This document shows, one piece after another, positions 1-47,300 of a DNA stretch of 47,300 nt. This stretch comes from a virus (lineage: Duplodnaviria; Caudoviricetes). The stretch covers positions 1 to 47,300 of IMG/VR virus record IMGVR_UViG_3300006947_000019. The stretch is one strand, 5' to 3'. The notes beneath the pieces are model-generated. The model was given only the letters and a program-made list of their open reading frames with translations. It ran no database searches and was not told where the DNA came from. Positions within the stretch are counted from its first letter, which is position 1. Every line of letters starts with the position of its first letter. A program made the position numbers and the translations under genes.

Positions 1-120
1 CCTTCCCAACCATTGACTAGGTATCACTAGGATAGAGATAAATTCTTGTCTCAAATATAGGAGATAATAGAGACAATATCGCATATCGGAATACGGAATA
101 TAAACTAAAACAAGACTAAG

Positions 121-309
121 ATGGAGATAGTAATTAAAGTAAACGACCAAACCGCAAAGCATACGATAGATACAGCTAACTGTGTTTATCCTTACGCTAT
201 TAAAGAAGCCTTTACGTTAGCTATGGAGTTAGATGGATTTTCAAAGGAAACTATATGTGCAGTTTTTGGGGAAACAGAAGACGTTAAATGCGAACTAAAA
301 CAAGACTAA
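121..309 (+). CDS. Hypothetical protein, 62 aa (cassette 1)
   Basis: ATG supplied by repeat copy 1; ends ELKQD* inside repeat copy 2. Confidence 0.8.
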   Translation: MEIVIKVNDQTAKHTIDTANCVYPYAIKEAFTLAMELDGFSKETICAVFGETEDVKCELKQD

Positions 310-310
310 G

Positions 311-532
311 ATGAAAAGACCAAAGACAACAGATAAGGAATGTAAACGACAAGGAATGACAGATGTACCAGTTGCTAATTATAGTAAAATGCAAGATAAG
401 TACATAGATTATTTAGAATCACAAACCAAGCAACGAGTAATCGAGGAGTTGGAAGAGCAACTTGAATTAGCTGAATACTACAATGCCTCAGTAAAATTAA
501 GCGAAAGAATACACGAACTAAAACAAAACTAA
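311..532 (+). CDS. Hypothetical coiled-coil protein, 73 aa (cassette 2)
   Basis: Starts in repeat copy 2, ends ELKQN* in copy 3; shares VIEELEE...RI.(E/Q)LK module with 741-917. Confidence 0.82.
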   Translation: MKRPKTTDKECKRQGMTDVPVANYSKMQDKYIDYLESQTKQRVIEELEEQLELAEYYNASVKLSERIHELKQN

Positions 533-533
533 G

Positions 534-713
534 ATGAAAATAGATAGAAATTTAGAATGGGAGCCGAACTTTGATAATCAAATTGACATTGAAAAGGGGG
601 ACTTTACAATTACCTTAACCAAGAAAAAGATAGAAATCGAATGTGGTACTGAAAGAATGAGTATGACACTTGAACAACTAGAAAATTTGATTAAAGAACT
701 AAAGAGTAGTTAA
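534..713 (+). CDS. Hypothetical protein, 59 aa (cassette 3; not in ORF track)
   Basis: Hand translation from the ATG of repeat copy 3: MKIDRNLEWEPNFDNQIDIEKGDFTITLTKKKIEIECGTERMSMTLEQLENLIKELKSS*. Confidence 0.75.
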   Translation: MKIDRNLEWEPNFDNQIDIEKGDFTITLTKKKIEIECGTERMSMTLEQLENLIKELKSS

Positions 714-740
714 AAATCCAACAACTAAAACAAGACTAAG

Positions 741-917
741 ATGGACTTACGAGATATTACACTAAGAATTGAGGCTTATGTCAATAAGCAAGTAATAGAG
801 GAGTTGGAGGAAGTATTAAAATCCAACATGGATATTAAAGAAACTCCTTTTATATCAGCTATAAATATAGCTAATTTAAAATTAGCAAACAGAATTCAAC
901 AACTAAAAGAGAACTAA
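741..917 (+). CDS. Hypothetical protein, 58 aa (cassette 4; not in ORF track)
   Basis: Hand translation: MDLRDITLRIEAYVNKQVIEELEEVLKSNMDIKETPFISAINIANLKLANRIQQLKEN*; bounded by repeat copies 4 and 5. Confidence 0.78.
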   Translation: MDLRDITLRIEAYVNKQVIEELEEVLKSNMDIKETPFISAINIANLKLANRIQQLKEN

Positions 918-918
918 A

Positions 919-1773
919 ATGATAACAAAAGTTAATAGAAAAGCGCTTGACATTAAAACGAGTGGTAGATCTACGGACTTTATTACTCCTTCTTTTGGTC
1001 ACGGCTGCTTGTACGATTGTAGCTATTGCTACATGAAACGAAACAAACCTAAAGGATTAACAATTGCACAGAATATTGGTGATATACTTACAGAAGTAAA
1101 TAACCACGCATTCTTTACGCCTGTTAACAAACCTAATCAGACGCATGCAGACTATACTACATACGACATCAGTTGTAATGAAGACTTTGCTTTGCATCTT
1201 AAGTATCACGATTGGGAAAACATCTTTGATTTCTTTAAAGATCATCCTGTTGCTATGGGATCGTTTGCTACTAAGTATGTGAACCCTAAGTTGATTGAGT
1301 ATGATCCTGAAGGTAAGATACGTATTAGGTTTAGTCTTATGCCTCAGTATATGTCTACTATACACGAGCCTGGGACATCTAAAATTATTGATAGAATTAA
1401 AGCTATCAATGCATTTATAGATGCAGGCTATGATGTACATGTTAACTTCAGTCCAGTTATTGTGACAAAAACATGGGTAGAAGATTACAAATACTTATTT
1501 CAGATGCTAAATGACTATGTAGATTACAAAGATCAAGTTCTTGCAGAGGTTATATTTCTAACCCATAACGAAAACAAGCATCAAGCTAATCTGATAGACA
1601 AAACAAAAGCTGAAGAGCATTTGTGGAAACCAGATATACAAGAGGATAAAATCTCTCAGTATGGAGGTAAAAATATTAGATATGAAAGAAACCTAAAGCG
1701 TGGCTATATTGCAGACTTTAGAAGACTTCATAATAGTATTATACCCTGGAATACAATTAGGTATATATTTTAA
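919..1773 (+). CDS. Spore photoproduct lyase (SplB)-family radical SAM protein
   Basis: CxxxCxxC motif GCLYDCSYCY; DISCNED (Cys at the position of the SplB H-donor cysteine); FATK, RIRFSL, EPGTS..RI.A....GY.V....SPVI all follow the SPL family pattern. Confidence 0.85.
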   Translation: MITKVNRKALDIKTSGRSTDFITPSFGHGCLYDCSYCYMKRNKPKGLTIAQNIGDILTEVNNHAFFTPVNKPNQTHADYTTYDISCNEDFALHLKYHDWENIFDFFKDHPVAMGSFATKYVNPKLIEYDPEGKIRIRFSLMPQYMSTIHEPGTSKIIDRIKAINAFIDAGYDVHVNFSPVIVTKTWVEDYKYLFQMLNDYVDYKDQVLAEVIFLTHNENKHQANLIDKTKAEEHLWKPDIQEDKISQYGGKNIRYERNLKRGYIADFRRLHNSIIPWNTIRYIF

Positions 1774-1791
1774 CTAAAACAAGACTAAGAG

Positions 1792-2010
1792 ATGAGCGAA
1801 AGAGATATAGACTACCACCTTGGTATAGGATACTGGGTACAAGTCAGCCCTTTAGCTAACGCAGGTTCAGGATGGATATGCGGAGTGTATAAACGAGGCA
1901 AGAAAACTGGTAATTGGGTTACAGAATCCTCTAAACAATTCGCTACACCACACGAGTGTTACAATTGGGCTGACGAAGAGATACATAATTTATTAACTAA
2001 ATACAAGTAA
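1792..2010 (+). CDS. Hypothetical Trp-rich protein, 72 aa (cassette 6)
   Basis: ATG immediately after repeat copy 6. Confidence 0.75.
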   Translation: MSERDIDYHLGIGYWVQVSPLANAGSGWICGVYKRGKKTGNWVTESSKQFATPHECYNWADEEIHNLLTKYK

Positions 2011-2011
2011 A

Positions 2012-2104
2012 ATGACAGAAAAAGAATTCTTTATATGTTTATCAGTCTTCGTAGTACTGGTAGTATTGTACGATAAATCCATAAATAAACGAAAAGGTGG
2101 TTAA
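2012..2104 (+). CDS. Putative 30-aa single-pass membrane peptide (not in ORF track)
   Basis: MTEKEFFICLSVFVVLVVLYDKSINKRKGG*; starts 1 nt after the previous stop in an A-rich context. Confidence 0.55.
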   Translation: MTEKEFFICLSVFVVLVVLYDKSINKRKGG

Positions 2105-2169
2105 AGTATAGCTAAAGTATACACTATAACCATCAACAGTAGATATATTATTTTTGATTCTTTTTTCAT
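2101..2169 (-). CDS. Putative 22-aa hydrophobic peptide
   Basis: MKKESKIIYLLLMVIVYTLAIL*; basic N-terminus plus one hydrophobic helix; stop overlaps the stop of 2012-2104 (TTAA). Confidence 0.35.
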   Translation of the reverse strand: MKKESKIIYLLLMVIVYTLAIL

Positions 2170-2221
2170 AAGGTAAATATATACGATTTATCCGCATTGA
2201 ATGTTAACTAAGTATTAAAAA

Positions 2222-2413
2222 ATGGCAAAGTTTGAGTGTAAAATATGTGGATCCAAGCTAGAACTGGCTAAACATACAATTAAAGTAGAGGACGGTGTGA
2301 TAGTATCACCTGACGCTATGTGTTGCAAGGCCTATATGACTGGTATTCGAGAGAATGCAGGTCTAGGAGGTATTATTAAACGGCCTGGCGGAACAGTCAG
2401 CGGTAAAATTTAA
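2222..2413 (+). CDS. Small Zn-ribbon-like protein
   Basis: CKIC ... CC motif in 63 aa; A-rich start. Confidence 0.65.
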   Translation: MAKFECKICGSKLELAKHTIKVEDGVIVSPDAMCCKAYMTGIRENAGLGGIIKRPGGTVSGKI

Positions 2414-2418
2414 AATAA

Positions 2419-3117
2419 ATGAAATTACCAAAAACTAAAACAAAGGCGTCTAGAAAGTCGCCAAAAAACATGATAATATATGGTGCGCCAAAGATTGGCA
2501 AAACTACTGTATTATCACAGCTTGATGATTGTTTAATTATTGACTTGGAAGATGGATCTGATATGGTTGATGCACTTAAAATAAAAGTGTCTAACCTTAA
2601 AGAACTTGGAGAAGTTGGTAAATCAATTCATGAAGCTAAAAAGCCATATAAATATGTAGCTATTGATACTATCTCAAAACTTGAGGAATGGTGTGAAGCT
2701 GATGCTAAAGTATTGTATATGCAAACTCCTATGGGTAAAAACTTTGATGTAAAGAATCCTGGAGCTTCAGTATTATCCTTGCCTAACGGCGCAGGCTTTT
2801 TGTATTTACGAATAGCATACAAAAGATGGATGGACAAACTGAACACTCTAGCAGATCACATCATTTTAGTTGGACATCTTAAGGATAAAATGCTTGAGAA
2901 GAAAGGTAAGGAAGTAGCTGTTAAAGACTTAGACCTTACTGGTAAGATTAAGCAGATTACATGCGCAAATGCTGACGCAGTAGGTTATTTATACAGAGAA
3001 GATGAGAAAACTATGATTTCTTTTGACTCTTTAGATGATATTACTGCAGGAAGTAGATGCGAACATTTAAAAGGGAAGACTATGCCCTTAGACTGGTCAA
3101 ATATTTTTATTGATTAA
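2419..3117 (+). CDS. Phage AAA/P-loop NTPase (AAA_24 / Sak4-like recombination ATPase)
   Basis: Walker A GAPKIGKT, IDLEDG, Walker B VAIDT, ILVGH, DAVGY; typical of crAss-like replication blocks. Confidence 0.85.
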   Translation: MKLPKTKTKASRKSPKNMIIYGAPKIGKTTVLSQLDDCLIIDLEDGSDMVDALKIKVSNLKELGEVGKSIHEAKKPYKYVAIDTISKLEEWCEADAKVLYMQTPMGKNFDVKNPGASVLSLPNGAGFLYLRIAYKRWMDKLNTLADHIILVGHLKDKMLEKKGKEVAVKDLDLTGKIKQITCANADAVGYLYREDEKTMISFDSLDDITAGSRCEHLKGKTMPLDWSNIFID

Positions 3118-3135
3118 CCGCTTAAAACTAAAGCA

Positions 3136-3621
3136 ATGATTGAAGCAAACGTACCAACAACGCAAACAGGAAACACAACAAAGATGGAAACACCTACGAC
3201 TATTACAACCTCTATGATCTTATTAGATTTAGAGAACGGAATCGACCGTCCAGGAATCAAAGCTAAGTACAACTTAGAAGGATGGGAATTAACAGAGATG
3301 TTTAAGCACCCAGTATTGAAGGGTAAGAAAGCGTCAAGAAAGCGCAGAATGTCTTTTAACTTTGTAGATGATACACCTACTGAAGTAGCTCTTGAGACTG
3401 TAGACTTAGAACAAGTAGATTTAATACAAAGCATCGAAGAGGTTGAGTTTGAGCACGAAGCTAGAGAGGATTACAACACTATCGCAGAGCAGGATGACGG
3501 GCAAACAATTGCATCTCATAAGTTAACTCCTTCCCAAGAAAGTTCTTTAGAAGGAGAGCACTGGGAAAATCAAATTAAATCTGGCACATCAGATGAAACA
3601 AATGAATCATTTAACTATTAA
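3136..3621 (+). CDS. Hypothetical protein with acidic C-terminal half
   Basis: Same-strand ORF tightly spaced in operon; basic patch KGKKASRKRR followed by an E/D-rich tail. Confidence 0.7.
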   Translation: MIEANVPTTQTGNTTKMETPTTITTSMILLDLENGIDRPGIKAKYNLEGWELTEMFKHPVLKGKKASRKRRMSFNFVDDTPTEVALETVDLEQVDLIQSIEEVEFEHEAREDYNTIAEQDDGQTIASHKLTPSQESSLEGEHWENQIKSGTSDETNESFNY

Positions 3622-3632
3622 AAAAACAAACA

Positions 3633-4379
3633 ATGGCTATTAAAAGTAATTCAAGCGAACAAGAAGTAACAGGTGGAGGTATTAAATTATACTCTGGACT
3701 TAGCAATTTTAATGTAGTTGCAATCAACCCTTCAATGGCAGAGCTTCACGCAATGGACATTAAGGTTAAGACTGAACCTAACTATTATGTAGAATTCAGT
3801 GGAGAAGAATACTTTAAACTAACATTCTGGATTAAAAACGAAGACCTTACTACACGTATGGAAATTCTTATGCAGAACAAAGAGAGAGTATCTCAATCAG
3901 GTAAAAATCAATGGATGAATGCTATTGGTCAATCTACATGGTCAGAAGGCGTACCTACATATGACTGGTGGAAAATGCCTAACACTTCTCGAAAAGTATA
4001 TACTGGCGAAGAGACTTTGATTAACTTTATCAAAGCATGGGCTAACGTAGCATATGGTGATGAAGTAGTATTCGATACAATGGATAAGATTGTTAAAGGT
4101 GATACAACTGAACTTAAAGCTTTAGTTAGTATCTTATCAACTAACCAAGCTAGGTTACTTATAGGTGTTAAAGATGGTAAATACCAATCTGTATACCTTA
4201 AGTGTTTTGGTAGAGTTAAGCCTCAAAGAGATGACTTAATTATCAAGTCTCTTAATGATGATTATGGTAGTTTTAATGCAGAGTTTAACACTGATTTAGT
4301 GTGGGGAACTTTTGCACCTGAACTAGCTGTAGTTGAACCTGATGGAGTTTCTTCGGATGAAAACGATAGCTGGGTATAA
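3633..4379 (+). CDS. Replication-module protein, possibly ssDNA-binding
   Basis: Lies between ATPase and primase; aromatic-rich beta pattern; acidic tail ending in an aromatic (SSDENDSWV) as in phage SSBs. Function is inference. Confidence 0.55.
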   Translation: MAIKSNSSEQEVTGGGIKLYSGLSNFNVVAINPSMAELHAMDIKVKTEPNYYVEFSGEEYFKLTFWIKNEDLTTRMEILMQNKERVSQSGKNQWMNAIGQSTWSEGVPTYDWWKMPNTSRKVYTGEETLINFIKAWANVAYGDEVVFDTMDKIVKGDTTELKALVSILSTNQARLLIGVKDGKYQSVYLKCFGRVKPQRDDLIIKSLNDDYGSFNAEFNTDLVWGTFAPELAVVEPDGVSSDENDSWV

Positions 4380-4391
4380 TAATTAAAACCT

Positions 4392-5384
4392 ATGATTAAG
4401 AGCAGGAAAAGTGAGGAACACCTTCACACGGATGTAATACTTGCTAAGATTAGCGAGTATGATATATTCAGATACTACTGCCCAAATTTTATAGAGTGCA
4501 ATAAGAAGTTTTGTAGTGATATTAGGAAAGATCAAAGCCCAAGTGTAAGCGTGGTTTACTGGAAAGGAAAGCTACTATACAAGGACTTTGGTCATCCTGA
4601 TCACACTTTTGACTGCTTTAACTATGTTAAGTATAAGTATTCTTGTAATTTTATAGAAGCTTTAACTATAATTGATACTGATTTTAACCTTGGACTATCT
4701 TCTAAAGAAGCTGGTACGTTATTTACAATGGGGTATATGGCTATTATTACTAATAAGAAACCTACACCTCAGAAACTAACTATCATTAAAAAGAAGACTA
4801 GACCTTGGTCAAAATTAGATCAATTATTTTGGGAAAGATATTTGATTACTAAACAGACTTTACTTAAATTTGAAGTCTCTCCTATTTCGCATTATTGGAT
4901 TAATGCTAATAGATTCAGCTGTAGTAGTTTAACCTACGCATACACAATTGGTAAAAAGTATAAAATATACTGCCCTTATGGGGATCGTAAGTGGAGTAGT
5001 AATACTACCAACAAGCATGTACAAGGATATAAACAATTACCGGAGACAGGTGCCTTACTTATTCTTACTTCTTCTCTTAAGGATGCAATGTGTTTATATG
5101 AAATGGGTATACCATCAATAGCTCTTCAGAGTGAAATGATTATGCCTGATGAAAAATTAATTGCAGACCTTAAGGTGAGATTTAAAAAGATAGCTGTATT
5201 TTATGATAATGATTTTACTAATCCTAATAACCCTGGACAAACTATGGCAATAAAGATTAGTAAAAAATATCATCTTGCAAATATAGTTATACCTGACCTT
5301 TATTGCTGCAAGGATCTTTCAGATTATATAGCTGAGTTTCATGAATTTGGAGGGATTCAAACCTTAATCAACATAAAATTATGA
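4392..5384 (+). CDS. DNA primase, crAss-like DnaG/TOPRIM type
   Basis: N-terminal degenerate Zn-binding-like region (R.D..PS, KDFG, DCFNYV); TOPRIM motifs ILTSSLKDAM, FYDND, KDLSD. Confidence 0.82.
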   Translation: MIKSRKSEEHLHTDVILAKISEYDIFRYYCPNFIECNKKFCSDIRKDQSPSVSVVYWKGKLLYKDFGHPDHTFDCFNYVKYKYSCNFIEALTIIDTDFNLGLSSKEAGTLFTMGYMAIITNKKPTPQKLTIIKKKTRPWSKLDQLFWERYLITKQTLLKFEVSPISHYWINANRFSCSSLTYAYTIGKKYKIYCPYGDRKWSSNTTNKHVQGYKQLPETGALLILTSSLKDAMCLYEMGIPSIALQSEMIMPDEKLIADLKVRFKKIAVFYDNDFTNPNNPGQTMAIKISKKYHLANIVIPDLYCCKDLSDYIAEFHEFGGIQTLINIKL

Positions 5385-5599
5385 CGACACCTTATTACAC
5401 AGATTTAGATACACGACAAAAAATAGACAAACTATTAAAAGATTGTGCTTCAATTTTTTCTAACTTAGGCACCGGAACATCATTTGATCTTAAAACAGAT
5501 GCTGCTGCAGATGCAAAAGAACAAAGTCTCTTACTACAAATTAAAGAGCTAGATGGTGAATTTTACAACACTAAGTTATTAATTGAAAAAAAATTGTAA
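5381..5599 (+). CDS. Hypothetical protein, 72 aa
   Basis: ATGA overlap with primase stop and TAATG overlap with the next gene. Confidence 0.72.
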   Translation: MTTPYYTDLDTRQKIDKLLKDCASIFSNLGTGTSFDLKTDAAADAKEQSLLLQIKELDGEFYNTKLLIEKKL

Positions 5600-6054
5600 T
5601 GCAACGACAACAAACCAAAGGAAATAAAAAAGTAAGAAACGCAACATCTAAAACATATAAAGGTATAAAGTTTAGGTCTAAATTAGAGTTATTCACTTAT
5701 ATAAAATTAGAAGAGGCAGGTATTAAAGCTTTATATGAAGAGAGAAAATTCGTCCTTATGGAAGGATTTGAATTTGACTCTGATAGTATAGAGCCTAGCA
5801 CCAGGAGTATTACTAGGGGGCAATTTATGAATAACACGTTTAAAGTAAGAAATATTACTTATACGCCTGATTTTGTAGACCCTAATGGCCAATGGATTAT
5901 TGAAGTAAAAGGGTATGCAAATGATACATTTCCTTTAAAATGGAAACTATTTAAAAATCATTTGCAAGAACTTGGTGGTGACATTCCTATATTATACTTA
6001 CCCAAAAATCAAGGGCACGTGTTAAAAACTATAGAAATGATTAAAGAATTGTAA
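5599..6054 (+). CDS. PD-(D/E)XK endonuclease (T7 endonuclease I / DUF1064-like resolvase)
   Basis: FRSKLE, YTPDF, IIEVKG motifs. Confidence 0.85.
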   Translation: MQRQQTKGNKKVRNATSKTYKGIKFRSKLELFTYIKLEEAGIKALYEERKFVLMEGFEFDSDSIEPSTRSITRGQFMNNTFKVRNITYTPDFVDPNGQWIIEVKGYANDTFPLKWKLFKNHLQELGGDIPILYLPKNQGHVLKTIEMIKEL

Positions 6055-6073
6055 AGTATGTATAACTTCAATT

Positions 6074-6099
6074 AAGGGGCCCATTAGGGCCCTTTTTTT
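6074..6099 (+). terminator. Rho-independent terminator
   Basis: AAGGGGCCC-ATTA-GGGCCC followed by T7. Confidence 0.85.
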
Positions 6100-6115
6100 G
6101 TTTAAAACAATTAAA

Positions 6116-6478
6116 ATGACAGACGAAGAAAAGAAAAAAGATCCTATAGAAGACTTAATACTCAATATGAGGAAAGGTACTCTAATTACAGTCTTCTACG
6201 GTACTTATGCCTGTAAAGGAGTGTTTATAGGATTTAAAAACCACGCAAATAGTACGTATTCAGGCAGAAGAATGCATTACCATTCTCTTTATAATCAAGA
6301 CATTAGTAATGGCGATGGATGGATAAATAAGAAACTAAAGGAATGGAAAAAAGGTAAAGGAAGACCGTACATATCTCAAATACATTCTAATGCAGAGCAT
6401 AGGGTATTCTCAATAGGAAAAGAGATGCTATCAGAGTATGAAAAAGAGTATTATAACGCAGTAAAACAATTAATATGA
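6116..6478 (+). CDS. Hypothetical protein
   Basis: Track start 6098 (TTG) lies in the terminator U-tract; the in-frame ATG at 6116 has an A-rich context. ATGA overlap with rIIA. Confidence 0.7.
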   Translation: MTDEEKKKDPIEDLILNMRKGTLITVFYGTYACKGVFIGFKNHANSTYSGRRMHYHSLYNQDISNGDGWINKKLKEWKKGKGRPYISQIHSNAEHRVFSIGKEMLSEYEKEYYNAVKQLI

Positions 6479-9249
6479 GCATAAAAACAATTGACAGACC
6501 TATAAAAGGTTCTGCCGGCGTAGCAAAGAAGATAAATAAAGGAGCAGAGAAAATGGTATTTGACATATTACAGTCAACCCAATATTCTATGCCCATAGCT
6601 TCTACTATTAGAGAGTTAGTGACAAATGCGTGTGATTCGCAGAGAGAAAAAGAGATTGCTATAGAGATTCTTAAAGGTGAAAAAGTCATGGAAGACTATT
6701 ACATCAAAAGAGGAGGAGAGCAATACGAAGACAGTAACTTCGATAAAACATACTATGACTTAAATAAGCTTAACCAAGATAACAACATATCTGTCTTAAC
6801 ATATGAAGAACATACCGGTACTGGATACTGTGACATTTTCAAGGTTAGAGATAATGGTGTTGGTATTGGAGGTAGAAGACTTGAAGGGGTCCTTGAATTA
6901 GGATACTCTACCAAGAGAAATACTTCAGAGAACTTTGGAGCATTTGGTCTAGGAGCTAAGTCTGCACTATCTACTGGCGTAGATTTCTACACAATAGAAA
7001 CAGTGCATAATGGGAAGAGGTTTAAGTGTAATTGCTACAATTACAAGACTGATTTCATTATACCTGCATTTAATGTGAAGGAAGGTAAGCCTAACCCGCA
7101 CATTATCCTAACAACAGGGGATAAGGTCCACTATGAGGAGACTTCTGAGCTAAACTATACCGAAGTAAGCTTTGGTACTAAAAGGCACAACAGAAGCAAG
7201 TTTAGAGAGGCTATTGAAGAGCAGTTAAGTTACATAGACAATGTAGAATTCTTCATAGAGGATCACGAAGAGGAAGAAGTATACTCTAGACAGGTTAACT
7301 TTAAAGCTAATGTTGTTTACAACACTGATAACTTGATTATTTCTGACTACTCAACTTATAGTAAACCTCACATTGTGGTGGTTAAGAATAAGTCTGCAGT
7401 TACAGGTATTAACTATGGATATGTAGACTTTAGAGAGTTAGAAATGGAACAATTGTATGGTCCTATCGCTTTCAAATGTCCTATCAGACAGGTTGTTGTT
7501 GACGATTACGGCGTAGAAACTGTGTTGCAGGAAGGTGTAGATGTTACCCCATCTAGAGAAAAGGTGATATGGAATGAGATTACCAAGAGATATGTAGAAG
7601 GAGTTATCAAATCAGCATCTGATGAAGCAACAACGTTGGTTCAGAAAGAGCTTAATGAGACAGATTTCTTAGAGTGGATACTTAAGTGTCGTTCTGTTAT
7701 TGCTGGTAGTACTGAGAATCCTATCCTTGAGAAGTTAGGTCGTATTATAGATAAGTCTATGATAAAACCTACATTTCCTGGAGATCCTAGAATTAGATAC
7801 CACATACCATCTAGATTATTTGAAGGCTTTAAACTTACAAAGCTATCATACAAATCGACTAACGGTAAAGGTGAGGTGTCTAGACATGAGCTTATGGGTT
7901 GGGACGGATTTGATGCTAAGCATGTGTATTTTAAGGACAAAGTTGCGTTCAATAGACTTACAGATGCTTTCATCATGAATGTTACGGACACATGGAATCA
8001 TAATTCTGTAGTGGTTTTAACTAAGGACGATGTTAATGCAAAGTTCTTACCTAAGATTTCTGGCGCCATTGGTGCAGCCAAATTATCTTTACAGAAAGAG
8101 CATGCTAGAGTTAAAGCTAAGCATGCAGCAGTTATGTTGCAACTTACTAAGTCTGCAATGTATCACTCTTATGATGAGGTTGAAGTTCCTGAAGATTGGG
8201 AAGTTGAGTTCAAAAAAGTTGAAGTAGCAGCTACAAACTATTCTGTTAACAGTGGATTAAGCCCCGCCGAGCGTAGAGAGGTTAACCAAACGATAGTAGC
8301 CTACACTTTAAGAGAGAGTGGCAGTCGTAGTGATGGCAAGTACTATACTTGGGATAAGATTGAACCTAAGCTTAAAGATCTTATGGTCACAGACAATAGG
8401 ATTTATTATGGTACTAAGGCTGATGAAGATGAGTTGCACACTGCAGCTGAACTTCTTTATGATATGGCCCCTAAGCATAATAAGGTGTACCCAGATACTG
8501 GCCATGCTAGTTGGACAGACCATGCTAAAGAGCCTATATACTTCTATGACTCTGCGCCCACTAGGTTTACTTATAAAGATGGCGAAAAGGCAGGAAAGCC
8601 TTGGACCACATACCAAAATATGGTATCGGACACTTGGGACACCCCACAGTTGTTACGTATAAGCGAGGACAAGGTTAAGCTTATGAAGAAGGGCGTTAAC
8701 TGTAAACACATATCAGAATTCTTTCTTCAATCAACCCCTAACAATGGATTCACTATGGATGACTCATTAATATCATGGTATACTGCTTCCAAATTGGAAG
8801 ATATACAAGACTACAACTTCTTACAAGGTATGAAGGCACTTCATCCTAAACTTAAAGAAGTGTATGACAGACTTAAAGCACGTAGAGATAATACGTATAC
8901 TAACTTCAGGTTTGAGAGAATCAGAAAAACAGCAGTAATGACTACTGTAGAGAAAGTGTTTCAATTTCAGATGTATTGCGAGTCCATAAAAGATGTGGAT
9001 GATAAAGCAGCTCTGATAGAAGCCAAAAGTGCAGAACTATTCATACTGTCCGATGTAGGAGAGAGTGTAGCTGTAAATATCAATGAACTAGCTGAGTATG
9101 ACAACTTGAAAGAGTTTGCAGATGAAGTTAAACCTCTACTATCTTACATAGAACGTCTAACTGAATACGAAGAGATGACTCCTGAATTAGAAAAGGAAAT
9201 CTCTATCTATTTGAAGGCGAAAAATAGAGATACTTGGGAGACCTTGTAG
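6475..9249 (+). CDS. rIIA: rIIA-like protein (N-terminal GHKL/HATPase domain)
   Basis: RELVTNACDS, VRDNGVGI, GYSTK, GAFGLGAKS, DVTPSRE; followed by an rIIB-like gene. Confidence 0.85.
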   Translation: MSIKTIDRPIKGSAGVAKKINKGAEKMVFDILQSTQYSMPIASTIRELVTNACDSQREKEIAIEILKGEKVMEDYYIKRGGEQYEDSNFDKTYYDLNKLNQDNNISVLTYEEHTGTGYCDIFKVRDNGVGIGGRRLEGVLELGYSTKRNTSENFGAFGLGAKSALSTGVDFYTIETVHNGKRFKCNCYNYKTDFIIPAFNVKEGKPNPHIILTTGDKVHYEETSELNYTEVSFGTKRHNRSKFREAIEEQLSYIDNVEFFIEDHEEEEVYSRQVNFKANVVYNTDNLIISDYSTYSKPHIVVVKNKSAVTGINYGYVDFRELEMEQLYGPIAFKCPIRQVVVDDYGVETVLQEGVDVTPSREKVIWNEITKRYVEGVIKSASDEATTLVQKELNETDFLEWILKCRSVIAGSTENPILEKLGRIIDKSMIKPTFPGDPRIRYHIPSRLFEGFKLTKLSYKSTNGKGEVSRHELMGWDGFDAKHVYFKDKVAFNRLTDAFIMNVTDTWNHNSVVVLTKDDVNAKFLPKISGAIGAAKLSLQKEHARVKAKHAAVMLQLTKSAMYHSYDEVEVPEDWEVEFKKVEVAATNYSVNSGLSPAERREVNQTIVAYTLRESGSRSDGKYYTWDKIEPKLKDLMVTDNRIYYGTKADEDELHTAAELLYDMAPKHNKVYPDTGHASWTDHAKEPIYFYDSAPTRFTYKDGEKAGKPWTTYQNMVSDTWDTPQLLRISEDKVKLMKKGVNCKHISEFFLQSTPNNGFTMDDSLISWYTASKLEDIQDYNFLQGMKALHPKLKEVYDRLKARRDNTYTNFRFERIRKTAVMTTVEKVFQFQMYCESIKDVDDKAALIEAKSAELFILSDVGESVAVNINELAEYDNLKEFADEVKPLLSYIERLTEYEEMTPELEKEISIYLKAKNRDTWETL

Positions 9250-9254
9250 TATTA

Positions 9255-9299
9255 ACTTAGCAGCTGTACCCAGAAAGACTGGGTATAGCTTTGCTAAGT
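9255..9299 (+). promoter_or_regulatory. Long intergenic hairpin between rIIA and rIIB
   Basis: ACTTAGCA-GCTGTACCCAG / AAAGA loop / CTGGGTATAGC-TT-TGCTAAGT: about 19 bp with one G-U pair and a 2-nt bulge; no U-tract. Confidence 0.7.
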
Positions 9300-9320
9300 C
9301 ATTAAAAATTAGTAAATTAG
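9290..9320 (+). promoter_or_regulatory. Candidate Bacteroidota sigma-A type promoter for rIIB
   Basis: TTTG (9290-9293), 19 nt, then TAAATTAG (9313-9320); consensus is TTTG-N19-21-TAnnTTTG, one mismatch; intergenic, 22 nt before the ATG. Confidence 0.5.
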
Positions 9321-9342
9321 TAACCAATTAACACCAACAACT

Positions 9343-10512
9343 ATGATCACAATTAACGTAATTGAAAACAAAATCTGCGGCTCTTATGGAGACACTCCAT
9401 TTGCAGTTCAGTACACAGAAGAAATCTATGCTTCTATGATGGCTATTGCTGATGAAGTAAATTCAGTAACTACTATAGATGACTACAACCTCATCATAAG
9501 TGCGTTTGCAGAATTATGTGTAGTAGACTATACTAAAACAGTAGAGTCTAAATGTTCACACGTACATGTAAATCCTTCTACCGGAGAGTTTTTCTTAAAG
9601 AATGAAGGAGTTGTATCATCAATACCTATGCCTAAAGCATTAGTGGATAGATTGTACGAATCCATAGATAAAGGAGTTCCTACAGAGCCTCTTATCAAGA
9701 TGTGGACTAGATGGTTGAGAAACCCTGTCCTAGCTACGAAGTCTAAGGATGAGAGAGGGGTAGAATTCTCTAGTAAGTTCTTTAACTTTGTAAATATGAT
9801 GTATGTTCATCCAAAGCTGAAGGAACAGTTAATGGACGAGGAAGGTTTATCGGAAAGTATTGCAGAAGAAAGAGCTACTATGTATCAAATGAAAATTACT
9901 CGTGAAGGGTTATTGAATGGGTACAAGGTCTCTACAGAAGTTATGCACAAGTATGACACTGAATCTGGAGACATTGTAGATCGCTATGCTAGAACATTCG
10001 ATCCTAATACAGGGGAGATTAGTGGTGCAGGCTTGCCAGAGAAGGTAGAAGACAGACTATTTCAACCCGGTATTATGGGAACACGTGGTGATGCATTTTA
10101 CTGTGAGGGAGACAATGGATTTACTTCTCCAGGGCACTTCATCAAAGTAGGTTGTACTCATAGATTAGCTAGCTGGGACCAAGTAAACACAAACGACGAT
10201 CAGTCATGTGTTAAAGGTCTTCACTTTGGTGGTCTTAAGTACATCTCATTCTACTCAGGAGAGATTCACAACATCTTTGTAGACCCTATGCATATTGGTG
10301 CAGTACCATGTGATGTAGATGGAGCTATTAGATGTAAGCAGTACTTTGTACATTCTTCTTTATCAGGAGTAAATGGATCAATTTACCACAGTTCTACGTA
10401 TGCTGAACAAACAGATGCAGAGTGGGAGTTAATGAGAGCTGAAGCTGTTCTTATTAAACTACAAAACAAAGCTTCTATTGACAAGGAAGTTGCGGAGCTT
10501 AACGCTTTGTAA
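9343..10512 (+). CDS. rIIB: rIIB-like protein
   Basis: Directly after rIIA; KITREGLLNGYK and C-terminal SCVKGLHFG...VDP..IGAVP motifs match rIIB. Confidence 0.8.
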   Translation: MITINVIENKICGSYGDTPFAVQYTEEIYASMMAIADEVNSVTTIDDYNLIISAFAELCVVDYTKTVESKCSHVHVNPSTGEFFLKNEGVVSSIPMPKALVDRLYESIDKGVPTEPLIKMWTRWLRNPVLATKSKDERGVEFSSKFFNFVNMMYVHPKLKEQLMDEEGLSESIAEERATMYQMKITREGLLNGYKVSTEVMHKYDTESGDIVDRYARTFDPNTGEISGAGLPEKVEDRLFQPGIMGTRGDAFYCEGDNGFTSPGHFIKVGCTHRLASWDQVNTNDDQSCVKGLHFGGLKYISFYSGEIHNIFVDPMHIGAVPCDVDGAIRCKQYFVHSSLSGVNGSIYHSSTYAEQTDAEWELMRAEAVLIKLQNKASIDKEVAELNAL

Positions 10513-10532
10513 TTGTTGGTGTTTGATTGATG

Positions 10533-10560
10533 AAAGGGGAGGAGAAATTCTCCCCTTTTT
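10533..10560 (+). terminator. Rho-independent terminator
   Basis: AAAGGGGAGGA-GAAA-TTCTCCCCTTTTT. Confidence 0.85.
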
Positions 10561-10583
10561 ATTTACAAATTTAAATTTACACT

Positions 10584-11330
10584 ATGAAAAACACTAAAAT
10601 TGCATTGATAGATGCAGACAGCTTGATATATTATGAAATGGGTAAGAATACTCTAGAAGAAGCTATTGCAGGAATAGATAGTAGAATAGAAACTATACTT
10701 CTTGAAACAGCTGCTGATGAGTATTTTGGATTCTTAACTGAAGGTAAATGCTTTAGATACAGAGTTGCTAAAACCAGGCCTTACAAACACAATAGAAAAC
10801 TTAGTACAAAACCTCCTATATTTTATGCACTTAAAGAGTACATAAAACAACGTTGGAATTTCAAAGGTATTCTAGGGTTAGAAGCAGATGATTGTGTAAG
10901 TATATACGCTAGGATTATAGCTGAAAGTAGCAATGACTATGTTATATGCAGCCCAGACAAGGATGTGCTTAGACAGGTGCCAGGCTTACATTTTAACTAC
11001 CAAAAAGCTGAATGGATAAGTACTAATAAATTAGAAGCTAACGAGTTTCTATGGATGCAGACACTTATGGGAGATTCAACTGATGGGATACCTGGTATAC
11101 CTGGGTTAGGAGCAAAGACTGCTGAGAAGATTATTGCAAACAATGATGGAACCACCTCATACGAACAGGATGTTTTGAAAGTTTATGTAGATAAGTTTGG
11201 TCATTACGATGGAATTTGTAAATTTACAGAGACGTTCAAACTTGTTTACTTACTTACATCTGAGAAAGAAGTTTTATATAACACACGAAAACCTTTAGAG
11301 CCTTTAGAATTTATAAGTATTAATTCTTAA
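10584..11330 (+). CDS. 5'-3' exonuclease / flap endonuclease (T7 gp6 / T4 RNase H family)
   Basis: IALIDADS, YKHNR, LEADD, SPDKD and helix-hairpin-helix GDSTDGIPGIPGLGAKTA. Confidence 0.9.
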   Translation: MKNTKIALIDADSLIYYEMGKNTLEEAIAGIDSRIETILLETAADEYFGFLTEGKCFRYRVAKTRPYKHNRKLSTKPPIFYALKEYIKQRWNFKGILGLEADDCVSIYARIIAESSNDYVICSPDKDVLRQVPGLHFNYQKAEWISTNKLEANEFLWMQTLMGDSTDGIPGIPGLGAKTAEKIIANNDGTTSYEQDVLKVYVDKFGHYDGICKFTETFKLVYLLTSEKEVLYNTRKPLEPLEFISINS

Positions 11331-11341
11331 ATCTTCTAGGT

Positions 11342-12070
11342 ATGACTACAACGACACGTAACACAAAGATAATATTTCTGTCCCCCCTGGAGGTAACTGT
11401 TGATGGGCATGCAAGCTTTACGCCGACTAATAAAATTGGCAAAAAGTCTGCGTCCGTTGACCTTACAGATGGAAGAGTATTTAAAATAGGACAAACTATT
11501 ACATTAAATAAGATACCTTTTAAAATAAACACAATTGACACCACAACACCTTCAAAATGCATACTAAGAGTAGCAAATAGAACAAAAGCTTCAATGCTTG
11601 TAATGCCAATGCTCAATGGAGACAAAAGGCTATACATGTATGATAAGCTTCTTTTAAATTGTTTTATAGGCGAAAACCAAGATACGTTAGTTTTAGTTTA
11701 CAGATTTAGTGCAGAGGCTGTGTTTTTAAAATTTGAAAGTGCTTTAAAATCATTTAGAAACTTTATAAAGTCTTCTGATCCAAACGAATATTCTGTTTTG
11801 TTTGAATTTAGCATTCCAGAAAAGTATTCACAAAATTTTAAGTACTTTATTGAAGGTAAATATTCTAAGTTTGATTCGGAATATAAAATGAAAATTTTAA
11901 ATTTCCATAACTTAAATATTGACAGCCAAATAGCTGAAATACTTTTCAAATCAGAATCTAGAAAACTAGCATTAGAAAAAAAGCTTAACGTTACTTTAGA
12001 AGAAGACGTTGAGCTCCTCAGTATAATAGACATCGAGAAAGAAACATTTAAACTTAAAGATTACTTTTAA
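11342..12070 (+). CDS. Hypothetical protein, 242 aa
   Basis: Last gene of + strand block; contains F..GKYSK motif; no function recognised. Confidence 0.7.
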   Translation: MTTTTRNTKIIFLSPLEVTVDGHASFTPTNKIGKKSASVDLTDGRVFKIGQTITLNKIPFKINTIDTTTPSKCILRVANRTKASMLVMPMLNGDKRLYMYDKLLLNCFIGENQDTLVLVYRFSAEAVFLKFESALKSFRNFIKSSDPNEYSVLFEFSIPEKYSQNFKYFIEGKYSKFDSEYKMKILNFHNLNIDSQIAEILFKSESRKLALEKKLNVTLEEDVELLSIIDIEKETFKLKDYF

Positions 12071-12108
12071 AAAAGAAAAGGCGGGACTTTGTCCCCCCTT
12101 TTTTTTCT
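12071..12108. terminator. Bidirectional terminator between convergent replication and virion modules
   Basis: A-tract, GGCGGGAC-TTT-GTCCCCCC stem (one mismatch), T-tract; sits between convergent stops at 12070 and 12115. Confidence 0.85.
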
Positions 12109-12114
12109 TCCGCT

Positions 12115-15100
12115 TTAACGCTCTTTAATTTTATCGCTTTCTCTTACTTCTAACACATTGAATATTGCATCTAATCCAGGTACAAATTTAGGTACGTAAT
12201 GAAAAGGACCTGTTTTATCTTTTTGGTCGTTTTGTCCAAATGCAATATCTCTAAAAGTATCAGCAGTATTACTTGCAAGCTTTTGGATATTAGTACCCAT
12301 TGATATAAGAGGTATCCCACCACTTCTAGAGTCAAAGAATTCACTAGGATCTACAAATACTGCAGTCTCTCTGTAAGCTCTGTTTAATGTCTTATACAAT
12401 TGTCTTCCGGCCCATGTTTGTCTTATGTCTTTTTTACCGTCATCATCCCAATCTCCTCCCATAAGCATAATAAGCATAAATAATAACGATGCGCCTCGGA
12501 ATTCCATCATAAAAGATCTAATGTTACCTCTTTTCATGTCTAGAAACTCTTGATACATTTTTTCTTTTTGCTCAGGATTTTTTATTCTATCTACGAATTC
12601 AGGATTTGTAGAATTTGAAGCTACCCATTGTTCAAATGCTGCTTTAGCTTTCTTTTCATTAACTTTAAAAGAGTTGCTATATCCAAATGTAACAACATCT
12701 AATCCTACCTTTACAAGGTCTTGCCCATAAGCACTTATTATTTCTGCTATTCCTACTTCTGAATTAACAAGCTGTTGTAAAGTTATGTCTCCACCTAAGT
12801 TTCCTAAAGATGTTGTCCATGTACCTTGGTCAAAAGCTTCAAGTATATGGTCATATCTAGTTCTACCAAATCTTTCCATAGCTACACCTGGTAACCAAGA
12901 CTTGTAGTGCATAAGTAATCTAAGAAATAAAGTATTATTGTAAAGAGCTACATCTTCATCAGACATACTACCTTTTACTTTATCACCTATCCTTCTAGCT
13001 ACTTGTCTAAATTGGATCTCTCCAGAGTTGTCCATGTTACCTATCTTAACTTTGTATCTGTTTCTTGCAGATTCAGATACATTAGATATTGCTGAAGACC
13101 ATTTAGGATCTTCCTCTATTTCCATAAGATCTATTAAATTTTTAGAACCTTCTGGTAATCTATTTAGCAATGTAGGCTTACCTTCTGCGTTTAACCCATA
13201 GTTAAGTGCTAAAGCATATACTCCGATGGCATCTATTCCCCTATCAGCTGTTCCTAAAAATGCAAACCACTTATCATTTGTAATATGCTTAGTTATTAAA
13301 CGGCTAGAAAGCTTGTTTGCTCTTTGCTCAGCTATATCAAATTGATATACATCAAAATGTTCTGCTAGCGCTCTCATTTTAGGATTGGCAGACATTAAAG
13401 CTTTTTGAGCTTTTATTAAATTTCCAGGAGTAATAAAAACTCCTTTAGATGCTTGCTGTCGTAATCCAAATTGTCCTGCTAAAAATGCACCGAATGCTAC
13501 AGGAGTCTTTAAACCTAAAGTAGTTTGAGAATGTAACATTTTTAAAGCCATTAGAGTTTTAGTACCACTAAGCCCAAGAACATTAAAATCTTTGCTAACC
13601 CCTGAAGACCCATATATATACTGATCTACAAATTCACTAAATACTTTAGAAGTTCCTTTAGAATTGAATATCTTTTTAGCTGCTCCTGATATATTAGTCA
13701 GAATCTCGCCCGTAACGCTATCTACTTGTATTTCTGTTGCAATATTATTTTCTAGAAGCAGCTGCATAGTCTGAATCTCAGGTAATACATCATCTTTAAG
13801 TTTATAATCCATAGCAGCACTACCTAATAGTAGTAAGCTTTTACCTAAGTCTCTACTTTTAAGAGAGTGATCTATATTACCTTTACCGTCTACTAAAGGG
13901 CGCATGTATAATCTAGGTATACGTCTAACAAGTTCATTTGTATTTTCATCTCTTACACCAAAGCTAAGATCATGCTCTCTAATTTGTAAAGACTCTAACA
14001 CAGATTTTGACATTCCTTTAAACCCATCTTCAAGTAAATGTTCCATAGTATTCTTATGGATATTAGCTATGAATCCTGATCCGAGCTCCTGTCCCATCAT
14101 TTCTTCAATCTCCGCAGTCTTTTCTAAGTAGAAATCATAGAAATTCTTAAGAGCTGGGGTATTTTGTATCTTATTGTATTCGTCAGATATATGAACATCT
14201 GTAGCCTTCAAGAACCAACGTCCTCCATAGCTAAACATAGCTGTTTTAGGATGCTTCACTATGTTGTGGGTCTTATCCCATATTAGCATCTCTCTATCTA
14301 TAGCTTTAGAGTTTCCTTTGTATTTTCTCTTAAATCTAGCTAATTGGTGCTTTCTATATATAGGAAACTTTTTATCAAATTTTACTTTATCCACTTGAGT
14401 GTTTTGCTCTAACCAAGTTTGATTACCAGATTTAATAGCATTAGCTCTATCTACAAAAAATTGTTTATTGTACTTCTGAATAAGATTTCCTGTATCATTA
14501 TTGATGATAAGATCAAAAACTTTTACACCTTTATATCCATTGTTATTTCCCCATTGAAGTAAAGGTTCTTGAACATCTTCTATTTCTTCTGCAAGACTTT
14601 TAACAGATTTTCTATGCTGATGTTGAATATCTATTACTATATTGTACAGAGTACGTAAATATGGATTATTTTGCTTAGATAAAGTAACAAACTTTCCAGT
14701 TATAAAATCTGTAGAAACATTAAAGTCTTTAATTCCTTTAATACCACGATTTTCTGTAAAGTCAACAGCACGTGTCATTAATTTATCTTCAATTGCACTT
14801 CTTAAGTTTGTTAGAAAACCAGCTGTTTTTTCTCTAATAGCATTGTATTCTTCTTTTTCTTTCTCAGTTGCTTCGTTATTCAAGTATTCATTATAATCAG
14901 ATGTACTTAAAAATCCTGAATAAAATAATACATCATCATGAGCTGCTTGCAGTTCTTCTAAGTCCATGTAATCTGGATTGATAACTTGCTTACCTTTCTC
15001 AGTTATAAACTCATCGTCTACAGCTAAGTTATCTAATGTATCTTTTAACTCTTCTTGGACACCTTCTAATACAAATTTAACATCTTGATTTAATTGTAAT

Positions 15101-17634
15101 TTTCTAATCTGACGATCTAGTTTTTCTTTTCTCTCTTTTACTAAAAGCCACTCTTTACCTTTTTTTAACTTTTGCCCATCTAACTCTGCTTGCATACGCT
15201 GACTTCGAGTAATAGCTTTTGTAATAAGCACATTTAATGACTCAAAGTCTGTCATTTCTTCTGCAACAGGTATTTGCTCTAAGAACTCACTATCTGCTCC
15301 TATTTGTAAAGTAGTTATTTCACTAGTAATTTTTCTATCTACGTATTTAAAACGAATATGTATAGGTACAATACGAGATTTTCTAATTTTAGTAACTCCG
15401 TATTGTTCTAATAGTGTTTGTTTATAATGACCTATCTGTAAGTTGTACGTATCCATCTTAACGCTGAATGGATCCTTAACTATCTGATAACCTTTACCTG
15501 GGACCCACTGGACATATCCTCCCTCTATTGACGGAGACACAAACTTCCAGTCATATACCTCTGCAGATCCATCACTGAATACAGCTATAAGGTCAATCGT
15601 ACCACCAATACCTTCAGAAATACTTTCACCCTTTTTTCTAAGGATAAATTGCTCTGTTCTAATAACAGCTTTTTCTTTGGTACCGTTCTCTTTGTTGATC
15701 TTGTCTTGGGTCTTTTTAATTTCCCGTAACATTTTCTTAATCTCTTTGTCTAAGCTATCAAACTGAGACTTTTTAAAAGGAGAGTTGCGAAAGATACTGT
15801 CCAGACTTTGCCCAGACGTACCCTTATAGAAATTAACTAAATCCTCCATGGTCTTATGACCTAAAGTACCTGTTTCTTTCCTAAGAGTAGAATATCTTTC
15901 TAATTCCGTGTTTTCTTTGTCGGTAAGAACGTTTTTTTGTCTTTTTTTTGTTTTCTTGTAAAAATACTTCTTAACTTCATCCGATACACGGCCTATAATA
16001 ACAACTCCTTCGTATTTAGTGCCTGGAATCCCTACATATCTTTCTATTTCCGGCCCGTCTTCTACAAACCAAGGTTGTTTTAACCCTAATTCTTCTGCGT
16101 TACGCGCTGTACTTTGGAAAGCATTTGAAAGTTCATCTAAATTCTGTAGTACTCCTTTTCTAGGATCATCTACAGTATCTGGATTGTCTTGGAACATCTC
16201 CAGTACCCCAGCAGTCTTAGCTCTCCTAACATTTAGAGACTTAAGAATTTCTTTGTTGAGCATTAATGCAGCTGTTCTTGCATATGGATTAGAAAGTACT
16301 CCACCAAACATTTTGTTTATGAAATTCATCACCTTCTGAAACCATCTTTGTGCTCTACTATGTTGTGCATTTGTGTCACTACCCACAGTTTGGCTAACAA
16401 GATTTTGAGCGATAAGTTTACCTATAGCTTCTTTCTTAATCTTGTCAATATTACCTTTATACTGCTCAATATAAAATTCATTCTTTGATACCTCCTTGTA
16501 CACGTCGTACTTCTCTATCATGTTCATCATAGATGTGAATAAAGGACTACCATTAGCCTCTAAAAGTTCTACGATAAAGTGAGCTGCTTCTTCAGGTAAT
16601 GTATCTATACCTGCTTTTCCAGCAATGATCTGTATGATGTTGTTTAGCATGTCAGCCTTTGCGACTGCGTCTACTGCTTGACCCTCAGAGTTTCTAATAA
16701 CAGTTGAAGACATATCAACCTGTACACCTAAGTCTTCCATTAACTTAGACATCGCAGTGTTTAAATCTTCGTTAGCTTCTCTAATATCTGCAGACTCTTT
16801 TTGGTGGTAGATGTTATCAGGAGAAAGTAAATCATTTGTAGTTAATCCTATTACATTACCTTGCGCAAGACGTTCTATAAAAGCATCTACCCCTGGATAG
16901 TTTTTGTGAATTCTTTCTACAACATCTGTTGGATTTGTAACCACTTTACGCACACCTGTTTCTGTACGTAGTTTATATACTTCTTCAACTTCAGCAAGTA
17001 ATGGAGACATATCCGGAGAAGTAAAAGTCCCGTAGTTTTCTGTAGCATGTTTTATTTGGTCAGGCTCAAAGGCTACCATTTGCTCTCCATGTGCAAAATC
17101 CCTAGAGTCATCACCTGCATCCATAAAAGTATCTTCACCAATGAATATACCATCATGGCCTAAACCTTCTAGATCTTTGTGGTGCTCATTTCTACTTTGA
17201 TACTTATTTCCTTCATTCCCAGCATATCCATTCCAAAAATCTTTATAGTTTTTTGGAGATGAGATGTTTAAAAATGTAGGGTGTATATTTATATTACTTT
17301 CTGATAATCCTCTAAACTTAGCCATGTTAATAGCTGCGGACTTCTGGTCTGTAAACCAAAATCCAGTATCAGATTTTTCCTTGTTAAAGATTTCTATAGC
17401 CTCAGAGCTAGCATGGTACACTATCTTAGGTTCTCCATTCTTATCTACCATCTTAGACTCCCCAAACCAATGCTGGAATGTAGGAGTTTGAGTAGTAGCC
17501 CATTTCTTGAGGGCATCCTCTGGTGCGAGCCCTAAGTCTTCTGTTAAGGTTTTATAAAGAATAGAATCTTTCCCGTTAGGAGCTAGCACTTTGGCTACGC
17601 TTCCATTTTCATGTCTTACTATGCTACAACTCAT
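12115..17634 (-). CDS. Large ejected virion (cargo) protein: ART-PolyVal-like domain, degenerate zincin, RecB-type PD-(D/E)XK nuclease
   Basis: APNGKDSILY...TPTFQHWFG; SKMVDKNGEPKIVYHAS...GFWFT...GHDGI...EQMVAFEPDQIK; LPEEAAHF; GTLGH...GTIDLIAVFSDGSAEVYDWK...YNLQIGHY. ATGA-coupled to the RNAP gene. Confidence 0.75.
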   Translation of the reverse strand: MSCSIVRHENGSVAKVLAPNGKDSILYKTLTEDLGLAPEDALKKWATTQTPTFQHWFGESKMVDKNGEPKIVYHASSEAIEIFNKEKSDTGFWFTDQKSAAINMAKFRGLSESNINIHPTFLNISSPKNYKDFWNGYAGNEGNKYQSRNEHHKDLEGLGHDGIFIGEDTFMDAGDDSRDFAHGEQMVAFEPDQIKHATENYGTFTSPDMSPLLAEVEEVYKLRTETGVRKVVTNPTDVVERIHKNYPGVDAFIERLAQGNVIGLTTNDLLSPDNIYHQKESADIREANEDLNTAMSKLMEDLGVQVDMSSTVIRNSEGQAVDAVAKADMLNNIIQIIAGKAGIDTLPEEAAHFIVELLEANGSPLFTSMMNMIEKYDVYKEVSKNEFYIEQYKGNIDKIKKEAIGKLIAQNLVSQTVGSDTNAQHSRAQRWFQKVMNFINKMFGGVLSNPYARTAALMLNKEILKSLNVRRAKTAGVLEMFQDNPDTVDDPRKGVLQNLDELSNAFQSTARNAEELGLKQPWFVEDGPEIERYVGIPGTKYEGVVIIGRVSDEVKKYFYKKTKKRQKNVLTDKENTELERYSTLRKETGTLGHKTMEDLVNFYKGTSGQSLDSIFRNSPFKKSQFDSLDKEIKKMLREIKKTQDKINKENGTKEKAVIRTEQFILRKKGESISEGIGGTIDLIAVFSDGSAEVYDWKFVSPSIEGGYVQWVPGKGYQIVKDPFSVKMDTYNLQIGHYKQTLLEQYGVTKIRKSRIVPIHIRFKYVDRKITSEITTLQIGADSEFLEQIPVAEEMTDFESLNVLITKAITRSQRMQAELDGQKLKKGKEWLLVKERKEKLDRQIRKLQLNQDVKFVLEGVQEELKDTLDNLAVDDEFITEKGKQVINPDYMDLEELQAAHDDVLFYSGFLSTSDYNEYLNNEATEKEKEEYNAIREKTAGFLTNLRSAIEDKLMTRAVDFTENRGIKGIKDFNVSTDFITGKFVTLSKQNNPYLRTLYNIVIDIQHQHRKSVKSLAEEIEDVQEPLLQWGNNNGYKGVKVFDLIINNDTGNLIQKYNKQFFVDRANAIKSGNQTWLEQNTQVDKVKFDKKFPIYRKHQLARFKRKYKGNSKAIDREMLIWDKTHNIVKHPKTAMFSYGGRWFLKATDVHISDEYNKIQNTPALKNFYDFYLEKTAEIEEMMGQELGSGFIANIHKNTMEHLLEDGFKGMSKSVLESLQIREHDLSFGVRDENTNELVRRIPRLYMRPLVDGKGNIDHSLKSRDLGKSLLLLGSAAMDYKLKDDVLPEIQTMQLLLENNIATEIQVDSVTGEILTNISGAAKKIFNSKGTSKVFSEFVDQYIYGSSGVSKDFNVLGLSGTKTLMALKMLHSQTTLGLKTPVAFGAFLAGQFGLRQQASKGVFITPGNLIKAQKALMSANPKMRALAEHFDVYQFDIAEQRANKLSSRLITKHITNDKWFAFLGTADRGIDAIGVYALALNYGLNAEGKPTLLNRLPEGSKNLIDLMEIEEDPKWSSAISNVSESARNRYKVKIGNMDNSGEIQFRQVARRIGDKVKGSMSDEDVALYNNTLFLRLLMHYKSWLPGVAMERFGRTRYDHILEAFDQGTWTTSLGNLGGDITLQQLVNSEVGIAEIISAYGQDLVKVGLDVVTFGYSNSFKVNEKKAKAAFEQWVASNSTNPEFVDRIKNPEQKEKMYQEFLDMKRGNIRSFMMEFRGASLLFMLIMLMGGDWDDDGKKDIRQTWAGRQLYKTLNRAYRETAVFVDPSEFFDSRSGGIPLISMGTNIQKLASNTADTFRDIAFGQNDQKDKTGPFHYVPKFVPGLDAIFNVLEVRESDKIKER

Positions 17635-20600
17635 TGGTTACATTCTTCTTCATTAATTACTTTTTGCGTTTCACCTTCAGTCACAGCATTAAAAGCTAAC
17701 TTCTTACCTTTAATGTGATTGTATTTAGCAGCCTTAGTAAAGTAGCTTGCACGTATAGGTTGAACCATGTGTAAAGTTACAAATTTTCCAGCAGCAAAGT
17801 CTTTGTATGCAGGATTTTTTAACAAATCAGACAAACTTTCATGACCTGTAAGTTGTGCAAACTGTTCTAAAGCAGCTTTTCCAATACCTTTAATTGAGAG
17901 TATCTTTGATGCCTTCCCTTTAGAAATTCCGTTTCTGTTGAAACTTCCTAGCGCTCCTGCAACTTCTACAATCCCATCTCCAGGAGTTCTATACTTCCCA
18001 GGAGGTATGATTGACTTGTCCATTAAAAGAACAGGCTTACCTTTATCTAATATAGCTTCGACCTTTTTGTTGAGGTCTAAAGTGTTAAGTCCGGCCGCAT
18101 TGTCCTTTCTAATAGTGGACCCCGCGTTAACTAAGAATTGCTTCTTACCTTTTAGGGCCAACTCTCTGTATATACCTTTACCATCCTCTGCCTCATCGTA
18201 CAACTTAAACAACTTAGTAATATATTCTTGTTTAGTTATGCTACCTACAGTGGTTTCTCCTCCAGGCATTGAAACAGTTACATATAATTCTTTAGAGTTA
18301 AGATTCATTTCCCCTTTGTTGAAGGCTATAGTCGTATTATCATTATTGAATGCTCTAACAGATGTTACAACTCTTGCATCGTAGTAATTGTTCTGTACAA
18401 AGTTTTCATAGATTACATCTATATTCTCTTCTAATCCATATGTTTTGAATTTAGAAAAGTACGGAGCTAGAAGGTCTATCACTTCTGTGCTCGGTAGAAT
18501 TTGAAAGAATGCAATAGGTGAAAAGTCAAAACCAGACTGTAGTAAGCTAAATAATAGAATGTCTTCTGCTAACTTAGGGCTCATCTCTTTTAATTCTAAG
18601 AATGCATCAGATAATAAGTCTACATCAACTGTTGCCAACTTTTTACTAAATAACTTTAAGTTATCTATATCAAATTCAGGATGGCTAGGATCTACAACTC
18701 CTTGTAACATAGGGTAGAATTCTTGTATTAAAAGATTCTCTCTAAGTATAGGTTCCTTTTTAGCTTGCAGTATTCTATTAGGTAGACTGTTGTCTCCCTG
18801 GAATAGCGGCGCTATCAAGTCAGCTATTTTACCTCTCTCTTGTACTGCAATTGTATTCTGTATTATATGCGAGCCTATGAACGAGTCAAACTTCTGTAAG
18901 TGTGCTACTACGTCGTCCCCTGTGTTTCTGTATTCCGGATTTGTTAATTCATATGCTAACGATTCCATCTTACTAGCTATCTGCAGGTTAAACTCTTTAG
19001 CATCTACTTCCTTAAAGAATGAAGGTGCCTGATCGAACGTCTGCTTAAGCGCTGCTATTAAGTTTGGAGTCTCACTCGACGAGGATGTCATTCTTTCCAA
19101 TGACGATCCCTCAAAAAAGTTACTTTCTTTTACTCTTCTTGACAGAGCTTGTATGTATTTTACATTTGCACCACTTCTTAGTTTAGATGTATCATACTTT
19201 GTAGCATTGTTTAGCATAAACAAGTTATCTGCGTATTCTTTATATCTTAAGAAATCTGCAAGTACTTGAGATTGATAGGTTTTTTCTAAAGGAGATAATT
19301 CTCCATTAGCGTTATTTTCTATCATACTTCTAAGTAAATCTGGTCTAAACATTACAGGCTCAGATCCTTCTTCAAGTTTACCATATTTAGATTCTAATGC
19401 CTCTTTAATCTTAGCATTAGATAGATACGCACTATCATCTTTCTTACCGGATGCAACATTAGCAGCCATAGATTGTTTAGTATCTTTTAACTTTACATAA
19501 TCATCTATAACAGGTTGAGACATAAAGTATAGTAAAGACTTAATAGGTACGCCTGCCCTTAATAAGAACATATGTATAGGAGCATACGATACACCTGCAT
19601 TTATATCAAATACAAAGTCATCTTTTGTAACATCCACATACCCTGAGATATACTCAGCCATTACAGAGTTTACAGTACGACCACCATTTATATCCGCTAC
19701 TCTAGATAGAAATCTATTGTTGTTATCTGTAAAGCCTTGGAAATTTACTGAAATGTCCATTTCATTACTAATTGCAAGACCTACACGTTGAGACTTAGCA
19801 TGCGATGTTGCACTAGTTGCAACGATACCAGTACCACCTAATCCTGACCACATTCTATATGATTGATTAACCATATTTCCAAATGTAAGCATTTCACTAA
19901 AATTCTTTTTATTTATTGCATTTCCTTTATTTCTAAGAACTCTAATCTCATCTGCAATATCTTTAACTTCGAATGCCCCTACAGGAGTAATCAATTGATC
20001 AAAGCTCTCAGGATGCAATAGAACCTCTGCCATAATATCTTGTGCTCTGTTTTGTAAAGCAGCCTTAATGTTTTGTTGTGCTAATGGTAATTTTTTAAAC
20101 TCTTTTAAATCGCCTTTAACTGTACTTTCTTTAGACTCTTCCATAACACGCAGTCTTTGCATGGCGTCACTATTAGAATCATCTAAGTATTGCACTTTGT
20201 TTACCTCTTCTGTCCCCTTGTCGTAGACATAGTTTGGGAAATACAAAGACATCTTATCAATATCATAATCGGAACCTGCTTTACCTACAATTTCTGTTGG
20301 TACCATCACTACTGATCCAAACTGTGGAGGCAAGAAGCCTGCAATTTCAATTGCATCAATAGAGTTAAGTCCTTCCGTAGGTATACGGAATCCTATTAAG
20401 TTTCTAAGTTCAGGGTCAATTCTTGGATCGTTAATGTCAATGTGCTCTCCTAAAAGTTCTTTATACTTGTGGGGAACCATTACTTGCATACGCAATGTCT
20501 TCTCACCCGGAACAGGTTCGTAGAACTTCAACACTTTAAGACGTTTAACTTCTTCCTCTAGTCCTAATCTAGCCCATTCATCAGCATCGTTCTGCTTAAG

Positions 20601-23600
20601 AATTCTAGTTCCTGATTCAAGACCTGTAGATGCTTGTAGCACCATCATGTCTCCAGGCATTTTACGTCGTACTACATTGTTTGTAACTACGGCGTATAGA
20701 AGAGTTTCAATCTTATTCTTCTCGAACAGTTGATTAATAAACTTAACATCTCCTTCTAGTAAAGCTTCTATACCTAGTAGAGTATGCTTAGGAGTATCTC
20801 TTCTCTGTAGCTCATCTAATAGTACATTCTTAAACTTCACAGCACTAGTCATCTTACCATTTACAATGCCTAAACGTTTCTTTAAGTTTGCAAGGTCTCG
20901 TTTTACAATCTCTTCATTAGTAGAGTGCCAATCATTTATAATGTTTTGGAACCCTTTATGCTTAGCGTATCTTTCACTAACTACTCCGTTTTCATAGACA
21001 TTTATAGGAAGCATAGCTGTTGACTGCACCCCCATAGTTGTTTCACTCTTAGTCTTAGGTGCAATTTCTAATTGGATACCTAATTCACTAAAATCAAATG
21101 TTTGAGTATTCTTAGGAGCTCCATTGTCATCTAATTCCATAGGCTTATATAGCCCATTCTCATAGAATGCATCGAATTCTCCTTCCTCATTTTTAACACC
21201 ACCTACTTTAACTACTGATTCAAATATCATATAATCAATGTTATTAGCAGTCATATCATCATTGATCTCCGCAAAGGTTGTCCCCGGCATAAGTTGAGGC
21301 ATAAGAGGGAACAATGCAAACTTGTGGAAAGTTCTAAGTTCAACGTTGTCTTCTACAAATGGTGCAAATACTTGAGGCTTCAAAGGTGGCATGTAAGCTA
21401 TCTCTTCTGGTCCAAGTTCTTCTCCTGCCATAATTTTTTGATACACATTCTCTTGCTCGTCGCTCCACTTCCCTACACGCCATAGTAAACTTCTATAAGC
21501 ATCTAGGTGAATAAATCCTCCACCATCAAACTCTTCCATGTCTGTATACGCTTCTTGTATAGATTTAGTGTTTGCATCAGGGTTAAGTGCTAATACCGCA
21601 GCTATATACTTGTTTAGATATGGAGAATCAACTTTTACATCCGCTCTATGTGCTACAACTAATTTCTCATTATGATCCTTAGTGTGTCCTAGATTAGGCA
21701 TATTAGTGTTCATCCATGCTAACAGTTCAGCGTTAGATGTAGGGTACGTTTTAGTACCAGACATACCAGCTGTTCTTTTAAACAAGTCTGTGTATAGTGC
21801 AAGATCTCCTAATAGTAATTTAGCTTGTTCATTCACACCTATCATATGAAGGTATGTAAGTTGGCTAGCTAATCCCATAAAGGTTTGCATGTCCATGTCA
21901 ACCCCATTCTCGTTCTTATCTCTGTAAACTTTTTGAACCTGTGTAACTACTTTATTTTCGATACCTACATTCTTATACCTACCTTTACTGTACGCCATTC
22001 CAAATTCTGTATCCTCTGCTACACCCTCAGAGATCTCCTGCACAACTCCAAGGTCTATTAAAGCCTGGAAGTTTCTAAGTGTTTCTGCTGCTACAAAAGA
22101 TTTGATGGCAGCTTTGTTCTGCTTTAATATATCTTCAATTTTAGACTCTGTTGTAGCTTTTTTAAGTTGGCTAGTAGGAACAGATACTATACCATTAAAG
22201 AATCTTAAGTTCTTACCTTGTTTGTCAAGACCTTTAATTCTGTTAAGCCTAGACTTAGGATTTCTAAGTTGCTTACCTGCTAAACGTATCTCATCTGCTA
22301 GGTACCCTTGAAGGACAGCTACTATCTTACCCTCAGACATTCTAAAGTCAGGTGTCAACCCGTCTAAACTGAATGCATACTCAGTCTTCTTGTCCGACGT
22401 ACGTATTACAGGATGTATACCTTGTAATATTAAGTTAGCATGTAGCGCTGCTATATCAGAAGGGCTTGTCTTAGATATATGCTTTGCTCTACCTCCTACT
22501 TTGTTCTCTTTCGCTCCTTCAATTACATGGACCTTAAAGTCTAGTAATGGATTATCACGTTTAGATTGTAACCAGTACGAACCTTTATAGTTATCAAACT
22601 CTAATGCTGCTTCCACTGCTTCAGAGCTACTATTGTATTTCTCAGCTATGTTATCCATAGAAGTCTTTAGGGTAATACCATAAGCAGTCTTACCTTCAGG
22701 AGTTCTATGTTGTAAATCAATAGCTTGTGTAGTGTTCGCTAACTCTACTTCCACTAAGGTGTTTATGTTAGCTTGTATGTCACCTTCTAGTATAGCGGTC
22801 ATATCTGCATTAGCAGAAAGCTCTTCTAGTACATACTTAACAGCATTGGATACTTCTACTTCGTCTTCATATTCCTCAATGAATGCAGGAACATTAGAAA
22901 ACTTAATTCCAATAACAGACAGTACTTTGCTAGCCTGTTCTCCCGTCATAGGGGTAGTAGACCATTCCTTAATAGACTTACCTTCGTAAATCTTCTTATT
23001 TATATTAACTACAAGTTTACCTTTAACCATTTTACCTACGCCTGCTCTCAGTACGTCTTTAAAATTAAGTTCCCAAGCTCTCTTTATTTGTGTATTTACT
23101 CTATCACTATTACTGTTAATCAAAGTCTTACTACCGTCACTAGAGATCAAACTCATCAGGAACTCGTTGTTAGATTGATTAAACTGCATAAGGAATTGCG
23201 TAAGCATTTTAATCTTAGGCCCGGATAGTGTTTGCAGGTCTTTATTTAAGCCTAGTCTCCCTAATAAGAAAGCTATCTCTTTTCTATTATTCTGTAAAGA
23301 CACTAACTTAGGAAGTATCTCATTTTCTTGCATACCTGCTAGCTCATTATACAGATACGCCATAGTATTACCAAAATCTGCAAGCCTTGGCATACCGCTA
23401 GTGTTAACCTCACTTTTAGGTAAAGTAGATAACAATAACTTTAATGGCAATGGCATTGAAGTGTTAGGGTTAATCTCATGCGCCGCGATACCGTGAAGAC
23501 TATCTCTAGTTTCTGTGTCTTCTTCGAAGGTAGCTTTAACTTCTGAGTCTAAAGTAATACTCCACTTCTCTAAATATGCTATGTGCTCTTTAATTAAGAA

Positions 23601-26600
23601 CGTCCAGTTATTTGTAACTTCTATTCTTGTTCTTCTAAGTATATCAAGCTTTCTACGTGTTTCAGGAGTATCAGGCTGCTCTTTTAACCCTCTTACTTCC
23701 TTGTTTATAGAACCAATAAGTCGTGAGTACACTTTGCCTCTTCCTTTATTTGGTCCTCCGTATAATGACAGGATATGTCCAGTTATCTTTGGCAGCTTAC
23801 CTTTACTGAAGAAGTCTTCAACTGTGAAGAAGTCTTTCTCTGCTGCTAATTGGAATACGTGAGCAGTCATTCCTTCCATTGAGTTTCTATTCAATGTAGG
23901 AGAAATAGTCTGCATCGTCATATATGCTTCTGAAGTAGTATTCAGTATACTTACCTCTGTGGAAGGTTGTGAATAGAATCCATTGTCGATGTTAGTAAAC
24001 AACTCCTCTACCTTTGTAGGGTCCGAGAAGAAAGATATAAGACGTAACATTCTGTCAAACATTCTTTGTATGAAAGACTTCTTAACACGTGAACCTACAT
24101 TGTATAGCCCATCTGACATTACATACTCTCTAAACTCTTCTGCTAACCATTCATCTGCTTCTTTATCTGTAAATGTAGATAAGGCTTTCATTTCACCTTT
24201 AAAAGTCATTGCCTTACCTGTACGGTTTCTAACTTCCGCGTAAAGCGCTCCTCGCTCTGCAGGGGTTAAGAACTTTAATGTAATAGCATGATAAGACTCG
24301 TGATATACTACCCCGGATACGTTCATCATATCAGATAGAAGTATCTTACTATTCTTAGTGAACTTACCAATACCCTTACCATCAATCAATCCTCTAACCA
24401 TCTCTATAGAGATTAAGTCCGTAGGCATGTTAGCCTCAAACCAAGCTAGTTGAGTTTCTAAATCTATACCTTCCGTAGCTTCGAATCTATCAAGCATGAA
24501 TGGGCTATCGTCTGAGTCGTCTCCAATATCATCAAATGCGTCATCCTGTGCGTCGACGTCTGCTGAATCTATAGTAGTATCATTACCATCAGATTGTTCA
24601 AATCCAAATTTCTTACCTCCGTTTGGTACCACAGTAGGGTCAACTACCTTTCCACCAACACTTTCAATAGCACTAGAGTCAACAACTTGATTTTCGTTTA
24701 CCGCAGCAGTTAGTCCTGGAACCTCTAGCCCAGCATGTCTAAGTATAGCAATATAAAGCTCATTAACCTTGTACTCATCTAGCCCTGGTTTAAGAGCATC
24801 TACTACATTAGGGACATTTATGGTAAATGTAGACCCAGGTTCATACACTTTACCATCGTATTCAATTGTTTCGTTAACTGTAAAAGTTAACTCTTCTGGT
24901 GCTCCTTGTATCTGCTCTACAATAGCTGCAAACTCTTCGTCGTTAAGTGGACTTTGAGTTGTCTCTACCACTTCTCCATTCTCATTTACCGTAGTATCTG
25001 AATTATCTACATATGGATCAGGTCTGCTATCATTTGCGTTATCAGCAGCGTCGTCCATTTCAGAAGTAGACTTCAAAGATCCTACACCTGTAATACCATG
25101 CTTCATGTACATGTTTCTGTACTGCGGAGCATTCTTCTCGCCGTCCTTCTTGGTAACCATGTCTACTTTAACAGGGATGTCGGACTTATCCGCTCTACCT
25201 GCACCAGACAATAAAAACTCAGTGTAGTTATTCCACTCTTTAGTTTCAACTGTTAAGTCATCATTTACTGTAACCTCTATAAATGGATCATACTCAATTA
25301 CTGATTTTTTGTACTTCTTACCTTTAGACTTCTTTCTTTTCTTGTTATTCTCAGTTCTTGTTGTAGACCTTGCTTTGCTATCTTTATCTAAAGTGTTAGC
25401 ATTAACATGTGTCATCAGGTCACCTAAGAATTCCTTAAGTTGCCCATTAATTCCTTCCGCTTTCTCTGGGAATGCAAGATCCTGGAACGTAATGTATTTG
25501 TCTCCAAATACTACTGTGTCATTTTCAAAGTATATAGAGAATTGTGTAAGGGTTCTTTCTTTTGCAGACTTACCAAAGAATATAATGTCTTTTAAAATAG
25601 CCTGCACACCTTTGTTAGCATCACCAGGATGCATAACTTCTTCTTTAGTGGCTGTACCAGCTTTTATTGCTACATCACCTTGAGCAAAAACTCTAAGTAA
25701 GTTATATACATTCTGCTGCTGAGACTCAGAAAGAGTACTTAGGGATCCTTTTACAAGGTTTCCATTGTATCCTTTAGAATCATTAGTAGTGCTAAAGCTT
25801 CCGGCAGCCATATAAATAAATCCGTTCTTAACAGACCATTGTTGGTTACCTACCGTGATAACAGTTCTACCTCCAGGGCGTTTGTTGGTATCCTTAGCTT
25901 TTGCACTTGTTGCAACTTTTAAATCTATGTGTTGTACTTCTTGTTCTTTTTCTACAACTCTGTGTAGCGCTCCGCCAGGACCGTCGGGTGATAAAACAGG
26001 AACACCTTTACCTTTACCTTTAATGTAAGTATACATTGGTTGGGTAACTGTATTTACAATATCCGAACGTACTTTCTTATACTTCTCAGATTCAGCAAGT
26101 ACGGCTTCTTTAGGGGTCCCATCTTCTTTAAGATCCTTGTCAGATGCATATCTGTATTTACCATCAGCGTCAAATAGCGACGAAGTAGGTAAACTAGTAT
26201 AAACTATACCTCCATCAAACTGTACAGGCTGTAGATTACTATCTACAACGATAACTTTAATATCATCTAACTCTGTATCTGTATTCGCAGTAAGGTTGGA
26301 TACCTTTCTGTACGGGTCATTCTTAGCTGAGCTATCATAGAAGATAACATCATCAGCTAGCTCTGCATTTACTACGTTATTCTTAGTTACTACGAGTAAT
26401 CTGTATCCGGTCTTAGAAGACCAGTCAGTAAGTTCCTCGTTGAACTTGTAGAATCTCGTTTGAGCTTGAGCATGCTGTAGTTGTAGCTTCTCCTGTGGAG
26501 ATAAATCCTCTTTATTCTCCAACTCTTCCACTGTAGCTAATGCAGCTACGTGATTACCTGCTGTTTTTAAGAAAGGCAGTGCAAGTACAGAAGGTGCATA

Positions 26601-29600
26601 ATTAAAGTCTCTCTGCTCTAAGTCTGAATCAGACTCTTGTGACTCTCTAGTATCAGGTTCTTTTTCGTTTTCCTCTTTAACCTCAGCTGCTGGAGTAGTC
26701 ATAACTTGTTGTAAGTACTCGTGGAAAGCGTTGACAGATTCTTGAACTTTGTTTTGGAGCTCTATCGCCCTGTTATTAGCAGGCACTCTCCTATCGAACT
26801 CTTCAATGTCACGCTTAATCCTATCAAGTTCTTCCCTTTTAGCTACAATACGCCCTGAGCTTTCAGTTAGTATTGCATCTACTAGATTATTAATCTCATC
26901 AGTTGTACGCTGTAACTCTTCTATTAAGAAGTCAAGGTCACCTTGCTCCATTCCGTCCGCGTCTAGAATCTTTAATTGTCCAGTCTCGAAGTCATAAACT
27001 TCCGCCAGAGCCTTCTCTACACTTTCTTTATATATCTTAAGGTTCTTCATTCCAATCTGAAGATTCTCTAAGTCTGAGTTTATAAGATCGAAGTACTCGT
27101 CAGCAAGATTGTTTTCCGCAACCATATTTCTAAGGTCATCCATTACTTCTCTATCCACTGTGAACTCCCCATCTTTTGTAGATAGTGCCAATTTAGATAG
27201 CTCAGACTCTGTGAAATATCCATCTTCTAACAGCTTGTCAAACATATCGGTAGCATTTAATGCACCTATATAGTCTCTAAGTGCTTCCATCTTATTCTCA
27301 TAAGACATACTAGAATCTACTACTCCTTGTATAGTTCGGATCTTTTCTGTGTTCTCATTTAGAACGCTTACTTTCTCCGTAAGTTTCTCCAGGGCCTTTT
27401 CTGCCTTCTGAATCTCTAATTCAATTTCAGCTTGAATGGCTCTTGCGCCTTCAACACCAAACATCCCACGTTTTCCAATAGAGTTTAGATTAACATACTC
27501 TCTATTTTGACGTGTAGTACGATTTTGGATGGCCTGTATAACCTTTGCACCTTGTTCAGTCAAAGATTTCACCTTCTCCTTAAGCAGTCTAAGCGCTTCT
27601 TTTTGTGTGTCTATATCTGAAGCCACACCTTCTTGTAAAACGTCCATAGAGGCCTCCAAACCTTCTAGGTTGATAGACTCTATACTTACCACTTTAATGT
27701 TGGTTCCCTCTTGTAGGAAATCTGCAGCATATGATTGGTAACTTCCGGCACCTTCTTTTAAAAGCTCTTCAATTACCTCGCGCTCTTCTTTAGCCTCAGT
27801 ACTGTCGTCGTCTTCTAGGGCCTTTAATCTTTTTGATAATCTAAAGTCTTCCGCTGTAGGAATTCTAACTAGCCCTTTACTGCTGTTATCCTTATAGATT
27901 ACTCTATAAGTTTTTGGTACACCGTCTTTAGTTACATAGTCAAATTCTATAATCTTACCTTTATACTTTCTAGATAAGGACTTCTGGTCTGGGTTCAGAG
28001 TTTCTTCCTCTTTCTTTGTAAGTACATCCTGTATAACGCTCTCACTTCTTTGTATAACTAAGTCACTAGAGTTAGGATCTCTTAACATTTCTGCAAGTTT
28101 AAGAGCTCTGTGGCGTCTAGCACGAAGTCTTCGTAAATCTTGTAGTTTTATAGTTAAGTCATCTTTGTTTTGTTCGTATCCTGCAGGGTCTTTTTGTTTG
28201 AATTCTTCTAAAATTTGAAGTTCTTCTGCGGACAGTTCAGGAGCAGTACCTTGCTTTATAGCCTTATCAAGTTCGATTAAATCTTCTCTGGCCTCATCAA
28301 GTTTTTCTAATACTGCATATGCGTCATCATCCTTACCTTCTTTTTCTAAACGTTCAGCTTCTTCTTCTAATCTAGCAGTCTCTATCGCCATCTCTTCTAT
28401 TACAAGCGCGGAATCCCCAGACTTAGTAAAGCTTTTTATACCAAGACGATTTTTAACACGCTGTCCTGACTTAGATTTATTCATTCTACTCTCTAGAGGG
28501 CCTCCAACATCCATAGCACTATACATAAAGTCTCTAAACCTCTGCTTAATACCTCTGTTATCTTCTTCATCCTGTACAAGCTTGTTAGTAGATTGGATTA
28601 CGCTTGAACCTGTAATCTTCTCAAGTTCTGTAATAAGCATTTCCTCTCTTGCATCCACATCCTTCATAGACGAGTATGCATGTGCAAGCATATTTCTATA
28701 CTTCTCAGTTATAGGTAGCCCTTCTGTAGCTTCGTACGCCGCTTTAATGTCCTCAGCCCGCTGTATATGCGAGTCGACAACTGTCTGCTTACGTTCATTT
28801 AAAAACTCTTCTCTATCCTTTTCAGATAGGTTATCTGTTTCTGATGCAAGGTTAAATTGAAGTTCAAAGGTGTCATTGTCCATGTTCTCAATCTCACCCT
28901 TTAGAATATCAGCCACATCTCCGTAGAATCCAGTCTTAAGTCTGTTTATTACATATGAATACCAAGAATCATGATCTGCATTTTTGTACTCGTAATCATT
29001 ATTAGTTGCAGAAGAGAAATCTCTCCTATCATTTGTACTCTTCTGATTAACTAGGTTATCAAAGTTAGCTTGTATAGCCGCTGCTGCTGACGGGTTATCG
29101 TTCATAGCTTTCACAAGCTTAGATACGGTCTCATCATTAGTTTTGATGTCACTCCAACCTTCTGTAGCGGAGAACCCTTGCCATCCCAGACCAAATTTCT
29201 TCTCACCAGTCTTAGAGTCAACCTTCGAGAATGAAGGAAGACCAAGTCCACCTAATATAAATCCTAAGAATATTTCTTTTTGTCCTTGGTATCCACCATA
29301 TGCCTCTGCAAAAGAGTCATCTGTGTGGTTTAGTATTGCGCCAATTGCTTCCATATTAGTAGGGTTTTTACCCTCAGTGTAGAAGTATTCTGCTGCGTGT
29401 TGTCCCGAAAGATTGGCAAGACCTTGTCCACCTTCTTCTACAAACCCCTCGTATAAAGGGCGTTTGAGCATAGAGTGTGCATGTCTTCCTATATTTCTAA
29501 ACTTTCCAAAATCTTTGTAGGCCTCTTTGTATACCTTTACACCATCTTTAAGATCTGCTACTACTTTGTTCCTAAAAGATTTGTTTGCAGTACGCATACC

Positions 29601-30647
29601 TTTCCCAAAAATCCTAGGAAACATCAAGAAGTTACTATACCCTACAAGCGCTGCATTTGCAGCAAATACACCATTAGAAGTTTTAACTGCTATTTGATGC
29701 ATTTCTGCAGTTTCTTGCTCTGATATAGGAGTGTTCGGATTATCTACAGTGCGAAGATGTTTGAGCCTTTCCATGGTTTCATCGTAGTTCCCTCTAGCTT
29801 CTACACCAGATTCATAAAACGCACCTGTTGCCAATTGGCGTACAGACCTTAACCCGTCATAAACAGCCTGTTTATTGGCTGCCTTTTTAATAGTATCTAA
29901 TCCTGTCAGACCTTTTTGCCCCAATAAGGATTTATTCCCCTTAGTTGCAAGAGTCTTTAGGGTCTTTGCAGCCCTGGTAGTTGCCAAAGCATGCCCCATA
30001 CCTGCAGTTAGATACTCAGATATTACAGCACCTGCAACAAATGATAATCCATTAGCAAGTCCATCAGTCCAGAAGTTAGCTGCACCGGAACCAAAAGCTT
30101 GCCCAAGCACATTCTGCTCAGTTTCGTATGATGTATAATAGTTAGGAAGTTCTTCTCTTAGGTGGTCGTTAATTCCATCTAAACTTCGTTGGAAGTCATT
30201 ATTAAAAAACTTATTCAAGCCCTCAGAACTTGGGCCTTCTTTATAGAAATCATTTGCTACTTCGTTTATACCTACACCTAACCCTATGGTAGAACCTACC
30301 ACATTGGTGAATATACTAACAGGCATCTTAACCCCGTACGATCTAAAAGCTTTTTCTGCAACACTTTGCCCCTCAGCTCTATAGTCATCTACATTAGCAT
30401 CATTTATGTTAAACGGACGATCTATATATTTATCGTAACTCTCAAAATCCTTTTCCTCCCCATACGTGTTCTTACCACCTGTGGCCATATCAGACATACT
30501 ACCCAATCTACTACGACTGAGTTCACCTTCTGTTGGAGGTAATGTATTGGCATTATTAGGTTGGGCAGTTGCCGCATCTGCAGATAAATCTTCAGGACTT
30601 AATAAATCATCATCGTAAAAACTTCCAGTTTGTTTTTTATTTGCCAT
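17631..30647 (-). CDS. Giant virion protein with crAss-type two-barrel DNA-dependent RNA polymerase and zincin protease motif
   Basis: GFRIPTEG followed by AGSDYDIDKM (DxDxD at 20256-20270, cf. DFDID of phi14:2 gp66); YHESYH...EWLAEEF at 24288-24302; hydrophobic helices in the N-terminus. Confidence 0.9.
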   Translation of the reverse strand: MANKKQTGSFYDDDLLSPEDLSADAATAQPNNANTLPPTEGELSRSRLGSMSDMATGGKNTYGEEKDFESYDKYIDRPFNINDANVDDYRAEGQSVAEKAFRSYGVKMPVSIFTNVVGSTIGLGVGINEVANDFYKEGPSSEGLNKFFNNDFQRSLDGINDHLREELPNYYTSYETEQNVLGQAFGSGAANFWTDGLANGLSFVAGAVISEYLTAGMGHALATTRAAKTLKTLATKGNKSLLGQKGLTGLDTIKKAANKQAVYDGLRSVRQLATGAFYESGVEARGNYDETMERLKHLRTVDNPNTPISEQETAEMHQIAVKTSNGVFAANAALVGYSNFLMFPRIFGKGMRTANKSFRNKVVADLKDGVKVYKEAYKDFGKFRNIGRHAHSMLKRPLYEGFVEEGGQGLANLSGQHAAEYFYTEGKNPTNMEAIGAILNHTDDSFAEAYGGYQGQKEIFLGFILGGLGLPSFSKVDSKTGEKKFGLGWQGFSATEGWSDIKTNDETVSKLVKAMNDNPSAAAAIQANFDNLVNQKSTNDRRDFSSATNNDYEYKNADHDSWYSYVINRLKTGFYGDVADILKGEIENMDNDTFELQFNLASETDNLSEKDREEFLNERKQTVVDSHIQRAEDIKAAYEATEGLPITEKYRNMLAHAYSSMKDVDAREEMLITELEKITGSSVIQSTNKLVQDEEDNRGIKQRFRDFMYSAMDVGGPLESRMNKSKSGQRVKNRLGIKSFTKSGDSALVIEEMAIETARLEEEAERLEKEGKDDDAYAVLEKLDEAREDLIELDKAIKQGTAPELSAEELQILEEFKQKDPAGYEQNKDDLTIKLQDLRRLRARRHRALKLAEMLRDPNSSDLVIQRSESVIQDVLTKKEEETLNPDQKSLSRKYKGKIIEFDYVTKDGVPKTYRVIYKDNSSKGLVRIPTAEDFRLSKRLKALEDDDSTEAKEEREVIEELLKEGAGSYQSYAADFLQEGTNIKVVSIESINLEGLEASMDVLQEGVASDIDTQKEALRLLKEKVKSLTEQGAKVIQAIQNRTTRQNREYVNLNSIGKRGMFGVEGARAIQAEIELEIQKAEKALEKLTEKVSVLNENTEKIRTIQGVVDSSMSYENKMEALRDYIGALNATDMFDKLLEDGYFTESELSKLALSTKDGEFTVDREVMDDLRNMVAENNLADEYFDLINSDLENLQIGMKNLKIYKESVEKALAEVYDFETGQLKILDADGMEQGDLDFLIEELQRTTDEINNLVDAILTESSGRIVAKREELDRIKRDIEEFDRRVPANNRAIELQNKVQESVNAFHEYLQQVMTTPAAEVKEENEKEPDTRESQESDSDLEQRDFNYAPSVLALPFLKTAGNHVAALATVEELENKEDLSPQEKLQLQHAQAQTRFYKFNEELTDWSSKTGYRLLVVTKNNVVNAELADDVIFYDSSAKNDPYRKVSNLTANTDTELDDIKVIVVDSNLQPVQFDGGIVYTSLPTSSLFDADGKYRYASDKDLKEDGTPKEAVLAESEKYKKVRSDIVNTVTQPMYTYIKGKGKGVPVLSPDGPGGALHRVVEKEQEVQHIDLKVATSAKAKDTNKRPGGRTVITVGNQQWSVKNGFIYMAAGSFSTTNDSKGYNGNLVKGSLSTLSESQQQNVYNLLRVFAQGDVAIKAGTATKEEVMHPGDANKGVQAILKDIIFFGKSAKERTLTQFSIYFENDTVVFGDKYITFQDLAFPEKAEGINGQLKEFLGDLMTHVNANTLDKDSKARSTTRTENNKKRKKSKGKKYKKSVIEYDPFIEVTVNDDLTVETKEWNNYTEFLLSGAGRADKSDIPVKVDMVTKKDGEKNAPQYRNMYMKHGITGVGSLKSTSEMDDAADNANDSRPDPYVDNSDTTVNENGEVVETTQSPLNDEEFAAIVEQIQGAPEELTFTVNETIEYDGKVYEPGSTFTINVPNVVDALKPGLDEYKVNELYIAILRHAGLEVPGLTAAVNENQVVDSSAIESVGGKVVDPTVVPNGGKKFGFEQSDGNDTTIDSADVDAQDDAFDDIGDDSDDSPFMLDRFEATEGIDLETQLAWFEANMPTDLISIEMVRGLIDGKGIGKFTKNSKILLSDMMNVSGVVYHESYHAITLKFLTPAERGALYAEVRNRTGKAMTFKGEMKALSTFTDKEADEWLAEEFREYVMSDGLYNVGSRVKKSFIQRMFDRMLRLISFFSDPTKVEELFTNIDNGFYSQPSTEVSILNTTSEAYMTMQTISPTLNRNSMEGMTAHVFQLAAEKDFFTVEDFFSKGKLPKITGHILSLYGGPNKGRGKVYSRLIGSINKEVRGLKEQPDTPETRRKLDILRRTRIEVTNNWTFLIKEHIAYLEKWSITLDSEVKATFEEDTETRDSLHGIAAHEINPNTSMPLPLKLLLSTLPKSEVNTSGMPRLADFGNTMAYLYNELAGMQENEILPKLVSLQNNRKEIAFLLGRLGLNKDLQTLSGPKIKMLTQFLMQFNQSNNEFLMSLISSDGSKTLINSNSDRVNTQIKRAWELNFKDVLRAGVGKMVKGKLVVNINKKIYEGKSIKEWSTTPMTGEQASKVLSVIGIKFSNVPAFIEEYEDEVEVSNAVKYVLEELSANADMTAILEGDIQANINTLVEVELANTTQAIDLQHRTPEGKTAYGITLKTSMDNIAEKYNSSSEAVEAALEFDNYKGSYWLQSKRDNPLLDFKVHVIEGAKENKVGGRAKHISKTSPSDIAALHANLILQGIHPVIRTSDKKTEYAFSLDGLTPDFRMSEGKIVAVLQGYLADEIRLAGKQLRNPKSRLNRIKGLDKQGKNLRFFNGIVSVPTSQLKKATTESKIEDILKQNKAAIKSFVAAETLRNFQALIDLGVVQEISEGVAEDTEFGMAYSKGRYKNVGIENKVVTQVQKVYRDKNENGVDMDMQTFMGLASQLTYLHMIGVNEQAKLLLGDLALYTDLFKRTAGMSGTKTYPTSNAELLAWMNTNMPNLGHTKDHNEKLVVAHRADVKVDSPYLNKYIAAVLALNPDANTKSIQEAYTDMEEFDGGGFIHLDAYRSLLWRVGKWSDEQENVYQKIMAGEELGPEEIAYMPPLKPQVFAPFVEDNVELRTFHKFALFPLMPQLMPGTTFAEINDDMTANNIDYMIFESVVKVGGVKNEEGEFDAFYENGLYKPMELDDNGAPKNTQTFDFSELGIQLEIAPKTKSETTMGVQSTAMLPINVYENGVVSERYAKHKGFQNIINDWHSTNEEIVKRDLANLKKRLGIVNGKMTSAVKFKNVLLDELQRRDTPKHTLLGIEALLEGDVKFINQLFEKNKIETLLYAVVTNNVVRRKMPGDMMVLQASTGLESGTRILKQNDADEWARLGLEEEVKRLKVLKFYEPVPGEKTLRMQVMVPHKYKELLGEHIDINDPRIDPELRNLIGFRIPTEGLNSIDAIEIAGFLPPQFGSVVMVPTEIVGKAGSDYDIDKMSLYFPNYVYDKGTEEVNKVQYLDDSNSDAMQRLRVMEESKESTVKGDLKEFKKLPLAQQNIKAALQNRAQDIMAEVLLHPESFDQLITPVGAFEVKDIADEIRVLRNKGNAINKKNFSEMLTFGNMVNQSYRMWSGLGGTGIVATSATSHAKSQRVGLAISNEMDISVNFQGFTDNNNRFLSRVADINGGRTVNSVMAEYISGYVDVTKDDFVFDINAGVSYAPIHMFLLRAGVPIKSLLYFMSQPVIDDYVKLKDTKQSMAANVASGKKDDSAYLSNAKIKEALESKYGKLEEGSEPVMFRPDLLRSMIENNANGELSPLEKTYQSQVLADFLRYKEYADNLFMLNNATKYDTSKLRSGANVKYIQALSRRVKESNFFEGSSLERMTSSSSETPNLIAALKQTFDQAPSFFKEVDAKEFNLQIASKMESLAYELTNPEYRNTGDDVVAHLQKFDSFIGSHIIQNTIAVQERGKIADLIAPLFQGDNSLPNRILQAKKEPILRENLLIQEFYPMLQGVVDPSHPEFDIDNLKLFSKKLATVDVDLLSDAFLELKEMSPKLAEDILLFSLLQSGFDFSPIAFFQILPSTEVIDLLAPYFSKFKTYGLEENIDVIYENFVQNNYYDARVVTSVRAFNNDNTTIAFNKGEMNLNSKELYVTVSMPGGETTVGSITKQEYITKLFKLYDEAEDGKGIYRELALKGKKQFLVNAGSTIRKDNAAGLNTLDLNKKVEAILDKGKPVLLMDKSIIPPGKYRTPGDGIVEVAGALGSFNRNGISKGKASKILSIKGIGKAALEQFAQLTGHESLSDLLKNPAYKDFAAGKFVTLHMVQPIRASYFTKAAKYNHIKGKKLAFNAVTEGETQKVINEEECNQ

Positions 30648-30649
30648 AT

Positions 30650-32944
30650 CTATTTTCTGTAGTGTCCGTTTATTGCATTGTCATCAAGTATTCTTTTTTT
30701 AACAGCTAAAGCTTTTTGTCTATATGCGTTCTTATACATAGGAAGAGTACTTCCATCCAAAGGTACGTATTTATTCGTAGCAGGGTCTAAAAATTCTTTA
30801 CCTCCTTCGATGTCCCGTAAAGTAGAGCCATCTGTATACCCAGGATCGTTGTACAATTCTTCTAGTATTAAAGCATCTTTCTCATAACCCATCTGCTCTT
30901 TTGCTGCATCTAGCCCAATCCTTTGTGCAATGACATGCTGTCTAGTGTCAAAATACGACCTAGTAGTTAGCTCTTCTCCGTTATTTTTACGAGATTGGAG
31001 TCTGTTTAAAACTCGTTCATTATCTACAAAGCTGTAATCTTGCATATTCTCAGCAATATCTAAAGACCATCCTGATACATCCTTATTAGACTTAGCTTGA
31101 AGCATAGTAAACTTTGTTTTTGCATCTTTACCATCTCCTACTACATACTTAACTTTCATAGATGCAGGAACATTACGTAAAGGGTCTGCTACATACGCAG
31201 CTGTAATCTCTGTTCCAGATCCCCAGTTATCCTTAACAGTTTTTCGAATGTTAGCATCTTTGAGGGTAAGGTTAAAGTTAGCTTCAGGGTCTGAAGAAGA
31301 TAACGATTTATTGAATGCAGTTCTATACTTAGCTCCTTCCGGGCTAGCATCAAATCTAACACCTTCTCTAGTTACATATGGACCGTTAGATTTCCAACCT
31401 TCATCTAAAGCATCTCCACCTTTATCTGTTTTAAACACATACATAGCTTTTGATAGCTCCTGCATTTTATTTAGATCTGCCTGTGTCCAATTAGCATCAG
31501 GCATAAGCTTGTTAAGTTCGTCAAGTTTACCCACCTCGTCCATAAGCTGATCTGACTCAGAATCTGTAAACCAACTAACAGGATTGTACCAATCTGCTCC
31601 TTCTTGGGATCTCTCCCAATCTCTAACGTTATTTAATCCTTTAACTTGATCATATATCTGGTTAGCAGATTCAGCTGTAAAACCTGCAGCTAGTCCAATT
31701 GCTCCAACAGTAAGTGCTCCAGCTGCTCCAGTAAATGCTGCAAATGGTCCTGTTGGAGAACCTACAGCTAGCCCTATAGCTAACCCCGTAGCAACTCCTC
31801 TAGACCCCCAAATTCCAGTTTTAGAAGCTATCTCACCATAATCTACCTCGTTAAAAGTAGAGTTAGTACTAGAGGTTAACATGTTAACAGTTTCAAACAG
31901 TTGTAAGTATCTGTCATTACCCTCTGCATCAGCCTGCTCTTGAAATTTAGAATATACGTTATTGTACTCCGTTAACGCCGCTGTGTTACCAGTTTTTCTA
32001 GCAATTTCTGTATACGTATCTTTCCTTAATCGCATCAACTCTTCTCTAGCAGCATCCTTTTCTTCTTCAGGCGCATCAGATTTTGTGATACCTAAGTAGT
32101 TAACAGAACTATTAAATGAAGATTGTGTTTTTAACTCATTCTGGTCAATACCTTCCGTAACAAATTCTGCCTTTTGTGTTCTACCACCTGGACCTACCGG
32201 ATCTCCCACAGTATTTTCATACTCAGCTTGTCTAGTAAATGACCTTAATCTTTCTTTAATGTTAGACTCTGTCATTGCCATAAGCTCCTCATTAGATGCA
32301 TCAGGGTGAGCCTGTCGTAATTGTAAAATTGCTAATCTTCTAAAGTCTTGATTCCCTACTTGACTTTGTATATAGGTATTATATACATCATCAATATATG
32401 AATCACTAGCGTATTTATCAACACCAAAAGATTGGACTAATGAGCCCATCTCTCCGTTATAATCTAACTCCATCTCACTTTGAGGTTGATATGGATTCTC
32501 CACGTAGTTACCTGACTCATCTTGCACGTATGATTGGTGCTGATCAAACCTCTGGCTCCCAAAGTCCCAAAAATTATTACCGTTAAGGCGCTCATTGTTT
32601 ACAAACTCCATCTCTTTTTTTCTAGTATTGTACGATGCCTGTCCAAGCTGTACTCCTCTATTAGCAAATAAAGAGTTCGTAGCGTCATCTATTGCTAGCG
32701 ACGCCGAACCTGATTCCCAATTACCTTGCTGCGAGTACGAACTTAAAATTCCTTCCCCCTCAGCTTTAGCATTATTTACTAGGAACTCATCTCCTTTTCC
32801 CACTTGTACCTGAGAATATGCTCTATCCAACAAAGACTTTTTTTCTAATGTCTTATCGTATCTATCTCTCAAGACTTCTGCAACTTTTGAGTATCCCGGA
32901 TCGACATACTGACTTTGCATTGGGGTAAGATCTATTTTTGCCAT
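30650..32944 (-). CDS. Putative ejected cargo protein with glycine-zipper hydrophobic hairpin
   Basis: Position between cargo genes; GVATGLAIGLAVG...GAAGALTVGAIGLAAG segment. Confidence 0.65.
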   Translation of the reverse strand: MAKIDLTPMQSQYVDPGYSKVAEVLRDRYDKTLEKKSLLDRAYSQVQVGKGDEFLVNNAKAEGEGILSSYSQQGNWESGSASLAIDDATNSLFANRGVQLGQASYNTRKKEMEFVNNERLNGNNFWDFGSQRFDQHQSYVQDESGNYVENPYQPQSEMELDYNGEMGSLVQSFGVDKYASDSYIDDVYNTYIQSQVGNQDFRRLAILQLRQAHPDASNEELMAMTESNIKERLRSFTRQAEYENTVGDPVGPGGRTQKAEFVTEGIDQNELKTQSSFNSSVNYLGITKSDAPEEEKDAAREELMRLRKDTYTEIARKTGNTAALTEYNNVYSKFQEQADAEGNDRYLQLFETVNMLTSSTNSTFNEVDYGEIASKTGIWGSRGVATGLAIGLAVGSPTGPFAAFTGAAGALTVGAIGLAAGFTAESANQIYDQVKGLNNVRDWERSQEGADWYNPVSWFTDSESDQLMDEVGKLDELNKLMPDANWTQADLNKMQELSKAMYVFKTDKGGDALDEGWKSNGPYVTREGVRFDASPEGAKYRTAFNKSLSSSDPEANFNLTLKDANIRKTVKDNWGSGTEITAAYVADPLRNVPASMKVKYVVGDGKDAKTKFTMLQAKSNKDVSGWSLDIAENMQDYSFVDNERVLNRLQSRKNNGEELTTRSYFDTRQHVIAQRIGLDAAKEQMGYEKDALILEELYNDPGYTDGSTLRDIEGGKEFLDPATNKYVPLDGSTLPMYKNAYRQKALAVKKRILDDNAINGHYRK

Positions 32945-32953
32945 AGTTTAGTT

Positions 32954-35900
32954 TTATGATTGTTGTACTCCGTAGATGTTGTAACCGTCATCTGTTGTGT
33001 GTCCGTCAGCGTAATCGCTTCTTTTCGTGTCGTCCAATTTATTAAACTCTAAGTGGAAATGCTCGCCATTCGAATTAGTAGTCTCATCTATAAGCTCTGC
33101 GTTGTTAGCTTGTAAGAATGCTCTTCCTTTTACGCTTAACTTTTTACGGTCTCCATCCCAGTCATCAAAGAAATATTTAACCATTGCTTTACCATCTTTA
33201 TCCTTAACTCCAAAGTCTACAGCATTACCTGTAGCGTGTAAAGAGTCTTTGTTGTATAACGCATGGTTTTTATCTCTTGTAGCACTAGTGATCATAAACC
33301 CTTCAGTTCCATAATCTTCTTGTAAAAGAGCCTGCTCTAAGTTGTACATCCCTACACCAGCTTGATCGCCGAAGTTACTGTTTTTTACGTTCCTAGTTTT
33401 TATATTAAGGTCCTTATTCATCTTCTTATGCCCACTTCTAAATGCAAGATCATATGTACCAGTTACACCAAGGTTATCTTTAGTAGTAGCCGCTTCAGGA
33501 ACCTCCGTAGAAGACACTACTTCGGGTACAGTGTTTCCAGTCTCTCCTGCATCATTTAGATTATACTCGCCTTTCTTATAAGCTTCCATCTGTTTACGCA
33601 TATCTGCTGGTGTAAGTGCTCTACCTAAAACTCCAGAGCCACCGTCAATTGTTTCAGCAAATAATATACTTGCATCGTATGCTTTTCTATCTCTAATAGA
33701 AGTGTTTATATTCTCTGCTGCTGTCTGTAACGCTTCAACTTTGTTAGCTTTTTGGTCTTCCGACATTTGCACGTTTGCCATATCTGATTGCAGTTTAATC
33801 TTCTTCATATCTAGCTCGTTACCTACATTTGTAACATCCGCTTTGAATTGAGAGTCTGCGTTCATATTATCAATAGCTATATCACCTTTGTTTTCTTCAG
33901 ATGATACATTCTGATTTGCAATCATTTTTCTATCGTAAGCTGACATAAGATTAATCATATCTGCAGGTCCCCCTCCACTAGTCTTAATATATTGGGATAC
34001 CTTTTGGAAGTCTCTCTCGTTTTGAGCACGTACTTCATTCATGTTAGTATACTTAAATACAGGAGCTTCTACAGGAGTCACAGACCCTTGAGCAGGCATC
34101 TGCCCAGGAGTCATAGTATACGCCGTCATTGGCGCTAACATACTAGCTGCTAGTCCAAGTTTATCTTCCGTTGCATACTTATTTGCTAATAGGTTTCCAT
34201 TAGATGTAACATTTGACGCTTCGTCATTAGTATATCCATTACCTACTTGCCCAGCTGCACCACCTACTTGATCGTTAACACCTTCAGTTAAAGAGTTGAA
34301 CTCTTCCATTTCTGCTGCAGGAAGGTTATTACCAAGCTCTATATCCCTCATATTGTACCGCACCATGTCCTCATTGGGACCAAAGTACGAAGCAGGGGTG
34401 TCATAGGCAGTACCTTGAAAAGAACCCCCTTGATGTTTCATTCCGCCCTCTTGCTTCTTACCAAAGTTTCTAGCATATTCTGCCTTATCAGCTTCTAGTT
34501 TTCCTGTCCAAAACGAGCTACCGTAGTCTCCTGCGTCACCGCCTCTATATTTCACAAAGTTACCTTTTGGGTCTACATCGTTAGTAGTAGAAACTCTTGT
34601 ATTATCTACCTTAGATGGAAAGCCACCTTCTTGAGCTATCTTACTTGGATCATCTCCTCTTGCAACTTCCTGACTGGCAGCCAAGGCATTAATCTGTTCT
34701 TGAGTACCGCCCGAAGCTATTAATCTCTTATGCGCGTCTGCATATGAATTTCCTCCATATTTTTTAGAACCATCTGTATTTACATAATCAGAAAAATAAT
34801 ATGGCATTTGAGCTCCACCATGTTTTTTGCTTGATACGCCGTCTTTAGTTTCTCCGTGTTCTACTTCAGATGTGCCATCGTTAATCCCACCAGCACTGTG
34901 GCGATTGCCTTTAAATTCTACAGCATCAGACCCTGGAATATTAACAGCCATTCCGCCATCAAGTTTCATTCCACCTTCTTTAAAACCAAAAGTGTTTTTA
35001 AGGAAATTACGTAATCCACTTTGAGTGTTTCCGTACTTCGACATTCTACGTGAATCTCTGTCAGATTTCCTGGTGTCCTGATTACGCATATCCTGTCTAG
35101 TATTCATTAGAGAGGTTCTGTAGTTATTGTTGTTTATAAAGTTCTTTCTATAATCAGAACGCTCTTTTCCTGAGGCACTGTAGTTAGGGTTATTGTTACG
35201 CCCTTCACTTAGAGTTACACCGTCTAATTTCATACGCTCTTGCATAGGTTTTGTAGTTGTAGTTGTACCTTCCATGTTCCAATCTATACCATCCGTAGGG
35301 GATACCCATGAGGAGCCAGCAGGTTTTGTAGTCTCTCCTCCGTAAAGGCTAGTATTCCAAGAACTAGTTGTTCCGTCATCATTACCATAATTCTGGTTAA
35401 GATTTCCTGTGTACCTGTTAATTCCCTGGCTGTACTCTTCCCTAGATATTTCGGCGCCTCCATCTTTATACTTCATTCCTCCATGCTTAGCTTGCATAGC
35501 AAAATTACCTTCTTCACTTTTTAAAGTTCCACCCATATCTGCATTACTATCAGATAAGTTTAATACATCTTGTTTACTATTTTCTCGTTGAGCAGTAGTA
35601 TTTAGATCTGAATCAGTATCAGCAGTACGTCTTATCTTATTCCTAGCTGCCCCTCTCTCTACTATAGATTTACCTATATCTACTATGGCTGTTAAGTCTC
35701 CAGACAGCAGTCTACCACCATGTCCTGCCATTTCTGCCGCAGTGTATGTGTGTGCGTTACCGTCATTTGTCACACTATCAACTATTGACCCAAGAGGACC
35801 AGTACCGCCACTTCCACTACCACTGAGCATACTTGCAGGGTCCATCCCATCGCCGATACCATGAGAAATATTACCATCTGCTCCAGTTGTATAGTCGTAT

Positions 35901-36001
35901 TGTCCGCCTTCAAATCCAGCTTCTTGATACTTAAAACTGCCTTTTCTGTAGGCTCTCATTTTTGAATATAAACTAGGTGCTATTTTTTTATTTTTTTTCA
36001 T
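32954..36001 (-). CDS. Putative cargo/internal virion protein with C-terminal M15-like Zn peptidase
   Basis: FKGNRHSAGGI...EVEHGE motif; repeated xxGG motifs; C-terminal ITSATR...SLHATGNAVDF...EHFHLE (LAS-type H-x6-D / HxH). Confidence 0.72.
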   Translation of the reverse strand: MKKNKKIAPSLYSKMRAYRKGSFKYQEAGFEGGQYDYTTGADGNISHGIGDGMDPASMLSGSGSGGTGPLGSIVDSVTNDGNAHTYTAAEMAGHGGRLLSGDLTAIVDIGKSIVERGAARNKIRRTADTDSDLNTTAQRENSKQDVLNLSDSNADMGGTLKSEEGNFAMQAKHGGMKYKDGGAEISREEYSQGINRYTGNLNQNYGNDDGTTSSWNTSLYGGETTKPAGSSWVSPTDGIDWNMEGTTTTTKPMQERMKLDGVTLSEGRNNNPNYSASGKERSDYRKNFINNNNYRTSLMNTRQDMRNQDTRKSDRDSRRMSKYGNTQSGLRNFLKNTFGFKEGGMKLDGGMAVNIPGSDAVEFKGNRHSAGGINDGTSEVEHGETKDGVSSKKHGGAQMPYYFSDYVNTDGSKKYGGNSYADAHKRLIASGGTQEQINALAASQEVARGDDPSKIAQEGGFPSKVDNTRVSTTNDVDPKGNFVKYRGGDAGDYGSSFWTGKLEADKAEYARNFGKKQEGGMKHQGGSFQGTAYDTPASYFGPNEDMVRYNMRDIELGNNLPAAEMEEFNSLTEGVNDQVGGAAGQVGNGYTNDEASNVTSNGNLLANKYATEDKLGLAASMLAPMTAYTMTPGQMPAQGSVTPVEAPVFKYTNMNEVRAQNERDFQKVSQYIKTSGGGPADMINLMSAYDRKMIANQNVSSEENKGDIAIDNMNADSQFKADVTNVGNELDMKKIKLQSDMANVQMSEDQKANKVEALQTAAENINTSIRDRKAYDASILFAETIDGGSGVLGRALTPADMRKQMEAYKKGEYNLNDAGETGNTVPEVVSSTEVPEAATTKDNLGVTGTYDLAFRSGHKKMNKDLNIKTRNVKNSNFGDQAGVGMYNLEQALLQEDYGTEGFMITSATRDKNHALYNKDSLHATGNAVDFGVKDKDGKAMVKYFFDDWDGDRKKLSVKGRAFLQANNAELIDETTNSNGEHFHLEFNKLDDTKRSDYADGHTTDDGYNIYGVQQS

Positions 36002-36003
36002 AA

Positions 36004-39000
36004 TTATCTAATATATTTTCTCATTCCTGATGTAAAGGAATACAAATTTACAAAATTTCCGTTAAAGTTGTTAGATATTACTCTAATACCTAGATAGGTG
36101 TCTACAAATTTCTTTTGTTGATGCCAAGGTTTTTCTAGATTTATATAAGAGTTGTGAGTATTTATAGCGTATATTCCGTTCGTACCCCAAGTTGCCTCAA
36201 ACATATCATGAACATCTTGTTCACCTACCCAATCTATTACGGCTCCCGCTCCAGTTGGACCTGCACTACCTATACCACTCCAGTCTAGAACACCACTCGT
36301 GTTAACCCCTATAAATCCAGATGTTAAAACCGTATTAGGAGCATATGCTACTGGCGTTACCTCTTGCAGTGGTTCACCATCAAAATCATTTCTAGCCACA
36401 AAGTCAGTAATGATTAGATTTGCCATGTCTCTAAACTTATTTATTTGCCACTTATGGGCTACCTTTCGTATATTCTTTAAATAGATTAGCTCTATGTTAC
36501 TAGAATGCTGCGTACTATTGTATACGAAGAATGATGTAAACCCATCTTTATCTAACCTTTTATATCTAACTTCTGAGTTTCCGTGAGCTTTAGCCATGTC
36601 AAATACTTCTGTTTCGTATGAAATATTAGAAAAAGTTTTAGACATGTCTCTTTCTTTAGGAGAGTTTATGATACCCTCAACTTCAAATGGATATGTGTAT
36701 GACTCTCTAGCAGTTACAGTTACACTATCAAGTTTAGAAGAGAAGTAGAAAGCTCCAGGGAATGCTGGATTGTTATGTCCCCACATTCTAAAAGAATTTG
36801 AATCTCCACTTCCCCCTTCATTTATACTAAGATTGTATCCCAACTTTGTCCAAAAAGGATCGGGGAGTTCTTCCCAGTTAAAGAAACTTTGAAGTCCATC
36901 AGTGGAAGCGGCTCCATCCCCACTAGTATACGTATACAAATGAGGTAAATAATCATGAAAAGACCCCCACATATTGTATTCAGGATAATAGGATATTGTC
37001 CATCCTACTCTATTAAATAATTGTAATTCCCCAGCTGGAGTTTGATTGTATTCATAATCTCTGCTTGAGCAATTTGTACAATCTAACGTTGGTTCGCTTC
37101 CTTTAGCTTCAATAAATTTAGTTATAGTAGTATCTAATTGAGCCGGAATATCTATATCTATAAAGTCTCCATCATTTTCTGCAGAGAATGTCTCAGTATC
37201 AATAATTGTATCTGTAGTTCTAATTAAGTATTTATATTTACTTAGATTAACACAAGTTATATTATCTAAAGTACCATCAAAATCAGATACTGCTCTAAAT
37301 ATTAATGAAGATTCCTCACTAATCCAAGATTCGTCAACATCATACGTACCATCTTCTACGCAAGTAAGCACTACTTTATTACCGTAAAGGACATGTAACT
37401 CTCCTTGTGTCATTTTAGAAACAGTAAACACAGTTCTACGGAACCTACCTGGAGCTCCATTTACATTTTGAGATAATTCAGAAATATCTGCACCACGATG
37501 AGTTATACTCTTTCCTGAAATAAGCCAAGCATCAGGATGATCCCAATTACTTATTGCTGCATCTTTTACAGATACTGATTTAATATATAACGTTTCATCG
37601 TCAGTACTTACTCCACCATATATTTTGAAAGTTTGTTTAGTTTGAGAGTCAGTAGTAAAAGAATTTCTAGTAGTTGTATATCCACTCTGATTAACTGTTG
37701 TTTTAAATATAGTAGTTGGACTACTTCCTGTTATTTCAGCTTTAATTCCTTTTGCTCCTTTCCATTCAATATCTATTATATAAGAAGTATTTGCATCTAG
37801 AACTATATTTGATAATGTAATAAAAGGATTGTTTTTAGAATAGCTCATTGTAAACTCTCCTGAAGAAAGTGCTCTTGTTGTAAGCTCTTGGGATATAGTC
37901 CAAAAAAAGTTAGTTGAAGTTACCTGAGTAGATGAAAAATTACTAGCATCTGAAAAATCAACAATTGGCAGCATTTGATTTCCATATTCAAAGTCTCCAT
38001 TTTGAAGAGAACTGACTGAAGGGTAAACTTTAAATTTAAGACTTTTAGTTGCGCCATCATAAAAAATCTTTCCTTCTCCATCCGATCTAGTTCTGTACGG
38101 TGTAAAGAAATCTTTACCTTCATTTGAAGGAAGCAATGCACGTTTTGTTAAAAGTATTCTTTTATTTCTTTCATCCCATCCACTTACGTATCCTACACCT
38201 AATATAGGGCTATCACTTAAACCAAAGTTAAACCTTTCATGACCTAAATTTTCTTTAAACCACGACTCCATACCAAGTTTACTTATCTCTGTAAGTTTAT
38301 CAGTCGCCAAAAACACTTTGTTATTTCTCTGGTCTACAAAGAAATACCCAAACTTAGTAGTAAGTGTAGAAAATTGAGATCTAGTTCCTCCGTATCCCTC
38401 TTCTGTTTGTAATAATTCATCAGGTGCCTGAGCAAATATATCTCCAGACCCTATAAAAGCTTGAGATCCGTCAGTTAATTTCATAGACTGCTTACCCTTT
38501 GTCAATAACAAACTGTCTTCCATATGTATATATAAAAGATTGTTAAATGCAGCTAAATTCCACAACGAACCTCTATTCTTAGGCATGTCTTTATAGTCAT
38601 TTGCTAAGAAAACTCTGAAGTTATCTCGTAAACTTCCAGGATCTGACTTTGCAGATCTTTGAACTCTTGTTGTGAAAGAAGTAGGAGATGACACTAAATT
38701 AGGTAATGCAAATGCAGGGTTAGTATCGTTTACTCCTGAGTAATCTGAATTATATTTAATGCCTGCCTCAGAAGATAGGTCATGAAATTTTGAAGAATCG
38801 TAATTCTTACCATCTCTATCATTTAATGAAGACTCTTTTATAGATGCTCCAGGAAAATATGCACTCTCTGGCCCTTCTTCGTGTCTAAAGTTTATATTAT
38901 CAGTACTTTCTATAATAGTAAGAAATGATGAAACTCTATCTATAGGTACCATTGTGCTAATACGAGGTAAAAGACTTTGTCGAACTCCGTATCTACATAA

Positions 39001-42000
39001 AAAAACATCGCCTCCAAAAATACCACTAGAATACTGCAAGTGTCCAGAAGAATCAGACCCTGCATTGTCCTGTGTAAAATACAACCCTTCAGGATCTGTT
39101 TGAACAGAATTAGTTGTTCCTGTGTAATCCTCGTGTCTAAAGTCAAACTTATTTAAGTCTGTTCCTACAACTTGAAATCCAGTCCACACTAAATTTTGAC
39201 TATCAATAGTACTATATACATCTGTTTTAAATGCATCTAAATTTACAGTGTAAGCTTTAGTAACTGTACCATTTAAATATACAGTAGTAAAATCAGTATG
39301 ATTTGCTTTAAATGTTTGAGTATTTTCCTCATTAATTATTGCTAATGGCTCATTTAACCCTAAAGCTATATGAGTCTCTCCACCTTTATTGTATAATCTA
39401 TACCCAAACCCTGCAGAGCTTGCATTTAAAATAGTATTACCTTCTACATATGTTTTACATCTTTCTTTTAATATGCTATAAGAAGGAGTTTTATATGTAT
39501 CAAACGATTTAGATACATAAAAATTAGATCTTATAAGCTCTTCATTACAAGCACTATCCACATCTAATTCATGGCTGACTCCAGGGCCTAAAAAATTATA
39601 AAAAGATGTAACCCACTGTGGCGCAACATGAGTAGCAATAGATATAGCATCATGAGTTCGTAAAAGTTCAAAATTATAAAAAGACAGTACTTTATAATCC
39701 TTTCTATCTCTCTCTGAGTCATTGACATCTAAAGGGTCTTTTACCCAAAAATTTTGACTACTACTTACACCTTCTCCTGGATTGTTTGGGCATCCCCCTA
39801 ATCTTCCATTCTTTTTTATATACGGAGCAACTACTCCTTGTCCTAATGTTCTTTTATTTTTATGATCTCTTTTAGCATAAAATATTCTAAACCCTTGAAC
39901 TTTAGATATTATTGCTGGAGGTATATCTATATCTGATAACTCAAATCCTAATACTCGGACAGTATTAGAAATAGTACCACCATCAGTTATAGTTTTACAT
40001 TCGCCTGGAAGACTATTACCCGTAAGTGTCATTGTTCCTTCTTCGAATGGTATACCAAGAAAATTTGCAAGGTTAGTATCATTAGGCCAATCTGCAGCAG
40101 CTAGTGCATCAGAAAGTAAATTTGAAATAAGGGTACCAAAAATAGGTATATTTAATGCAAGCATTAAATGCTCATGACTAACTAGTATCCAATTACTATC
40201 TTCTTGTATAGACACTACTTCTCCTTCGTATTCACCAGAGGCAGCGCCACTTTCAAACGACCAGTTAAAGTTATAGAACTCTCCAATTTGAATTACTGTA
40301 GGAATAAAGTCAGCGTGAAAAGCAGTAAACCTACCATAGTCAAGAATATTTAAAATTTCTCCATGTATATCTAACCATGTAAATCCTAAAGATGCTATTT
40401 CATTGTCTGTAACAGCTATGTTATCTAAAGTAATATCTGTAGTAGGAGCTTCAGGAATCGCTGTTGTTATATCTGATGTTGCACTACTTTTAATAGTAGA
40501 ATAATTTTCATTTGTGTTTTTTGGAAAGTGATGATGCCTAACTTTAGCCATACTACCATCTTCATTCTTATATGCTGGCGCATTAAATGCGGGAGTATCA
40601 GGGTATGTTTCATTACTGTTCTCCCAATAGTTCATATCATTAGAACCATCGGAAGCACTGTAAGAGTTAAAATGAAAATTCTTTGTATCTCCTAATCCAG
40701 AAATTCCTGCAGAGTTAGAGTAAGAAGATGAATCTGCGTCTAGAGTATCTAGCTCATCTAGTATAGCCTTACGACCTGGTATGTGATAGGCATACGACAT
40801 ACTACCGTCGTTAAGTATAAATGCAATATAAAATGAATACACTTCTCCCCTCATATAGCCTCGCATTTTATATGCGTTCCAAGGATCTCTATATCCATTG
40901 CCTTTATTTGACTCTATTGGTTCTATCTCTATAAATCCATTTTCTATATTATCTGTTATAAGAGAAAAAGGATCAAAGTTTTCTAGTTCTTTTACTTTAG
41001 GAGTAAGTTTAATCGTACTTGCAAACTGTTGGAAACCCACATCTTTAGTGCCTGTAAGATTACCAAGATATAATACATCATCTAATTGCGTTATAGTTTT
41101 AGCAGTAGAATACGAAACGTCATTAATTATAACATCTTCTACAGATGTGTTAATATAACCTTCCGTACCAGAAAAAACTATAGGTATAATACCAGTACTG
41201 TAGTTAGTGCTGTCGCCAGTAAACTGCTCGAATATTGAGCTAGTTTCAATATCATGCAGTTGAAATGCAAATTTTTGATCCCCAATGCTCTGTATAACTG
41301 TAGGTCTTAAATACTCGTAATCTATATTTATATTATTAACATGCCATAAAATAGATTTACCTGATTGACTACCAGCTTTTGCTCCATCATATCGTTCTAT
41401 AGGCTGAACACTTTCTACGTCTTCTACAATAGAAACAGGATTGTCTACTATCATATAGTTTGTAGCAGTTAGATCTTTATCTACATATGCTAAGGCTAGT
41501 GAGTAAGTACCAGTTACTAGTCCGCCTCCAGACTTAACATTCTGCATGTCTACGTTAGGCACAGGTCCTGTGTGTGTAAATAAATTTAACCTATCTACAT
41601 AGTTTTTATTTATAGAGTTTGAAAAATCTACCTCATATATATATCTATATTTTTCATCAGGGATGTGGCCAGTTCTAGCTTGTCGTGATACATTTAAAGA
41701 TCTAGGAGGATTAAAATTATCTGTCCAGTATACGAATAGATCACCTTCAGCGCTAATTTTATATGTACCAGTTATAGGGTATGAAGCATTAAACTTTAAA
41801 TCTGTATCCGGAACTACACCTGCTAAATTAAGATTCGTAGAAAATTGATCCCACACCTCCATGTTTAAAAGCGTTGAGTAGCTACCGTCAGCTCGTATAA
41901 TACCAATTTCAGATCTACCATATTGTGAACTTTGTTCAGTACTAGAACTAACAGCACCAGAAACATCAGTTGATGTGTTGCTCCAAGAATACCTATTAAC

Positions 42001-42216
42001 AGAAAATAAAACAACTTCGTCGTTTGTAGTTTCAATAGCACCAATAACTTTGTATCCTGGAACCAGACCTACAAGTGGCCCTGCAGAAGTCCCTCTCTCG
42101 TTACTTATAGCTCCATCTACTCTATTAACAATAGCGTTTCTAGCGTATCTCCAAGTTCCCTCTGGCTGGTCTGCCGGGTGCATATCTCTGTGTAATCCTT
42201 TTATAAATCTGCCCAT
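36004..42216 (-). CDS. Tail stabilisation / muzzle protein (P22 gp10-like, crAss type)
   Basis: N-terminal KGLHRD..P..QP.GT.RYA.N, VYWTDNFNPPR, YLGN, GYMRGEVY, IFGGDVF, W.SFHDY.P; follows the tail tube gene and precedes cargo genes as in crAss-like synteny. Confidence 0.78.
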   Translation of the reverse strand: MGRFIKGLHRDMHPADQPEGTWRYARNAIVNRVDGAISNERGTSAGPLVGLVPGYKVIGAIETTNDEVVLFSVNRYSWSNTSTDVSGAVSSSTEQSSQYGRSEIGIIRADGSYSTLLNMEVWDQFSTNLNLAGVVPDTDLKFNASYPITGTYKISAEGDLFVYWTDNFNPPRSLNVSRQARTGHIPDEKYRYIYEVDFSNSINKNYVDRLNLFTHTGPVPNVDMQNVKSGGGLVTGTYSLALAYVDKDLTATNYMIVDNPVSIVEDVESVQPIERYDGAKAGSQSGKSILWHVNNINIDYEYLRPTVIQSIGDQKFAFQLHDIETSSIFEQFTGDSTNYSTGIIPIVFSGTEGYINTSVEDVIINDVSYSTAKTITQLDDVLYLGNLTGTKDVGFQQFASTIKLTPKVKELENFDPFSLITDNIENGFIEIEPIESNKGNGYRDPWNAYKMRGYMRGEVYSFYIAFILNDGSMSYAYHIPGRKAILDELDTLDADSSSYSNSAGISGLGDTKNFHFNSYSASDGSNDMNYWENSNETYPDTPAFNAPAYKNEDGSMAKVRHHHFPKNTNENYSTIKSSATSDITTAIPEAPTTDITLDNIAVTDNEIASLGFTWLDIHGEILNILDYGRFTAFHADFIPTVIQIGEFYNFNWSFESGAASGEYEGEVVSIQEDSNWILVSHEHLMLALNIPIFGTLISNLLSDALAAADWPNDTNLANFLGIPFEEGTMTLTGNSLPGECKTITDGGTISNTVRVLGFELSDIDIPPAIISKVQGFRIFYAKRDHKNKRTLGQGVVAPYIKKNGRLGGCPNNPGEGVSSSQNFWVKDPLDVNDSERDRKDYKVLSFYNFELLRTHDAISIATHVAPQWVTSFYNFLGPGVSHELDVDSACNEELIRSNFYVSKSFDTYKTPSYSILKERCKTYVEGNTILNASSAGFGYRLYNKGGETHIALGLNEPLAIINEENTQTFKANHTDFTTVYLNGTVTKAYTVNLDAFKTDVYSTIDSQNLVWTGFQVVGTDLNKFDFRHEDYTGTTNSVQTDPEGLYFTQDNAGSDSSGHLQYSSGIFGGDVFLCRYGVRQSLLPRISTMVPIDRVSSFLTIIESTDNINFRHEEGPESAYFPGASIKESSLNDRDGKNYDSSKFHDLSSEAGIKYNSDYSGVNDTNPAFALPNLVSSPTSFTTRVQRSAKSDPGSLRDNFRVFLANDYKDMPKNRGSLWNLAAFNNLLYIHMEDSLLLTKGKQSMKLTDGSQAFIGSGDIFAQAPDELLQTEEGYGGTRSQFSTLTTKFGYFFVDQRNNKVFLATDKLTEISKLGMESWFKENLGHERFNFGLSDSPILGVGYVSGWDERNKRILLTKRALLPSNEGKDFFTPYRTRSDGEGKIFYDGATKSLKFKVYPSVSSLQNGDFEYGNQMLPIVDFSDASNFSSTQVTSTNFFWTISQELTTRALSSGEFTMSYSKNNPFITLSNIVLDANTSYIIDIEWKGAKGIKAEITGSSPTTIFKTTVNQSGYTTTRNSFTTDSQTKQTFKIYGGVSTDDETLYIKSVSVKDAAISNWDHPDAWLISGKSITHRGADISELSQNVNGAPGRFRRTVFTVSKMTQGELHVLYGNKVVLTCVEDGTYDVDESWISEESSLIFRAVSDFDGTLDNITCVNLSKYKYLIRTTDTIIDTETFSAENDGDFIDIDIPAQLDTTITKFIEAKGSEPTLDCTNCSSRDYEYNQTPAGELQLFNRVGWTISYYPEYNMWGSFHDYLPHLYTYTSGDGAASTDGLQSFFNWEELPDPFWTKLGYNLSINEGGSGDSNSFRMWGHNNPAFPGAFYFSSKLDSVTVTARESYTYPFEVEGIINSPKERDMSKTFSNISYETEVFDMAKAHGNSEVRYKRLDKDGFTSFFVYNSTQHSSNIELIYLKNIRKVAHKWQINKFRDMANLIITDFVARNDFDGEPLQEVTPVAYAPNTVLTSGFIGVNTSGVLDWSGIGSAGPTGAGAVIDWVGEQDVHDMFEATWGTNGIYAINTHNSYINLEKPWHQQKKFVDTYLGIRVISNNFNGNFVNLYSFTSGMRKYIR

Positions 42217-43151
42217 TATCCTCTATATAACGTTTCTCGTTCATTTAAATCTTCAAAAAATGTTGCATGCCTATTTAAATTAGGAACAAGCCTAACCCAT
42301 TGATTCATAAACGATTCGTATTTATCTATGTCAGGGAATGTTGCAGAATTTCTAGCTTGTGTGCAATAAAATCTCCACTTCTGATCAGCAAACTCGTAGC
42401 CAATTTTATTGTCAGGCTTGTCAAATCCTCCTAATAATAATTGTTTATATATGTACCAAAACATTGCTTCTTTAAAACTAATGTCATCTGGCACCATAGG
42501 GTAACAATCATCATCAGTTGGGAATGCCATGTAACTTAAACATATCTTACCTGCAGCAAAAGAAGTTTTAATGTAATCAGAATCTACAATATAAGACGCT
42601 TCGCTCTGCGCAAACTCATTAACACATTCGTCACAGTGCATGCTCTTATGGAATGTACCTGCTCCATATTTTAAAGGACAAAGACTTGCTCCGCCTCCAA
42701 AATATATATTCTCAAGTACTAGCATTCTACTTTGCAGTTCTCTGAGTTCGAGTACATTAGATTTATATCTTGTATCAAATTTATCTAAATCAGCAGTAAC
42801 TAAAGTAGAAGAAGTTAACTTATCTACATCTGAGTTATACTCTCGTATATCATCTCTAAGGCCTTTTATTTGAGCAACTAAAACATCTAGTTCTGTGCTG
42901 CTTGAAGGACTAACAGACTCATTTACTGCTACTTGATTAATGTAATACAGATCTCCAGGCATTAAAGCCTTATTATCTTTAACAACTAACACTGCTTGTT
43001 TTTGTACAAGTTGTGCAGATGCTCCTATATGTTCAAGAGCTTCTCCTACCCACTCAACAGCGTCTGTTACCCAGTCGGCATTATTAGGCTTAAGATCTCG
43101 CATTACCTTTCTAATGATTGGTTTGCACGATGTATTTCTATATACTGCCAT
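42216..43151 (-). CDS. Tail tubular / ring protein (P22 gp4-like, crAss type)
   Basis: EWVGEALEHIG, YI.TSF..GKICLSY.AFPTDDD.YP.VPD...F.EA..WYI; TAATG-coupled to the muzzle gene. Confidence 0.72.
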   Translation of the reverse strand: MAVYRNTSCKPIIRKVMRDLKPNNADWVTDAVEWVGEALEHIGASAQLVQKQAVLVVKDNKALMPGDLYYINQVAVNESVSPSSSTELDVLVAQIKGLRDDIREYNSDVDKLTSSTLVTADLDKFDTRYKSNVLELRELQSRMLVLENIYFGGGASLCPLKYGAGTFHKSMHCDECVNEFAQSEASYIVDSDYIKTSFAAGKICLSYMAFPTDDDCYPMVPDDISFKEAMFWYIYKQLLLGGFDKPDNKIGYEFADQKWRFYCTQARNSATFPDIDKYESFMNQWVRLVPNLNRHATFFEDLNERETLYRG

Positions 43152-43162
43152 TGTATTATATT

Positions 43163-43333
43163 TTATAAATTATCTAAGTTAGGAGTAGCAGGTTCTAAAA
43201 ACCCCCCATCCATTTTTTTCTTCTTGACAGGTTTACAAATATCTTTTTTATTTTTAGAATCGTACCCTGCATAGTAGTATCCTTCCCAGCAAGCTTTACC
43301 GTCAGAACCTTTTTTCTTACCTTTTTTAGCCAC
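43163..43333 (-). CDS. Small Lys-rich protein, 56 aa (GTG start; not in ORF track)
   Basis: MAKKGKKKGSDGKACWEGYYYAGYDSKNKKDICKPVKKKKMDGGFLEPATPNLDNL*; fills the gap between neighbours and shares GGFLEP with the upstream ORF. Confidence 0.75.
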   Translation of the reverse strand: MAKKGKKKGSDGKACWEGYYYAGYDSKNKKDICKPVKKKKMDGGFLEPATPNLDNL

Positions 43334-43334
43334 A

Positions 43335-43571
43335 CTAATCTATTCTTTCAATTCCTGGCTCTAAGAATCCACCTTCTTGGTACCTAGCTGGAGAAGCCAT
43401 TTTTTTCTTCTTCTTCTTTTTTGTGCCGCCCTCTTTCATTTTGTAGCCGCCTTTCTTTTTGATAGTTCCGTTTTCTTTTTTTTGTAAAAAGATGTCAGCT
43501 TGTGTTGTTTTATTGTCTCCATTCTTGTCTGGAAAACTTCCTGCTTTATAACTTTTCATTTTTTTCATCAT
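43335..43571 (-). CDS. Small Lys-rich protein, 78 aa
   Basis: FPDKNGDNKTTQADI loop, KKGG/KEGG/QEGG motifs, C-terminal GGFLEP. Confidence 0.75.
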   Translation of the reverse strand: MMKKMKSYKAGSFPDKNGDNKTTQADIFLQKKENGTIKKKGGYKMKEGGTKKKKKKKMASPARYQEGGFLEPGIERID

Positions 43572-43573
43572 AA

Positions 43574-44047
43574 CTATTCTTTTTTAAATTTTAAATATGC
43601 TAGCTCATCAGTCTTAAGTAGATGTATTAATTTTTCTTTATTACCTTTAATCCCTCTTGTAGCATCAAACCTATAAACAGATTTATTAGGAATTCTACAC
43701 TTACCTTTACGCCAATAGTATTTGCAATAGTATCTATCTGTGTAGTATATATGCCACTTAGTTCCTTCATTTGTTTCTGCATTATACAGTTGTTGATTAG
43801 TATCAAACAATTCTTTTTTGTACTTATTAGATTCTCCCCAATCTATTTTAGGGTTTCGAGGATCTCTTTCTTTTCTAACTATAGACAAAGTAGAAAGGTT
43901 ATTCCCCATATTAAAGGTATTACCTTCTAATATATCTTCTATGATAGATATATTAAATTCTTCGCATATGTCTCTAAATACTTTTTTGTCAATATAACTA
44001 TTTGTATCTACATACGCTTTATATATATGCTGTAAAGTATATGACAT
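43574..44047 (-). CDS. IHF/HU-like protein of crAss-like tail module
   Basis: F..I..EFN..I.E.ILEG..F.M...L.TLSI pattern resembling the HU/IHF fold; located just upstream of tail tube and muzzle genes. Confidence 0.62.
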   Translation of the reverse strand: MSYTLQHIYKAYVDTNSYIDKKVFRDICEEFNISIIEDILEGNTFNMGNNLSTLSIVRKERDPRNPKIDWGESNKYKKELFDTNQQLYNAETNEGTKWHIYYTDRYYCKYYWRKGKCRIPNKSVYRFDATRGIKGNKEKLIHLLKTDELAYLKFKKE

Positions 44048-44784
44048 TACTTAGGATTATTTGAATTAGAGTTATTTGTACGGCTACCCTGTTCTCTACT
44101 CGATCTACGAGGCCTAACTGGAGGAGGATCTTGGGCGTTATCATTTGTAGTATCGCTAAGTGTTCCTGCTAACAGTTGTAGCTCTAAACTTGCAATACCT
44201 TTAGTAATAGCCTGTACCATATCCATAGGAATTGGAAAATCTGAATCAGAATCATAACATGAACCGTCATCACAATCGTAATTTGAAAGGTCTTCAGGAT
44301 CTTCAAATATTCCTCTAACATTTCCAAACTGCATTCCATTAGCATTGTAGATGTAAAGGTAATCCTCAATCATATACGCTCGTTTTGCATTTTGTGTGTA
44401 TTTATCATATGGAAGCCATTTTACTGTCAGAGCACTTACCATAGGAATAGTCTCTAAACCTGTAACATCTGAAACATGAGTAATAGCGTCTGAAAAGTTT
44501 AGCCTAACTGTCTTAGGTATTTTAACTTTAGATTTGTATACATCACAGTTTACTGGAAGAGAGCAACATTTAGTTGCATCGACCTTCTCAAATTCAATAC
44601 ATTTAAGGTCTTGCTCTAAGTGTCTTGTAATATTTCCATTTCTAGCATAGTCTCTTCTAATAAACATTGCCCTGTAATACTTAATATTAAATTTAAGCTG
44701 AGAAATAGGTATATTCTCTCCCGTGTTACTCCTACCTCCTCTAACTAAATTTAAAATGTTGTATGCTATTTCATCTAATGTCAT
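44047..44784 (-). CDS. Conserved crAss-like virion structural (ring/collar) protein
   Basis: MTL.EI.Y.I.....GG, YRA.FI, L.CIE.EKVD, GIFEDP, FPIP.DM motifs; late-module position. Confidence 0.6.
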   Translation of the reverse strand: MTLDEIAYNILNLVRGGRSNTGENIPISQLKFNIKYYRAMFIRRDYARNGNITRHLEQDLKCIEFEKVDATKCCSLPVNCDVYKSKVKIPKTVRLNFSDAITHVSDVTGLETIPMVSALTVKWLPYDKYTQNAKRAYMIEDYLYIYNANGMQFGNVRGIFEDPEDLSNYDCDDGSCYDSDSDFPIPMDMVQAITKGIASLELQLLAGTLSDTTNDNAQDPPPVRPRRSSREQGSRTNNSNSNNPK

Positions 44785-44789
44785 GTCTG

Positions 44790-45941
44790 TTACACGTTAG
44801 TTTGTAAATATCCTTCGTACCCTCGTTGTTTGTTCCATATATGTGCCTGACCAGTTCTTTTAGCTTCATAACCCATCATCTTGTGCCAATCATCATTCTT
44901 GCATATTGAGGGTATAAACCTAACTTTAATTCCTCTATACTCATTTACCATCTCTTTATGTACATGTCCGCAATGCGCTTCTCTTGAAGTCGTACGCGCG
45001 AACATCATAGGTTGTTCAGTGGCCATTATTAAGGGCATATTAGCAGCCTTAACTTTATCGCCGTGTGTGAACATAATCATATTAACTCCGTACTCATAGT
45101 ATTTACGATGGTCGTATGAATTATCAATTACAACTTGCTCATCCTTTGTGAAGTACGCATCTAAGTATTCACCGGCATAAAACATACGTTCGTAATCATG
45201 ATTTCCCTGTATAACTATTACGTCAACTGGAGCATACTGAGATAGATACTGGATTGCTTTTACAATCAATGCGCAGTACCCCACAAATGTTTCTTTCCAA
45301 TCTGCTGAATCAAACTGAGGCGTACCTTTTGTAGTAGCCCTGCTTAGCCCTTCAGAATTCATACCATCATTACCTATTGGTAAAAGTATTTTTTCAATAT
45401 TTAAACCTTTAGCTTTAATCATAAGGTCTTCAATTACATCCATGTATTCATCTTCAGCCTCCTCTAAAGTTTGACCTGTATACTTTCCATAGTGAATATC
45501 AGGTAAAGATACCTCGTATGTAACGGGATCTTTTGCTTTACTAGATTCTACTCTTGCACGTATCGGGCTGTGGTTCTTAAGGATCTCAATAATTTCAGCC
45601 TTAGTATTATCTATGACTTCATCTTCCCCCTTAACGACAACAGAGAATCTTTTTTCTCCTCCCATATTCTGCCAGAACTTAACTGACTGAATATCATTCT
45701 TATCTATATCGTTTTCTTTAACAAACTGATCAAAGTCATTTAATTCGCTTTGGCCTGTATTCATGTTAGAGTTTGATAGAACCATGCTGGTAAATCCTCC
45801 CATCGCTTCTATTCGAGCTTCTTTTAAAGCTTCCTTACAAAGGTCTACATCGCATTCTAATTTTAAAGCTAATCTTCCTGCGCCCTCTTTAAGGTATCCA
45901 GGTTTAAGCTGTAAAAATTCTTTAATTTCAGATTTGGTCAT
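44790..45941 (-). CDS. Calcineurin-like metallophosphoesterase
   Basis: All five motifs: PDIHYG, GND, GNHD, THGD, GHVH. Confidence 0.88.
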   Translation of the reverse strand: MTKSEIKEFLQLKPGYLKEGAGRLALKLECDVDLCKEALKEARIEAMGGFTSMVLSNSNMNTGQSELNDFDQFVKENDIDKNDIQSVKFWQNMGGEKRFSVVVKGEDEVIDNTKAEIIEILKNHSPIRARVESSKAKDPVTYEVSLPDIHYGKYTGQTLEEAEDEYMDVIEDLMIKAKGLNIEKILLPIGNDGMNSEGLSRATTKGTPQFDSADWKETFVGYCALIVKAIQYLSQYAPVDVIVIQGNHDYERMFYAGEYLDAYFTKDEQVVIDNSYDHRKYYEYGVNMIMFTHGDKVKAANMPLIMATEQPMMFARTTSREAHCGHVHKEMVNEYRGIKVRFIPSICKNDDWHKMMGYEAKRTGQAHIWNKQRGYEGYLQTNV

Positions 45942-46324
45942 CGTTTTTTAATTTTCTCTATAGATCGTCCAGCAAAGTACGCTCCATATACGGTTATTAA
46001 AAGTGTTTGATAAATTGGTTTGTACGCATCGTCCATTCTAAATTCTCCTACATTACCGTCTACAAAAGACATAAGTACAAGAACTATAGTTAGAAAAGAA
46101 ATTATTAAAGGTCGTATATTTTTTGGTAGCCAGGCATCAGATTTCATATCTGCTTCCCATCTTTTACTTACTTGTTCTTGAGCTTGGGCCTCAGCCTGAA
46201 TAAGAACTTCTTTAATCTTTTGCTGTGCAGCTAATTTCTCTTCTTTAGATGTAGTTAAATTATCAAGTATTTCACCTACCTGTTTAATAACTCCTCCGCC
46301 TAGTATGTCTAATAATTTACTCAT
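45938..46324 (-). CDS. Holin (3TM / GTA-holin type)
   Basis: TSKEEK..A, RW.ADM.SD.WL.KNIRP, two hydrophobic helices, GAYF.GRS.EK. Confidence 0.8.
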   Translation of the reverse strand: MSKLLDILGGGVIKQVGEILDNLTTSKEEKLAAQQKIKEVLIQAEAQAQEQVSKRWEADMKSDAWLPKNIRPLIISFLTIVLVLMSFVDGNVGEFRMDDAYKPIYQTLLITVYGAYFAGRSIEKIKKR

Positions 46325-46697
46325 GTGTAAGTATTAAGTCTAAAGTTTTAGTATTATTGCCTTCTATTGAAACCTGTAAAGATCGACCTGCTTCATATTC
46401 AATCGTACCTGTCATTTCTATTACATTAATAGAAGAGCCTTCAGGTATTTCAATATTTTTAAAAAGATAATAATCATCGTTAACAATGTTTCCAGAAAGT
46501 CTTTTACCTTCACTATCTACATGTGTTGTGTAAGTTGAAGTTTTTCTAATAAACAAATCACAAGTAACAGAACTATCACAAGTATTAGTAAGCAATAAAG
46601 TTTTTACTACAACAGTTTTTCTTGCAGTAGCTATTATTGAAACTACTCTTGGATACGAATCACTTTCACCTGCTAAATGTCTATATATAACTGCCAT
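46317..46697 (-). CDS. Hypothetical beta-rich protein, probably virion-associated
   Basis: Overlaps the holin start; VVKTLLLTN...TCDL...IEIP pattern. Confidence 0.62.
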   Translation of the reverse strand: MAVIYRHLAGESDSYPRVVSIIATARKTVVVKTLLLTNTCDSSVTCDLFIRKTSTYTTHVDSEGKRLSGNIVNDDYYLFKNIEIPEGSSINVIEMTGTIEYEAGRSLQVSIEGNNTKTLDLILTHE

Positions 46698-46710
46698 TTT
46701 ATTATATTTA

Positions 46711-47004
46711 TTATGCTATTCTTACTATACCTCTACTATTCCATAACGCTCCTGTAGATAAATTTCTACTAGATGTAGGTAAGTTTGCCCCAGAGGTTGT
46801 GACCAACAACTCTGCACTGACTATATACCTCCTAAGCTCATCTATATCTTCTTGCATCTGCTGCATTTGATATAGCATAGCTGCCTCAGGTGGATACGTT
46901 TCTAGTTCTGTATGTTTGTTATTGTCAAAACTTGATTTTAATGCTGCTTTAGCGCTACCTGTTCTGCGATGTACTACTTCTGATTTCTTTGCTGCTAGTG
47001 CCAT
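46711..47004 (-). CDS. Hypothetical protein with short coiled coil and fibre-like C-terminal motif
   Basis: QMQQMQEDIDELRRYI then LPTSSRNLSTGALWNSRGIVRIA. Confidence 0.65.
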   Translation of the reverse strand: MALAAKKSEVVHRRTGSAKAALKSSFDNNKHTELETYPPEAAMLYQMQQMQEDIDELRRYIVSAELLVTTSGANLPTSSRNLSTGALWNSRGIVRIA

Positions 47005-47007
47005 ATC

Positions 47008-47300
47008 TTATACTGCTGCTATTGTCATTATTCCTCCGTTAACTTGTTCTCCTGATGTTTGTACTAACTGTATTAGTATGTAATTAGTAGCATCAGCTGT
47101 GGTATTTGTAATAGCCAAATTAGTCCCTATATTTCCTGTACCTAGCCCCACTATGGATCTATCATCTATATCGGCTTTATAAACTGTCATAGCCGAAGCT
47201 ACAGTTCCATAAATATGAACGTGAGTTGCCTTAAATCCTAAAGGTATTTCTACAGAAGCAAACATAGTATGAGTACCATGACTTTCTAACCACCTATCAC
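47008..47300 (-). CDS. 3' part of a hypothetical (tail/fibre-like) gene truncated by the window edge
   Basis: The frame stays open upstream of the 47265 ATG to the window end (...DRWLESHGTHT-MFASVEIP...). Confidence 0.6.
   Translation of the reverse strand, partial: DRWLESHGTHTMFASVEIPLGFKATHVHIYGTVASAMTVYKADIDDRSIVGLGTGNIGTNLAITNTTADATNYILIQLVQTSGEQVNGGIMTIAAV

Follow-up and report, generated by a model that had tools for sequence, protein, structure and literature searches.

Our comparison of related arrays shows that a 21-nt repeat, which joins the stop of one gene to the start of the next, marks the breakpoints at which marine phage arrays diverge, and whole small genes appear to be gained, lost and reordered at this stop-plus-start junction. 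The repeat was studied in the window, the whole 47,300-nt stretch of DNA that was analysed, which is the entire record G000. This is a fragment of a crAss-like marine phage by its Pfam matches (CrAss_Ring_1, CrAss_Ring_2 and crAss_MUZ); ring and muzzle proteins and giant virion genes are present, the closest relative has a crAss-type TerL/capsid, and the window is syntenic with the 95-kb genome G002, whose TerL is phrog_6681 and whose head protein is phrog_11589. On gene content its carrier is a crAss-like phage, an assignment that stands apart from formal taxonomy, and the hosts are likely marine Flavobacteriia in view of the crAss-like genes, the SD-less starts and a leader in common with Cellulophaga phages. 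The array forms the opening of the replication arm; a Sak4-like annealase gene follows 400 nt downstream.

The junction repeat and its array

Table 1. Features of the array and its surroundings (positions in the window)
Feature	Position	Strand	Description
Non-coding leader	1..102	+	Contig start falls within a hairpin, in its 3' arm; relatives have the whole hairpin
Junction repeat 1	103..123	+	Exact 21-mer; DNA upstream of 103 non-coding
Cassette gene 1	121..309	+	62 aa, no family, ends LKQD*
Junction repeat 2	293..313	+	Exact, in frame as LKQD*
Cassette gene 2	311..532	+	73 aa, F0 family (RVIEELE...RIxELKQ)
Second frozen block in gene 2	431..454	+	QRVIEELE codons; half-gene swap point
Junction repeat 3	516..536	+	1 mismatch, LKQN*
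Cassette gene 3	534..713	+	59 aa, no family
Junction repeat 4	723..743	+	Exact; untranslated by upstream gene
Cassette gene 4	741..917	+	58 aa, F0 family; predicted helical hairpin
Second frozen block in gene 4	789..809	+	Codon-level conservation, half-gene joins
Junction repeat 5	901..921	+	4 mismatches, LKEN*
Spore photoproduct lyase-like (SPL) radical SAM gene, cassette-borne	919..1773	+	Pfam SPL, E 2.4e-25
Junction repeat 6	1772..1794	+	19 nt exact, ATG shifted 2 nt; overlaps SPL stop
Gene 6	1792..2010	+	72 aa, phrog_29167; final unit, no repeat behind
Sak4-like single-strand annealing protein	2419..3117	+	phrog_124, E 3.4e-31; Pfam AAA_24

All six copies supply the ATG of the ORF that follows (121, 311, 534, 741, 919 and 1792), as the initial annotation had stated, and its description of units 178-223 nt apart except for the 871-nt SPL unit agrees with the spacings of 190, 223, 207, 178 and 871 nt. 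The copies at 293, 516 and 901 do end their upstream genes, as LKQD*, LKQN* and LKEN*. The claim of six copies requires some qualification, in that those at 103, 293 and 723 are exact and that at 516 carries 1 mismatch, but the copy at 901 has 4; likewise, of two copies described as exact though untranslated, that at 723 is so, whereas that at 1772 matches over the first 19 nt only. In neither are the LKQD codons translated, the upstream ORF stopping about 10 nt before the repeat at 723 and the SPL stop overlapping the first two A's of the repeat at 1772. The initial annotation had noticed the repeat nowhere else in the window, and the next best site indeed has 6 mismatches; dinucleotide shuffles (n = 100) gave 0 matches at ≤3 mismatches, and of the 27 other window gene starts checked, none came within 7 mismatches when compared over the 18 nt that precede the ATG. 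The same array is present at 99.97% identity in a second viral contig (L002), and Logan contigs from other runs cross the window junctions (X12 at 84-547 with 0 differences, X6 at 833-2100, X2 at 395-744 and X3 at 528-752), so these junctions are not assembly inventions.

Across 231 loci and the window we collected 463 copies, which keep to a single strand within each locus, with 0 of the 463 on the opposite strand; an ATG stands at the repeat end in 219 of 230 distinct contexts, at the same offset in 196. The 5' edge is sharp, conservation rising from about 35% to 96% at position 0, and 59 of 91 left alignment ends fell exactly at that position in a first pass. Protein selection contributes to this conservation, since 65 of 125 left types end inside the repeat and read it in frame as LKQD*; a further 7 end at the first TAA, 3 overlap the first bases and 29 stop upstream, and the remainder comprise 13 with no ORF, 6 leaders and 2 others. 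A one-base variant, the LKQE form, occurs in 20 viral loci. Repeat regions have folding energies of -1.3 kcal/mol or weaker and contain no dyad or hairpin. Promoter-like sites are at chance (12 against 10.6 ± 3.0), with none inside repeats, terminator-like sites number 0 in positions 1-2500, and the repeat contains no AGGAG core. Its A's at -3, -6 and -14 to -11 agree with the F. johnsoniae initiation determinants described in PMC6847099.

The leader ahead of the array is itself shared. Window positions 1-125 are 98-99% identical to L009/L041, with similarity stopping at repeat 1, and positions 75-113 are common to cultured Cellulophaga phages; the leader precedes at least 7 different first genes, and the only hairpin lies within it, before the first repeat. 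The Bacteroidota -7 promoter motif, generally known as TAnnTTTG, is absent from the window leader, and the RNA run X20, which yielded small pieces only, gave no support for transcription. As to a known RNA, relatives gave two weak tRNA matches, with none by ARAGORN, and RNAalifold returned a weak consensus because of differing stem lengths. This shared leader is among the observations that go beyond the initial annotation, together with the sharing of cassettes across phage families, a second frozen block in the commonest cassette gene and the adjacent Sak4-like annealase.

Breakpoints, frozen codons and sharing between phages

The exact 21-mer was found in 56 viral loci, against 2 for a control junction from window core genes, and in at least 127 metagenome loci, from 80 of which flanks were taken. 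These loci overlap and should not be counted as separate genomes: together with the window, the 56 viral ones collapse to 38 clusters. Selection by the exact 21-mer biases the set towards conservation; only the SPL homologue loci and the codon-degenerate F0 fetch are unbiased sets. A record of the same length as the window and with its repeat positions (L232) was excluded from all counts. Five near-complete carriers (57-147 kb) hold 17 copies in one or two small regions per genome, and four more contigs hold 16, likewise clustered, with one copy alone before a Mom-like gene. The placement before many core genes that the initial annotation had set against its own proposal was not found, and a genome-wide initiation motif is rejected on this confinement and on the absence of the repeat from the 27 other starts. 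Among cultured phages, the search for the repeat gave nothing closer than 4-mismatch sites, in nine Cellulophaga stretches. A search of 185,579 prokaryote genomes with the 19-mer gave 4 isolated matches, where about 4.3 are expected for uniform bases; with bacterial matches only at chance level, an origin in host integrons is rejected.

Among 38 de-replicated loci, compared in pairs that are not independent, the 103 repeat-bearing starts took 84 of the 182 internal alignment ends on the left and 79 of the 182 on the right; the 401 other gene starts took 18 and 15. Repeat windows make up 1.1% of the sequence. Counting junctions with 45-60 nt per side of the repeat, we distinguished 122 left and 125 right types, which combine in 200 ways; 35 and 31 types have 2-10 partners, and one network links 115 of all 247 types. 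The 3' end of gene 2, for example, can lead into any of four genes (gene 3, gene 4, GroEL and another micro-gene) and its start is preceded by 4 different sequences in other loci, while eight different left sequences precede the start of gene 4. One haplotype lacks unit 1, the leader being joined directly to gene 2, and another lacks unit 3, gene 2 being joined to gene 4 at the repeat, and a Logan contig without unit 3 has its joint at 526>733 with 179 and 49 nt on its sides. L007 and L025, at 99.9% identity over 2.9 kb, are distinguished by one 121-nt repeat-to-repeat unit, and L009/L041 share with the window its leader and, at 95% identity, its SPL unit (887-1797), with other cassettes between and different neighbours. 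Relatives carry different genes, in a different order, between identical repeats, and their breakpoints lie at the repeat, as the initial annotation's plug-in cassettes would have it; the conserved gene order that it named as counter-evidence was not found, order being variable.

The cassette bodies vary mainly at synonymous sites, with pN/pS of 0.07-0.25 in five of six computable families; the F4 family gave 1.02 on five changes, and three families were not computable. Codon usage was examined in F0, a family with at least 383 representatives at 50% identity, in which the repeat peptide stands at the C-terminus of 127 of the best 150 representatives. A profile search confirmed 7 F0 loci (tested against the first sequence), and for the codon test 22 loci were retrieved by a codon-degenerate pattern and duplicates collapsed to 17 distinct genes, which share ancestry and are not 17 independent trials. 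In the mid-gene block TTG is used in 17/17 (13% in core genes), AAC in 17/17 and GAG in 16/17 and 14/17, and the 3' end reads CTA-AAA in 16/17. Codons in the repeat and in this second block are thus frozen while gene bodies vary synonymously, which, as read from these alignments, shows a constraint at the DNA level. The second block is also a swap point, the 21 N-halves and 24 C-halves pairing in 28 different ways; the N-half of gene 4 occurs with five different C-halves, and Logan contigs have joints at 778>446 and 785>435. F0 proteins belong to no Pfam or PHROG family, had no tblastn match in 50,697 phage records and gave Atlas matches under 0.8. The gene 4 protein is predicted to fold as a helical hairpin (pLDDT 85.7; helices 3-30 and 38-57), for which Foldseek gave no match at E ≤ 0.001 in BFVD; as a guess, F0 may be a binder.

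The SPL gene illustrates how an ordinary gene may enter the array. Of 80 homologous loci, 5 have the repeat at the SPL stop, and the proteins of these five are 93-100% identical to that of the window; the other 75 have the same final residue and no repeat, a distribution that fits recent capture through a two-base overlap.

Array comparison shows cassettes that are 96-99% identical between T4-like, crAss-like and third-lineage phages. G001 is a T4-like myovirus (Portal_T4, Gp23, sheath, gp32, RecA/UvsX), G002, G003 and G005 have a crAss-type TerL, and G006 has a third TerL of 390 aa; G004 and G003 share 44 protein pairs, and the pairs that G001 has in common with the others number only 2-4. 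F1 is 95.8% and F4 98.1% identical between the T4-like array L047, which matches the ends of G001, and the crAss-like L007; for F0, the identity to L051, of the third TerL lineage, is 99.0%. Flanks of the shared cassettes are about 51% identical, like a random control at 54%.

The order of cassettes also bears on the geometry of exchange. Adjacencies form a cycle, F1>F0>F4>F1, with 3-5 contigs per edge, which in-register exchange alone could not make, though looping-out with re-entry or unequal crossing-over could. In L051, L013 and L055 a four-gene block separates F13 from TerS. In L054 no block intervenes, F13 and TerS meeting at a near-match junction, and both ends of the block carry the 10 nt that surround the ATG there; the difference between L051 and L054 fits one crossover with a circle, or the reverse deletion, in either direction. 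The cyclic order and the near-match insertion would fit looping-out and re-entry, the cyclic order being indirect support for circles. Circle joints were absent from the contigs of eight Logan runs (assembled contigs, not raw reads), joints with about 21-23 nt on the short side being the repeat itself and left out of these counts, and no locus had terminal repeats. L022 (G007) looks like a chimeric assembly across a shared cassette, and long-range cassette orders need caution for that reason; it was dropped from long-range claims and kept in local junction counts.

Proposed routes of exchange

Exchange probably proceeds by each phage's general recombination proteins, which would swap whole small genes through short exact homology at the shared stop-plus-start junction. 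The repeat would serve as a strong Bacteroidota initiation region, unstructured and with its A's placed as described above, with stops in two frames; most incoming genes would end in or just before it, so that the next gene is re-initiated and a swap leaves the operon functional behind a single upstream leader. Annealases or UvsX/RecA (in the window, Sak4) would bring repeats together, either in register or out of it, inside one genome or between phages that infect the same cell. The outcome would be deletions, duplications and loop-outs, the last re-entering at a further copy or a near-match junction. Ordinary genes such as SPL would be captured by rare microhomology joins at natural ends, and copies would stay identical because a drifted copy leaves the exchange pool. 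In our best reading the repeat is thus a promoterless, PeSL-like linker kept by its role in translation, with a mechanism that we infer.

Against this route, a length of 21 nt is short for homologous recombination, and the Sak4 of HK620 is described as a weak annealase without its SSB (PMC5928155); the usable homology may often be a whole shared cassette, or the leader, instead of the repeat. Annealases are described as acting on short, divergent sequences (PMC8093625). General recombinases vary from carrier to carrier: Sak4 occurs in the window and in G003 and G004, Sak in G005 and a UvsX-like protein in G001. Sak4, Sak or RecA/UvsX is thus present in four of five carriers; G002, with its early region cut, yielded none. 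The Sak4-like protein of the window is a candidate recombinase of the array.

It is unlikely, though it deserves to be weighed, that the repeat is kept as the site of a translational regulator or as an optimal re-initiation signal akin to SAS, with swapping as a by-product of shared sequence. The nearly constant ATG at the repeat end and the single strand suit such a signal, as do the A positions, and SAS are likewise described as non-palindromic, one-stranded and restricted to non-structural genes (PMC3203893). Against this, the 27 other window starts, structural genes included, do without the repeat, the known initiation determinants leave its C, G and T positions unfixed, the second frozen block lies mid-gene and far from a start, and no regulator is common to the five genomes. 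This explanation would in any case alter the reason for which the sequence is retained, and not the occurrence of swaps.

A dedicated, unrecognised sequence-specific recombinase or nicking enzyme, of phage or host, that moves gene-sized circles as an integrase would, is quite unlikely. The sharp 5' edge of the repeat points in its direction, the cyclic order and single-crossover-like insertion would fit circles, and sharing crosses phage families. The initial annotation had seen no site-specific recombinase in the window, and the search for tyrosine and serine recombinases agrees, PF00589 and PF00239 being found in 0 of 5 near-complete carriers (with PF00589 in 14/14 controls) and nowhere in the window. 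In addition, no protein family of at least 60 aa is common to all five genomes, the site is without dyad or hairpin, variants such as the LKQE form are tolerated, and the repeat is at chance level in host genomes. The unrelated second block also swaps, and swaps are found after the leader as well, a pattern expected of homology-driven rather than single-site recombination. A bolder proposal, that unrelated marine Flavobacteriia phages share a bank of genes as 21-nt-jointed circles moved by such an enzyme, and in which recombination at the two frozen blocks would shuffle the front half and the loop of F0, as a helical-hairpin binder, into a combinatorial library, for example of anti-defence inhibitors, we also regard as unlikely.

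It is very improbable that the mosaic consists of assembly or amplification chimeras at a short repeat. Many contigs do terminate at or near the repeat, and L022 looks chimeric, but the 45-60 nt demanded on each side of a 21-nt repeat is within the reach of assemblers, the same joins occur in separate contigs and in k=31 Logan contigs of eight runs, and the frozen codons and SPL capture are independent of assembly across repeats. Equally improbable is an RNA intermediate, in which gene-sized mRNA would be reverse-transcribed and the product placed at the repeat. In its favour, units have the size of genes and no promoters, SPL was captured exactly from ATG to natural stop and some leaders hold tRNA-like pieces, but RVT_1 (PF00078) was found in 0 of 5 carriers and not in the window, and half-gene swaps and the intergenic DNA within units (the 29 left types that stop upstream) are simpler as DNA events.

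Relation to known systems

It is an old question whether tiny accessory genes turn over by linker exchange or by random illegitimate recombination plus selection. The exchange joint described here would be a single short defined sequence, common to lineages with almost no core genes in common, and this cross-lineage sharing points to a host-defined gene pool that is independent of phage taxonomy. With a defined site of 21 nt, a Sak4 next to it and flavobacterial hosts that can be cultured, the linker model becomes testable, and the motif may offer a route to accessory genes, with 125 right-hand types that include UV-repair and possible anti-defence genes.

The core of attC sites is RYYYAAC...GTTRRRY with a bottom-strand hairpin. 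No such core pair occurs in window 1-2400 on either strand (the GTTRRRY motif is as given in PMC9892861). The array resembles integrons, attC arrays and CALINs in its promoterless, co-oriented, gene-sized units behind one leader (PMC9892861), and these do occur in variable order; it differs in having no R''/R' core, no hairpin and no IntI-like tyrosine recombinase, PF00589 having been sought among phage-encoded proteins of the five carriers and the window. The phrase "integron without an integrase" in the initial annotation therefore serves as an analogy; the attC anatomy is missing, and PeSL or linker shuffling is closer.

The SAS of cluster K mycobacteriophages form a non-palindromic, one-strand repeat before non-structural ATGs and are rare in hosts; they are 13 bp long with an SD core, are scattered over half the genome and have a proposed role in translation (PMC3203893). 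Our repeat also lies on one strand a few nt before non-structural ATGs, but it has no 13-bp consensus with a Shine-Dalgarno core, being SD-less and clustered, and it contains the upstream stop and marks breakpoints. Mu-like phages were set aside as a precedent, the relevant part of PMC4378225 reporting no common flanking target. In the Botstein-Campbell linker model modules are exchanged via conserved flanks that preserve placement and expression (PMC2839356), as they would be in this case, though each module amounts to one micro-gene or half-gene, linked by a near-invariant stop/start joint across families. No paper on this junction type appeared in full-text searches on repeat-mediated phage gene shuffling, which covered few subscription papers and no supplements.

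The closest likeness is to the PeSL, an intergenic promoter-plus-terminator unit of about 100 bp in T4-type phages, with mini-circles detected by inverse PCR (PMC2839356, PMC4122927). Both are conserved repeats before small ORFans in variable regions where single genes are present or absent, and in the accounts given of PeSLs no dedicated recombinase is identified and a comparison with integrons is likewise drawn (PMC2839356, PMC4122927); PeSL mini-circles are described as forming without one (PMC2839356). Repeat-bounded single-gene indels between close relatives are found here as well (L007/L025; window units 1 and 3), but neither a sigma70-like early promoter nor a stem-loop terminator accompanies each repeat. 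The junction is 21 nt long, has no promoter or stem-loop, overlaps coding sequence and would act at the level of translation, and it is common to T4-like, crAss-like and third-lineage phages. In our comparison, the principle is already known from PeSLs, and the junction is a variant of it rather than a new category.

Reach of the joint and other genes of the window

Conserved operons are also entered by the joint, the 21-nt stop-and-start junction repeat, as in locus L017, where the order GroES, F0 gene (the commonest cassette family), repeat, GroEL places an F0 cassette between phage groES and groEL. The joint also occurs in dialects (L073, L184, L186, L194, L202) that end in LKQE*, LKQ* or LK* and vary in the spacer before the ATG, and these retain its 5' core. 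Contig L022 (genome G007) consists of a TerS/TerL arm and a crAss-like early region with 99.97% identity to locus L040, and the join between these two parts runs precisely through a shared cassette; this join is probably a mis-assembly, or else a genuine inter-family recombinant.

Elsewhere in the window, an ART-PolyVal ADP-ribosyltransferase domain lies close to the N-terminus of an 1839-aa protein, whose gene adjoins virion genes of 4338 and 2070 aa. This crAss-like phage also has an rIIA/rIIB-like gene pair, 85-91% identical to that of the syntenic relative G002, with adjacent genes at 25-70%.

Coordinates of the leader, its last module and other window genes
Feature	Location	Strand
Leader	window 1-102	
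Leader in relative	L007 3403-3518	-
Leader in relative	L004 2470-2650	
Leader in relative	L019 2258-2316	
Leader in relative	L017 4279-4396	-
Last leader module	window 75-113	
Module, Cellulophaga phage	L061 251-290	
Module, Cellulophaga phage	L062 1111-1151	
Module, Cellulophaga phage	L063 5-30	
Module, Cellulophaga phage	L064 567-604	
Module, Cellulophaga phage	L065 253-286	
rIIA/rIIB-like pair	window 6475-10512	+
1839-aa ART-PolyVal protein	window 12118-17634	-

The leader and its last module

The leader is a non-coding region of modular build. Its hairpin varies in stem sequence between relatives with pairing apparently maintained, as judged by eye, and in some relatives tRNA-like pieces (Rfam tRNA, 36-38 bits) lie 5' of it. 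In some runs the summed contig depth of the leader is ~100x that of phage-specific parts, which suggests that numerous phages carry it.

The last leader module is common to the window and to cultured Cellulophaga phages from two families, Pachyviridae (phi18:3, phi13:2, phi19:3) and Assiduviridae (phi10:1, phi19:1), and the sequence 3' of it differs in every Cellulophaga phage copy. These isolates represent a possible test system. An imperfect inverted repeat occurs 5' of the module in these Cellulophaga phages, at L064 ~560-660 and L061 ~250-330 (minus strand), and by eye these repeats resemble attC.
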